Part shown: positions 1 to 32,000 of the stretch, piece by piece
How the letters are laid out: each line of letters starts with the position of its first letter
Position numbering within the stretch: the first letter of the stretch is position 1
Source of the DNA: an uncultured Acidobacteriota bacterium
GTDB taxonomy: Bacteria; Acidobacteriota; Blastocatellia; Pyrinomonadales; Pyrinomonadaceae
Length of the DNA: 32,000 bases
Reading direction: 5' to 3'
Assembly (NCBI GenBank): GCA_963705225.1
Contig: OY970060.1
Span: 636,501-668,500 of the forward strand
Translations under genes and position numbers: made by a program
Notes under the pieces: generated by a model
Databases searched by the model: none
Told to the model about the DNA's origin: nothing
What the model saw: the letters and a program-made list of their open reading frames with translations, nothing else

Positions 1-593
1 GAAAGCGCCCCCAGATTGGCTTCCGTATCGTTTATCGAAACCAGATCATTTTCAGTTAAATTTTCATTGATAAACTTATTTAGAAACCGGGTAGATAGGT
101 CTAACCCCTGCAGGCTGAATCTTTGATACGAGGTGATTCTAACGTCTGAAATATAATTGTTGTTGATAAAAGCGGTCAGTTTAATATTCGGATTAGAGAC
201 GATAAAAACCAGAGTTCTTTTTACCTGATGAAGCTTAATCCCTTTTGTTTCCGCTGCTTCCGCTTCAGCTGCCGCATTTTTTCTGCTGACAATTATCGGG
301 ACGAACGAAAAAAACTCGATCGGCCTGACTTTTCCGCCCTCGACCAGCTCAAAATCATCGACCGTTAAATCCTTGATGACGTTCCCTTTTTTATCCTTCA
401 CAATGGCTTCTATCTGCACCAGCTTCGTATCCACACGAATTAGGTCTTCTTCCGCCGGGGGTGTCGGGGTCGGGTTTTGGGCAAAGATAGATAGAGTAAA
501 AATGCCGGTTCCTAATAATAGGCAAAGCAGTGCCTCAGACAATGCAGAAAATTGCCGGGGACTGATCTTAAAAATCGCCTTTTTCCTTAACAT
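1..593 (-). CDS. Secreted VWFA-related protein, N-terminal part (gene continues beyond the left window edge)
   Basis: This gene is absent from the ORF track because it is open at the window edge. Hand translation of the reverse strand from the ATG at 593-591 gives MLRKKAIFKISPRQFSALSEALLCLLLGTGIFTLSIFAQNPTPTPPAEEDLIRVDTKLVQIEAIVKDKKGNVIKDLTVDDFELVEGGKVRPIEFFSF... with no stop down to position 1. It has a signal-like N-terminus. The following 'V..V.V.D..G..V.DL...DF.L.E.G...I..F' opening matches what I recall for the acidobacterial VWFA-related family (TIGR03436-type). Confidence 0.6.
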   Translation of the reverse strand, partial: MLRKKAIFKISPRQFSALSEALLCLLLGTGIFTLSIFAQNPTPTPPAEEDLIRVDTKLVQIEAIVKDKKGNVIKDLTVDDFELVEGGKVRPIEFFSFVPIIVSRKNAAAEAEAAETKGIKLHQVKRTLVFIVSNPNIKLTAFINNNYISDVRITSYQRFSLQGLDLSTRFLNKFINENLTENDLVSINDTEANLGAL

Positions 594-674
594 CTTATTT
601 GCAGGTGGTAATTTTTCCGAACGCGTAATTTTATCCTATTCAGACCAATACCTATAAAATGAAATAGATGATTG

Positions 675-848
675 TAATGAGGTCAGTACCGGGAACGTAG
701 TGACCGGCTTTGAGCGCCAGCGAATAAAACTAAACAGCCTGCCACAGGATACATGCGCTCCCAGGTCTTTGCCCGACAGGTGCCTGCTTGAGAAAGTTAC
801 TCGCTTCGCTCGTGAGCCAGTCACTGCGTTCCCGGTACCGACCTCATA
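675..848. repeat. REP-A inverted pair (MITE-like, ~175 bp)
   Basis: The arm taatgaggtcagtaccgggaacgtagtgaccggct (675-709) is nearly the reverse complement of gagccagtcactgcgttcccggtaccgacctcata (814-848). The same motif recurs at 20892-21063 and 22216-22343. Confidence 0.85.
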
Positions 849-920
849 CCCACACCGAGTCGTTTTCAAAACTGATCCACTACCGAAGTGCGATGTGCTG
901 ATTTTTTTTTAATCGGGCTG

Positions 921-1028
921 CCGCATAAGCAAGGGCGCCTTTATACGCCTGAAATGCGCCTCCCTGACGGTCGGGCTACTGACGCTGCTTTACCGACCCC
1001 GGCAACTCAAATTAGGACACTACCCAAT
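921..1028. repeat. REP-B element
   Basis: The segment agcaagggcgcc...cgcctgaaatgcgcctccctgacggtcgggctactgac...caaattaggacactaccc is homologous to 28235-28340 (gcaagggcgctt...cgcctgaaatgcgccctccctgacggtcaggctactgac...caaattaagacactaacc). Confidence 0.85.
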
Positions 1029-1098
1029 ATCTCTATTCCTCAGTATCCTTGTTTCATCCCCTTTGCGCCTTTGCGGATAAGATTTTATCCCACAAAGA

Positions 1099-1562
1099 TA
1101 ACCCTGACAAAAAGACCGCGACCACGGTAACTTCCATAAACCACACTAAAAGTTTTGCGTCAGTCGAAGTAAGATGATGGGGCGACGCCTCGCAGGCCGA
1201 TCTTTGACAGTTTCTATTTTGTACCATTATTCGAAAAATAGCGTTCCAAAAGCGTTTCAAAAGCGTTCCAGGTATTTCAGTATTACAGCCGCGAGGGTGA
1301 AAACCTTAGAATGCCCGGGCTATGCCAGGGCGTGCGAAAACAAAATAAAAGGTAATCCTGACAAAAAAGCCTGTTTCTACGGTAACTCCATAACAACACT
1401 AAAAGTTTTGCCTCGCAGGCCGATCTTTGACAGTTTCTATTTCGTACCATTATTCCAAAAATAGCGTTCCAAAAGCGTTCCAGGTGTTTCAGTGTTACAG
1501 CCGCGAGAGGGTGAAACACTTTAAATGCCTGGGCTATACCGGGGCGCGCGAAAACTAAATGG
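1099..1562. repeat. Tandem duplication of a non-coding unit (unit 1 at 1099-1352, 254 bp; unit 2 at 1353-1562, 210 bp)
   Basis: By hand alignment, both units start taaYcctgacaaaaa and end gcgaaaac(a/t)aaat..gg. They share long identical blocks such as cctcgcaggccgatctttgacagtttctattt and agcgttccaaaagcgttccagg. Unit 1 carries a 29-bp insertion (gtcagtcgaagtaagatgatggggcgacg) and one extra 11-bp repeat. Confidence 0.9.
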
Positions 1563-1588
1563 CGTATAATTCGTAGTACCTACTACTA

Positions 1589-3058
1589 ATGGAAGAAATC
1601 GAGTTAATTGAACCTATGCCCGATGGCGAAGAAGTGATCGTTACCGCACCATCTGACCAAGCCGCACCGAAGAAATACGACCGTTCGATCGTCGAAGGCC
1701 CGCTCGGCAGCGCCGTCTGGAAGATCGCGTGGCCGGCGATCCTGACAAATTTATTCAGCGGCCTGCAGGGCTGGGTCGATCAGATCATGGTCGGCAATCT
1801 GATCGGTTACCAGGCGAACGCCGCGATCGGATTGGCTTTCCAGATATTCCTGGTGGTGATCGTGTTTATTTCGTCGATCTTTATCGGCATGAGCGTGATG
1901 GTCGCGCGTTTTGCCGGGGCCAACGACCACGAAAAGGTTAATCGCACCGTCTATCAGGGGTTTCTCACCGCGATCGTTATGTCGCTGGGGATACTGGCGC
2001 CGATCGGTTATTTCTCGGCGCCTTACCTGCTCAGAATGGTCAGCTCCGACGCGGCAGTACTGGCGGAGGCGCTTCCGTTTCTGCGGATAATGTTCGTTTT
2101 CAGCATCGGGATGCTGATCTATTTTCTGCTCAGCGGCGCGCTCCGCTCAGCCGGTGACGCGCGGACGCCGATGGTGCTGGGCGTGGTGATGACCGTGCTG
2201 AATCTTATCTTCAATATCATTTTAATTCGCGGCCTGGGGCCGATACCCGCATTCGGCACCGCCGGGGCGGCGATCGGAACCTGCCTGGCGGCCGGAATAG
2301 TCGGAGTTTATTCTCTCTGGCGGCTGACTGCCGGGGGCTGGGTGGTTTCTTTTCCAAAAAGCGGCTATGCGCCCGACTGGAAAGTGATCAGACAGCTTTT
2401 TAAATTCGGGCTTCCCGCCGGGATCCAGGGCATCGCGATGAACGTCGGCGGCGTGATGATGTACTGGTTCATGGGTTCGCTGGCAAACAGCGCGGCGGCG
2501 CAGGCCGCTTATGCGGTGTCTTACGGCCAGCTATTTTTGCTGATCACCTGGTCGTCCAACGCGCTGATGGGAGCGTCGGCCACCGTCGCCGGACAAAATC
2601 TGGGTGCGGGTAACCCCGACCGCGCCAATGCGGCCGTTCACACTGCCGCCCGGATCGGTCTTACGGGAGCGGCTTTCGCCGGGATCTTTTTCTTTTTCTT
2701 TCCCGCTCAATTGCTCGGAATTTTCGGCATGAGAGAGCCCGCGGTGGTCGAGATCGGCATCCAGTTACTGCGGGTGCTCAGTGTTTCGGGGCTGTTTATC
2801 GCCGGGGCGCTGGCGTACACCGGCGGCCTGCAGGGCACTGGCGACACCAAAAGCCCGCTTTACATTTCGATCATCTCGCAGGTGGTGCTTCCGCTCGGCA
2901 TCTGTTTTGTCATCTCAAAAATCATGACGCTCGATCCGATACATATCTGGCTGGCGATCCTGGCCGGCCACATGACGCGCTGCGCGCTCAGCTTCCTCCG
3001 GTTCAACCAGGGCAAATGGCGTTCGATCAAAGTCGATCTCGAACACACAGCGGCTTAA
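1589..3058 (+). CDS. MATE family efflux transporter
   Basis: The 489-aa ORF is hydrophobic along its whole length. The N-terminal block VWKIAWPAILTNLFSGLQGWVDQIMVGNLIG matches the classic MATE/NorM opening motif. A second half-repeat block is LFKFGLPAGIQGIAMNVGGVMM. Confidence 0.9.
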   Translation: MEEIELIEPMPDGEEVIVTAPSDQAAPKKYDRSIVEGPLGSAVWKIAWPAILTNLFSGLQGWVDQIMVGNLIGYQANAAIGLAFQIFLVVIVFISSIFIGMSVMVARFAGANDHEKVNRTVYQGFLTAIVMSLGILAPIGYFSAPYLLRMVSSDAAVLAEALPFLRIMFVFSIGMLIYFLLSGALRSAGDARTPMVLGVVMTVLNLIFNIILIRGLGPIPAFGTAGAAIGTCLAAGIVGVYSLWRLTAGGWVVSFPKSGYAPDWKVIRQLFKFGLPAGIQGIAMNVGGVMMYWFMGSLANSAAAQAAYAVSYGQLFLLITWSSNALMGASATVAGQNLGAGNPDRANAAVHTAARIGLTGAAFAGIFFFFFPAQLLGIFGMREPAVVEIGIQLLRVLSVSGLFIAGALAYTGGLQGTGDTKSPLYISIISQVVLPLGICFVISKIMTLDPIHIWLAILAGHMTRCALSFLRFNQGKWRSIKVDLEHTAA

Positions 3059-3070
3059 GATAAGCGTTCT

Positions 3071-3125
3071 AAGTCACGCCTTCGGGCGGCTCTTCGTTCA
3101 GAGTTCAAGCTTTAGCTTGTCTTAA
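3071..3125. repeat. REP-C element
   Basis: The sequence aagtcacgccttcgggcggctcttcgttcagagttcaagctttagcttgtctta shares the core cggcggct(t)cttcgttcagagttcaa with 3831-3882 and 8401-8452. It shares the gagttcaagctttagcttgtctta arm with 24244-24310. Confidence 0.8.
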
Positions 3126-3136
3126 TACTATTGCAG

Positions 3137-3640
3137 TTATTTAGGGCAAGGAGGTGTACTGCTCCATTCCGTCCCTGAATTTTTATACCCGGGGCCGAGC
3201 GGGCCTGCCGTCACGACATTATAATCGCGGTCAACCGCTACCGAATGAATATATGGTTGAAAAGCGTTAGGATTTGTTACGCCTATGACACCCCGCCACA
3301 TCTCTGTGCCGGTCGCGCCGGAGACTTTAACTACCGACCTGTTCCAGGCGGCTACCACGAATACGTCACCATTAGAATCTATTGCCAGATCTTCAATGGG
3401 ATCGGAAAAGGCCCCGAAACGCCAGATCACACTTCCATCCGCTTTAGACATTTTGACCACTTCGGACCCGTTGATACTTCCGATCGCAATGATATCTCCG
3501 GCAGCATCTACGACAACGGCTTCCGCTCTGCTGCCGCAGCCGTTACAGGGAGATATTATCCGTTCCCATGCCAAAGCATCAGACGGCAAAAAAGACAAAT
3601 TGCATAGTACTAGAAAAAAGAGGATTTTTGGCTTACTCAT
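3137..3640 (-). CDS. Small secreted beta-propeller-repeat protein (hypothetical)
   Basis: The 167-aa ORF has a signal peptide, MSKPKILFFLVLCNLSFLPSDALA. It then has three similar ~40-aa repeats (DAAGDIIAIGS..., DSNGDVFVVAA..., VDRDYNVVTAG...) resembling PQQ/SBBP-type propeller blades. The protein is too short to form a full propeller. Confidence 0.6.
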   Translation of the reverse strand: MSKPKILFFLVLCNLSFLPSDALAWERIISPCNGCGSRAEAVVVDAAGDIIAIGSINGSEVVKMSKADGSVIWRFGAFSDPIEDLAIDSNGDVFVVAAWNRSVVKVSGATGTEMWRGVIGVTNPNAFQPYIHSVAVDRDYNVVTAGPLGPGYKNSGTEWSSTPPCPK

Positions 3641-3780
3641 TGTAGGTTCTCCTTGAAGAATATGGGAAAAGTAAGGAGCTATCCATCACCGTCGCTAATC
3701 GGGTAATACCAGGCTCCCGAAAAATTAACCGTTTATTATTGGGGAACTCAATATATACCCTTACAACAGTGATGTAAAGA

Positions 3781-3828
3781 GTTTGTGAGCGCAGCGGCAC
3801 GCCAAAAAGCCGATTTGAGATAGGATAA
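3781..3828 (+). pseudogene. Relic 3' end (last 15 codons plus stop) of an ArsR-type regulator paralogous to 7765..8397
   Basis: The fragment gtttgtgagcgcagcggcacgccaaaaagccgatttgagataggataa translates to VCERSGTPKSRFEIG*. The intact gene ends VCDRTGAPKCRFEIG* (8350-8397). By hand count, 44 of 51 nucleotides are identical. An in-frame TAA lies 6 nt upstream (3775-3777), so only the tail survives. Confidence 0.75.
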
Positions 3829-3830
3829 GT

Positions 3831-3882
3831 TAAGCCCCGTCCTTCAGGCGGCTTCTTCGTTCAGAGTTCAAATCTCAGCAGG
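3831..3882. repeat. REP-C element
   Basis: The sequence taagccccgtccttcaggcggcttcttcgttcagagttcaaatctcagcagg has the same core and orientation as 3071-3125 and 8401-8452. Confidence 0.8.
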
Positions 3883-4064
3883 CCGACCTTCCGCGCGCCG
3901 CCAGACCGAATAAAGTTCGTAAATAACAGCTGCCAGTGAGCGGTTTCTATTTTAACTTTTCTTTTTGGTAATTTCTGTATATAATTCCACCGCTCCTACA
4001 ACTATTTAATGTTTTAACACTCTGTTCGCCGCCTTGTCTGCGAACTCCCATAAAGTATAAATAT

Positions 4065-7000
4065 ATGAGCGAAACTGCCCACAAATTAGTTAAAGGCGTT
4101 AAAAGTGTAGGAGATTTTCTTGGCGATGCATTCGATGCTTTTAAGGATAGCAAGTTTATTGAAACAATCGAAAAAGCTTCTCCATGGCTCGGGCTGGTTG
4201 GTGAGGCCGGGGCCGAAGCACTTCCCCCTCTTAAATTTGTCACTAAAATCGCCAATGAATTCTTAAAAGAAACTGATCCTGAAAAAATAGGTTTTACCGC
4301 GTGTACTATCGCTTTTCAAAACTCAGTAGTAACTGCATTTAAGAAGATCGGCGGCCCGGCCGGGGAAAAGCAAGCGATCAAAAAAGCCAAAGAACAACTA
4401 AAAGAAGTTGAAAATTTTGATGAGGTCGATGTAGGGACACTTAAACTCGATAATGCTTTAAATCATGAATTTTATATAAAGTCCCTTCTGTGCTTTGAAG
4501 TTGCTGCCAAAAATGTCGGATATGTCGATAGCCAGGTTGAAGATCTAACCTTAATAATTCAGGAAAATTTCATCCATTCTCTTATAAAACTTCTATCTGA
4601 CGGCTCTGATAAAGATAAATTCCGGTCGTTTAAGGACTATCTGAAATTAGGCGGTCCGGAAGAAAAAAATGTCAGAAAGATGTTGGCGCAGCACGCCAAC
4701 TACCAAAGATGGTTGTTCGAGCAGGAGGCGGTGCTAAAAGTTTCGCCCTTTGCCTTAAAGCACATTTACGTCGATACCGACTGCAAGAAAACGACCTGGG
4801 GCGAGATGGACGGCTCCCGTGACAAACGGGCGGGTTTTCTTAGTGATGATCGCGCGGATCGGGAGCCGCTGCTGGAAACGGTCATCGACTTGATAAAATC
4901 TCCGGATCTGAAAGACGCCATCATCATTCAGGGCACCGCGGGTTCCGGCAAATCTTCGTTCACTCTAAAACTTTACGATGAATTATTAGAGCGCCGGCTG
5001 CATCCGATCCGTGTGCGGATCAAAGACCTTAGCTTCAGTTCCACGCTCGATATCAGGGACGACCTGCCGAAATCCATCAGATTCGGAGAAGGAGAAGATT
5101 CTAAGGATGAGCGATTGGACGAGAAAACTTTATTTTTGGACGGCCGGATTTTCGATGAACGAGGCGTGGGTGAATTTTCGCATATCAGCAAATACGTGAT
5201 CATTTTGGACGGCTGGGATGAAATCAATCTTTCCAACGAAGGGTTTAAGAATAAAGTTGCGCGAATGCTAAACCAGATCAATGACAGCTTCCTGCGCCGC
5301 GCTAACCCTCGTGTCCGCGTGATCCTGACCGGACGGCCGTCGAGCGATCTTGGCGATACCCAATGTCTCCGCGCTAATTCCCCTTTCCTGAATATTCCCC
5401 GGCTTACCCCCGAACAGCTGCGAAGCTATATTGCGGGTCTGAGAAACGCGGTCAATGCAAAGAAACCACCGATCCCGCGCACCGAATTAACGGAAAGTTG
5501 GATAGTTCCGGACGACGAGCGCTTCGAACCGATGATCAGGCAGTACGAAAAGGCGTTTGACAACCAGGGACAAAACGAATCGAGCGCGCTGGATATTTTA
5601 GGGCTTCCCTTGCTTGCCCATTTGACCGTTCGCCTGGTCGCCGAGTGGGAAGGCGATCTGACGCCGCTGCTGGAAAACCCAACCACGCTGTATCGGCACC
5701 TGATCGATCTGACCTGTAAGGAAGCCGGAAAAGTAGGTGACGAGAGTCAGGGTCAATATAAGATATACGGAGAATCGCTCAGGAGCCTGCTCTGGCAAAC
5801 CGCGCACGCGATCACCTTATCCGGCAGCGAAAACATCTCGCGTCTGGAATTGATCTCGCGCCTTAATATGGAAGACGGTGTTTTCGACAAAACCCTCACC
5901 GAACTGGAAAAGGAAAATAAACTATCTTCGCTGCTGATCAGTTTTTATTTTAAGGGCGGGCTTTCCCACCTCGGCTGTGAATTTGCTCATAAATCTTTCC
6001 GCGAATATCTTTTTGCTGAGGCGGTAATAGAGGCTTTAAAAAAGTACGGCCGGGATCAAAAGACCGTGCTGCCGCCGCGAGCAAACTACTGGGAAGATTT
6101 TCCGGAAACGATACAGAACGATTACAGGTTCCGGCTTTCCCGTGAGCTTGCAATGCTGCTCTCCCCGCAGTGGATAGTGCCGGAAGTGGCAAATCATTTG
6201 CGGCAGCTGATCAAATGGGAAATCGGGCGCACCCTCAACCCGGAGAAAGCAAAACAGCCGGGCATGCCAACCGCCGCCCTGACCCTGGAAGAATGGGGCC
6301 ATATCAGAAACGGGCTGACCGACCTGTGGGAATGGTGGGGCGAGGGCGTTCATTTGCGTCCGCAAAGGTCCCGGAATCAGTACACGGGCGCGGTCGAATT
6401 AGGAGACATTGCCTATGTCAATAACCTGATAAGGTGGAGCGCCCCGCGCGATGAGCGTATCCAGAACTGGGCGCCCGCCAGAACTGCGGCGGTGGACGCG
6501 CATCTGGGAGACGGGCTATTCCTGCTTTGCACCGCGGTTTACGCCGAAATGACATTTACCGATGCGGAAGAAAAGCTTAGGGAAATGGAATCAAAGCCCT
6601 ATCGATCTGTCAGGGAGGTAACCGGCAAGATAATTCTTTCCTTTAAACCATCGGGCGAGCATAGGGGTTATTTCCAAAATTATTCCCATAGAATAAACGG
6701 TGCCGGCTGGAGGCCGGACGGACAGTTCCCTCGTAAGTGTCATATAAAATTTACTGATTTTGAGTGGTGCAATTTATATTTAAGCTGCTTTGACCATACA
6801 CAGGCAGGTCATGCCCGCTTTCGAAATGCCATCGCCGGTAATGCCTCTTTTTGGAAATCAGACTTAGAAAGCGCTGATTTTCAAGGCGCAAGTTTGTTAT
6901 ACACTGACTTTTTAGCGAGTAATCTCTGGAATGGGAATTTCGTTAATACCGATCTTGATTATACAAATTTAAGAGAGGTAACAATTCTTAATGCAAACTT

Positions 7001-7175
7001 TGAAGGATCGAGGTGGGAGCAAGTCAGACTTGAAGATGCAGAAATAGACTTTACGGTAACGAAGGTGGACGGTTTCGAAAGTTCCGTATTCGATTCAGTC
7101 CGTTTCAATGGACAAAGCATGTCACGAGAAAAACTCTTTAAACAACTGGAAGAACAGGAAGAAAACCCGGATTAA
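4065..7175 (+). CDS. NACHT-type STAND NTPase with an unassigned N-terminal helical domain and a C-terminal pentapeptide-repeat domain
   Basis: This is a 1036-aa ORF. Walker A is IIIQGTAGSGKSSF (nt 4932-4955 encode GTAGSGKS). Walker B is KYVIILDGWDEI (nt 5196-5222). NACHT-typical downstream motifs are RVILTGRPS, LGLPLLAHL and HKSFREYLFAEA (compare FxHxSFQEFLAA in NLRs). The C-terminus, from about nt 6765-7055, contains A(D/N)LxX-type pentapeptide repeats such as ADFQGASLLYTDFLASNLWNGNFVNTDLDYTNLREVTILNANFEGSRW. I could not assign aa 1-285 to any domain. Confidence 0.85.
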   Translation: MSETAHKLVKGVKSVGDFLGDAFDAFKDSKFIETIEKASPWLGLVGEAGAEALPPLKFVTKIANEFLKETDPEKIGFTACTIAFQNSVVTAFKKIGGPAGEKQAIKKAKEQLKEVENFDEVDVGTLKLDNALNHEFYIKSLLCFEVAAKNVGYVDSQVEDLTLIIQENFIHSLIKLLSDGSDKDKFRSFKDYLKLGGPEEKNVRKMLAQHANYQRWLFEQEAVLKVSPFALKHIYVDTDCKKTTWGEMDGSRDKRAGFLSDDRADREPLLETVIDLIKSPDLKDAIIIQGTAGSGKSSFTLKLYDELLERRLHPIRVRIKDLSFSSTLDIRDDLPKSIRFGEGEDSKDERLDEKTLFLDGRIFDERGVGEFSHISKYVIILDGWDEINLSNEGFKNKVARMLNQINDSFLRRANPRVRVILTGRPSSDLGDTQCLRANSPFLNIPRLTPEQLRSYIAGLRNAVNAKKPPIPRTELTESWIVPDDERFEPMIRQYEKAFDNQGQNESSALDILGLPLLAHLTVRLVAEWEGDLTPLLENPTTLYRHLIDLTCKEAGKVGDESQGQYKIYGESLRSLLWQTAHAITLSGSENISRLELISRLNMEDGVFDKTLTELEKENKLSSLLISFYFKGGLSHLGCEFAHKSFREYLFAEAVIEALKKYGRDQKTVLPPRANYWEDFPETIQNDYRFRLSRELAMLLSPQWIVPEVANHLRQLIKWEIGRTLNPEKAKQPGMPTAALTLEEWGHIRNGLTDLWEWWGEGVHLRPQRSRNQYTGAVELGDIAYVNNLIRWSAPRDERIQNWAPARTAAVDAHLGDGLFLLCTAVYAEMTFTDAEEKLREMESKPYRSVREVTGKIILSFKPSGEHRGYFQNYSHRINGAGWRPDGQFPRKCHIKFTDFEWCNLYLSCFDHTQAGHARFRNAIAGNASFWKSDLESADFQGASLLYTDFLASNLWNGNFVNTDLDYTNLREVTILNANFEGSRWEQVRLEDAEIDFTVTKVDGFESSVFDSVRFNGQSMSREKLFKQLEEQEENPD

Positions 7176-7208
7176 TTCGGGTTCCTCCTGTTTCCCAGTT
7201 TCAATTTC

Positions 7209-7610
7209 TTACCGCGCGAATCTTTCGCTTAATCTGCCCAGCGCCAGCGCGCCGAGCGCCAAGCCCAAGTCGCGCAGGGCAACGTCGAAATAGCCGGGTA
7301 TCAACAGCAGATTGATAATTATCACGATCAGCCAGGCCGAAACCACATAGGCAAAAATTCGCGGTTTTACGGCCACGCCAATGCCGGCGATTATTTCGAT
7401 CACGCCGACGGCCAGCATGAGCTCGTGCCCGCGGCCGCCCACCAGATTATTTACCACCGGCGGCACGTATTTGTCCCAGTCGGTCAGGATATGCAAAAAC
7501 TTGTCCAGGCCGGCCAGTATCGGCGCCACGATAAATCCGAATCTTAAGATCCAAAATGCCTGATATGCGGGGTCTTTCGTGCCCGCCGTATTTTCGATGA
7601 CTTCGCTCAT
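7209..7610 (-). CDS. Small integral membrane protein (DoxX-like, tentative)
   Basis: The 133-aa ORF has about four hydrophobic segments. The motif ILRFGFIVAPILAGLDKF and the C-terminal DVALRDLGLALGALALGRL resemble a small membrane-protein family I recall being annotated as DoxX-like. It is divergent from the ArsR-type regulator. Confidence 0.6.
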   Translation of the reverse strand: MSEVIENTAGTKDPAYQAFWILRFGFIVAPILAGLDKFLHILTDWDKYVPPVVNNLVGGRGHELMLAVGVIEIIAGIGVAVKPRIFAYVVSAWLIVIIINLLLIPGYFDVALRDLGLALGALALGRLSERFAR

Positions 7611-7686
7611 AAAAACATTTCCTCCCAGGTAGTGTAATTTTCAACTGCTTTTCGGTCCGGTATGTTTTTATCGTAGTAAAACTTAA

Positions 7687-7718
7687 TTAATAAGTCAAAT
7701 AAGTCATTGACTTATTAA
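7687..7718. promoter_or_regulatory. Candidate operator: perfect 12-bp inverted repeat in the divergent promoter region
   Basis: The site reads TTAATAAGTCAA (7687-7698), ataagtca, TTGACTTATTAA (7707-7718). Each arm contains a TTGACT hexamer that could act as a -35 for one of the two divergent genes. On the + strand the arrangement is TTGACT-17 nt-TTTTAT; on the - strand it is TTGACT-17 nt-TACGAT. Confidence 0.5.
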
Positions 7719-7764
7719 AATGAATGGTCTTTTATGTTAGAATATTCCCGGTGCTTAAAAAGCT

Positions 7765-8397
7765 ATGAAGAGAACCAAAATAGACAACCGCTTTTTTGAG
7801 AGTACCCGGGGAAAGATCGTGCTTCTTTTGCGCATTTCCGACCGGACGGTGGATGATCTGTCGAAAGAAACGGGTGTCACGGACAATGCCGTCCGCGCCA
7901 GTCTGCTCTCGCTCGAACGCGACGGGCTGGTTTTTCAAAACGGATCGGTAAAAGGCCATCGAAAGCCGCATTTTATTTATGCTCTGACCCGCGAAGCCGA
8001 AAGCTTGTTTCCGAAGCCCTTCGATGCCCTGTTCACGAATACCGTGGGGGTTTTGAAGAATAGCTTTTCGTCAAAAAAAGTCGAGCAGATCCTGCGGCAG
8101 ATAGGAGTTCAGATCGGCGGAAAATATTCGGCCGGCGCCGGCAGGTCGGGCAGGTCTGTTGGGGCTCGCCTGGAAACGGCGGTCAGGGCGTTAAACGATC
8201 TCGGCGGAACGGCAGCTGTTTCACAAAATGGAAAGACCGTGATTCGCGGAAAAAATTGTCCGCTGGCGGCGGCGGTCGTCACCCATCCCGAGGTCTGCAA
8301 ACTGGCGGAATCCCTGGTAAGCGAGATCGTCCATTCCAAGGTCACCGAAGTTTGCGACCGCACCGGCGCGCCAAAATGCCGGTTCGAGATAGGATAA
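7765..8397 (+). CDS. ArsR-family (COG2345-like) winged-helix transcriptional regulator
   Basis: This is a 210-aa ORF. The N-terminal wHTH region is TRGKIVLLLRISDRTVDDLSKETGVTDNAVRASLLSLERDGLV. The C-terminal domain is Cys-containing (CPLAAAVVTHPEVCKLAESL...VCDRTGAPKCRFEI), as in the predicted ArsR-type regulators of COG2345. Confidence 0.75.
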   Translation: MKRTKIDNRFFESTRGKIVLLLRISDRTVDDLSKETGVTDNAVRASLLSLERDGLVFQNGSVKGHRKPHFIYALTREAESLFPKPFDALFTNTVGVLKNSFSSKKVEQILRQIGVQIGGKYSAGAGRSGRSVGARLETAVRALNDLGGTAAVSQNGKTVIRGKNCPLAAAVVTHPEVCKLAESLVSEIVHSKVTEVCDRTGAPKCRFEIG

Positions 8398-8400
8398 GTT

Positions 8401-8452
8401 TTGAGTCCCGCTTTCAGGCGGCTTCTTCGTTAAGTTCGAACTTTAACCCGCC
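8401..8452. repeat. REP-C element
   Basis: The sequence ttgagtcccgctttcaggcggcttcttcgttaagttcgaactttaacccgcc follows the regulator stop codon directly. It mirrors the layout at 3829-3882. Confidence 0.75.
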
Positions 8453-8540
8453 TGGCGCATTTCGTGTGATTCCTGATCAGCTCATGGTCAGCTCTTAAAA
8501 AGTAAATGAGTCCAAATAGTGATCCTGTCGATTTTTTTTC

Positions 8541-8568
8541 TTGACGAATGAGAAATCTCTTGTATCAT
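8541..8568 (+). promoter_or_regulatory. Sigma70-like promoter candidate for the 744-aa gene
   Basis: TTGACG (8541-8546) is followed by a 16-nt spacer and TATCAT (8563-8568). This is followed by AGGAG (8618-8622), 5 nt before the ATG at 8628. Confidence 0.4.
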
Positions 8569-8627
8569 TTCCGGGTAAGTATTAAATCCTAATTCCCATA
8601 TTCTTTGTTAAATGCCAGGAGTCCCAT

Positions 8628-10862
8628 ATGCCTAAGAAAGTTAGAATGGAAGGCAGGTACGTCACAGCACAAGATGTTTCGGACCGTCTGATGCCTGATC
8701 TGGATGTCAATGAGGTCTTGTTATGGCCTCCCGATCTTTTTGCCTATACCAGTTACTTAATGACCAAGACCTCGGCTTACCAACTGGTGGTTTCGCCGCC
8801 CACGGGTAAATCATGGCCTCCGAAAACGAAAGAATTGCGGGAGTGGTTGTTTACCGATCCTCCAACGCCAATGAAGGCCGAGTCGAAATGGGACTACTGG
8901 GCTAAATACGGATTAAAAGAATGGAGTTCAGACAACAAGTTCCCGGTTGAGAAAAAAATCGGCGAAATAAAGAATCGGATTTCCTGCAGCGGCGAGTGGA
9001 AGAATTGGGTTCAAAAAGTGGGAAGCAAATGGCGCCGCGCACTCGGAAAGCTAAAGGAAGAAGATTTTCAGGTGATCGATTTAAATAGCTCTGAAAACCT
9101 AAAACGGGATACGCGCGGGCGAAAGAAAATTAAAGACTTGCTTAGAGAGCGCCACGGGAAATTATTGGAAATAGTTTTTAAAGCCACCCCACCCGAAGTA
9201 CTGGCTTGCTGGGCGTTTTTTTATCGAGAGGTTATGCGAAAGAATTTTCACAACAATTCCCGGCTGCGCATTTCGGAATTGTTGTGTAATCAGGATGAGA
9301 TTCAAACAAATGCCGCTCATTGTGAAAGACTCTGGAAAGTGTCACAAGTGCTTTTAACCATGCACGCGATCTCCGACACGGCCAGTGTAAGATTTGATAT
9401 CACCGATTCCGATTCTGAAAACGACCTTGCCACGAAATTTGCCCGGGAACTATTGTTCGGGCGGGATAAAGGCTTTTTCACGGATACAAAATTCAATTCC
9501 GGAGGAAGTTTTTCGACCTTTCATACCGATCGGGTCCGGGTCCTGCCTAAACGGCATAATCCCAACGTAGGCATAACACTGCGCTCGATCTCGAGCAATT
9601 TGGCGTTTAATCAATCCTCAGTCGATGTGGTTTGGCGAAAAACCGTCGATAACCCCCTGGGCAATAGACTTATGCCGCCAAAAACGATTAAAAAAGAAGA
9701 CAAGGAAAACTTTGGAAAAGGTATAAAAATGTCGATGCTGATACTTCCTTTTCCATTAATTGTAAAAACGAATGATTTCCGAATAGATTCTGAAAGTAAA
9801 AATGTCAAAATGAATGATGATTACGGTTTTTTCACTTATGATCCGGATCATACTTTTCAGGAACGACACAAAGAAATCGCTTCAAGTCGCGAAGTCCTGA
9901 AGGCTTTGAAATTGATCAGAAGAGCTAATGAGGAACTTGCCGGCGAAGCGCAAACCGACATGGTTATTTTTCCGGAAGCCGCGCTGAGCGTCACTCAATT
10001 CAACGGCCTGCAGACGGCGCTTCTTAATCCGTTGAATAGTTTTGAGAAATTGAAGGGTGTCTACACCACGCCGCCCAGCATAATCGTTGCCGGAGTAAGA
10101 GAATCCCGGGATGATCTAAAAAAAGAACGAGAAAAAGTAAATCAAGACACGGAAGTAACCTTTCCCCGTAACGCGGTATACTGTCAATACTACGACGCAA
10201 AAAAACATTCATACTTTGTCGAGGCCGATCCCAAAGATAACGACACTCCGACGAACATAAATAAATCGTATAGAACGCCCAAGTTCAAACAATATAAACA
10301 TCATCGCTGGCAGTTGAACGAACGCCAGGTCAAACGTTACGGATTGACCAGCGTATTGGATCCTAAAAAAATATGGTGGGAATCCATCAAAATACCTAAA
10401 CGCAGGGTAAGTTTTCTCAACGTGGGGAAAGTTATCACGATCTCGCATTTGATCTGCGAAGATCTTGCCCGTCTCGATCCTATTTCTGAGCTGATCAGGC
10501 ATGTGGGGCCTACCCTGGTGATCGCAATACTAATGGACGGTCCGCAGGTGAGAAGCCGTTGGTCTGCCCGGTACGCGACGGTTCTGGCGGATGACCCCGG
10601 TTCCTCAGTTATTACTTTAACTTCAATAGGAATGGTCAACCGCGATCATTCGCCTTACGGCTCTTTGTCCCGGGTTGTCGCCTTATGGAATGAAAGCCAT
10701 AGCACGGAGACGCGGGAAATAGAACTCGCGCCGGGGGCGGAGGCGGTCCTGCTTAACCTGGAGATTGACAAACGTTCCGAAAGAACGGCCGACGGGAGAA
10801 AAGAAACAGCGCCGACCGCGATACTTAAGTTGGTCGATGTAATACAAATTTACCCTGACTAA
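8628..10862 (+). CDS. Large orphan protein: novel N-terminal half plus C-terminal nitrilase-superfamily (CN-hydrolase)-like domain
   Basis: This is a 744-aa ORF with a good SD. The C-terminal ~370 aa carry, in the canonical order, MVIFPEAAL (Glu450, nt 9975-9977), QYKHHRWQL (Lys557, nt 10296-10298) and ISHLICEDLARL (Cys610, nt 10455-10457). These are followed by GPTLVIAILMDGP...RYATVLADDPGSSVITLTSIGMV, which resembles the terminal strands of the CN-hydrolase fold. The Glu-to-Lys and Lys-to-Cys spacings are longer than I recall for canonical nitrilases, which suggests insertions. I could not assign aa 1-370. Confidence 0.7.
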   Translation: MPKKVRMEGRYVTAQDVSDRLMPDLDVNEVLLWPPDLFAYTSYLMTKTSAYQLVVSPPTGKSWPPKTKELREWLFTDPPTPMKAESKWDYWAKYGLKEWSSDNKFPVEKKIGEIKNRISCSGEWKNWVQKVGSKWRRALGKLKEEDFQVIDLNSSENLKRDTRGRKKIKDLLRERHGKLLEIVFKATPPEVLACWAFFYREVMRKNFHNNSRLRISELLCNQDEIQTNAAHCERLWKVSQVLLTMHAISDTASVRFDITDSDSENDLATKFARELLFGRDKGFFTDTKFNSGGSFSTFHTDRVRVLPKRHNPNVGITLRSISSNLAFNQSSVDVVWRKTVDNPLGNRLMPPKTIKKEDKENFGKGIKMSMLILPFPLIVKTNDFRIDSESKNVKMNDDYGFFTYDPDHTFQERHKEIASSREVLKALKLIRRANEELAGEAQTDMVIFPEAALSVTQFNGLQTALLNPLNSFEKLKGVYTTPPSIIVAGVRESRDDLKKEREKVNQDTEVTFPRNAVYCQYYDAKKHSYFVEADPKDNDTPTNINKSYRTPKFKQYKHHRWQLNERQVKRYGLTSVLDPKKIWWESIKIPKRRVSFLNVGKVITISHLICEDLARLDPISELIRHVGPTLVIAILMDGPQVRSRWSARYATVLADDPGSSVITLTSIGMVNRDHSPYGSLSRVVALWNESHSTETREIELAPGAEAVLLNLEIDKRSERTADGRKETAPTAILKLVDVIQIYPD

Positions 10863-10892
10863 GACCGTCCGGGTATCTCACGTAAATTTCCG

Positions 10893-10915
10893 CCTTAGCC
10901 TTTTCAAGGCTAAGG
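10893..10915. terminator. Hairpin between convergent genes (possible bidirectional terminator)
   Basis: The hairpin is ccttagcc-ttttcaa-ggctaagg (8-bp stem). It is nested inside an outer cgtccgg/ccggacg pair (10866-10872 and 10918-10924). The U-tract is weak. Confidence 0.35.
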
Positions 10916-10955
10916 TTCCGGACGTTCATCATTATGTCGATACCCGCGCCCCGGC

Positions 10956-11648
10956 TTACCGCGAAAATTCCGCGACGGTCTTGGGAAATTCCTGTAACTC
11001 TTCCGGGGCGGCGGACCACGGCGTGACGGAATCGATCAGCAAACCTTTAGCGGATTTTTTATAGATCGAAGTGTTCATGTCGTTGTCCTGCGAGATGATC
11101 GCGCCTTTGAGCGAGACCCCGGCGAACAGCCCCTGCGTGCGCGAGTAGGTCAAAATTCCCGCGTCGAGCGTGGCATTGGTCGAAGCAGCCGCCGCGCGTC
11201 CGACCGGGCCGGCGGCAACGCTGGCTTCCCCGCCCATTTCAAATTTGTCTTCGAGCAGCCCCTTCAAACCCGAATCGTTTCTGACCACCAAAATATAGTC
11301 GATCTTCTGCCCGCCGATCTGCGCTCCAAAACTCGCCCCGGTAATATTTAAAAACGCCGGCGCCGACCAGGTTCCGTCGGCCAGTTTGCGCACGACCACG
11401 CCCTTGCCGCCCTGTCCGCCGAAGATGAACGCGCCCTTCAGCACGCCGGGAAACACGACCACAGCCCAGGCATTTTTTAAGATTTCGCGCGGGATCGCCC
11501 TGTCGTCGATCCGCATCACTTCGCGCATCACTTCCGAAGCGCTATTAACCCGCGCCTGAGCTTTCGTTAATTCGGATCTCTGCGCAAAAACGCTAACACC
11601 CGTGACTGCCACAACTAACATCAACAAAAATAATTTCGATAATTTCAT
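10956..11648 (-). CDS. SYLF (Ysc84/DUF500) domain lipid-binding protein, secreted
   Basis: The signal peptide is MKLSKLFLLMLVVAVTGVSVFA. SYLF-type blocks are GGKGVVVRKLADGTWSAPAFLNITGASFGAQIGG and FEMGGEASVAAGPVGRAA...LTYSRTQGLFAGVSLKGA. I prefer the ATG at 11648 because GGAG lies 7 nt upstream. The track ORF begins at 11678. Confidence 0.8.
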   Translation of the reverse strand: MKLSKLFLLMLVVAVTGVSVFAQRSELTKAQARVNSASEVMREVMRIDDRAIPREILKNAWAVVVFPGVLKGAFIFGGQGGKGVVVRKLADGTWSAPAFLNITGASFGAQIGGQKIDYILVVRNDSGLKGLLEDKFEMGGEASVAAGPVGRAAAASTNATLDAGILTYSRTQGLFAGVSLKGAIISQDNDMNTSIYKKSAKGLLIDSVTPWSAAPEELQEFPKTVAEFSR

Positions 11649-11721
11649 GGTAAAACTCCTTGATACAAATTCGAACACAATTTGCTTTCAGGATTAATTA
11701 TACAATTCGCGTGCCACTGAT

Positions 11722-11911
11722 GGGTAATTGGGGATTGGGGATTGGAGAATGGTGATGGGTGATTGGTAATTGGTAATAGGTAATAGGTTGTGGGTTCGGA
11801 TTTGTTCGTGTCGTTTCGTGTATTTTCGTGGTTAATCCTTAAGGCCTTTTCTTAATGGCTATAAAAGTTGAAACCACACATGAAAAACCTATTACCAATT
11901 ACCTATTACCC
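11722..11911. repeat. Low-complexity GGTAATTGG-type tract plus REP-F, closed by an inverted arm
   Basis: The tract gggtaattggggattggggattgg...ggtaattggtaataggtaatagg spans 11722-11789. Its arm is inverted as cctattaccaattacctattaccc (11888-11911). Between them, ggttcggatttgttcgtgtcgtttcgtg (from 11793) is the reverse complement of cacgaatgacacgagcaaatccgaacc at 16457-16483. A related ggtaattggtaat tract lies at 13162-13198. Confidence 0.75.
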
Positions 11912-11921
11912 GTCTCAAGTA

Positions 11922-12368
11922 CTAGTGATTGCGGTCGTAATCGATGCCGCGCTGGGCTTCGTCGATCGCGTCGTTGACCAGTTTTAGAGCGGCGGCGCGA
12001 TGCCCGCCTTTATCGGCGGTGGCTTTTTCCAGATTTTCCCGCGCGCTTTTCAGCCAGTCCTTGGCCTTGACCATGTTCGGCTGATCGGAAGCGAAAAACT
12101 CGTTCTCGTCGAAATCGCTTTCATGATTTCGGTCGTATTCGATACCGGCGTTGATCTCGGCGATCGCGCGATTCGTCAGCGAGATCGCGTTGGCTTTGTG
12201 GCCGCCCTTATCCGCCGAAGCGCGGCGGAAAAACCCGAGCGCTTTATTACAGTCGTTGCGCGCCGCCGTCATAAACGGCTGGTCCGCGCCAACCGGCAGC
12301 GTCAGGACGGCGACGCTAAAGACCACCGCCGACACCGCAAAAATACCAAGTAGTTTTTTTCTCATCAA
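11922..12368 (-). CDS. Secreted hypothetical protein with an internal two-fold repeat
   Basis: The 148-aa ORF has a signal peptide. It contains two copies of an ~45-aa module: ADKGGHKANAISLTNRAIAEINAGIEYDRNH and ADKGGHRAAALKLVNDAIDEAQRGIDYDRNH. Confidence 0.7.
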   Translation of the reverse strand: MMRKKLLGIFAVSAVVFSVAVLTLPVGADQPFMTAARNDCNKALGFFRRASADKGGHKANAISLTNRAIAEINAGIEYDRNHESDFDENEFFASDQPNMVKAKDWLKSARENLEKATADKGGHRAAALKLVNDAIDEAQRGIDYDRNH

Positions 12369-12384
12369 TCTTCTCCTCTGTGTT

Positions 12385-13149
12385 TTAATGGACGATCTTA
12401 AATTCTACTTCTCTTGAAACCTTAGGATTTCCGCCCGCATTTTTTAACATCACCAGGTAATTTCCCGTTTGCGGCAGCGCTAAAATACTCATCACATCCA
12501 GCACCTCGCTCGTTTTGCCGGAATCGGCCTCGCCGGGATTTTCTATCTCGTAGTACAGATTTTTATCCGGCAGGTACACGGAAATGCCGCAGCCGTAAGC
12601 CACGATCTCCAGCGCCTGGCCTTTGCGCGCGCTTAGCGAAAAAACTTTCTGCTCGTCGCTGCCGGTAAAAGTAAGATTCATTTTCGAGGAATTTGCGCCC
12701 CTGGCAAATGAGACCGGTTTCGCCGACGCCGCCAGTTTAGCATAGCTCGGCGCGCATGATTCGTAATCGGCAAAACTCAACTGGTATTTACCGGTTTCGT
12801 AATTTTTGCCGTACACCCTGACCTTTAATATTTCCTCGGCGCCTTTTTTCCCGAGCGTCCAGACACCGCCCTTCATTTCCGAAGGCGAAATATCCGGCCA
12901 TTTGCCGCCCGCGAATTTTACCGTCAGCGTATTTCCCGCCGCCGTTCCGGTGAAATCATAATTCGCATCTCCGGCATCACCCGAAACGATGAATGTGCCG
13001 GAAACCTTCGCGCCCGCGATCTTGAAAACTACCCGGTGGCTCTGCTGCAGCCACTCGCTTTTGAAACACTTGTCACCCGACTGCGCGGCGGCCGGCAGCA
13101 GCGTGCCCGACAGCAAGATGGCGGCAATTATCGGAAATAATTTTTTCAT
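12385..13149 (-). CDS. Secreted hypothetical protein
   Basis: The 254-aa ORF has the signal peptide MKKLFPIIAAILLSGTLLPAAAQ and a beta-rich composition. I recognise no family. Confidence 0.7.
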   Translation of the reverse strand: MKKLFPIIAAILLSGTLLPAAAQSGDKCFKSEWLQQSHRVVFKIAGAKVSGTFIVSGDAGDANYDFTGTAAGNTLTVKFAGGKWPDISPSEMKGGVWTLGKKGAEEILKVRVYGKNYETGKYQLSFADYESCAPSYAKLAASAKPVSFARGANSSKMNLTFTGSDEQKVFSLSARKGQALEIVAYGCGISVYLPDKNLYYEIENPGEADSGKTSEVLDVMSILALPQTGNYLVMLKNAGGNPKVSREVEFKIVH

Positions 13150-13210
13150 TGATTTAATGTGCGTAATACGTGATACGTAATTGGTAATTGGTAATACGTT
13201 TTAGCGTGTC

Positions 13211-13325
13211 TTTCCTACTTTCCTCTTCCTGATTTCCCGATTTCCTATCTTTCCTGATTTCCTGATTTCCTCGTTTCCTAATTTCCTTCTTCCCTATCTT
13301 TCCTCATTTCCTCTCTCCCCCTCCT
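13211..13325. repeat. Degenerate 8-nt periodic polypyrimidine tract (TTTCCTNN)n, about 12 copies
   Basis: TTTCC (or TTCCC) starts fall at 13211, 13219, 13233, 13241, 13250, 13258, 13266, 13274, 13282, 13290, 13299 and 13307, so the spacing is mostly 8 nt. The tract overlaps the last codons of CDS 13294..13740 (tail ...GKEGERGNEER). Confidence 0.8.
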
Positions 13326-13740
13326 TCCCCGTTTCTCGTCTTAGCCAGAAATAGAGGATCGGCATCAGCAATATTTCGACTAAAAATGAGCCGATCAATT
13401 CCGGGCCGAACAGCACATCCGGGCGGTTCATCGTCAGCCGGGCCAGGCCGCCCATAAAGATCAGAAAAAAGACCAGGTTCAGGGCCATGTGATATTTGTG
13501 CGGCCTGGTTCCGGCGACCACCAAAAAGAGCCCGATCGCCAGGTAAAGCCCGCCGAAAAATCTGACGTGGCTGTCCTGCACCAAAAAGCCGTGCTCGTCG
13601 ATGATCTCTAAAAATCTGGTCTGCCCCTGCAGCCCCAGCGTCAGCATTCCGCCGAATCCGACATTGATGCCGATCAGGACGTTTACTATTCCCAGCAGCA
13701 CGAGAACGCCTCTCAAAACCCATGAACTGATATTTTCCAT
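13294..13740 (-). CDS. Small integral membrane protein (hypothetical)
   Basis: The 148-aa ORF has four hydrophobic segments. I prefer it over the overlapping Arg-rich frame 13304..13822. Confidence 0.65.
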   Translation of the reverse strand: MENISSWVLRGVLVLLGIVNVLIGINVGFGGMLTLGLQGQTRFLEIIDEHGFLVQDSHVRFFGGLYLAIGLFLVVAGTRPHKYHMALNLVFFLIFMGGLARLTMNRPDVLFGPELIGSFLVEILLMPILYFWLRRETGKEGERGNEER

Positions 13741-13757
13741 TTTGCTTTATCCTTATT

Positions 13758-13955
13758 TTAAGTCCGGTCGTTCGGAGCCTCGGTTGCCGGTTCCGGTTCT
13801 TCCCGATCTTCGTCGTCGTCATCCGGCCTGTAGACTTCGTACCCGGTAGAATCGTCGTAATAGTAATCGCGGTTTTCGATATCGTGCGACCAGTTTGCCT
13901 CGTCGCTTTTTGCGGGAACCGCCGCTTCTTTTACTTTATCGTCCGTTTTTTCCAT
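13758..13955 (-). CDS. Small acidic hypothetical protein
   Basis: The 65-aa ORF is Asp/Glu-rich (YYYDDSTGYEVYRPDDDDEDREEPEP). It ends 17 nt upstream of the next minus-strand gene. Confidence 0.4.
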   Translation of the reverse strand: MEKTDDKVKEAAVPAKSDEANWSHDIENRDYYYDDSTGYEVYRPDDDDEDREEPEPATEAPNDRT

Positions 13956-14068
13956 ATAAGCCCGGTGAATAAAAAACCGGTCGAATAAATTTCCCGGCTT
14001 TCGCGGGGTAGAAAATAGCCTTACAATCTTTCTACTGAGTTTATCTTAATTTTTTCTGGGGAGCATAT

Positions 14069-14926
14069 ATGAAAAGCAATTCATTACTCTTGAATTCCAC
14101 GCTGATCCTGGTCACGGCGGTTTCCACTTATTTTGTCGCGCCGCTGGTCAGCGGCACGGCGACCGCCCAGCAGGCTGCGGCGCAGCAGGCCAAAATAGAT
14201 AATGAGTACCAGGTCGGCGCGGTGCTTTATATGCAGAAAGCGGCGGAGTATCGCGCTTTAACTTACCAGGCGTTCAACTGGGCGAAGGTAACGCTCGACG
14301 CCGACGAAAAAACGAAAAAGAAACTGCCCAAAATTGAAAGAAAGAAAACGCGAGCGGTGGTGGTGGACATCGACGAAACCGTGCTGGATAATTCTCCCGC
14401 GCAGGCGCTCGATATCAGGAATCGGGCCGCTTTTTCTTCGGCCGGCTGGTACGCCTGGGGCGATCTGCGTAAGGCGAAAGCAATTCCCGGCTCGGTCGAT
14501 TTTCTCAATTACGCGATCTCGAAAGGCGTCAAAGTTTTCTTTGTTTCCAATCGCGACGAAGCGCAAAAAGCCGCCACCATGGACAACCTGAAAAACGTCG
14601 GGTTCCAGGGCGTAACGGCCGAAACCGTGCTGCTGCGCCAAAACGGCATTTCGACCAAGACGCCTCGGCGCGACGCCATCGCCAAAGATCACCGCATCGT
14701 GATCCTGATGGGCGACAATCTGGACGATATGTCCGATGTCTTCGAAAAAAGATCCGTCGCCGACCGGTTTGCCGAAACCGACAAAGTGCGCTCTCTCTGG
14801 GGCGGCAAATACATCGTCCTGCCAAACGCAATGTACGGCACCTGGGAAAACGCGATCTACGATCACCAGCGCCTGACCAATGCGCAAAAAGCGGAAAAAC
14901 GTGCAAATTCACTTGAAACGCCGTAA
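14069..14926 (+). CDS. Class C acid phosphatase / 5'-nucleotidase, e(P4)-like HAD family
   Basis: The N-terminus is signal-like. The HAD motifs are AVVVDIDETVLDNSP (DDDD-type motif I), FFVSNRDE and LMGDNLDDM. The upstream block AVLYMQKAAEYRALTYQAFNWAK is typical of the e(P4) family. Confidence 0.85.
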   Translation: MKSNSLLLNSTLILVTAVSTYFVAPLVSGTATAQQAAAQQAKIDNEYQVGAVLYMQKAAEYRALTYQAFNWAKVTLDADEKTKKKLPKIERKKTRAVVVDIDETVLDNSPAQALDIRNRAAFSSAGWYAWGDLRKAKAIPGSVDFLNYAISKGVKVFFVSNRDEAQKAATMDNLKNVGFQGVTAETVLLRQNGISTKTPRRDAIAKDHRIVILMGDNLDDMSDVFEKRSVADRFAETDKVRSLWGGKYIVLPNAMYGTWENAIYDHQRLTNAQKAEKRANSLETP

Positions 14927-14929
14927 AAT

Positions 14930-15136
14930 ATGCCTATGAGAAGCACTCTTGAAGAAAAACTTTTAAATCCGCGGCCCGGCAGTAAAGTCGCCGCCGCGAA
15001 AGAATTCGGGATCGACCTTACTCTACTCTTGGGAAACCTGCGGCTTACTCCGCAAGAAAGAATAGATCAGCTGCAGGAAGTGATGCGAGCTCATCATCAC
15101 ATTCGCGAACAGGCTAAATTGCGATTAAAAAAATAA
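14930..15136 (+). CDS. Small hypothetical protein
   Basis: The 68-aa ORF starts 4 nt after the phosphatase stop. Its sequence is ...AAAKEFGIDLTLLLGNLRLTPQERIDQLQEVM..., and I cannot securely recognise a family. Confidence 0.45.
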   Translation: MPMRSTLEEKLLNPRPGSKVAAAKEFGIDLTLLLGNLRLTPQERIDQLQEVMRAHHHIREQAKLRLKK

Positions 15137-15266
15137 AAACACTTAGTAAATTATGGTGGAAATCGAACCTGCCGGAATTGGAAGCCCTGCTCGAGTTAAA
15201 GAACGAAGGCGAAATTTAACTGTATTTGGACTAGCCGATCGATTTTAGTACCCTCCACTAAATCTT

Positions 15267-15827
15267 ATGCTGAATCGCATCTACCGTAAGCTTGAAAGCC
15301 TGGCTACTTTGCAGATTTTCGGGATTTTAATTTTTCTTTTCATTCTGTGTTATGGCGGTTTTCAGGAACGAAATAAAGCCCTGGTACCGCAGGTTAGACC
15401 GCTGGCGGCGGTAACTATAAGTCCGCCCGACGGGCGCCCTTACGGTTATTCTCCCCAGGAAGCCGCTGATTTTTTTAAGGAAATAAGAGATGGCGGGCGG
15501 AAAATTTATGCCCTGTCCGAGCTTACCCTGGACGTGTTCTTTCCGTTTATTTACGGCGGGATACTGGTCATTTTGCTGATCACGTACTGGAAGTGGCGGC
15601 ATCTGCTGCTGCTGCCGTTGATTGCCGCCGGCGCCGATCTGCTGGAAAATATCACGCTGGCTTTTCTTGCCTTAAGCTTCGATGGAACGGCTTCGCCGGT
15701 CGCTTACGTCGCTTCTGCCTTCACCGTTATCAAAGGGGCGGGCATTCTTTTATCGCTGCTGCTGATCGTGGCGGGAATGCTTCTGTTTCTGTGGCGCGCG
15801 CTTTTTTCTCCACGCGCTCAGGATTGA
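15267..15827 (+). CDS. Integral membrane hypothetical protein
   Basis: The 186-aa ORF has several clear hydrophobic helices. Confidence 0.6.
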   Translation: MLNRIYRKLESLATLQIFGILIFLFILCYGGFQERNKALVPQVRPLAAVTISPPDGRPYGYSPQEAADFFKEIRDGGRKIYALSELTLDVFFPFIYGGILVILLITYWKWRHLLLLPLIAAGADLLENITLAFLALSFDGTASPVAYVASAFTVIKGAGILLSLLLIVAGMLLFLWRALFSPRAQD

Positions 15828-15962
15828 TTCGGAAGTTTCTGCCCCGAGGCGTCGATCTGGATTTACTGGTGTTATTGGCTTTTACCTCAATAGTGTGAGC
15901 CGCTCGCATCAAAAATCACGGTAAGGAGATTGTTGGATGACAATGATTGGAGGGATTTAAAA

Positions 15963-16445
15963 ATGTCGATAACTTATTCAATTCTGTTTGCGTTCGGTAT
16001 CTGCATCATAGCCGCGATATTTGAAGGCTTATTCGCCGGAAAAAACATAAAACCCTTTCTTGAAAAACTTCGCACCCCGGCATATTCTCCGACATTTGCA
16101 ATCTGGGTTATTATCGGCGTGGGCTATTACGCGATCTGCTTTACTATTCTTTATCGGCTGTTCAGATTTGAGACTGAAAACTCGGTAAGAGATTTAGCGT
16201 TACTAATGTTGCTGAAAGTAATGGCGATCAATGCGCTTTGGAATTATTTTTTCTTTCGCCGCCAAAGCCTGTTTTATAGTAATCTGCTGGCGGTTGGTTA
16301 CTCGCTGATAGCTATTGCTTTATTTATTTGCCTGATTCAGTTTGATGTAATTGCGGCTCTGGTTTTAGTCCCGTACCTGCTTTATCTGATCTATGCGTTT
16401 CGCTGGGGTTATGGATTATGGAAACTCAATCCCGATCTAAGATAA
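15963..16445 (+). CDS. tspO: TspO/MBR-family (tryptophan-rich sensory protein)-like membrane protein
   Basis: It has five hydrophobic segments. TspO-like blocks are LRTPAYSPTFAIWVIIGVGYY, INALWNYFFFRRQS and LVPYLLYLIYAFRWGYGLWKLN. I prefer the ATG at 15963 because GGAGGG lies 8 nt upstream. The track ORF starts at a TTG at 15930. Confidence 0.65.
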   Translation: MSITYSILFAFGICIIAAIFEGLFAGKNIKPFLEKLRTPAYSPTFAIWVIIGVGYYAICFTILYRLFRFETENSVRDLALLMLLKVMAINALWNYFFFRRQSLFYSNLLAVGYSLIAIALFICLIQFDVIAALVLVPYLLYLIYAFRWGYGLWKLNPDLR

Positions 16446-16526
16446 AGCACTTTTAACACGAATGACACGAGCAAATCCGAACCGCGACTTTATCTAACAG
16501 TTCTAAGTAACCAACCCTTATTTAAC

Positions 16527-17036
16527 TCAGCTCTGCACCATCGGGGCATTTTTGATCGCCGATTTGAGCTTAACGGCCGAAAGTAATCCCCTGATGATAA
16601 AGATCAGCGCAAAGGCGTGAAAGCCCATGGCCAGCCAGTCGCCAAAGAAGAGATAAAGCAGCGCGTCCAGCACATAAAGAACCGTCCCGACGATAAAAGC
16701 CGCCACGCTGCCCTTGCCGCCAAAAAATCCGAACATCGCAAATATTCCCGCTACCAGAATATTCAGCACCAGCGCCAGCACCCTAAAGGCATTGAAATCA
16801 CCGCCCTGTCCGCCGGCCGCTATCATAAAGCCGTCGATAAATTGGGTAAAAGCCAGGCCGACGATAAAATTCACGCTGCCGCCCCCGATCAGAATGAACG
16901 AATTGATCAGCGAAAGAGCGGCGATCCAGTAAAACCAGTTTGCCCCGCTTTTTATCACCCGGGCGGTTTGGGCCGCTTCGATATCGTCCATCGGCGGGTC
17001 GGGCCGCTGGTTTTCCGTTTCGTTAAAAATTGACAT
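16527..17036 (-). CDS. Integral membrane hypothetical protein
   Basis: The 169-aa ORF is Gly-rich and hydrophobic. I prefer it over the overlapping plus-strand 138-aa frame, which is basic and low-complexity. Confidence 0.6.
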   Translation of the reverse strand: MSIFNETENQRPDPPMDDIEAAQTARVIKSGANWFYWIAALSLINSFILIGGGSVNFIVGLAFTQFIDGFMIAAGGQGGDFNAFRVLALVLNILVAGIFAMFGFFGGKGSVAAFIVGTVLYVLDALLYLFFGDWLAMGFHAFALIFIIRGLLSAVKLKSAIKNAPMVQS

Positions 17037-17131
17037 TTCGGGGTTTTACCTTATAGTTTGAGTTTATATTTTTTGTCTTTTGCGAAACCAATACTAATCT
17101 GTTTCATCTAAAAATTACAGTCCGCAAGGTT

Positions 17132-19855
17132 ATGAAAATAAAAACTTTTCCGCTGATAGTTTGCCTGCAACTGCTCCTCGCGTTGTCGTTTTCCTTATTC
17201 GCGCAAGATCTGACGGTCAGGCAGATAATGGCCGATCCTTCGCTGGCCGGGATGCGCCCCGAAGCGGAAAGGCTCTCGCCCGACGGCAAAAAAGTCGTCT
17301 TTATGTGGAACGAAAGCGGCAAAGACCCGAAGAACCTCTATCTCTGGAACGGCATCGGCGATGCAAAGGTAATTCTGCGCCCGTCCGACCTCGGGCCGTC
17401 CGCAGCGGGAGGGGACGGCGGACGCGTCGGAAATCCGCTTAGTTACGGCGTCACCGTGCGCGATGAATTCAGCCGACGCGGCGCGGGCGGCATCGGTAAT
17501 CTCGACTGGTCGCCCGATTCGAAAAAGATACTTTTTAGCCAGAGCGGCGATCTCTGGGTGATGGATATCACCAATAATGAATCCGCGTCCGAAGACAATG
17601 TTTTGCGAAATTGGAAGAACGTCGAAACCACGCTTATCCGGCTGACCGATCTGGTGCCGGTGCTGGTCAATGCCGTAAAGCAGGCCGGAGTGCAGGAACC
17701 CGATATCTTTCTAAAAATCGCCGATCTGCGCTCCAAACTTTTGTCCTCTCTCCAGGCCGCGGGAGTAAGGACCGCCTCGCAGCGGCAGGACATCCTGCGA
17801 ACCGGGCAGGCTCTCGCCTCCGCCGCCGGGTCGCTGGTAAAACTGGACGAAAAATATCCGGCGTTAAGATCTAACCAATTATTCAAGGCTTCCTCGGACG
17901 AGGTTCAGGGAGTGTCCAACCGGATCACGGCTGTCAGGTCCGATTTTGACTCCGTGTTAAAAGCGGCGTCTCCGAATATCAAGCGCCTGACCAAAACCCA
18001 GTCGCCGGAAGTTTTCGCCCGCTGGCTGGACAACCGCCGCATAGCTTTTTCGCAGAGCGGAAATATTTTTGTGATCGATACCGAAGGCTTTTCCCTGATC
18101 CAGCTGACCCGCGAAGCCAACCCGGCTGCCTTCATCAGCGTGCAAAATTCCGTCGCCAGTAAAGATGGCAGCGTGATGGCCTACGTCGTCTCCGACAGTT
18201 CGAAACAGCGCCCGCTGGTGGTGCCGAATTACCTGGATGAATTCGTTCAGGCGCAGCCCACGCGGCGCGGTTTCAGCACCGATCAAAAAGTTTTCGTCAC
18301 CAAAACCGACGGCAGCACCGAACGCGTCTTCGAGATCAAACTTCCCAAGCCCGAAGGCGTCGGTTACGTTCGCGGGCTCGACTGGGCCGCCGACAACAGC
18401 AGCCTGATCGTCGACCGCATCGACAAAGACCTGAAACATCGCCAGCTTTTTTATGTCTTTCACGCCGGCGGCAAAGACGAGCAGATAATCACCATCACGG
18501 ACGAGACCGATGACAAATGGATCGCGCCGCTTTCGCGTATGGTCGAGCCGAATCCGAAAGACAACGGTACACTGATGTTCGCTTCGGAAAAAGACGGCTT
18601 TAATCATCTCTACCTGGCGACGCTGCCCCGGCGCGCCGCCGAACCCAATCCGACCGGCGAGCGGCGGCAGGAAAATGTGTCCGATCCCGGTTTTACCGGC
18701 GCGGTAAAGATCGAGCAGCTGACGAAAGGAAACTTCGAGGTCGATTGGGCGAAATGGCAGAGCGACGGTGAAGCCGTCTTTTATTCTTCGACCGAAGACA
18801 GCCCCGCGATCCGGGAATTTTACGCGATCTATCCCGGGCGAAACGCTCAAAAAGTAAGGATCAATACCGCCGCCGGCGGAATGAAGGGCTCCGCCCAGAT
18901 CGCCGACACCGGCGCCAATCCGATGATGCTCTATAGCGGTTCGCAATGGAACAAACCGACCGAGCTTTTTATCGTAAAAATTTGCCCGAATTGCCGCGGC
19001 ATGTCCTATCCGGACCGGGTCACAAATTCGACGCCGGAAGCTTTCGGCAAAATGACCTGGCTCGAACCGAAATTTATCGACATTCCGAGCAAGGACGGCA
19101 AGGTCATCAAGTCCAAGATCTACCTGCCGCCGGGACATACTCCTGCCAGCGCGGGTAAATATCCGATGGTTATTTTCGTGCACGGCGCGGGCTACCTGCA
19201 AAACACCATCAACGGCTGGAATAATTATTACCGCGAGTTCATGTTCAATGAAATGCTGGCGCAAAAAGGCTACGTCGTTTTAGACATCGACTATCGCGGC
19301 TCCGCCGGTTACGGGCGCGACTGGCGCACCGACGTTTATGATTTTCTCGGCGGGCCCGACATGCAGGATCACGTCGATGCGATAGATTTCATGGTCAAAA
19401 ATTATGGGGTCGAGCAGAAAAAGATCGGCGTATACGGCGGCAGCTACGGCGGTTTTATGGCTGAGATGCTGGCCATGCGCGCGCCTGACAAAATAGCGGC
19501 GGCGGCGGCGCTGCGCCCGGTGGCGGACTGGAAAAATTATTTCGCGTCCTCGCCGATCTACACCGCCGAACGCCTGGGCTTTCCCGACAAAAACCCCGAA
19601 GCCTACAAACGCAGCTCGCCGATCGCCTACGCCGACAAGCTGGAACGCCCGCTGCTGATCCTGCACGGGCTGCAGGACGACAACGTCCACGCGCAGGATT
19701 CGATCCAGCTGGCGGAGAAACTCATCCGCCTCGGCAAGACCGAATATTTCGAAATAATGCTCTACCCGGCGGAAAGCCACAGCTTTACCCGCCCCGAAAG
19801 CTGGACCGACGAATATACGAGAATATTGACCTTTTTTGAAAAACACCTAAAATGA
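17132..19855 (+). CDS. S9 family serine peptidase (DPP-IV/acylaminoacyl-peptidase type) with an inserted LemA-like helical module
   Basis: The 907-aa ORF has a signal peptide. The propeller-type N-terminal region contains repeated SPDGKK/SPDSKK-type blade motifs. The catalytic domain has the nucleophile motif GVYGGSYGGFMA, the Asp motif LILHGLQDDNV and the His motif ESHSF. The insertion at about nt 17596-17999 matches LemA motifs (see findings). Confidence 0.9.
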   Translation: MKIKTFPLIVCLQLLLALSFSLFAQDLTVRQIMADPSLAGMRPEAERLSPDGKKVVFMWNESGKDPKNLYLWNGIGDAKVILRPSDLGPSAAGGDGGRVGNPLSYGVTVRDEFSRRGAGGIGNLDWSPDSKKILFSQSGDLWVMDITNNESASEDNVLRNWKNVETTLIRLTDLVPVLVNAVKQAGVQEPDIFLKIADLRSKLLSSLQAAGVRTASQRQDILRTGQALASAAGSLVKLDEKYPALRSNQLFKASSDEVQGVSNRITAVRSDFDSVLKAASPNIKRLTKTQSPEVFARWLDNRRIAFSQSGNIFVIDTEGFSLIQLTREANPAAFISVQNSVASKDGSVMAYVVSDSSKQRPLVVPNYLDEFVQAQPTRRGFSTDQKVFVTKTDGSTERVFEIKLPKPEGVGYVRGLDWAADNSSLIVDRIDKDLKHRQLFYVFHAGGKDEQIITITDETDDKWIAPLSRMVEPNPKDNGTLMFASEKDGFNHLYLATLPRRAAEPNPTGERRQENVSDPGFTGAVKIEQLTKGNFEVDWAKWQSDGEAVFYSSTEDSPAIREFYAIYPGRNAQKVRINTAAGGMKGSAQIADTGANPMMLYSGSQWNKPTELFIVKICPNCRGMSYPDRVTNSTPEAFGKMTWLEPKFIDIPSKDGKVIKSKIYLPPGHTPASAGKYPMVIFVHGAGYLQNTINGWNNYYREFMFNEMLAQKGYVVLDIDYRGSAGYGRDWRTDVYDFLGGPDMQDHVDAIDFMVKNYGVEQKKIGVYGGSYGGFMAEMLAMRAPDKIAAAAALRPVADWKNYFASSPIYTAERLGFPDKNPEAYKRSSPIAYADKLERPLLILHGLQDDNVHAQDSIQLAEKLIRLGKTEYFEIMLYPAESHSFTRPESWTDEYTRILTFFEKHLK

Positions 19856-19922
19856 GTGTTCAGTGATCGGTGGCCAGTTGCCGGTTTAAGCATCTGACCA
19901 CTGAACACCGACCACTGACCAC
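19856..19922. repeat. REP-E hairpin (GTGGTCAGTGG-type), possible terminator of the peptidase gene
   Basis: In gtgttcagtgatcggtggccag...ctgaccactgaacaccgaccactgaccac, the arm gtgttcagtg (19856-19865) pairs with cactgaacac (19900-19909). The same motif family occurs at 26771-26795 and 26903-26915. Confidence 0.7.
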
Positions 19923-19926
19923 TTTT

Positions 19927-20891
<965 letters not shown>

Positions 20892-20892
<1 letters not shown>

Positions 20893-21063
20893 AATGAGGT
20901 CAGAACCGGGAACGGTAGTGGCCGGGTAGTTTTTTTGATTGTAGGGTTTTTGCTTTGAGTAAATGTCAGAACCGGGAGCGGTAGCGACCGGGTTCTTCAA
21001 ACTCGTTACCACACTCAACCTATCAAAAAAAAAGAAATCTACCCGGTCGCTCCCGGTTCTGAC
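20892..21063. repeat. REP-A variants (three copies)
   Basis: The copies are aatgaggtcagaaccgggaacggtagtggccgggta (20892-20927), tgtcagaaccgggagcggtagcgaccgggt (20964-20993) and the inverted acccggtcgctcccggttctgac (21041-21063). Confidence 0.8.
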
Positions 21064-21182
21064 CCGTTGCAATGGCGGATGCTAATATTTGTGGGTGCTG
21101 TTAACCTGGAAAGCTCATTAAGACGAAATGCATTAAATTACTATATAATTAGATTCCCATTTTTAACGGAGAACTTTATCAA

Positions 21183-22181
21183 ATGAAATATCTTATCACC
21201 GGCGGGGCGGGTTTTATCGGCAGCCATCTGGCCGACAAACTGCTTAAAGGCGGGCATGAACTGACCATTATCGACGATCTTTCGACCGGGCGTTATTCGA
21301 ACATCGCCCATCTCGAAGGCCAGCCCGGCGTCACGATCATCATCGACACCGTGCTCAACGAGCGCCTGATGGAAGGCCTGATCCGCGATTGCGACCGTGT
21401 TTTTCATCTCGCCAGCGCGGTCGGCGTCCGGCTCATCATGGAACAGCCCGTCCGCACCATCGAAACGATTTTCGGCGGCACCGACGTCGTGCTGCGCTAC
21501 TGTTCGCGTTATCGCAAACGCGTCCTAATTCCAAGCACCAGTGAGGTTTACGGCAAAGGAACGTCCGTTCCCTTTCGCGAAGAAGACGACGTGCTGACCG
21601 GCGCCACCAGCAAGCACCGCTGGGCTTACGCCTGCGCTAAATCGCTCGACGAATTTCTCGCGTTGGCGCATTGGAAGGAAACCCGGCTGCCGGTCGTCGT
21701 CGTTCGCCTTTTCAACACCGTCGGGCCGCGCCAGACGGGGCAATACGGCATGGTGGTGCCGAATTTCATTAAAGCGGCGCTGAAAAACGACCCGATCCCG
21801 GTGCACGGCGACGGCACCCAGACACGCTGTTTCGGACATGTGCTCGACGTGGTCGAAGCCCTGATCGTGCTGCCGGAAACCCCGGAATGTTTCGGGCAGG
21901 TGATAAATATCGGCAACGACAGCGAAGTTTCGATCAATGCCCTGGCGGAAAAGGCGATCGAAATGACCGGAAGCCGCAGCGAGATCGGCTTTATTTCCTA
22001 TGATGAAGCCTATGGCGACGGTTTCGAAGACATGCAGCGCAGGGTTCCCTGCCTCGATAAAGCGCGCAGATTGATCAATTATCAGCCAACCCGCACCTTG
22101 GAAAACATCATCAATGATGTGGCTGCGGAATTCCGGCAGGAACTTAAAATTGAGGCCGAAAAAGCCGTCACGGCTAAATAA
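21183..22181 (+). CDS. NAD-dependent epimerase/dehydratase (extended SDR) family protein
   Basis: Rossmann motif: [21 protein letters not shown]. Also present: STSEVYGKG, the YACAKSLDE (YxxxK) motif, and RLFNTVGPRQ. GGAGA lies upstream of the ATG. Substrate specificity cannot be called. Confidence 0.85.
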   Translation: MKYLITGGAGFIGSHLADKLLKGGHELTIIDDLSTGRYSNIAHLEGQPGVTIIIDTVLNERLMEGLIRDCDRVFHLASAVGVRLIMEQPVRTIETIFGGTDVVLRYCSRYRKRVLIPSTSEVYGKGTSVPFREEDDVLTGATSKHRWAYACAKSLDEFLALAHWKETRLPVVVVRLFNTVGPRQTGQYGMVVPNFIKAALKNDPIPVHGDGTQTRCFGHVLDVVEALIVLPETPECFGQVINIGNDSEVSINALAEKAIEMTGSRSEIGFISYDEAYGDGFEDMQRRVPCLDKARRLINYQPTRTLENIINDVAAEFRQELKIEAEKAVTAK

Positions 22182-22215
22182 TAAGTGGTTTGCCCATAAA
22201 TACCGTAAAGGTAAC

Positions 22216-22343
22216 GGGTCAGTACCGGGAACGCAGTGACCGGCTAGTGATACAAACTGTTTGTTAAATTTTTATTCGTGAATAGGATGGTGAAGTTTTA
22301 ATGTCGGAGCCGGTCACTACGTTCCCGGTACTGACCTCATTAC
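22216..22343. repeat. REP-A inverted pair (MITE-like, ~128 bp)
   Basis: The arm gggtcagtaccgggaacgcagtgaccggct (22216-22245) faces gagccggtcactacgttcccggtactgacctcattac (22307-22343). Confidence 0.85.
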
Positions 22344-22393
22344 GATCACCTATTTCATTTTATGGGTGACGCCATAATAAGCAAATAATAAAC

Positions 22394-23011
22394 ATGAAGC
22401 GTTTTCTGACCCTGACATTCGTATTGCTTTCCCTGTCGCTTGCGGCCTTCGCGCAGAGCGGCGGCGTCAAGGGCAAGGTGCGCGTGGAAAGCAATGACAA
22501 GGGATTAGGCGGGGTGGAAATAACCGCCGAGCAGGAAGGCAAAGTGCTCAAAACAGCTTCCAGCGCGGCCAACGGCGATTTTTACATTCAGGGGCTGGCC
22601 GACGGTATCTACACGCTCACCTTCGACAAAGACGGCTACAGCAAAAGCGGGCTGCGTTTCGAGGTCAAAAAAGGCAAGATCACCGATCTCAGCAACCGCC
22701 GCCTGGGGATGCGGGTCGATCAGGGCACGATGGTCATCGTTCAGGGCACGGTCTTCGACCAGGATGGGTTTAGCCTGCCGGGCGCCAGAGTTGCGATCGA
22801 AAGGCTTACCTCCGGCAACGTCTGGGAAAAGATCAAAGCCATTTACAGCAGCGAAGACGGCGAATTTCTTTTCCGCTTTCCCTCGAACACGCCGACCACC
22901 TATCGCGTCACCGTCAGCTACAAAGACACCCCGCCGCAGACAAAAGAAAGACCGACCGATTTCGCCGGCATCTATCGCCTGGCATTCAATCTCCCGGTAA
23001 AAAGACAGTAG
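22394..23011 (+). CDS. Secreted protein with two carboxypeptidase-regulatory-like (CarboxypepD_reg) domains
   Basis: It has a signal peptide. The first domain is GGVKGKVRVE...GLGGVEITAEQEGKVLKTASSAANGDFYIQGLADGIYTLTFDKDGYS. A second VQGTVFDQDGFSLPGARVAIERL block follows. Confidence 0.8.
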   Translation: MKRFLTLTFVLLSLSLAAFAQSGGVKGKVRVESNDKGLGGVEITAEQEGKVLKTASSAANGDFYIQGLADGIYTLTFDKDGYSKSGLRFEVKKGKITDLSNRRLGMRVDQGTMVIVQGTVFDQDGFSLPGARVAIERLTSGNVWEKIKAIYSSEDGEFLFRFPSNTPTTYRVTVSYKDTPPQTKERPTDFAGIYRLAFNLPVKRQ

Positions 23012-23014
23012 TTT

Positions 23015-23100
23015 CAGAAGTTCCAGATTTAGATTTTAAGTTTGGCTCCCTGGCCCTGGGTGTGTGGAATCTGGAACTTCTGTAAACTCTGGAACTTCTG
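23015..23100. repeat. Long hairpin / local repeat downstream of 22394..23011
   Basis: The arm cagaagttccagatt (23015-23029) is the perfect reverse complement of aatctggaacttctg (23068-23082). A second ctctggaacttctg copy lies at 23087-23100. Confidence 0.7.
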
Positions 23101-23135
23101 AAAACTTCTAAAATCTAAAAGGAGCTAAAAAATCA

Positions 23136-23555
23136 ATGCCCTCAATTTACACTTCACAGGTAGCCGTTTCGCAGTCGGTAGGCCCCACCAGCAGCACTTT
23201 CGCCCCGATTCCGGGACTCGACACGCTCACCGTCACAGATCAGGAATTGCAATTCGGCGGGACCGCCTTCATCTCGCTATTTTTGGGCCAGGTCTATTGG
23301 TCGTCTCCCGGCGCGGTCTCTTTTCTTAATATCGCCATTAACGAGGTGGTGTCCGGCGATTTGATCTGCCGGGTATACTGCACTAACGGAAACCAGCTTT
23401 CGAGCATCATAAATATTTCCGCCACCTACACTATCCCGGCCAACACACAGCCGCAATTTTCCGCCTCATGGATGGTGGAAAGAACTCAGGGAGCGGAGAT
23501 CCTGGTGCCGACTACATTTTCGTTTTCCGCGATGGTGTTTGAAAGCATAATGTAA
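23136..23555 (+). CDS. Hypothetical protein (beta-rich, 139 aa)
   Basis: A strong SD, AAGGAG, lies about 10 nt upstream of the ATG. I recognise no family. Confidence 0.65.
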   Translation: MPSIYTSQVAVSQSVGPTSSTFAPIPGLDTLTVTDQELQFGGTAFISLFLGQVYWSSPGAVSFLNIAINEVVSGDLICRVYCTNGNQLSSIINISATYTIPANTQPQFSASWMVERTQGAEILVPTTFSFSAMVFESIM

Positions 23556-23560
23556 GAAAA

Positions 23561-23720
23561 TGGCCGCGGATTTTCACGGATAAACACGGAAAAGAAATTC
23601 TGATCCGTGCAGATCCGCGCCTGATTTTATTTGAATGTTAAGAGCGCCTTCATCCGCTGTAAAAAATTAGCCGCAAAAAGGCGGGACTCAAAACAGCGGG
23701 CAGGGATGCTCGCGCTCCAT
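23561..23720. repeat. Cluster of GC-rich REP-like hairpin motifs in a convergent intergenic region
   Basis: The motifs are ttcacggataaacacgg, gatccgtgcagatccgcg, gccgcaaaaaggcgggac and cagcgggcagggatgctcgcgctcc. These short motifs are of the kind that yield recurrent spurious peptides in acidobacterial or planctomycete genomes (recalled). Confidence 0.5.
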
Positions 23721-23724
23721 ATTT

Positions 23725-24171
23725 TTAGTTCACCGATTCCGAGCTAAGACGCGCTCCGACCGGCCCGCCGGAACCGGCGTTAACGGTCTGGATATCGGTC
23801 ACGATCAGCGGCAGTTCTTCCAGCACGTCCTGGCCGGTCAGCGTCTGCACCCAGTATGTCCCCGCCGAAGGGAAAACCACGTTGACAAAAAAGCTGACAT
23901 TATCGGTGTAGCTGTCCGGCGCCAGCGACACCTGCGTCGGCTGGGAAGTGACCACAACGCGGCTTTTGTCGGGCGACATGATCCGCACTTCGGTGTCGTA
24001 ATTCCCTTCGCCTTCCAGGTGATTGACCACGGCGAATTTGATCAGCGAAACGGGCAGTTTTTCGACCATGATATTTTGAAACACGCCCATTAGCGAGATC
24101 TTGTTTCCCATCTCCAGCCGCACGTCATCGCACAGCAGCGTGTACATAAGTTGTAAATTACGTTCTTCCAT
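23725..24171 (-). CDS. Hypothetical protein (148 aa)
   Basis: The clean ORF begins MEERNLQLMYTLLCDDVRLEMGNKISLMGVF... I cannot confidently recognise a family. Confidence 0.65.
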   Translation of the reverse strand: MEERNLQLMYTLLCDDVRLEMGNKISLMGVFQNIMVEKLPVSLIKFAVVNHLEGEGNYDTEVRIMSPDKSRVVVTSQPTQVSLAPDSYTDNVSFFVNVVFPSAGTYWVQTLTGQDVLEELPLIVTDIQTVNAGSGGPVGARLSSESVN

Positions 24172-24243
24172 TAGATCTATTTATCGCCTCTCACAAAAAT
24201 ATCTGAGACTATAAACGGCTATTAAGCGCGTTTTTTCATAACC

Positions 24244-24310
24244 GTTTAGAGTTCAAGCTTTAGCTTGTCTTATTTAAGAATTAAGACAAGCTAAAGCTTG
24301 AACTCTAAAC
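24244..24310. repeat. Perfect 29-bp-stem palindrome (REP-C arm in hairpin form)
   Basis: The arm gtttagagttcaagctttagcttgtctta (24244-24272) is followed by the loop tttaagaat and then taagacaagctaaagcttgaactctaaac (24282-24310), followed by ttttt. Confidence 0.9.
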
Positions 24311-24368
24311 TTTTTGATCATTTCCCGCATTTTCCCCCTTAAAAGCAAGATTTATTAAAATTTTGTCT

Positions 24369-25737
24369 GTTAATAGCAAATGAAGATGTCCTGTTTTGCT
24401 AGCACATTATATGTCCTGTTTTCTGTTGGGGTAAGGAAGGTGAGGTGACCTTTTTTCTCCCAACGTTTGCTTTGCCGAGCGTCCGGTCGAGTGGTTTGCC
24501 GTCGGCCATGTATCTGCCGATCTCCTGCGGCCCGTAACCGATCGTGATGGTGTGGTCGAGGTGCTGGTAGACGACGACGCGGCAGCCTTCCATCGAGCGG
24601 CGCCAGTCCTGCCGGTCGATCTGAAGCGTCAGATTCCTGTATTTGACCGTGTTGTCGCGGTTGACGGTTCGCTCGGTTTGGATCGAGAACACCCGGTCGA
24701 GATCGTTTCTTAGGCAGGGCGCAAAGGCCGATCCTTCCGCTTTTGCCTTGACGGCGAACTTGCGGTCGAATTCCGGTATATATTCTCTCTCGATAAAATG
24801 GTTGGCCTCCTCCGGCGTGGTTATGTTCCTGATCCTGAGCTCTTGTGGAAGGCGTCCCTGCCAGGTGCGAAAGTTTCGCTCGCTGCGGCCTCTGGCTTGC
24901 GGCGAGTAGGCCGGTATCAGCCGGATGCCGAGATCCCTTAAAGCCCTCCCGACCTGCGTCAGTGCCTGACGGTCCACCGGCTCCCCGGCCTTCGGTGTCT
25001 GAAAGAAATGACTCGCCCGGTCAGAGTACAAACTACAGAATACTCCTTTTGTTTCTATCACTTTGCGAATACCCTCCATTACCGAGCGCGTCGATTCGGC
25101 TGCCACCAGCCGCGCATAACAGATCTCGGAGGTAGCGTCGTCGAGCAGCACTATCAGATCGTGCCACCTCTCATCTCCAAACCACTGGTGATGCGACCCG
25201 TCGATATGGAGCAGCATCCCCGCTATCGCTTTACGCTCCCGCTTCCTCCGGTGCTTCTTCCTCGCCTTCTCCTTCGCAATCAACCCTGACCCTTGCAGCA
25301 GGTTCTTCACCCAGGTGTAGCTCAGCCCGAGCACATGTCTTTCACTCAGCTTCTCGTGAAAATGGGCCACGCTGAAATCGAAATACTCTTCCCGATACAG
25401 TCGCAGCACCTCTTCCACCACCTTAACCGGCGTCCGTCTCGGACTCTCCTTTCCCACCCGACCGTCGTGCAAACCGTCGAAACCTGCCCTCGCGTAAGCC
25501 TCCCGCACCCGCTGCAAATGCCGGTAGCTCATCCCCAATATATCCGCCGCCTCTATCCACGTGATCTTTTTCGCGTACGCACGCAATATGATCTCCTGTC
25601 TTTTCATCGCCTTCTCCACTGCGGTTCCCGGGTTATATCTCATAGCTTTTCTCCAAAGCTATTCTCCAACACCCCTCAACCACCCAAAGAGGACATTTCA
25701 TCTGCTACTTCAACAGGACATATGATGTGCTAGCTAC
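24369..25737 (-). mobile_element. Intact insertion sequence, rve/DDE transposase, ISNCY/IS1202-like (family assignment tentative)
   Basis: A near-perfect 23-bp IR pairs gctagcacattatatgtcctgtt (24398-24420) with aacaggacatatgatgtgctagc (25712-25734). A second, degenerate copy of the left IR lies at 24369-24397. A perfect 19-bp direct repeat, atttattaaaattttgtct, lies at 24350-24368 and 25738-25756, immediately outside 24369 and 25737. Confidence 0.8.
24399..25643 (-). CDS. DDE transposase (N-terminal HTH plus integrase-core/rve domain)
   Basis: This is a 414-aa ORF. The HTH region is ITWIEAADILGMSYRHLQRVREAY. Candidate DDE residues are in LLHIDGSHH, LYSDRASHF and SPQARGRSERNFRTWQGRL. The stop codon lies inside the left IR. 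Confidence 0.85.
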   Translation of the reverse strand: MRYNPGTAVEKAMKRQEIILRAYAKKITWIEAADILGMSYRHLQRVREAYARAGFDGLHDGRVGKESPRRTPVKVVEEVLRLYREEYFDFSVAHFHEKLSERHVLGLSYTWVKNLLQGSGLIAKEKARKKHRRKRERKAIAGMLLHIDGSHHQWFGDERWHDLIVLLDDATSEICYARLVAAESTRSVMEGIRKVIETKGVFCSLYSDRASHFFQTPKAGEPVDRQALTQVGRALRDLGIRLIPAYSPQARGRSERNFRTWQGRLPQELRIRNITTPEEANHFIEREYIPEFDRKFAVKAKAEGSAFAPCLRNDLDRVFSIQTERTVNRDNTVKYRNLTLQIDRQDWRRSMEGCRVVVYQHLDHTITIGYGPQEIGRYMADGKPLDRTLGKANVGRKKVTSPSLPQQKTGHIMC

Positions 25738-25859
25738 ATTTATTAAAATTTTGTCTTTTCCTTTGCCCACAGTCAAGGTTATAATGCCCGCATCGTAGAA
25801 ATTAGCAGTGAACCGGGAAAGGCATCTTTTCTCTTTTTCCGTACGTTTGAGTAAGCAGG

Positions 25860-26150
25860 GTGAGATTTATGGAGATATATTTTCTGACGGGTGTGACGAT
25901 CGTGCTGGCGGGCGTCGCGGGTCTGCAGCTTTTTTACCTGGGCTATCTGGAACGGCTCGGCAAAGAACAAAAACGGAGAATTAGCGAACTGGAAAAACAC
26001 TGCGCCCACCTCTCGCGCCGCCTCAGCGACGCCGAAGACAACCTCACCCAACAAGCCGAAATGATCCAGGCCATGGAATATTACGAAGACGACGAAGCAG
26101 TCATCCTGGAAGAAGAAGAAGTCTGGGCCGACGTGATCGAAGATTATTAA
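25860..26150 (+). CDS. Small membrane-anchored coiled-coil protein with an acidic tail (hypothetical)
   Basis: The 96-aa ORF has one N-terminal TM segment (IYFLTGVTIVLAGVAGLQLFYLGYL), then a helical region and a tail rich in D/E. The start may be the GTG at 25860 or the ATG at 25869. Confidence 0.5.
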   Translation: MRFMEIYFLTGVTIVLAGVAGLQLFYLGYLERLGKEQKRRISELEKHCAHLSRRLSDAEDNLTQQAEMIQAMEYYEDDEAVILEEEEVWADVIEDY

Positions 26151-26156
26151 TTCCCA

Positions 26157-26498
26157 GGCAGAAACGCGACAGTTATGGAGCGTGTTTATTATCCCAATAC
26201 AGAGATGTGTTTATAACTCCAATACAGAAACGCGACAGTTATGGATTTCCCAAAAATACATAGTTATTTTCTCCGTAATGTTTAATGAACCTCAAAAGAT
26301 TGGGACGATAGTGTTTTCCCGCTGGCATACCTGATCACTTTTCGTACTTTCGGAACCTGGCTGCATGGTGACGAAAGAGGTATTTATGGAAAGATGAGCA
26401 TGTAACTTTAGCCATCGACTACGTTTTGTATGGACAGGGAGATCTGCCTTTTAATATAGATACTGATGAACACGCTCCATAACTGTCGCGTTTCTGCC
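26157..26498. mobile_element. 342-bp element bounded by perfect 28-bp inverted repeats, carrying a relic Y1 (IS200/RAYT-like) transposase fragment
   Basis: The arm ggcagaaacgcgacagttatggagcgtg (26157-26184) is the exact reverse complement of cacgctccataactgtcgcgtttctgcc (26471-26498). A third partial direct copy, cagaaacgcgacagttatgga, lies at 26225-26245. Confidence 0.75.
26289..26405 (+). pseudogene. Truncated Y1/HUH-transposase-like N-terminal fragment
   Basis: The frame has no start codon and reads TSKDWDDSVFPLAYLITFRTFGTWLHGDERGIYGKMSM*. I recall the block YLITFRTYGTWLHGDERG as the N-terminal strand of a family of IS200/RAYT-like HUH transposases. The HUH and Tyr motifs are absent here. 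Confidence 0.45.
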
Positions 26499-26765
26499 CT
26501 ATTTCAGTTTTACCACCTGGGCGCCCCAGCCGCCGGAGAGTTCGTCGCCGTCTTTGAAAGATTCCACGAAATCGGTTTCGGCAAGAATTTTACGGACGGC
26601 GTCGCGCTGCATTCCGATACCGCGGCCGTGAATGATCCTGACCCACTTAAAGCCTTTTTTGCGGGCTTCGTCGAGGTAGATGCGCGTCGCCATCTGCACC
26701 TCGGAGGGCACGACCGAATGCAGGTCGAAAACATCGGTGATCTCTATTTCGAAAGGCTCATCCAT
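26499..26765 (-). CDS. Smr (small MutS-related) domain protein
   Basis: The sequence MDEPFEIEITDVFDLHSVVPSEV...KGFKWVRIIHGRGIGMQRDAVRKILAE contains the DLHG-like and IIHGxG Smr motifs. I prefer the ATG at 26765 because the 14-codon extension in the track (MLLITDHRPLTTDF) is REP-encoded. Confidence 0.8.
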   Translation of the reverse strand: MDEPFEIEITDVFDLHSVVPSEVQMATRIYLDEARKKGFKWVRIIHGRGIGMQRDAVRKILAETDFVESFKDGDELSGGWGAQVVKLK

Positions 26766-26810
26766 AAAATCGGTGGTCAGTGGTCGGTGGTCAGTTATTA
26801 GCAACATTCT

Positions 26811-26901
26811 TAATCACTAATCACTAATCATTAATCATTAATCATTAATCATTAATCATTAATCATTAATCATTAATCATTAATCATTAATCACTAATCA
26901 T
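26811..26901. repeat. Heptanucleotide microsatellite (TAATCAY) x13
   Basis: By hand count there are 13 uninterrupted 7-nt units: 2 taatcac, 9 taatcat, 1 taatcac and 1 taatcat. It is flanked by the inverted REP-E arms cggtggtcagtgg (26771-26783) and ccactgaccactg (26903-26915). Confidence 0.95.
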
Positions 26902-26918
26902 TCCACTGACCACTGTGC

Positions 26919-28073
26919 TTACTTCCCTCTTTCCCATTTCGGTACTTCGGCCGGGGCGGTTACTTTCAGGTGTCCGGCGCTGTCTTTATAGACGACGAAT
27001 TTCATATCCTGCAGTTCGCCGTTGGCGTCCCTGATACGGGCGGTAAACGTCTTGTTGTCCCCGACGCCGTCCAGCCGCAAAGGCAGTTTTCCCCAGACCT
27101 CGCCGCTGCGATAAACGGGGTAATGCTGCTGGTCGAATTTGTCGTAACCGATGACCAGGATGCTGTCGAAATCCGGTTCGTTGCCGTCTTCGGCCTTGGC
27201 CTTGCCGCTGTGGGCAAAGATCACCCAGCTTCCGGCCTTCGATTCTTTGGCGGCGGCGTCCTTATCGCGGGGGTTGGCCTTCGTGTCGCCGTCCGTTTCG
27301 TCCAGCCGCTGCCAAGTGACGAATTTACGGTCGCCGATCTGGAAATGAACGATATCCGGCGGCACCTGCAGCTGCACCTGGCGGCCGAAGAGCCACCCGG
27401 CCGGCGCCGGCGAGACCGACGGATCGAAACGCACCTTGTACCAGATGTCGTAGCGGTAATCGAGCGCTTCCTGCGCTTCTTCTTCCCTTTTTAGTTCGCG
27501 CGGGGTCTTTTGTTTTTTCTCTTGTTTTTCGCCCGGTTTCGGCGCGTCGTCCACGTCGTCGGCTTCCCTGATCTTGGGCACCAGCTTCCAGCCGATCACC
27601 TCAAAGGTCGCGCCGCTTTCCAGCTTGAATAAAATATTCTCAGGATTCATGTCCGGCGCCAGCCGCAGGTTCGAAGCCGATTTCATCTGCGCCGTCGCCT
27701 GCGACTGCACGCCCTGGTCTTCGTTGGCCAGCGCCTGCGACCGGGCCAGCACCGCTTCCGTGATCACGTTGCGCGCTTCGATCCAGCCCTCGGTGTTGTC
27801 GCTGTCCTGCCCGCGCACGCGAAACCAGTGTTCATTGGCGTAATCGGTCTCTTCCAGGATGTCGAGCTTTTCGCCGCGCTTTACTTCCAGCAGATCGGTC
27901 GCGACCACCGAATACGAGCTGCGTATCTGCGCCTTCGCGACGATGATGGTGGCTTTCGGGGCGGGCCCGAAAAAACCGGAAGCGCCGCTGACGCCGCAGC
28001 CGCTCAGCAGGCCCACACTAGCCGCAGCGGCCGCCGAAATCAGGATCAAAGCTAATAATTTAAACTTGCTCAT
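26919..28073 (-). CDS. Lipoprotein with two bacterial SH3-like domains
   Basis: The lipobox is LLSGC. Two SH3b-like blocks are AQIRSSYSVVATDLLEVKRGEKLDILEE...WFRVRG and ASNLRLAPDMNPENILFKLESGATFEVIGW. A charged KPGEKQEKKQK linker is present. Confidence 0.75.
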   Translation of the reverse strand: MSKFKLLALILISAAAAASVGLLSGCGVSGASGFFGPAPKATIIVAKAQIRSSYSVVATDLLEVKRGEKLDILEETDYANEHWFRVRGQDSDNTEGWIEARNVITEAVLARSQALANEDQGVQSQATAQMKSASNLRLAPDMNPENILFKLESGATFEVIGWKLVPKIREADDVDDAPKPGEKQEKKQKTPRELKREEEAQEALDYRYDIWYKVRFDPSVSPAPAGWLFGRQVQLQVPPDIVHFQIGDRKFVTWQRLDETDGDTKANPRDKDAAAKESKAGSWVIFAHSGKAKAEDGNEPDFDSILVIGYDKFDQQHYPVYRSGEVWGKLPLRLDGVGDNKTFTARIRDANGELQDMKFVVYKDSAGHLKVTAPAEVPKWERGK

Positions 28074-28100
28074 GAAAAAATCTAATGTCCTTCACCGCAG

Positions 28101-28340
28101 GTGATGTCTTAATTTGAGTCGCTCACCAAGCCCGGCGGAAATCGAGTCGCCGTGTCAGTAGCCCGCGCGTCAGCAAGGGCGCTTATTTTATTTTTGCTCA
28201 CCCAGCCGGCGGAAATCGAGTCGCCGTGTCAGTAGCCCGCGCGTTAGCAAGGGCGCTTGTTTTATCGCCTGAAATGCGCCCTCCCTGACGGTCAGGCTAC
28301 TGACACATTGCTAGACGTCAACCAAATTAAGACACTAACC
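28101..28340. repeat. Composite REP-B array (tandem ~75-bp units inside an outer inverted pair)
   Basis: The unit gctcacc(a/c)agcc(c)ggcggaaatcgagtcgccgtgtcagtagcccgcgcgt(c/t)agcaagggcgctt occurs twice, starting at 28121 and at 28196. It is followed by cgcctgaaatgcgccctccctgacggtcaggctactgac. The outer arms are gtcttaatttg (28107-28117) and caaattaagac (28323-28333). Confidence 0.85.
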
Positions 28341-28359
28341 ACCGCCAAATAATTTAACG

Positions 28360-29871
28360 CTATTTTGCCTTTTCGGGAAGTTCGTAAAGCGGATTTAGGC
28401 CAAGCCCGGTCAAAAGCTCTCTCTGCCGCCCGGTAGTTTTTTGTTTGATCCGGAAACTGGTCACGCCTGCTTTTACCTGCGCTTCCAGTCCCAGCTGCAG
28501 CAGCGCGGGCTGCGGATCGAGCTTTTCCCGGCCTTCGATATATTTCGCCGCGATCTCGCGCAGTTCCGGGTAGCTTTTCAGGATCGCCAGCACGGCCTCG
28601 TTTCCGTCGCGGGAAGCGTTTAGCGGCCCGTGTTTTTTATAGACCTCGCGAAAGACATCCGTCAGCGACCGCTTCCCCTTCGAAGCGCTCAGCAAAGCCG
28701 CGTCACACATAAAGGCCACCATCATTCCCCGGCTGTTGACGAAACTGAAATTCCCTTCCCAGCGCCGCTTCGAAGCCTCGATCAGTGAGAGGTCTTTCGC
28801 CGTCACCTGATTTAACGTATAGGCGCGGCCGAGTGTTTCCAGCAGATCCGAAAATCTGATCTGCCCCATTTTTTTCCCGCTCTTTAAAGCCTGGTATAGC
28901 GTGAAGCCTTCGAAAAACCAATCATAGCTGCCGGTCAGGGAAAGTTTATTCGGTATCCAGAGGTGAAATATTTCGTGCCGCAGCTGTTCGCGCAGGCGGT
29001 TCAAACCCTGGCTGTCAAACGGCATCCGGCTCGACAGCAGCACCACGGTCGAACCGCGGGTTTCGGCGCGCCAGCGGCCCGGCTCGGCGGCCCTGGGAAA
29101 AGGCAGCAGCATGATCGCCGTTTGCCCCCCCGTTTGCCCCGTTTGTAGTGATGCCGGCTCGCCGAATATTTCCCGGTGCTGCGCGATGATGGTCTGCGCT
29201 ACGGCGGCGGCCTGATCGTCGGTAAACTGCCATTCGCCCGAGGTGTAAAATTTCACCGGATTTTCGCCGGACTCCGCCGTTTTTCCGCGCCAGTTTTTTC
29301 CGACCCGCAAAACGCTTTTCGAAATGTCGGCGATGGTGTAATAACCGTCGGCGTTTTTTAGTTCCGTGGTGGCCGTTTCCCACCCGGCCGGCAGTCCGAG
29401 CCTGATCCTGGCGGAAACTCCCGGCCCGTCGTTTTTTGCCGGCCTCGGCAGCAGATCTTCCGGCATCAGCAGCCCGCCGTCTTCCGCCAGCCACGAGACA
29501 TGAGCGGCAGCGGTCGGTTCGGCCTGCGGCGTCAGATCGACCTCGTATTTCCAATGCTCGGCAGCGCCGGCCGCTTCGTAAATTCCCGGTGCGAATTTTT
29601 TGACCGCCAATTCTTTATCCTGAATGAACAGCGTCAGCTTATCGATGCGGGCGCCCAGGTTCTGCACGTCGGCGTAACTCAGCAGGAACGTCCAACTCTT
29701 TTCCCCGGCGTATTTCGAGTTGAGAAAGTTCCCTTCGACCTGGACGCGCGCGGGGCCGATCACCCTGATCGTGGCTTCGATATCCTGCGCGGGCGCGGCG
29801 CTCGCGCCGAGCGCGAAAACGATTGCCAGGAATAATAAAATGATGGTTGAATGGGCGATGCGTAAATTCAT
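28360..29871 (-). CDS. Secreted zinc metallopeptidase, M61/M1-like (HExxH...E)
   Basis: The signal peptide is MNLRIAHSTIILLFLAIVFALGASAAPAQD. The zinc motif is LRHEIFHLWIPNKL, followed by WFFEGFTLYQA, which resembles M61 glycyl aminopeptidases (HEFFHxWN...EGFTxY). I prefer the ATG at 29871 over the track start at 29934. Confidence 0.75.
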   Translation of the reverse strand: MNLRIAHSTIILLFLAIVFALGASAAPAQDIEATIRVIGPARVQVEGNFLNSKYAGEKSWTFLLSYADVQNLGARIDKLTLFIQDKELAVKKFAPGIYEAAGAAEHWKYEVDLTPQAEPTAAAHVSWLAEDGGLLMPEDLLPRPAKNDGPGVSARIRLGLPAGWETATTELKNADGYYTIADISKSVLRVGKNWRGKTAESGENPVKFYTSGEWQFTDDQAAAVAQTIIAQHREIFGEPASLQTGQTGGQTAIMLLPFPRAAEPGRWRAETRGSTVVLLSSRMPFDSQGLNRLREQLRHEIFHLWIPNKLSLTGSYDWFFEGFTLYQALKSGKKMGQIRFSDLLETLGRAYTLNQVTAKDLSLIEASKRRWEGNFSFVNSRGMMVAFMCDAALLSASKGKRSLTDVFREVYKKHGPLNASRDGNEAVLAILKSYPELREIAAKYIEGREKLDPQPALLQLGLEAQVKAGVTSFRIKQKTTGRQRELLTGLGLNPLYELPEKAK

Positions 29872-29934
29872 AAAAGCTGTTTCGAATTTAGCACATTCAT
29901 TTAAGAAGACGGAAATATAGCCTCGGAAGCACAC

Positions 29935-30064
29935 GCTGGGAACGCGGACATTCTTGTCCGCAAAAAGTAGCGCCAGCGTCTCGCTGGCTGTCGCGTGGGC
30001 GTCCCGCCCACGGACTCCGATCTGACGGCGGGACGCCGTCAGGACAGCCGCCGAGACGGCGGCG
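29935..30064. repeat. Cluster of GC-rich REP-like hairpins
   Basis: The sequence gcggacattcttgtccgc is a hairpin: gcggaca/tgtccgc arms with a ttct loop. Also present are agcgccagcgtctcgctggct, gggcgtcccgccc and gacggcgggacgccgtc. Confidence 0.7.
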
Positions 30065-30778
30065 CTACACTGTTGCCGGGGGCCAGGTCTTTTTGACGGC
30101 TTGGTAACATTCGCAGGTAAATTCTTCCAGACCGCTGACGTTTAGTATTTTGATCTTGCCGCGCGCGTATTTGATATATCCGGCGCTTTGCAGTGTGATG
30201 GCGGAGAGGGTGACGCTCGGGCGGTTTACGCCGAGCATGATCGAAAGAAATTCCTGGGTCAGGTTTATTTCGTCGGTTCCCGTGCGGTCGCGGCACATCA
30301 GAAGCCAGCGCGACAATCGCTGCTCCAGCGAGTGGAGGCGGTTGCAGAGCGCGGTCTGGCTGATCTGCAGCATCAGCGCGTGCAGGTAGCGCAGTGAAAT
30401 GTCGTGCAGCGCGCCGCCTTTACTAAATTCTTCCCTGATCGCTTTGGTGTTTATCCGGATGCCGCCGTTGGGTATCTGGGTCATGCTTTCGTTCGAGGTC
30501 GAATCCACGCCCAGCAAAACCTCGACCCCGGCCATGCCTTCCCAGCCGACAATGCCGGCTTCGACGCTTTGCCCGTCCAATGTATTAGTGACGATTGAGA
30601 TCATCGCCCTGTCGGGAAAATAGACGTAGGCGATAGGTTCATCGGCCCGGTAGATGACGCTGCTACGCGGCAGATCGACCTGCTCCAGATCGGGAAGCAA
30701 ACACCGGTAATCCTCATCCGGCAGGGAATTTAAAATATAGTTCTTGGTTAAAAGACGAACCAACGGCTGTTCGGACAT
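30065..30778 (-). CDS. Crp/Fnr family transcriptional regulator (cNMP-binding domain plus C-terminal HTH)
   Basis: The N-terminal cNMP-binding-like region is LPDLEQVDLPRSSVIYRADEPIAYVYFPDRAMISIV. The C-terminal HTH is LTQEFLSIMLGVNRPSVTLSAITLQSAGYIKYARGKIKILN. I prefer the ATG at 30778 because GGAG lies 6 nt upstream. Confidence 0.85.
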   Translation of the reverse strand: MSEQPLVRLLTKNYILNSLPDEDYRCLLPDLEQVDLPRSSVIYRADEPIAYVYFPDRAMISIVTNTLDGQSVEAGIVGWEGMAGVEVLLGVDSTSNESMTQIPNGGIRINTKAIREEFSKGGALHDISLRYLHALMLQISQTALCNRLHSLEQRLSRWLLMCRDRTGTDEINLTQEFLSIMLGVNRPSVTLSAITLQSAGYIKYARGKIKILNVSGLEEFTCECYQAVKKTWPPATV

Positions 30779-30994
30779 GATCAACTCCTTATTTACTCTT
30801 TTCGCGTGTGAAAACACAGCAAAAGGCACAAGGAGGTGGCTAGGAGTCACGGCCCGATGTCGATTGGGGTGGATTTAAAAAGATCGCACTATTTCTACTA
30901 CTCTATTCTAACATAGAAACAGGTAGAGCGGTCGTCCGATCGTCCGCAGCAGGCACGCAAACCTGCCGCATCTCCGCAGCGGGAGAAATATAAC

Positions 30995-31399
30995 TTAGGA
31001 CATCGCGCTCAAGCCGGATGGTCCGTCATTTAAAAGCTGTTCGATCGTACCCGTAAATCGGTGCAGATCTGTCGGTTTGACCAGATATGCATTGGCGCCG
31101 GCGGCGATCGCCGTATCGCGGTCGGTGTCATGCGGCATCACGGAAAATATCATGATCGGGGTTTTCCCGTCTTTCTGCCGAATATGGCGGCACAATTCCA
31201 GGCCGCTCGGTTCGCGCCACGGATTATCGAAAATATACAGATCGAAAGACCGTTTAGAGATGATCTCCAAAGCTTCTTCGGTCGAGCTCGCCGTGGTTAC
31301 TTCATAGCTGTCTTCTTCCTGCTGCAACAGGAGCGTCACCATCTCACAGGTATCGGCATCGTCCACATAGAGGATTTGAGGATAGGAATAAAGACACAT
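30995..31399 (-). CDS. Stand-alone response-regulator receiver (CheY-like) protein
   Basis: It has ILYVDDADT (acidic pocket), FDLYIFDNPWREPSGLELC (phospho-acceptor Asp region), PIMIFSV and AGANAYLVKP (the conserved Lys). Confidence 0.85.
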   Translation of the reverse strand: MCLYSYPQILYVDDADTCEMVTLLLQQEEDSYEVTTASSTEEALEIISKRSFDLYIFDNPWREPSGLELCRHIRQKDGKTPIMIFSVMPHDTDRDTAIAAGANAYLVKPTDLHRFTGTIEQLLNDGPSGLSAMS

Positions 31400-31630
31400 T
31401 TTTCCCTCTTCAGAAGTTAATTTTTACCCGTGGAATAAACTTAAAATAAAACAATTAAATAGACGATGATAAAAGATTAATAACAAAGCAGATTTGCGCT
31501 AGTCTGTGTGGTGGCGAACATAAGCTGGATTTAAGCTGATTTCCATCGTTCGCAGTTGATCTAATGTAAAGTTGAACCACCGACTTTAATTATATTCAAC
31601 CAGTCAGCGGAGCTGACGGCATAATGGTAG

Positions 31631-31698
31631 CCCCGGGTGAAGCGCAGCGAAACCCGGGGGTCACGGAGGCAAACAAATATCAGCCCGCTATGCGGGCT
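31631..31698. repeat. Two GC-rich REP-like hairpins
   Basis: The first is ccccgggt-gaagcgcagcgaa-acccgggg (31631-31659). The second is agcccgc-tat-gcgggct (31682-31698). Confidence 0.7.
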
Positions 31699-32000
31699 TC
31701 GATCCGCAAATTTTAAACTGACCCACTACCGAACAACCCTATTTATTGACTTTCGCATCAAAGGTATTTAAGATGAAGGTTCTTTTTACCCGGGCTATTG
31801 GGGGATAACAACTTATGAGTTTGATCAAAGTAGTACTGGTTACGGTAGCTTTTATTTTGAGCCTGTTGCTGTTCGGCCGCTTTTTCTTCTAAGAGACGGC
31901 ATTCAGGTTTTCCCTTACGGAGCCGGTGCTCGTACCGCCTGTTTTGCCTCGCCGCCTCTCGCATCTGTAATTCCGCCTTTTAATCTGATCGGATTTAATG

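Follow-up and report, generated by a model that had tools for sequence, protein, structure and literature searches.

In Avs proteins, the output domain is N-terminal and is followed by a STAND NTPase, and the sensor that binds phage proteins is made of C-terminal repeats. In the portion of Table S1 of Kibby et al. (2022, bioRxiv 10.1101/2022.07.19.500537) covered here, NACHT clade 9 is listed as NNH3 or NNH4, NACHT, and Pentapeptide; all 'NNH3' strings there belong to clade 9, and none of the rows of this clade in that portion carries an experimentally-tested mark. Clade 9 variants with EAD10, REC, or the toxin domain Ntox49 are also listed in it; in one protein, NEO33179.1, EAD10 is placed in front of NNH3, added rather than substituted. 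EADs connect effectors with the regulatory core of conflict systems. The same authors count pentapeptide repeats among the 'antigen receptor type' sensors. In this study, the gene at positions 4065..7175 on the + strand of the window (the whole 32,000-nt stretch of DNA analyzed) was found to be genuine and intact, a bacterial relative of the NLR immune receptors of animals that consists of a single gene. Its NNH3-like, NACHT, and pentapeptide-repeat parts suggest the type listed as NACHT clade 9, a placement by architecture and NNH3, not by tree; the comparison was made through the domain architectures in Table S1, not through sequences. An earlier note had described the protein as a solo NACHT/STAND NTPase of tripartite NLR-like layout: the Walker motifs are intact, the N-terminal domain is helical, and pentapeptide repeats form the C-terminus. 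This description stands; the novelty attached to the layout does not, since NNH3 + NACHT + Pentapeptide had already been catalogued as clade 9.

The open reading frame is complete, starts with ATG, and encodes 1036 amino acids, and each motif quoted earlier was found at the residues given for it. Walker A (GTAGSGKS) occupies aa 290-297 and Walker B (VIILDGWDE) aa 378-386; in an alignment of 43 family members, G293, G295, and K296 of the former and D382-G383-W384-D385-E386 of the latter are all invariant. The DGWDE of the query agrees with D[GAS]hDE, the Walker B signature that separates NACHT from other STANDs (Kibby et al.). RVILTGRPS (aa 418-426) contains the invariant TGRP (T422-P425), LGLPLLAHL lies at aa 512-520, and HKSFREYLFAEA at aa 642-653 includes the invariant HKSFRE (H642, K643, S644, F645, R646, E647). 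The nucleotide-binding domain (aa 285-456; 4917..5432, +), which holds Walker A, Walker B, and TGRP, is the region of highest conservation, with a mean pairwise identity of 0.53. The rest of the NACHT module, helical and winged-helix, follows (aa 457-654; 5433..6026, +). It was read from sequence only, and ends in an invariant H642-KSFRE-YL motif placed where the winged-helix histidine motif is expected. The Pfam search for NACHT gave a mixed answer: PF05729 matched the full model across aa 285-456 (model positions 2-160 of 167; E 5.4e-5), but the 23.5 bits obtained are below the gathering score of 26.7. Together with the failure to detect any solved NACHT structure by sequence, family profile included, this low score counts against the main reading. 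The cut-off is reached in some members (P0098, 28.6 bits; P0031, 26.9 bits), and NACHT is matched by 42 of the 43 at E <= 0.01.

The N-terminal domain had been called unassigned and hence perhaps a new effector. Residues 1-285 indeed have no direct Pfam match at E <= 0.1, and the sole line at E <= 1 is a chance hit to DUF5703 (E 0.12). The same residues align with residues 30-312 of the family member P0035 at 33% identity (E 1e-41), and this stretch of P0035 passes the Pfam cut-off of 27 for PF22735 NNH3 ("NACHT N-terminal Helical domain 3") with 33.2 bits; 13 of the 43 family members have an NNH3 match. Thus, the domain is assigned by transitive homology as a divergent member of NNH3, the window protein being too divergent for a direct match to the model. 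Two parts can be distinguished. The variable helical module with the NNH3-like core (aa 1-177; 4065..4595, +) takes the usual effector or adaptor position, and a profile of the N-terminal module found 273 representatives, nearly all N-terminal. In three homologues (P0021, P0023, and P0024), SMEK_N stands in place of the first ~177 aa, and these variants align with the query over only about the last 108 N-terminal residues. The pre-NACHT region (aa 178-284; 4596..4916, +) is retained even where the module is swapped, and its mean pairwise identity is 0.47. A structure model of aa 1-285 (pLDDT 76 and pTM 0.65 for the whole model) is all-helical over aa 1-177, where aa 43-58 are of low confidence.

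An unnamed, conserved α+β domain (aa 655-890; 6027..6734, +) separates the NACHT module from the repeats; it has a mean pairwise identity of 0.44 and the invariant residues W718, W744, W755, W757, W758, and R765. Its AF2 model is confident (pLDDT 90.8, pTM 0.90). The earlier description of a ~260-aa region lacking assignment was borne out: aa 640-900 had no Pfam match at E <= 1, and a Foldseek search of the aa 655-890 model against the PDB returned none at E <= 0.001. The pentapeptide-repeat β-helix (aa 891-1024; 6735..7136, +) is the presumed sensor. PF00805 matched at 33.4 bits (cut-off 20.2) and PF13576 at 28.6 (cut-off 27); PF13599 was also matched. Repeats were detected in 41 of 43 family members, and the family profile matched solved pentapeptide proteins with E values down to 3.5e-42. 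Tandem A(D/N)LXX-type pentads, with their register written out, agree with Pfam and with the solved β-helices. The C-terminal repeats proposed earlier are therefore real, but at ~25 pentads (roughly aa 891-1015; the Qnr model gives 887-1024) they slightly exceed the 'about 100 aa' given for them. A short acidic tail (aa 1025-1036, KQLEEQEENPD) and the stop codon complete the gene (7137..7175, +; translation).

The gene is carried by a ~4.16-kb insertion relative to related genomes (3058..7214), together with a small low-GC3 ORF. The break is precise: DNA homology to L080-L083 stops at about window position 3057 and restarts at about 7215, and the corresponding gap in L081 is ~125 bp. Four syntenic Pyrinomonadaceae-like genomes, whose backbone genes are 58-92% identical to those of the window, gave no tblastn match to the NACHT gene or to ORF 3137-3640. 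GC3 is 0.52 for the NACHT gene and 0.48 for ORF 3137-3640, against ~0.62-0.76 for most backbone genes. The gene ends are AT-rich, as had been noted: GC is 43.5% for aa 1-285 and 40.4% for nt 6765-7175 (from aa 901, repeats and tail), compared with 51-53% in the middle, and the hand counts of G+C (22/60 at 4081-4140, 32/60 at 1741-1800, and 40/60 at 18361-18420) were exact. ORF 3137-3640 is fragment-like and adjoins the NACHT gene inside the insertion. It is flanked by a direct repeat in which TCTTCGTTCAGAGTTCAA comes after a GC hairpin, with one copy directly after MatE (3084..3108, +) and the other 763 nt downstream (3847..3871, +); the window holds 2 copies, with 0 expected by chance. The upstream neighbor is divergent, the downstream neighbor is convergent, and the NACHT gene forms its own transcription unit. 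The AT-rich upstream intergenic region (3641..4064, +) presumably contains the promoter and 5' UTR; in a sigma-70 scan of this region, nothing promoter-like turned up on the + strand before the start codon, and the 6 sites found (4.4 expected) are not above chance. Where the two convergent genes meet, a hairpin that is terminator-like on both strands (7162..7185) overlaps the stop codon. These features, and the lack of any neighbor family recurring across 79 homologous loci, agree with the earlier statement that the gene has no operon partner.

The closest homologues are 48-60% identical and occupy unrelated loci. The family is patchily distributed over many phyla; the subfamily is mainly acidobacterial, and Crocosphaera has several copies. 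The gene is accessory and mobile, and reached this Pyrinomonadaceae-like acidobacterial chromosome by horizontal transfer. The repeat region diverges fastest, with a mean identity of 0.26 versus 0.44-0.53 for the nucleotide-binding domain, the helical/winged-helix part, and the mid-domain, and ranges from 82 to 220 aa across the family. The diversification is conflict-like, because the repeats are least conserved and length-variable, the N-terminal module is swapped for SMEK_N, variants with EAD10, REC, or Ntox49 are known, and Crocosphaera carries multiple copies. The searches for known defense systems proposed earlier did not bear out the defense idea. PADLOC (PADLOC-DB v2) gave no significant match (best, partial matches to mad8, E 0.002, and PDC-S20, E 0.007), its Avs models did not match the window protein, and NCBIfam DS8_antiphage scored 25.9 bits against a cut-off of 790, over the P-loop stretch only. 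No defense genes stand beside the NACHT gene in the window, where the neighbors are housekeeping or unknown genes. Around the homologues, 149 proteins within two genes on either side were mostly housekeeping with few defense-model matches, and no defense family was matched by more than two of them (raw counts, with no background rate). Neither the window nor these neighborhoods shows the defense-island enrichment that had been suggested. A conflict or defense role is plausible.

We consider the gene to encode, with somewhat better than even probability, a single-polypeptide NLR-like STAND NTPase of the clade 9 type, horizontally acquired and likely involved in conflict or immunity. By analogy with the general workings of STAND/NLR proteins, the pentapeptide β-helix on the α+β domain would form a ligand-sensing surface that keeps the NTPase autoinhibited. 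A trigger would bind there, most likely either a perturbed host protein or one from an invading element. The NACHT module would then exchange nucleotide through K296 of Walker A and D382/D385/E386 of Walker B and oligomerize, and the clustered N-terminal NNH3 helical domains would produce the output. For NNH3, the role of an adaptor or proximity-activated interaction domain seems more likely than that of an enzyme or pore; since the EAD10 adaptor stands upstream of NNH3 in one clade 9 protein, NNH3 is perhaps not the terminal effector. Biologically, the gene most likely serves in conflict or immunity of an abortive-infection-like kind, possibly anti-phage. The solo-gene state, typical of bNACHTs shown to be antiphage, counts for the conflict reading.

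Other explanations must be weighed against this one. The protein could be a non-immune signaling STAND NTPase, whose β-helix senses an endogenous protein or metabolite and which controls a stress response, development, or DNA transactions; this is the most serious of the alternatives, though an unlikely one. Consistent with such a role, no defense-island context or recognized toxic or enzymatic effector domain was found, and most STAND clades (391 of 589 in a 2026 survey) are not classed as defense-associated. Some pentapeptide proteins are regulatory or DNA mimics, the repeats show weak similarity to HetL, Qnr, and MfpA, and Kaur et al. remarked that pentapeptide repeats may inhibit DNA-binding proteins. 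Of a fixed regulatory circuit, a conserved partner or neighborhood would be expected. The low GC3, accessory state, different insertion sites in related genomes, patchy distribution, fast-diverging putative sensor, swapped N-terminal module, and clade 9 relatives with EAD10 or Ntox49 are more typical of conflict genes. That the horizontally acquired gene is now a decaying or inactive remnant without function appears highly improbable. The foreign composition of the insertion, its fragment-like ORF, a pentapeptide score much weaker than in homologues (33 bits versus up to 134), and, in L073, L075, and L076, homologues broken up into two or three ORFs would fit decay. Against it, the 3.1-kb ORF is intact, the query has the family-wide residue in 61 of 61 invariant alignment columns, the catalytic motifs among them, and ~120 homologues are colinear with it over the full-length architecture.

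A further question is whether the N-terminal helical domain, as the earlier note also proposed, is membrane-active: a pore-forming executioner resembling HeLo/Bell or the coiled coils of plant resistosomes, released on oligomerization. The domain is all-helical and in the effector position, the helical hydrophobic moment of residues 1-24 is high (1.6-2.0), and neither the protein nor a conserved neighbor offers another effector. The conserved Gly/Ala-rich stretch (ASPWLGLVGEAGAEALPPLKFV, aa 38-59; P40, W41 ... K57) is of low confidence in the model, as a mobile element might be, but it includes conserved charged residues. Hydropathy of the N-terminal 180 aa never exceeds 0.75 (18-residue windows, every 6 residues), well below transmembrane values; the peak for the whole protein is 1.63 over 19 residues, within the NACHT module, and hydropathy windows reveal no transmembrane-like segment in the protein. 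HeLo, HeLo-like, SesA, and Goodbye families had no Pfam match at E <= 1, and Foldseek with the N-terminal model, which is of moderate confidence, found no known fold in the PDB or BFVD. With EAD10 upstream of NNH3 in one clade 9 protein, a pore is doubtful, clearly more so than the signaling role. It is similarly improbable that NNH3 and aa 655-890 are two folds lacking a solved relative that support a new output or sensing mechanism, in which, for example, the repeats would act as DNA-mimic bait for phage DNA-binding proteins and oligomerized NNH3 would be a direct non-enzymatic executioner or recruit an unlinked host effector. The conflict-type NLR-like NTPase remains the preferred reading.

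In sum, this study extends to Acidobacteriota a bacterial NLR lineage already catalogued as clade 9 (NNH3 + NACHT + pentapeptide) and provides a clean natural case of a NACHT gene as a discrete ~4-kb insertion in a conserved backbone. New here are the low-GC3 insertion, the unrelated homologue sites, the lack of a conserved neighbor or defense-island signal, the repeat divergence, the SMEK_N swap, and the α+β mid-domain; current understanding is unchanged, as the layout and its likely logic were described before. The lineage has no recognizable enzymatic effector, and NNH3 signaling thus bears on the output of effector-less bacterial NLRs. The mid-domain, confidently predicted and with no annotation, is a concrete target for structural work.

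Among known systems, clade 9 proteins such as NJO80537.1 and WP_118166576.1 have the domain order and approximate sizes of the window protein. In NJO80537.1, for example, NNH3 spans 1-248 and NACHT 296-705, and the pentapeptide repeats begin at 825; the clade 9 gap between NACHT and repeats (~120-280 aa) has no annotation in Table S1, as in the window protein, and these systems are likewise single-gene. The named clade 9 proteins carry an annotated NNH3, whereas the window protein misses the NNH3 model directly. In part 5 of Table S1, the portion covered, every NNH3-bearing clade 9 row is cyanobacterial and none of the rows of this clade comes from Acidobacteria, whereas the window subfamily is mainly acidobacterial. 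Stand-alone pentapeptide-repeat proteins (Qnr, MfpA, HetL, and Np275/276) share the right-handed β-helix repeat with the C-terminal ~130 aa of the window protein. They are small and free-standing, and some are DNA mimics, whereas the window repeats are an appendage of a STAND NTPase and match the NCBIfam HetL, Qnr, and MfpA models weakly, all far under the equivalog cut-offs. The tripartite logic is the same as that of Avs, but the effectors of Avs proteins are recognized ones (nuclease, Sir2, or protease) and their sensors are TPR-like, whereas the output domain here is helical and appears non-enzymatic. Among experimentally validated bNACHTs, bNACHT01 (clade 14) belongs to another clade, from Enterobacteria, and ends in a short SNaCT with no repeats; the window protein goes unrecognized by PADLOC models. 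The NACHT NTPase core, whose Walker A lysine is required for defense by bNACHTs, is common to these and the window protein; validated bNACHTs are also solo genes with their own promoters, and their C-terminal region diversifies rapidly, as it does in the window family.

The 1036-aa product of the ORF at 4065..7175 (+) is a NACHT-type STAND NTPase. Each motif described in the earlier note was found at the residue numbers given there, namely Walker A GTAGSGKS (aa 290-297), Walker B VIILDGWDE (aa 378-386), RVILTGRPS (aa 418-426), LGLPLLAHL (aa 512-520), and HKSFREYLFAEA (aa 642-653); its three hand-counted G+C values were also exact on recount. The NACHT HMM search proposed there covered the whole PF05729 model, but its score of 23.5 bits was below the Pfam cut-off of 26.7, a result that is borderline taken alone. 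A colinear architecture is common to about 120 full-length homologues, and NACHT was matched (E <= 0.01) in 42 of the 43 homologues aligned. The P-loop, D382-G-W-D-E386, T422-G-R-P425, and H642-KSFRE are invariant in this 43-member alignment. According to Kibby et al. (bioRxiv 10.1101/2022.07.19.500537), the signature D[GAS]hDE sets NACHT apart from other STAND clades, and the DGWDE of the query agrees with it. No solved NACHT relative was detected among PDB sequences: the single-sequence search picked up designed PPR proteins only, as noise from summed repeats, and the family profile matched pentapeptide proteins only. The query lineage is therefore distant from the solved animal NLRs. The C-terminal pentapeptide repeats are genuine, with scores of 33.4 bits for PF00805 (cut-off 20.2) and 28.6 for PF13576 (cut-off 27); about 25 pentads run in register from about aa 891 to 1015, and the family profile matched solved pentapeptide β-helices with a best E value of 3.5e-42.

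The N-terminal domain, which had been thought to match no recognizable class, was likewise left without assignment by a direct Pfam search of aa 1-285, but it could be named through its homologues. These residues align end to end with homologue N-termini, for example with residues 30-312 of the homologous protein P0035 (33% identity, E 1e-41), and that stretch of P0035 exceeds the cut-off of PF22735 (33.2 bits vs 27). PF22735 is NNH3, "NACHT N-terminal Helical domain 3", and 13 of the 43 sequences in the alignment match it. Kibby et al. (Table S1) place NNH3 + NACHT + Pentapeptide proteins in NACHT clade 9, and the term "NNH3" is confined there to clade 9 rows; the same authors count pentapeptide repeats among the superstructure-forming sensors of "antigen receptor type". 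The tripartite architecture proposed in the earlier note was thus correct, although the layout is not new, and the query very probably belongs to this NNH3 + NACHT + pentapeptide kind. None of the clade 9 rows of Table S1 carries a bNACHT label, and the Table S2 entries covered here come from Enterobacteria and Vibrio only.

The N-terminal region consists of two parts, a variable module (aa 1-177) and a conserved pre-NACHT region (aa 178-284). In the homologues P0021, P0023, and P0024 the first part is replaced by SMEK_N (PF21941), while the second is kept and the remainder is 44-58% identical to the query. An exhaustive search of 1.84 billion representative proteins with a profile of aa 1-177 gave only 273 matches, nearly all of them at the extreme N-terminus; the proteins concerned are either about 1000-1270 aa long or short, and the short ones are taken as assembly fragments. 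A word-indexed search with the same profile found nothing but short proteins, some of them partial. This indicates that the module is lineage-bound rather than promiscuous. The AlphaFold2 model of aa 1-285 is mostly helical with moderate confidence (pLDDT 76, pTM 0.65), lowest in the Gly/Ala-rich stretch (aa 43-58), and Foldseek found no match for it in PDB or BFVD at E <= 0.001.

The suggestion that this N-terminus is membrane-active was not supported. Hydropathy across aa 1-180 does not exceed 0.75 (18-residue windows, every 6 residues), and the peak 19-residue Kyte-Doolittle mean of the whole protein, 1.63, lies in the LGLPLLAHL helix within the NACHT module. Membrane insertion of the Gly/Ala-rich stretch (aa 38-59) was rejected, as it is too weakly hydrophobic and contains conserved charged residues; no HeLo-type family was matched in aa 1-285 by Pfam at E <= 1. 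The sole point favoring membrane activity is the strongly amphipathic first helix (aa 1-24). Kibby et al. list one clade 9 protein in which EAD10 lies upstream of NNH3, added rather than substituted. EAD10 is an adaptor through which effectors are linked to the cores of conflict systems. This arrangement argues that NNH3 may be a constant element, with an adaptor or regulatory function, and not a terminal effector; the SMEK_N swaps point the other way.

A second region that had been left unassigned, between the NACHT module and the repeats, is still without a Pfam match (aa 640-900) and, as a model, without a PDB match by Foldseek at E <= 0.001, although the AlphaFold2 model of aa 655-890 is a compact α+β domain of high confidence (pLDDT 90.8, pTM 0.90). 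This domain matches the NTPase in its degree of conservation, with W718, W744, W755, W757, W758, and R765 invariant. The equivalent gap also lacks annotation in Table S1 of Kibby et al.

The main new result is that the NACHT gene belongs to the accessory genome and was gained by horizontal transfer. Its GC3 is 0.52, compared with 0.62-0.76 for most genes of the window. The backbone around it (MatE, a 132-aa gene, an ArsR-like regulator, Ysc84, acid phosphatase, S9 peptidase, and epimerases, in this order) is kept in four syntenic loci from other genomes, L080-L083, with protein identities of 58-92% to the window; of the four, only L081 and L083 have the 132-aa gene and the ArsR-like regulator. 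Orthologues of the flanking MatE transporter are 73-97% identical, and the named ones are from Pyrinomonadaceae or Acidobacteria, which points to a Pyrinomonadaceae-like acidobacterium as the host of the window. Absent from all four loci are the NACHT gene, ORF 3137-3640, and the 744-aa ORF 8628-10862, which are three of the window's low-GC3 genes. DNA homology to these relatives ends at about 3057 and restarts at about 7215, an interval that corresponds to only about 125 bp in L081. The closest NACHT homologues, at 60% identity in L084 and 48-53% in L001-L003, are all from the same class, and these four loci have no backbone genes in common with the window. The lack of an operon partner was confirmed: a survey of 79 loci drawn from many phyla showed no recurrent gene family beside the homologue, and the NACHT gene is flanked by one divergent and one convergent gene, with a hairpin overlapping its stop codon. 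No tRNA gene was found at the island border, and a sigma-70 promoter scan upstream of the gene gave nothing above chance.

Other variable elements were observed in the window. ORF 3137-3640 (-) encodes 167 aa (GC3 0.48); the product begins like a signal peptide and weakly matches a BamB/PQQ β-propeller. It is bracketed by a direct repeat of about 50 nt, composed of a GC hairpin and the exact 18-mer TCTTCGTTCAGAGTTCAA, whose copies (3084-3108 and 3847-3871) are the only two in the window; a scar left by duplication or insertion is one possible origin. ORF 8628-10862 (+; GC3 0.50) was inserted independently of the NACHT gene, at a site flanked by the ArsR-like gene and Ysc84, and has no family in Pfam (CN_hydrolase only, E 0.021), PADLOC, NCBIfam, or PDB sequences; on both grounds a functional link to the NACHT gene was rejected. 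The backbone is also variable at 15267-16445 (+), where adjoining ORFs, one for an unknown protein of 186 aa and one for a TspO/MBR-like protein (GC3 0.45), have no counterpart in L080-L083. The 414-aa ORF 24399-25643 (-), with HTH_23, HTH_28, and HTH_32, lies beyond the reach of the related loci and is probably an IS630-type transposase. The divergent gene upstream of the closest homologue, P0002 in L084 (60% identity), encodes a DUF87 (PF01935) protein (8145-9848, -), a neighbor seen in this locus only. Three homologues are split into 2-3 consecutive ORFs (L073 9953-13019, L075 723-3142, and L076 9926-12498), which could reflect pseudogenization or assembly frameshifts. Crocosphaera members (L027, L031, L033, L036, L050, L052, L054, L055, and L057) show 30-34% identity, and at least three assemblies carry two loci each (L031 and L057, L033 and L054, L036 and L055), which fits the NACHT paralogue expansion described for cyanobacteria.

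Taken as a whole, an explanation that includes a conflict or defense role is favored by a modest degree. The mobile, patchy distribution and the swapped N-terminal module of some members count in its favor; clade 9 variants listed by Kibby et al. also carry EAD10, REC, or the toxin domain Ntox49. The repeat region, a putative sensor, is the fastest-diverging part, with a mean pairwise identity of 0.26 (NBD 0.53, HD/WHD part 0.48, mid-domain 0.44) and a length of 82 to 220 aa across the family. Crocosphaera holds several family copies, and a solo organization is typical of validated bNACHTs. Database searches did not bear out the defense assignment: for the full protein PADLOC gave no significant match, and NCBIfam gave insignificant or P-loop-only matches. 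No defense genes were found next to the NACHT gene in the window, and the neighbors of homologues showed no defense-island pattern. Among 149 genes within ±2 of homologues, the few matches to defense models (two SduA-like, one kinase-like matching PD-T4-6 models, one PDC-S01, one patatin-like, and one mad6) involve at most two neighbors per family; the others are ordinary metabolic, transport, and regulatory genes. A non-immune signaling role is the alternative, and we consider it rather improbable.

As the most likely mechanism, general knowledge of STAND and NLR proteins suggests that the pentapeptide β-helix, mounted on the α+β domain, would sense a protein ligand and keep the NTPase off. 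Ligand binding would lead to nucleotide exchange and oligomerization, and the clustered NNH3 domains would pass on the output. Recruitment or activation of a further factor is the more probable route; direct action as an enzyme or a pore is less so. Qnr, MfpA, and similar pentapeptide proteins are DNA mimics, and inhibition of DNA-binding proteins by repeats of this type is raised as a possibility by Kaur et al. The repeat region might therefore serve as a bait for DNA-binding proteins of phages, which is an attractive idea.

In sum, the feature is real and was accurately described in the earlier note. What keeps it of interest is how NNH3 produces its output, the mid-domain that has no name, and the cleanly delimited insertion, and the protein itself is a divergent acidobacterial member of a bacterial NLR clade catalogued earlier.

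Follow-up and report, generated by a model that had tools for sequence, protein, structure and literature searches.

A large nitrilase-superfamily branch of soil bacteria, very divergent and hitherto unannotated, with a conserved Glu-Lys-Cys triad, a basic beta extension and a helical N-terminal domain

Pace and Brenner reportedly divided the nitrilase (CN-hydrolase) superfamily into 13 branches in 2001. Its small-molecule amidases include the omega-amidase YafV/Nit2, the formamidase AmiF, beta-ureidopropionase and N-carbamoylputrescine amidase. In the N-acyltransferase Lnt, a periplasmic nitrilase-type catalytic domain is joined to a large N-terminal helical region, which is an eight-helix membrane domain, and in the eukaryotic enzymes Nta1 and vanin/biotinidase, which act on larger substrates, the nitrilase fold is accompanied by extra domains. 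Nitrilase effectors have a precedent in the anti-phage proteins DRT1 and UG5 (PMC13275509, PMC13436386), large multidomain proteins that combine a nitrilase-type domain, its catalytic centre intact, with a helical region that is non-enzymatic (PMC13275509). The 744-aa protein described here was compared with all of these. It resembles the YafV-type amidases in its predicted fold, in the order and local context of its Glu, Lys and Cys motifs and in the C-x-[D/E] motif following the nucleophile, whereas its sequence identity to them is ~10% and under the Pfam threshold, the Glu-Lys interval is longer by ~40 residues and the Lys-Cys interval by ~20, the aligned position lacks the second catalytic Glu, a built-in beta extension with a basic motif and a 277-residue helical domain are present, and the protein is almost three times larger. 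With Lnt it shares the joining of a nitrilase-type catalytic domain to a large N-terminal helical region, and the resemblance to Lnt proposed in the original prediction holds at the level of the Lys motif (K-H-H in the family, K-N-H-L in Lnt), but the transmembrane helices of Lnt are absent: as had been predicted, no 19-residue window of the 744-aa protein reached transmembrane-like hydrophobicity (maximum Kyte-Doolittle mean 1.33), and neither a signal peptide nor an NCBIfam Lnt match was found in it. Its layout, with a predicted nitrilase-type domain joined to a helical region in a large multidomain protein, is also that of DRT1 and UG5, but it has no reverse-transcriptase (RT) domain by Pfam and no match in PADLOC, a library of known defence-system proteins. 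Nta1 and vanin/biotinidase likewise combine the nitrilase fold with extra domains, although theirs are different and differently placed, and no sequence similarity to Nta1, vanin or biotinidase was detectable.

The gene lies within a 32,000-nt stretch of DNA from an uncultured Acidobacteriota bacterium, hereafter the window. According to the ORF listing and translation, its coding sequence occupies positions 8628-10862 of the + strand including the stop codon, beginning with ATG and ending with TAA; the start codon is supported by the homologues, whose alignments run from about residue 5 through to the C-terminus. A Shine-Dalgarno-like AGGAG is located six nucleotides 5′ of the ATG (8617-8621, + strand), preceded by the sigma-70-like sequence TTGACG-16-TATCAT (8541-8568, + strand; 10 of 12 consensus matches). 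Since the region contains four promoter-like sites and 3.5 are expected in shuffled sequence, this promoter is a candidate only. Upstream, a terminator-like hairpin lies in a gap of 230 nt, and the downstream neighbour is convergent; the gene is plausibly monocistronic. Its GC content is 46.1%, compared with 51.7% in the remaining window, and 24 of 60 nucleotides are G or C at 9301-9360. The nearby NACHT-like gene, which encodes a STAND protein carrying pentapeptide repeats, ends 1,452 nt upstream. Thus the position and length of the ORF, the two N-terminal peptides quoted from its translation, the upstream signals, the low GC relative to the neighbours and the distance of about 1.5 kb to the NACHT gene given in the original prediction were all recovered from the sequence, and its monocistronic arrangement is plausible.

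The C-terminal part, aa 366-744 (9723-10859, + strand), was assigned as a nitrilase-superfamily core by Foldseek, hhalign and a sub-threshold PF00795 match. The full-length AlphaFold model (pLDDT 86.5, pTM 0.90) contains the alpha-beta-beta-alpha sandwich of the superfamily, and a Foldseek comparison against the PDB returned 49 matches at E<=0.001, all 49 of which are nitrilase-superfamily enzymes (probability 1.0, target-normalised TM-scores mostly 0.3-0.57). The best structural matches were small-molecule amidases of this superfamily, and the sole viral one was a cyanophage CN-hydrolase. At the profile level, hhalign aligned the C-terminal part of the family with canonical CN-hydrolases over 206 colinear columns (E=1.7e-5, probability 78%). 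The reference profile, comprising YafV, PDB nitrilases and the Lnt catalytic domain, was built from PDB sequences, because canonical CN-hydrolases were almost absent from the fetched loci and a homologue search from YafV yielded nothing beyond close enterobacterial orthologues, which lacked the depth for a profile. When the whole protein and each of its halves were scanned against Pfam, NCBIfam and PADLOC, the only match was to CN_hydrolase (PF00795); it covered only aa 422-500, the Glu-motif region, and its 14.6 bits lay under the gathering cutoff of 23.2; a similarly weak PF00795 match was seen in only 4 of 46 relatives. An hhalign comparison of the single sequence with YafV gave no significant result, and nothing meaningful came from searching PDB sequences with phmmer and with profiles. 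These sub-threshold Pfam, PDB-sequence and single-sequence results are what would favour reading the Glu-Lys-Cys resemblance as a chance motif match in a protein that is not nitrilase-type. That reading is highly implausible and effectively already refuted, given that every structural match comes from one superfamily, that the colinear profile alignment pairs all three catalytic residues and that these residues are invariant in ~230 sequences at 30-50% identity. The predicted structure shows residues ~366-744 to fold nitrilase-like, in agreement with the nitrilase-type domain originally proposed, and the tie to nitrilases is at the superfamily or fold level, not at that of a Pfam sequence family. 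A weak PDB-sequence match to Cap4 (E=0.69) was rejected as noise.

The motifs MVIFPEAAL, QYKHHRWQL and HLICEDLARL carry E450, K557 and C610, exactly at the positions first reported for them. In the profile-profile alignment, E450, K557, C610 and D612 of the family were paired with E42, K107, C141 and D143 of E. coli YafV, respectively, and YafV E42, K107 and C141 are invariant throughout the reference enzymes. Among the relatives, which share 30-50% overall identity, invariance was complete at the predicted general base Glu450 (codon 9975-9977; 229/229), the predicted catalytic lysine Lys557 (10296-10298; 230/230) and the predicted nucleophile Cys610 (10455-10457; 229/229), all encoded on the + strand. 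A candidate second catalytic glutamate, Glu585 (10380-10382, + strand), is also invariant (229/229) and follows the Lys by 28 residues. Because it falls in a segment that hhalign left unaligned, we only infer its equivalence to the second catalytic Glu; the column aligned to YafV E116, the canonical second Glu, is occupied by a non-conserved residue. In the AlphaFold model, E450 lies within strand 445-454, K557 directly follows a strand, and C610 marks the point where strand 603-609 meets helix 610-613, consistent with a nucleophile elbow. The Glu-Lys and Lys-Cys spacings are 107 and 53 aa, respectively, compared with 65 and 34 in YafV, so the long insertions that had been suspected from the spacings are real; they are located in the core at about residues 460-485, 520-553 and 566-592. 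Judged by pairing and conservation, Glu450, Lys557 and Cys610 correspond to the nitrilase catalytic triad, as had been proposed from the motifs, and the protein is a real and probably active enzyme.

The first ~370 aa, described in the original prediction as matching nothing recognisable, were found to comprise two different parts. Residues 1-277 (8628-9458, + strand) form an all-helical domain according to DSSP on the models; it was modelled confidently on its own (pLDDT mostly >90), its conserved residues include W33, P35, F38, Y51, W63, W135, H246 and D250, and no relative of it was found in the PDB (best Foldseek E=0.54, probability 0.07), so that for this part the description stands. It does not stand for residues 279-345 (9462-9662, + strand), which were delimited from the models and conservation as a beta-rich extension. 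This extension reached a pLDDT of 83-93 in the full-length model but 35-60 when modelled without the C-terminal domain, and the confidence of the 300-362 segment dropped once it was separated from that domain; in the models, the extension is therefore structurally part of the catalytic domain. It carries a conserved basic motif, R302-x-R304-xx-P307-K308-R309-H310...G315-x-T317-x-R319-S320 (RxRxxPKRH...GITLRS; 9531-9587), in which K308 is found in 224 of 225 relatives, G315 in 225 of 225 and R319 in 224 of 226.

Conservation is not confined to the triad and this motif: more than 40 residues outside the triad are invariant, and blocks such as LICEDLARQDP...ILMDGPQ...RW are nearly so. A simple small-molecule pocket would not usually require so much, and Nta1 (5hyy) and vanin are among the Foldseek PDB matches; both observations would suit a modifier of proteins or peptides, such as an Asn/Gln side-chain or N-terminal deamidase (Nta1) or an N-acyltransferase (Lnt), whose helical domain and basic motif recognise a macromolecular target and for which the small accessory proteins coupled or fused to some family members (see below) could be partners or substrates. 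However, gene context points to no target, Nta1 and Lnt were no closer by Foldseek than the small-molecule amidases, and the transmembrane helices that Lnt needs are absent, and we consider a protein or peptide modifier distinctly improbable.

The reading that we favour, and hold to be probable, is that of a stand-alone cytoplasmic enzyme of a divergent nitrilase branch, encoded by a mobile accessory gene and equipped with a pocket for an anionic substrate. In the mechanism proposed, Cys610 would attack a carbon-nitrogen bond (amide, carbamoyl or nitrile), with Glu450 acting as the base and Lys557, probably together with Glu585, stabilising the intermediate. A thioester would form and would be resolved by water, as in an amidase, or, less likely, by an acceptor amine in an acyl transfer as in Lnt; sequence does not separate hydrolase from acyltransferase chemistry. 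The 65-residue beta extension with its near-invariant Lys308 and Arg319 is predicted to be built into the catalytic domain, on which the 277-residue helical domain would dock rigidly. Together with other invariant basic residues (H558, H559, R592, R624 and R644), these two elements most likely shape a pocket for an anionic substrate that carries a carboxylate or phosphate group; only conservation and model confidence lead us to place the basic motif and the helical domain at the substrate site. As to the physiological role, a specialised amidase or deamidase is the leading guess, with a toxin-like conflict effector as the main alternative.

The protein had been described as an orphan, which was not borne out by the homologue searches. 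A word-indexed search found 101 full-length homologues, and an exhaustive search found 2,251 representatives at 50% identity in many phyla, 1,411 of them at E<=1e-30. Among 185,579 species genomes, 354 loci were found, with two copies in some genomes; the distribution is patchy across many phyla, and at least nine major bacterial lineages are represented. All names seen on the relatives were generic and uninformative, and a literature search for an earlier description of the family found only RT-nitrilase systems. We read the family as a very divergent nitrilase-superfamily branch that is large and had escaped annotation; the gene is widespread and mobile among soil bacteria. With >2,000 clusters at 50% identity and no Pfam, NCBIfam or PADLOC model, it would add a sizeable branch missed by current annotation, and its combination of a conserved catalytic centre, a grafted basic motif and an unmatched helical domain suggests a substrate class new to nitrilases. 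Should the protein prove to be a metabolic amidase, a definition of the family would still give an annotation to thousands of “hypothetical proteins” of soil bacteria.

The genomic context was analysed in the loci, where ORFs were called with a GC3 filter, and in a sample of 137 genes immediately next to family members. No conserved neighbour was found in 80 loci and no conserved operon partner among the flanking genes, nor was a conserved housekeeping operon seen; the commonest Pfam family occurred in no more than 4 of the 137 genes, and no RT family was among the commonest. The window's own arrangement was missing from all 34 informative loci with relatives of the downstream gene. GC was lower than in the flanks at 52 of 74 loci (p=3e-7). 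The gene's behaviour is that of an accessory gene that moves horizontally and has no fixed partner. In ~23 of 90 loci, about a quarter, a tightly coupled small downstream ORF begins only a few nucleotides from the stop codon, and a module similar to the small downstream protein is fused to the family protein in some members. The window's own gene has no such downstream partner, and no equivalent of the small proteins was found in its N-terminal domain. Homology of the acidobacterial small-protein group to the other small-protein groups (E=0.25-0.69) or to the fused C-terminal module (E=0.61) was not supported.

Several of these observations would also be expected of an effector in a conflict system, whether anti-phage or of another kind, in which the helical N-terminal domain would restrain a nitrilase-type effector until a trigger arrives, the coupled small partner or fused C-terminal module would do so in other subfamilies, and the freed effector might destroy an essential amide- or amine-bearing metabolite, as has been proposed for the nitrilase domain of DRT1. 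The patchy distribution with occasional second copies, the GC below that of the flanks, the carriage on plasmids, where the neighbours include defence-like genes (see below), the NACHT-like STAND protein 1.45 kb upstream in the window, the small coupled or fused modules and the nitrilase effectors of DRT1 and UG5 all fit such a role. On the other side, PADLOC matched neither the 744-aa protein nor its plasmid relatives, its matches among the 137 flanking genes were few and generic (cyclases, cysteine desulfurases) with no defence enrichment, relatives were absent from 50,697 phage genomes and numbered only five in 2.9 million viral contigs, many chromosomal copies lie among ordinary housekeeping genes, the window's gene lacks the small partner, and the defence-like neighbours are anecdotal, having been seen in only a few loci. 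The “single-gene conflict system” of the original prediction accordingly gained no direct support, and we regard a conflict effector as rather unlikely, although the family may have a role in defence; low GC, plasmid carriage and a few defence-like neighbours are circumstantial signs of an accessory, mobile gene. Unlikelier still is that the family constitutes a new conflict or toxin-like class, with a nitrilase-type effector that bears a basic active-site extension and is kept in check by a helical module. That module would come in three interchangeable forms, an expanded N-terminal domain of the window's type, a fused C-terminal module or a small translationally coupled partner, and the target of the activated enzyme would be an essential anionic metabolite, for example a nucleotide or cofactor, which it would deamidate or cleave. 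Such a class would represent a second, RT-independent nitrilase-based immunity and a route to the substrate class of the effector, and any conflict effector in this family would bear on the question, raised by DRT1, of what nitrilase effectors attack.

Plasmid copies bear both on the mobility of the gene and on the conflict reading. Relatives were found on 12 plasmids; these are shorter proteins, aligning from about residue 301 onward, that are carried in accessory regions of proteobacterial plasmids. The copy on a Massilia plasmid is flanked by a mercury transposon and an IS3 element and adjoins a KAP/PifA-like NTPase gene, and that on an Agrobacterium plasmid adjoins DpdB/DndB-like, MORC-like ATPase and radical-SAM genes.

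The reading frame at window positions 8628-10862 on the plus strand was confirmed from its ATG start to its TAA stop; it encodes a 744-aa protein, in which both N-terminal peptides quoted in the original prediction were found. The three motifs proposed for its C-terminal half, MVIFPEAAL, QYKHHRWQL and HLICEDLARL, place Glu 450, Lys 557 and Cys 610 exactly as claimed, and the Glu-Lys and Lys-Cys spacings of 107 and 53 aa are indeed longer than the 65 and 34 aa in the E. coli omega-amidase YafV. A profile check against Pfam CN_hydrolase gave only a sub-threshold match (E=0.02, 14.6 bits versus a cutoff of 23.2) between residues 422-500 and profile positions 17-87. The AlphaFold2 model, based on 46 homologues, reached a pLDDT of 86.5 and a pTM of 0.90, and all 49 matches that Foldseek returned from the PDB at E<=0.001 were nitrilase-superfamily enzymes, including formamidase, Nit2, Nit3, beta-ureidopropionase, vanin-1, the NAD synthetase glutaminase domain, N-carbamoylputrescine amidase, Nta1 and NitFhit, with target-normalised TM-scores mostly of 0.3-0.57. 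The predicted structure is much stronger evidence than Pfam for a nitrilase-type C-terminal domain, and supports it. Using hhalign, the family C-terminal profile was aligned to a reference profile of YafV, its enterobacterial orthologues, the catalytic domain of apolipoprotein N-acyltransferase (Lnt) and five PDB nitrilase sequences (E=1.7e-5, probability 78%, 206 colinear columns), and E450, K557, C610 and D612 were paired with E42, K107, C141 and D143 of YafV, respectively. E42, K107 and C141 are invariant across all reference enzymes, as are E450, K557, E585 and C610 in ~230 family sequences, and Cys610 lies at a strand-helix junction of the model, the expected place of the nucleophile elbow. 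These results supported both the nitrilase fold and the predicted Glu-Lys-Cys catalytic triad. The canonical second catalytic Glu paired with a variable position in the family, and the invariant E585 (WWE), inside an unaligned insertion, is a candidate for its replacement.

The N-terminal half, described earlier as matching nothing, consists of two parts. Residues 14-277 are modelled as all-helical, with high confidence also when the rest of the protein is omitted, and nothing in the PDB matched this helical domain significantly (best hit E=0.54, probability 0.07, TM ~0.1), nor was any viral protein found to resemble it. The beta-rich segment that follows (residues 279-345), which carries the motif R302-x-R-xx-P-K308-R-H...G315-x-T-x-R319-S, had a pLDDT of 83-93 in the full-length model and of 35-60 without the C-terminal domain; because confidence collapses in this way, the segment is, in the model, part of the catalytic domain, which it extends. 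Within the family, K308, G315 and R319 hardly vary at all. Alignments of plasmid-borne relatives begin at residue ~301, and distant members in the exhaustive search match from profile position ~200; the conserved unit therefore comprises the beta extension, the nitrilase core and the helices at the end of the N-terminal domain (H246, D250), whereas the length of the first ~200 residues differs among members.

The best-supported reading of sequence and model is that the 744-aa protein is an active nitrilase-type thiol enzyme. A carbon-nitrogen substrate would be converted to an acyl-Cys610 thioester, in a site shaped by the non-canonical beta extension and the helical domain; since many of the invariant residues are basic (K308, R319, H558, H559, R592, R624, R644 and R724), we tentatively infer an anionic substrate. 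The small-molecule amidases of the superfamily have a like mode of action, but the protein lies outside their Pfam sequence family. Lnt, in contrast, has a membrane domain; the predicted lack of a membrane helix was upheld by a hydrophobicity maximum of 1.33 over 19-residue windows, which is too low for one, and identity with Lnt was ruled out because the protein has no such domain. The reverse transcriptase-nitrilase anti-phage proteins DRT1/UG5 were likewise ruled out, since it has neither a reverse transcriptase nor a PADLOC match. DRT1 shows that nitrilase domains can serve as immune effectors, with unknown substrates (PMC13275509).

The protein had been called an orphan, which proved incorrect. 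A word-indexed search found 101 homologues of 30-53% identity, nearly all full length and mostly of Pyrinomonadaceae or soil-metagenome origin; no precomputed Pfam domain was assigned to any of them. When 1.84 billion cluster representatives were searched exhaustively with a profile, 2,251 matched the family at E<=0.001, of which 1,411 also passed E<=1e-30. With one genome per species, 354 family loci were confirmed, in Acidobacteriota, Planctomycetota, Myxococcota, Actinomycetota, Chloroflexota, Bdellovibrionota, Nitrospirota, Bacteroidota and Gammaproteobacteria, and some genomes hold a second copy. All source names seen were "hypothetical protein" or the generic "predicted amidohydrolase"; no family model exists in Pfam, NCBIfam or PADLOC, and literature searches found no earlier description. 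The sequencing run that contains the window's protein (ERR11593400) also yielded a 4.84-Mb acidobacterial MAG, which encodes a paralogue-like relative of 1,004 aa (P0028, OY970352.1, locus L019; 43% identity) with a much longer N-terminal domain insertion; its gene has an aldehyde dehydrogenase gene on one side and an M20 peptidase gene on the other.

The neighbourhoods of homologues differ completely from each other. Besides the family itself, no gene cluster recurred in more than 13 of 80 genome loci, and then at scattered positions; among 137 immediately flanking genes the commonest Pfam family occurred at most four times, and PADLOC matches were few and generic. Tight coupling with the family gene was not seen for most neighbours, and the 34 informative metagenome loci with relatives of the gene downstream in the window all lacked an adjacent family member. 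In 52 of 74 loci the family gene had a lower GC content than the flanking sequence (mean difference -3.1 points, Wilcoxon p=3e-7), and the lower GC claimed for the 744-aa gene was confirmed (46.1% versus 51.7% in the rest of the window). Relatives were found on twelve plasmids, with hosts including Deinococcus, Agrobacterium, Rhizobium, Massilia, Cupriavidus, Bradyrhizobium, Vibrio, Sinorhizobium and Methylorubrum, on only five viral contigs, and in no phage genome. Defence-like neighbours were present in two of three plasmid contexts examined: the Massilia copy has a mercury transposon on one side and an IS3 element on the other and adjoins a KAP/PifA-like NTPase, and the Agrobacterium copy adjoins DpdB/DndB-like, MORC-like ATPase and radical-SAM genes. 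Overall, these are the traits of an accessory gene that is mobile; it is not a component of a pathway, and neither a role in defence nor the conflict-system reading is proven. Around the Agrobacterium sp. S7/73 plasmid relative (locus L094, regions 4139-6400 and 8559-15152), the gene that precedes it by 13 nt encodes a hypothetical protein of 753 aa, which weakly matches a GTPase-like P-loop, and a MORC-like ATPase, a radical-SAM protein and two DGQHR (DndB/DpdB-like) proteins cluster downstream on the opposite strand.

Accessory modules occur elsewhere in the family. A further module of ~230 aa at the C-terminus, conserved but unmatched in Pfam, was found in 31-32 of 231 sequences (230 relatives and the query), namely the distant members P0158, P0170 (Herpetosiphon) and P0196 and ~29 others. 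Downstream of the family gene, ~23 of 90 loci have a small ORF on the same strand that begins within a few nt of the family stop codon, often overlapping it, and encodes a helical protein of 70-190 aa (L048-L050, L054, L065, L067, L070, L072, L073, L077-L079; a second list, L026, L029, L031, L034, L036, L076; a third, L030, L068; and a fourth, L089, L090). An N-terminal motif of the LSxLxxFAxAVxxxP type recurs in several of these proteins, and homology between the groups is weakly supported (E ~0.002-0.06). Two groups gave weak, colinear alignments to the fused module (E=0.0024 and 0.0046) as well as to one another (E=0.004), and share two motifs, which suggests an accessory module that may be fused or split. 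The acidobacterial group showed no link to the others, and in three loci its small protein forms a fusion with the family ORF. On weak statistics, these variants hint at a recurring accessory helical partner; the window's 744-aa gene has neither a fused module nor a small downstream partner.

Within the window, the 744-aa gene is preceded by AGGAG (8617-8621) and by TTGACG-16-TATCAT (8541-8568), which is a candidate promoter only, because such sites are no more frequent in the region than in shuffled sequence. Expression as a monocistron, as predicted, is plausible from the arrangement: an ArsR-type HTH gene (7765-8397), with a terminator-like hairpin after it, ends 230 nt upstream, and a Ysc84 family gene lies convergently downstream after 93 nt. 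The NACHT-like gene placed ~1.5 kb away (4065-7175, plus strand) ends 1,452 nt upstream; its 1,036-aa product has a P-loop/NACHT-like centre, slightly short of the Pfam NACHT cutoff (23.5 versus 26.7 bits), and clear C-terminal pentapeptide repeats. This protein also matches the anti-phage models DS8_antiphage (NCBIfam), mad8 and PDC-S20 (PADLOC) weakly, and the 5' part of its gene is AT-rich (42-43% GC in windows at 3501-5000 overlapping the first ~900 nt). A direct repeat of ~85-110 nt (3780-3864 and 8349-8434, 87-95% identical, with a partial third copy at ~3060-3110) flanks a 4.57-kb segment holding the NACHT-like, a 133-aa and the ArsR-like genes, and the 744-aa gene sits just beyond it. 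The repeat unit comprises the 3' end (~50 nt) of the ArsR-like gene and the terminator hairpin that follows it, with a relic reading frame kept in the upstream copy (VCERSGTPKSRFEIG versus VCDRTGAPKCRFEIG, each followed by a stop), and could be the trace of an insertion or of a segmental duplication; the hairpin alone is seen again after the MatE gene. Elsewhere, a 907-aa protein (17132-19855, plus strand) has matches to WD40-like PD40 at its N-terminus, to LemA, to the N-terminal region of dipeptidyl-peptidase IV and to a prolyl-oligopeptidase S9 domain, an unusual LemA fusion, and an intergenic inverted repeat of 25-28 nt (11754-11914), with GGTAAT(T/A)-type short repeats and arms 84-92% complementary and ~100 nt apart, is flanked by two minus-strand genes.
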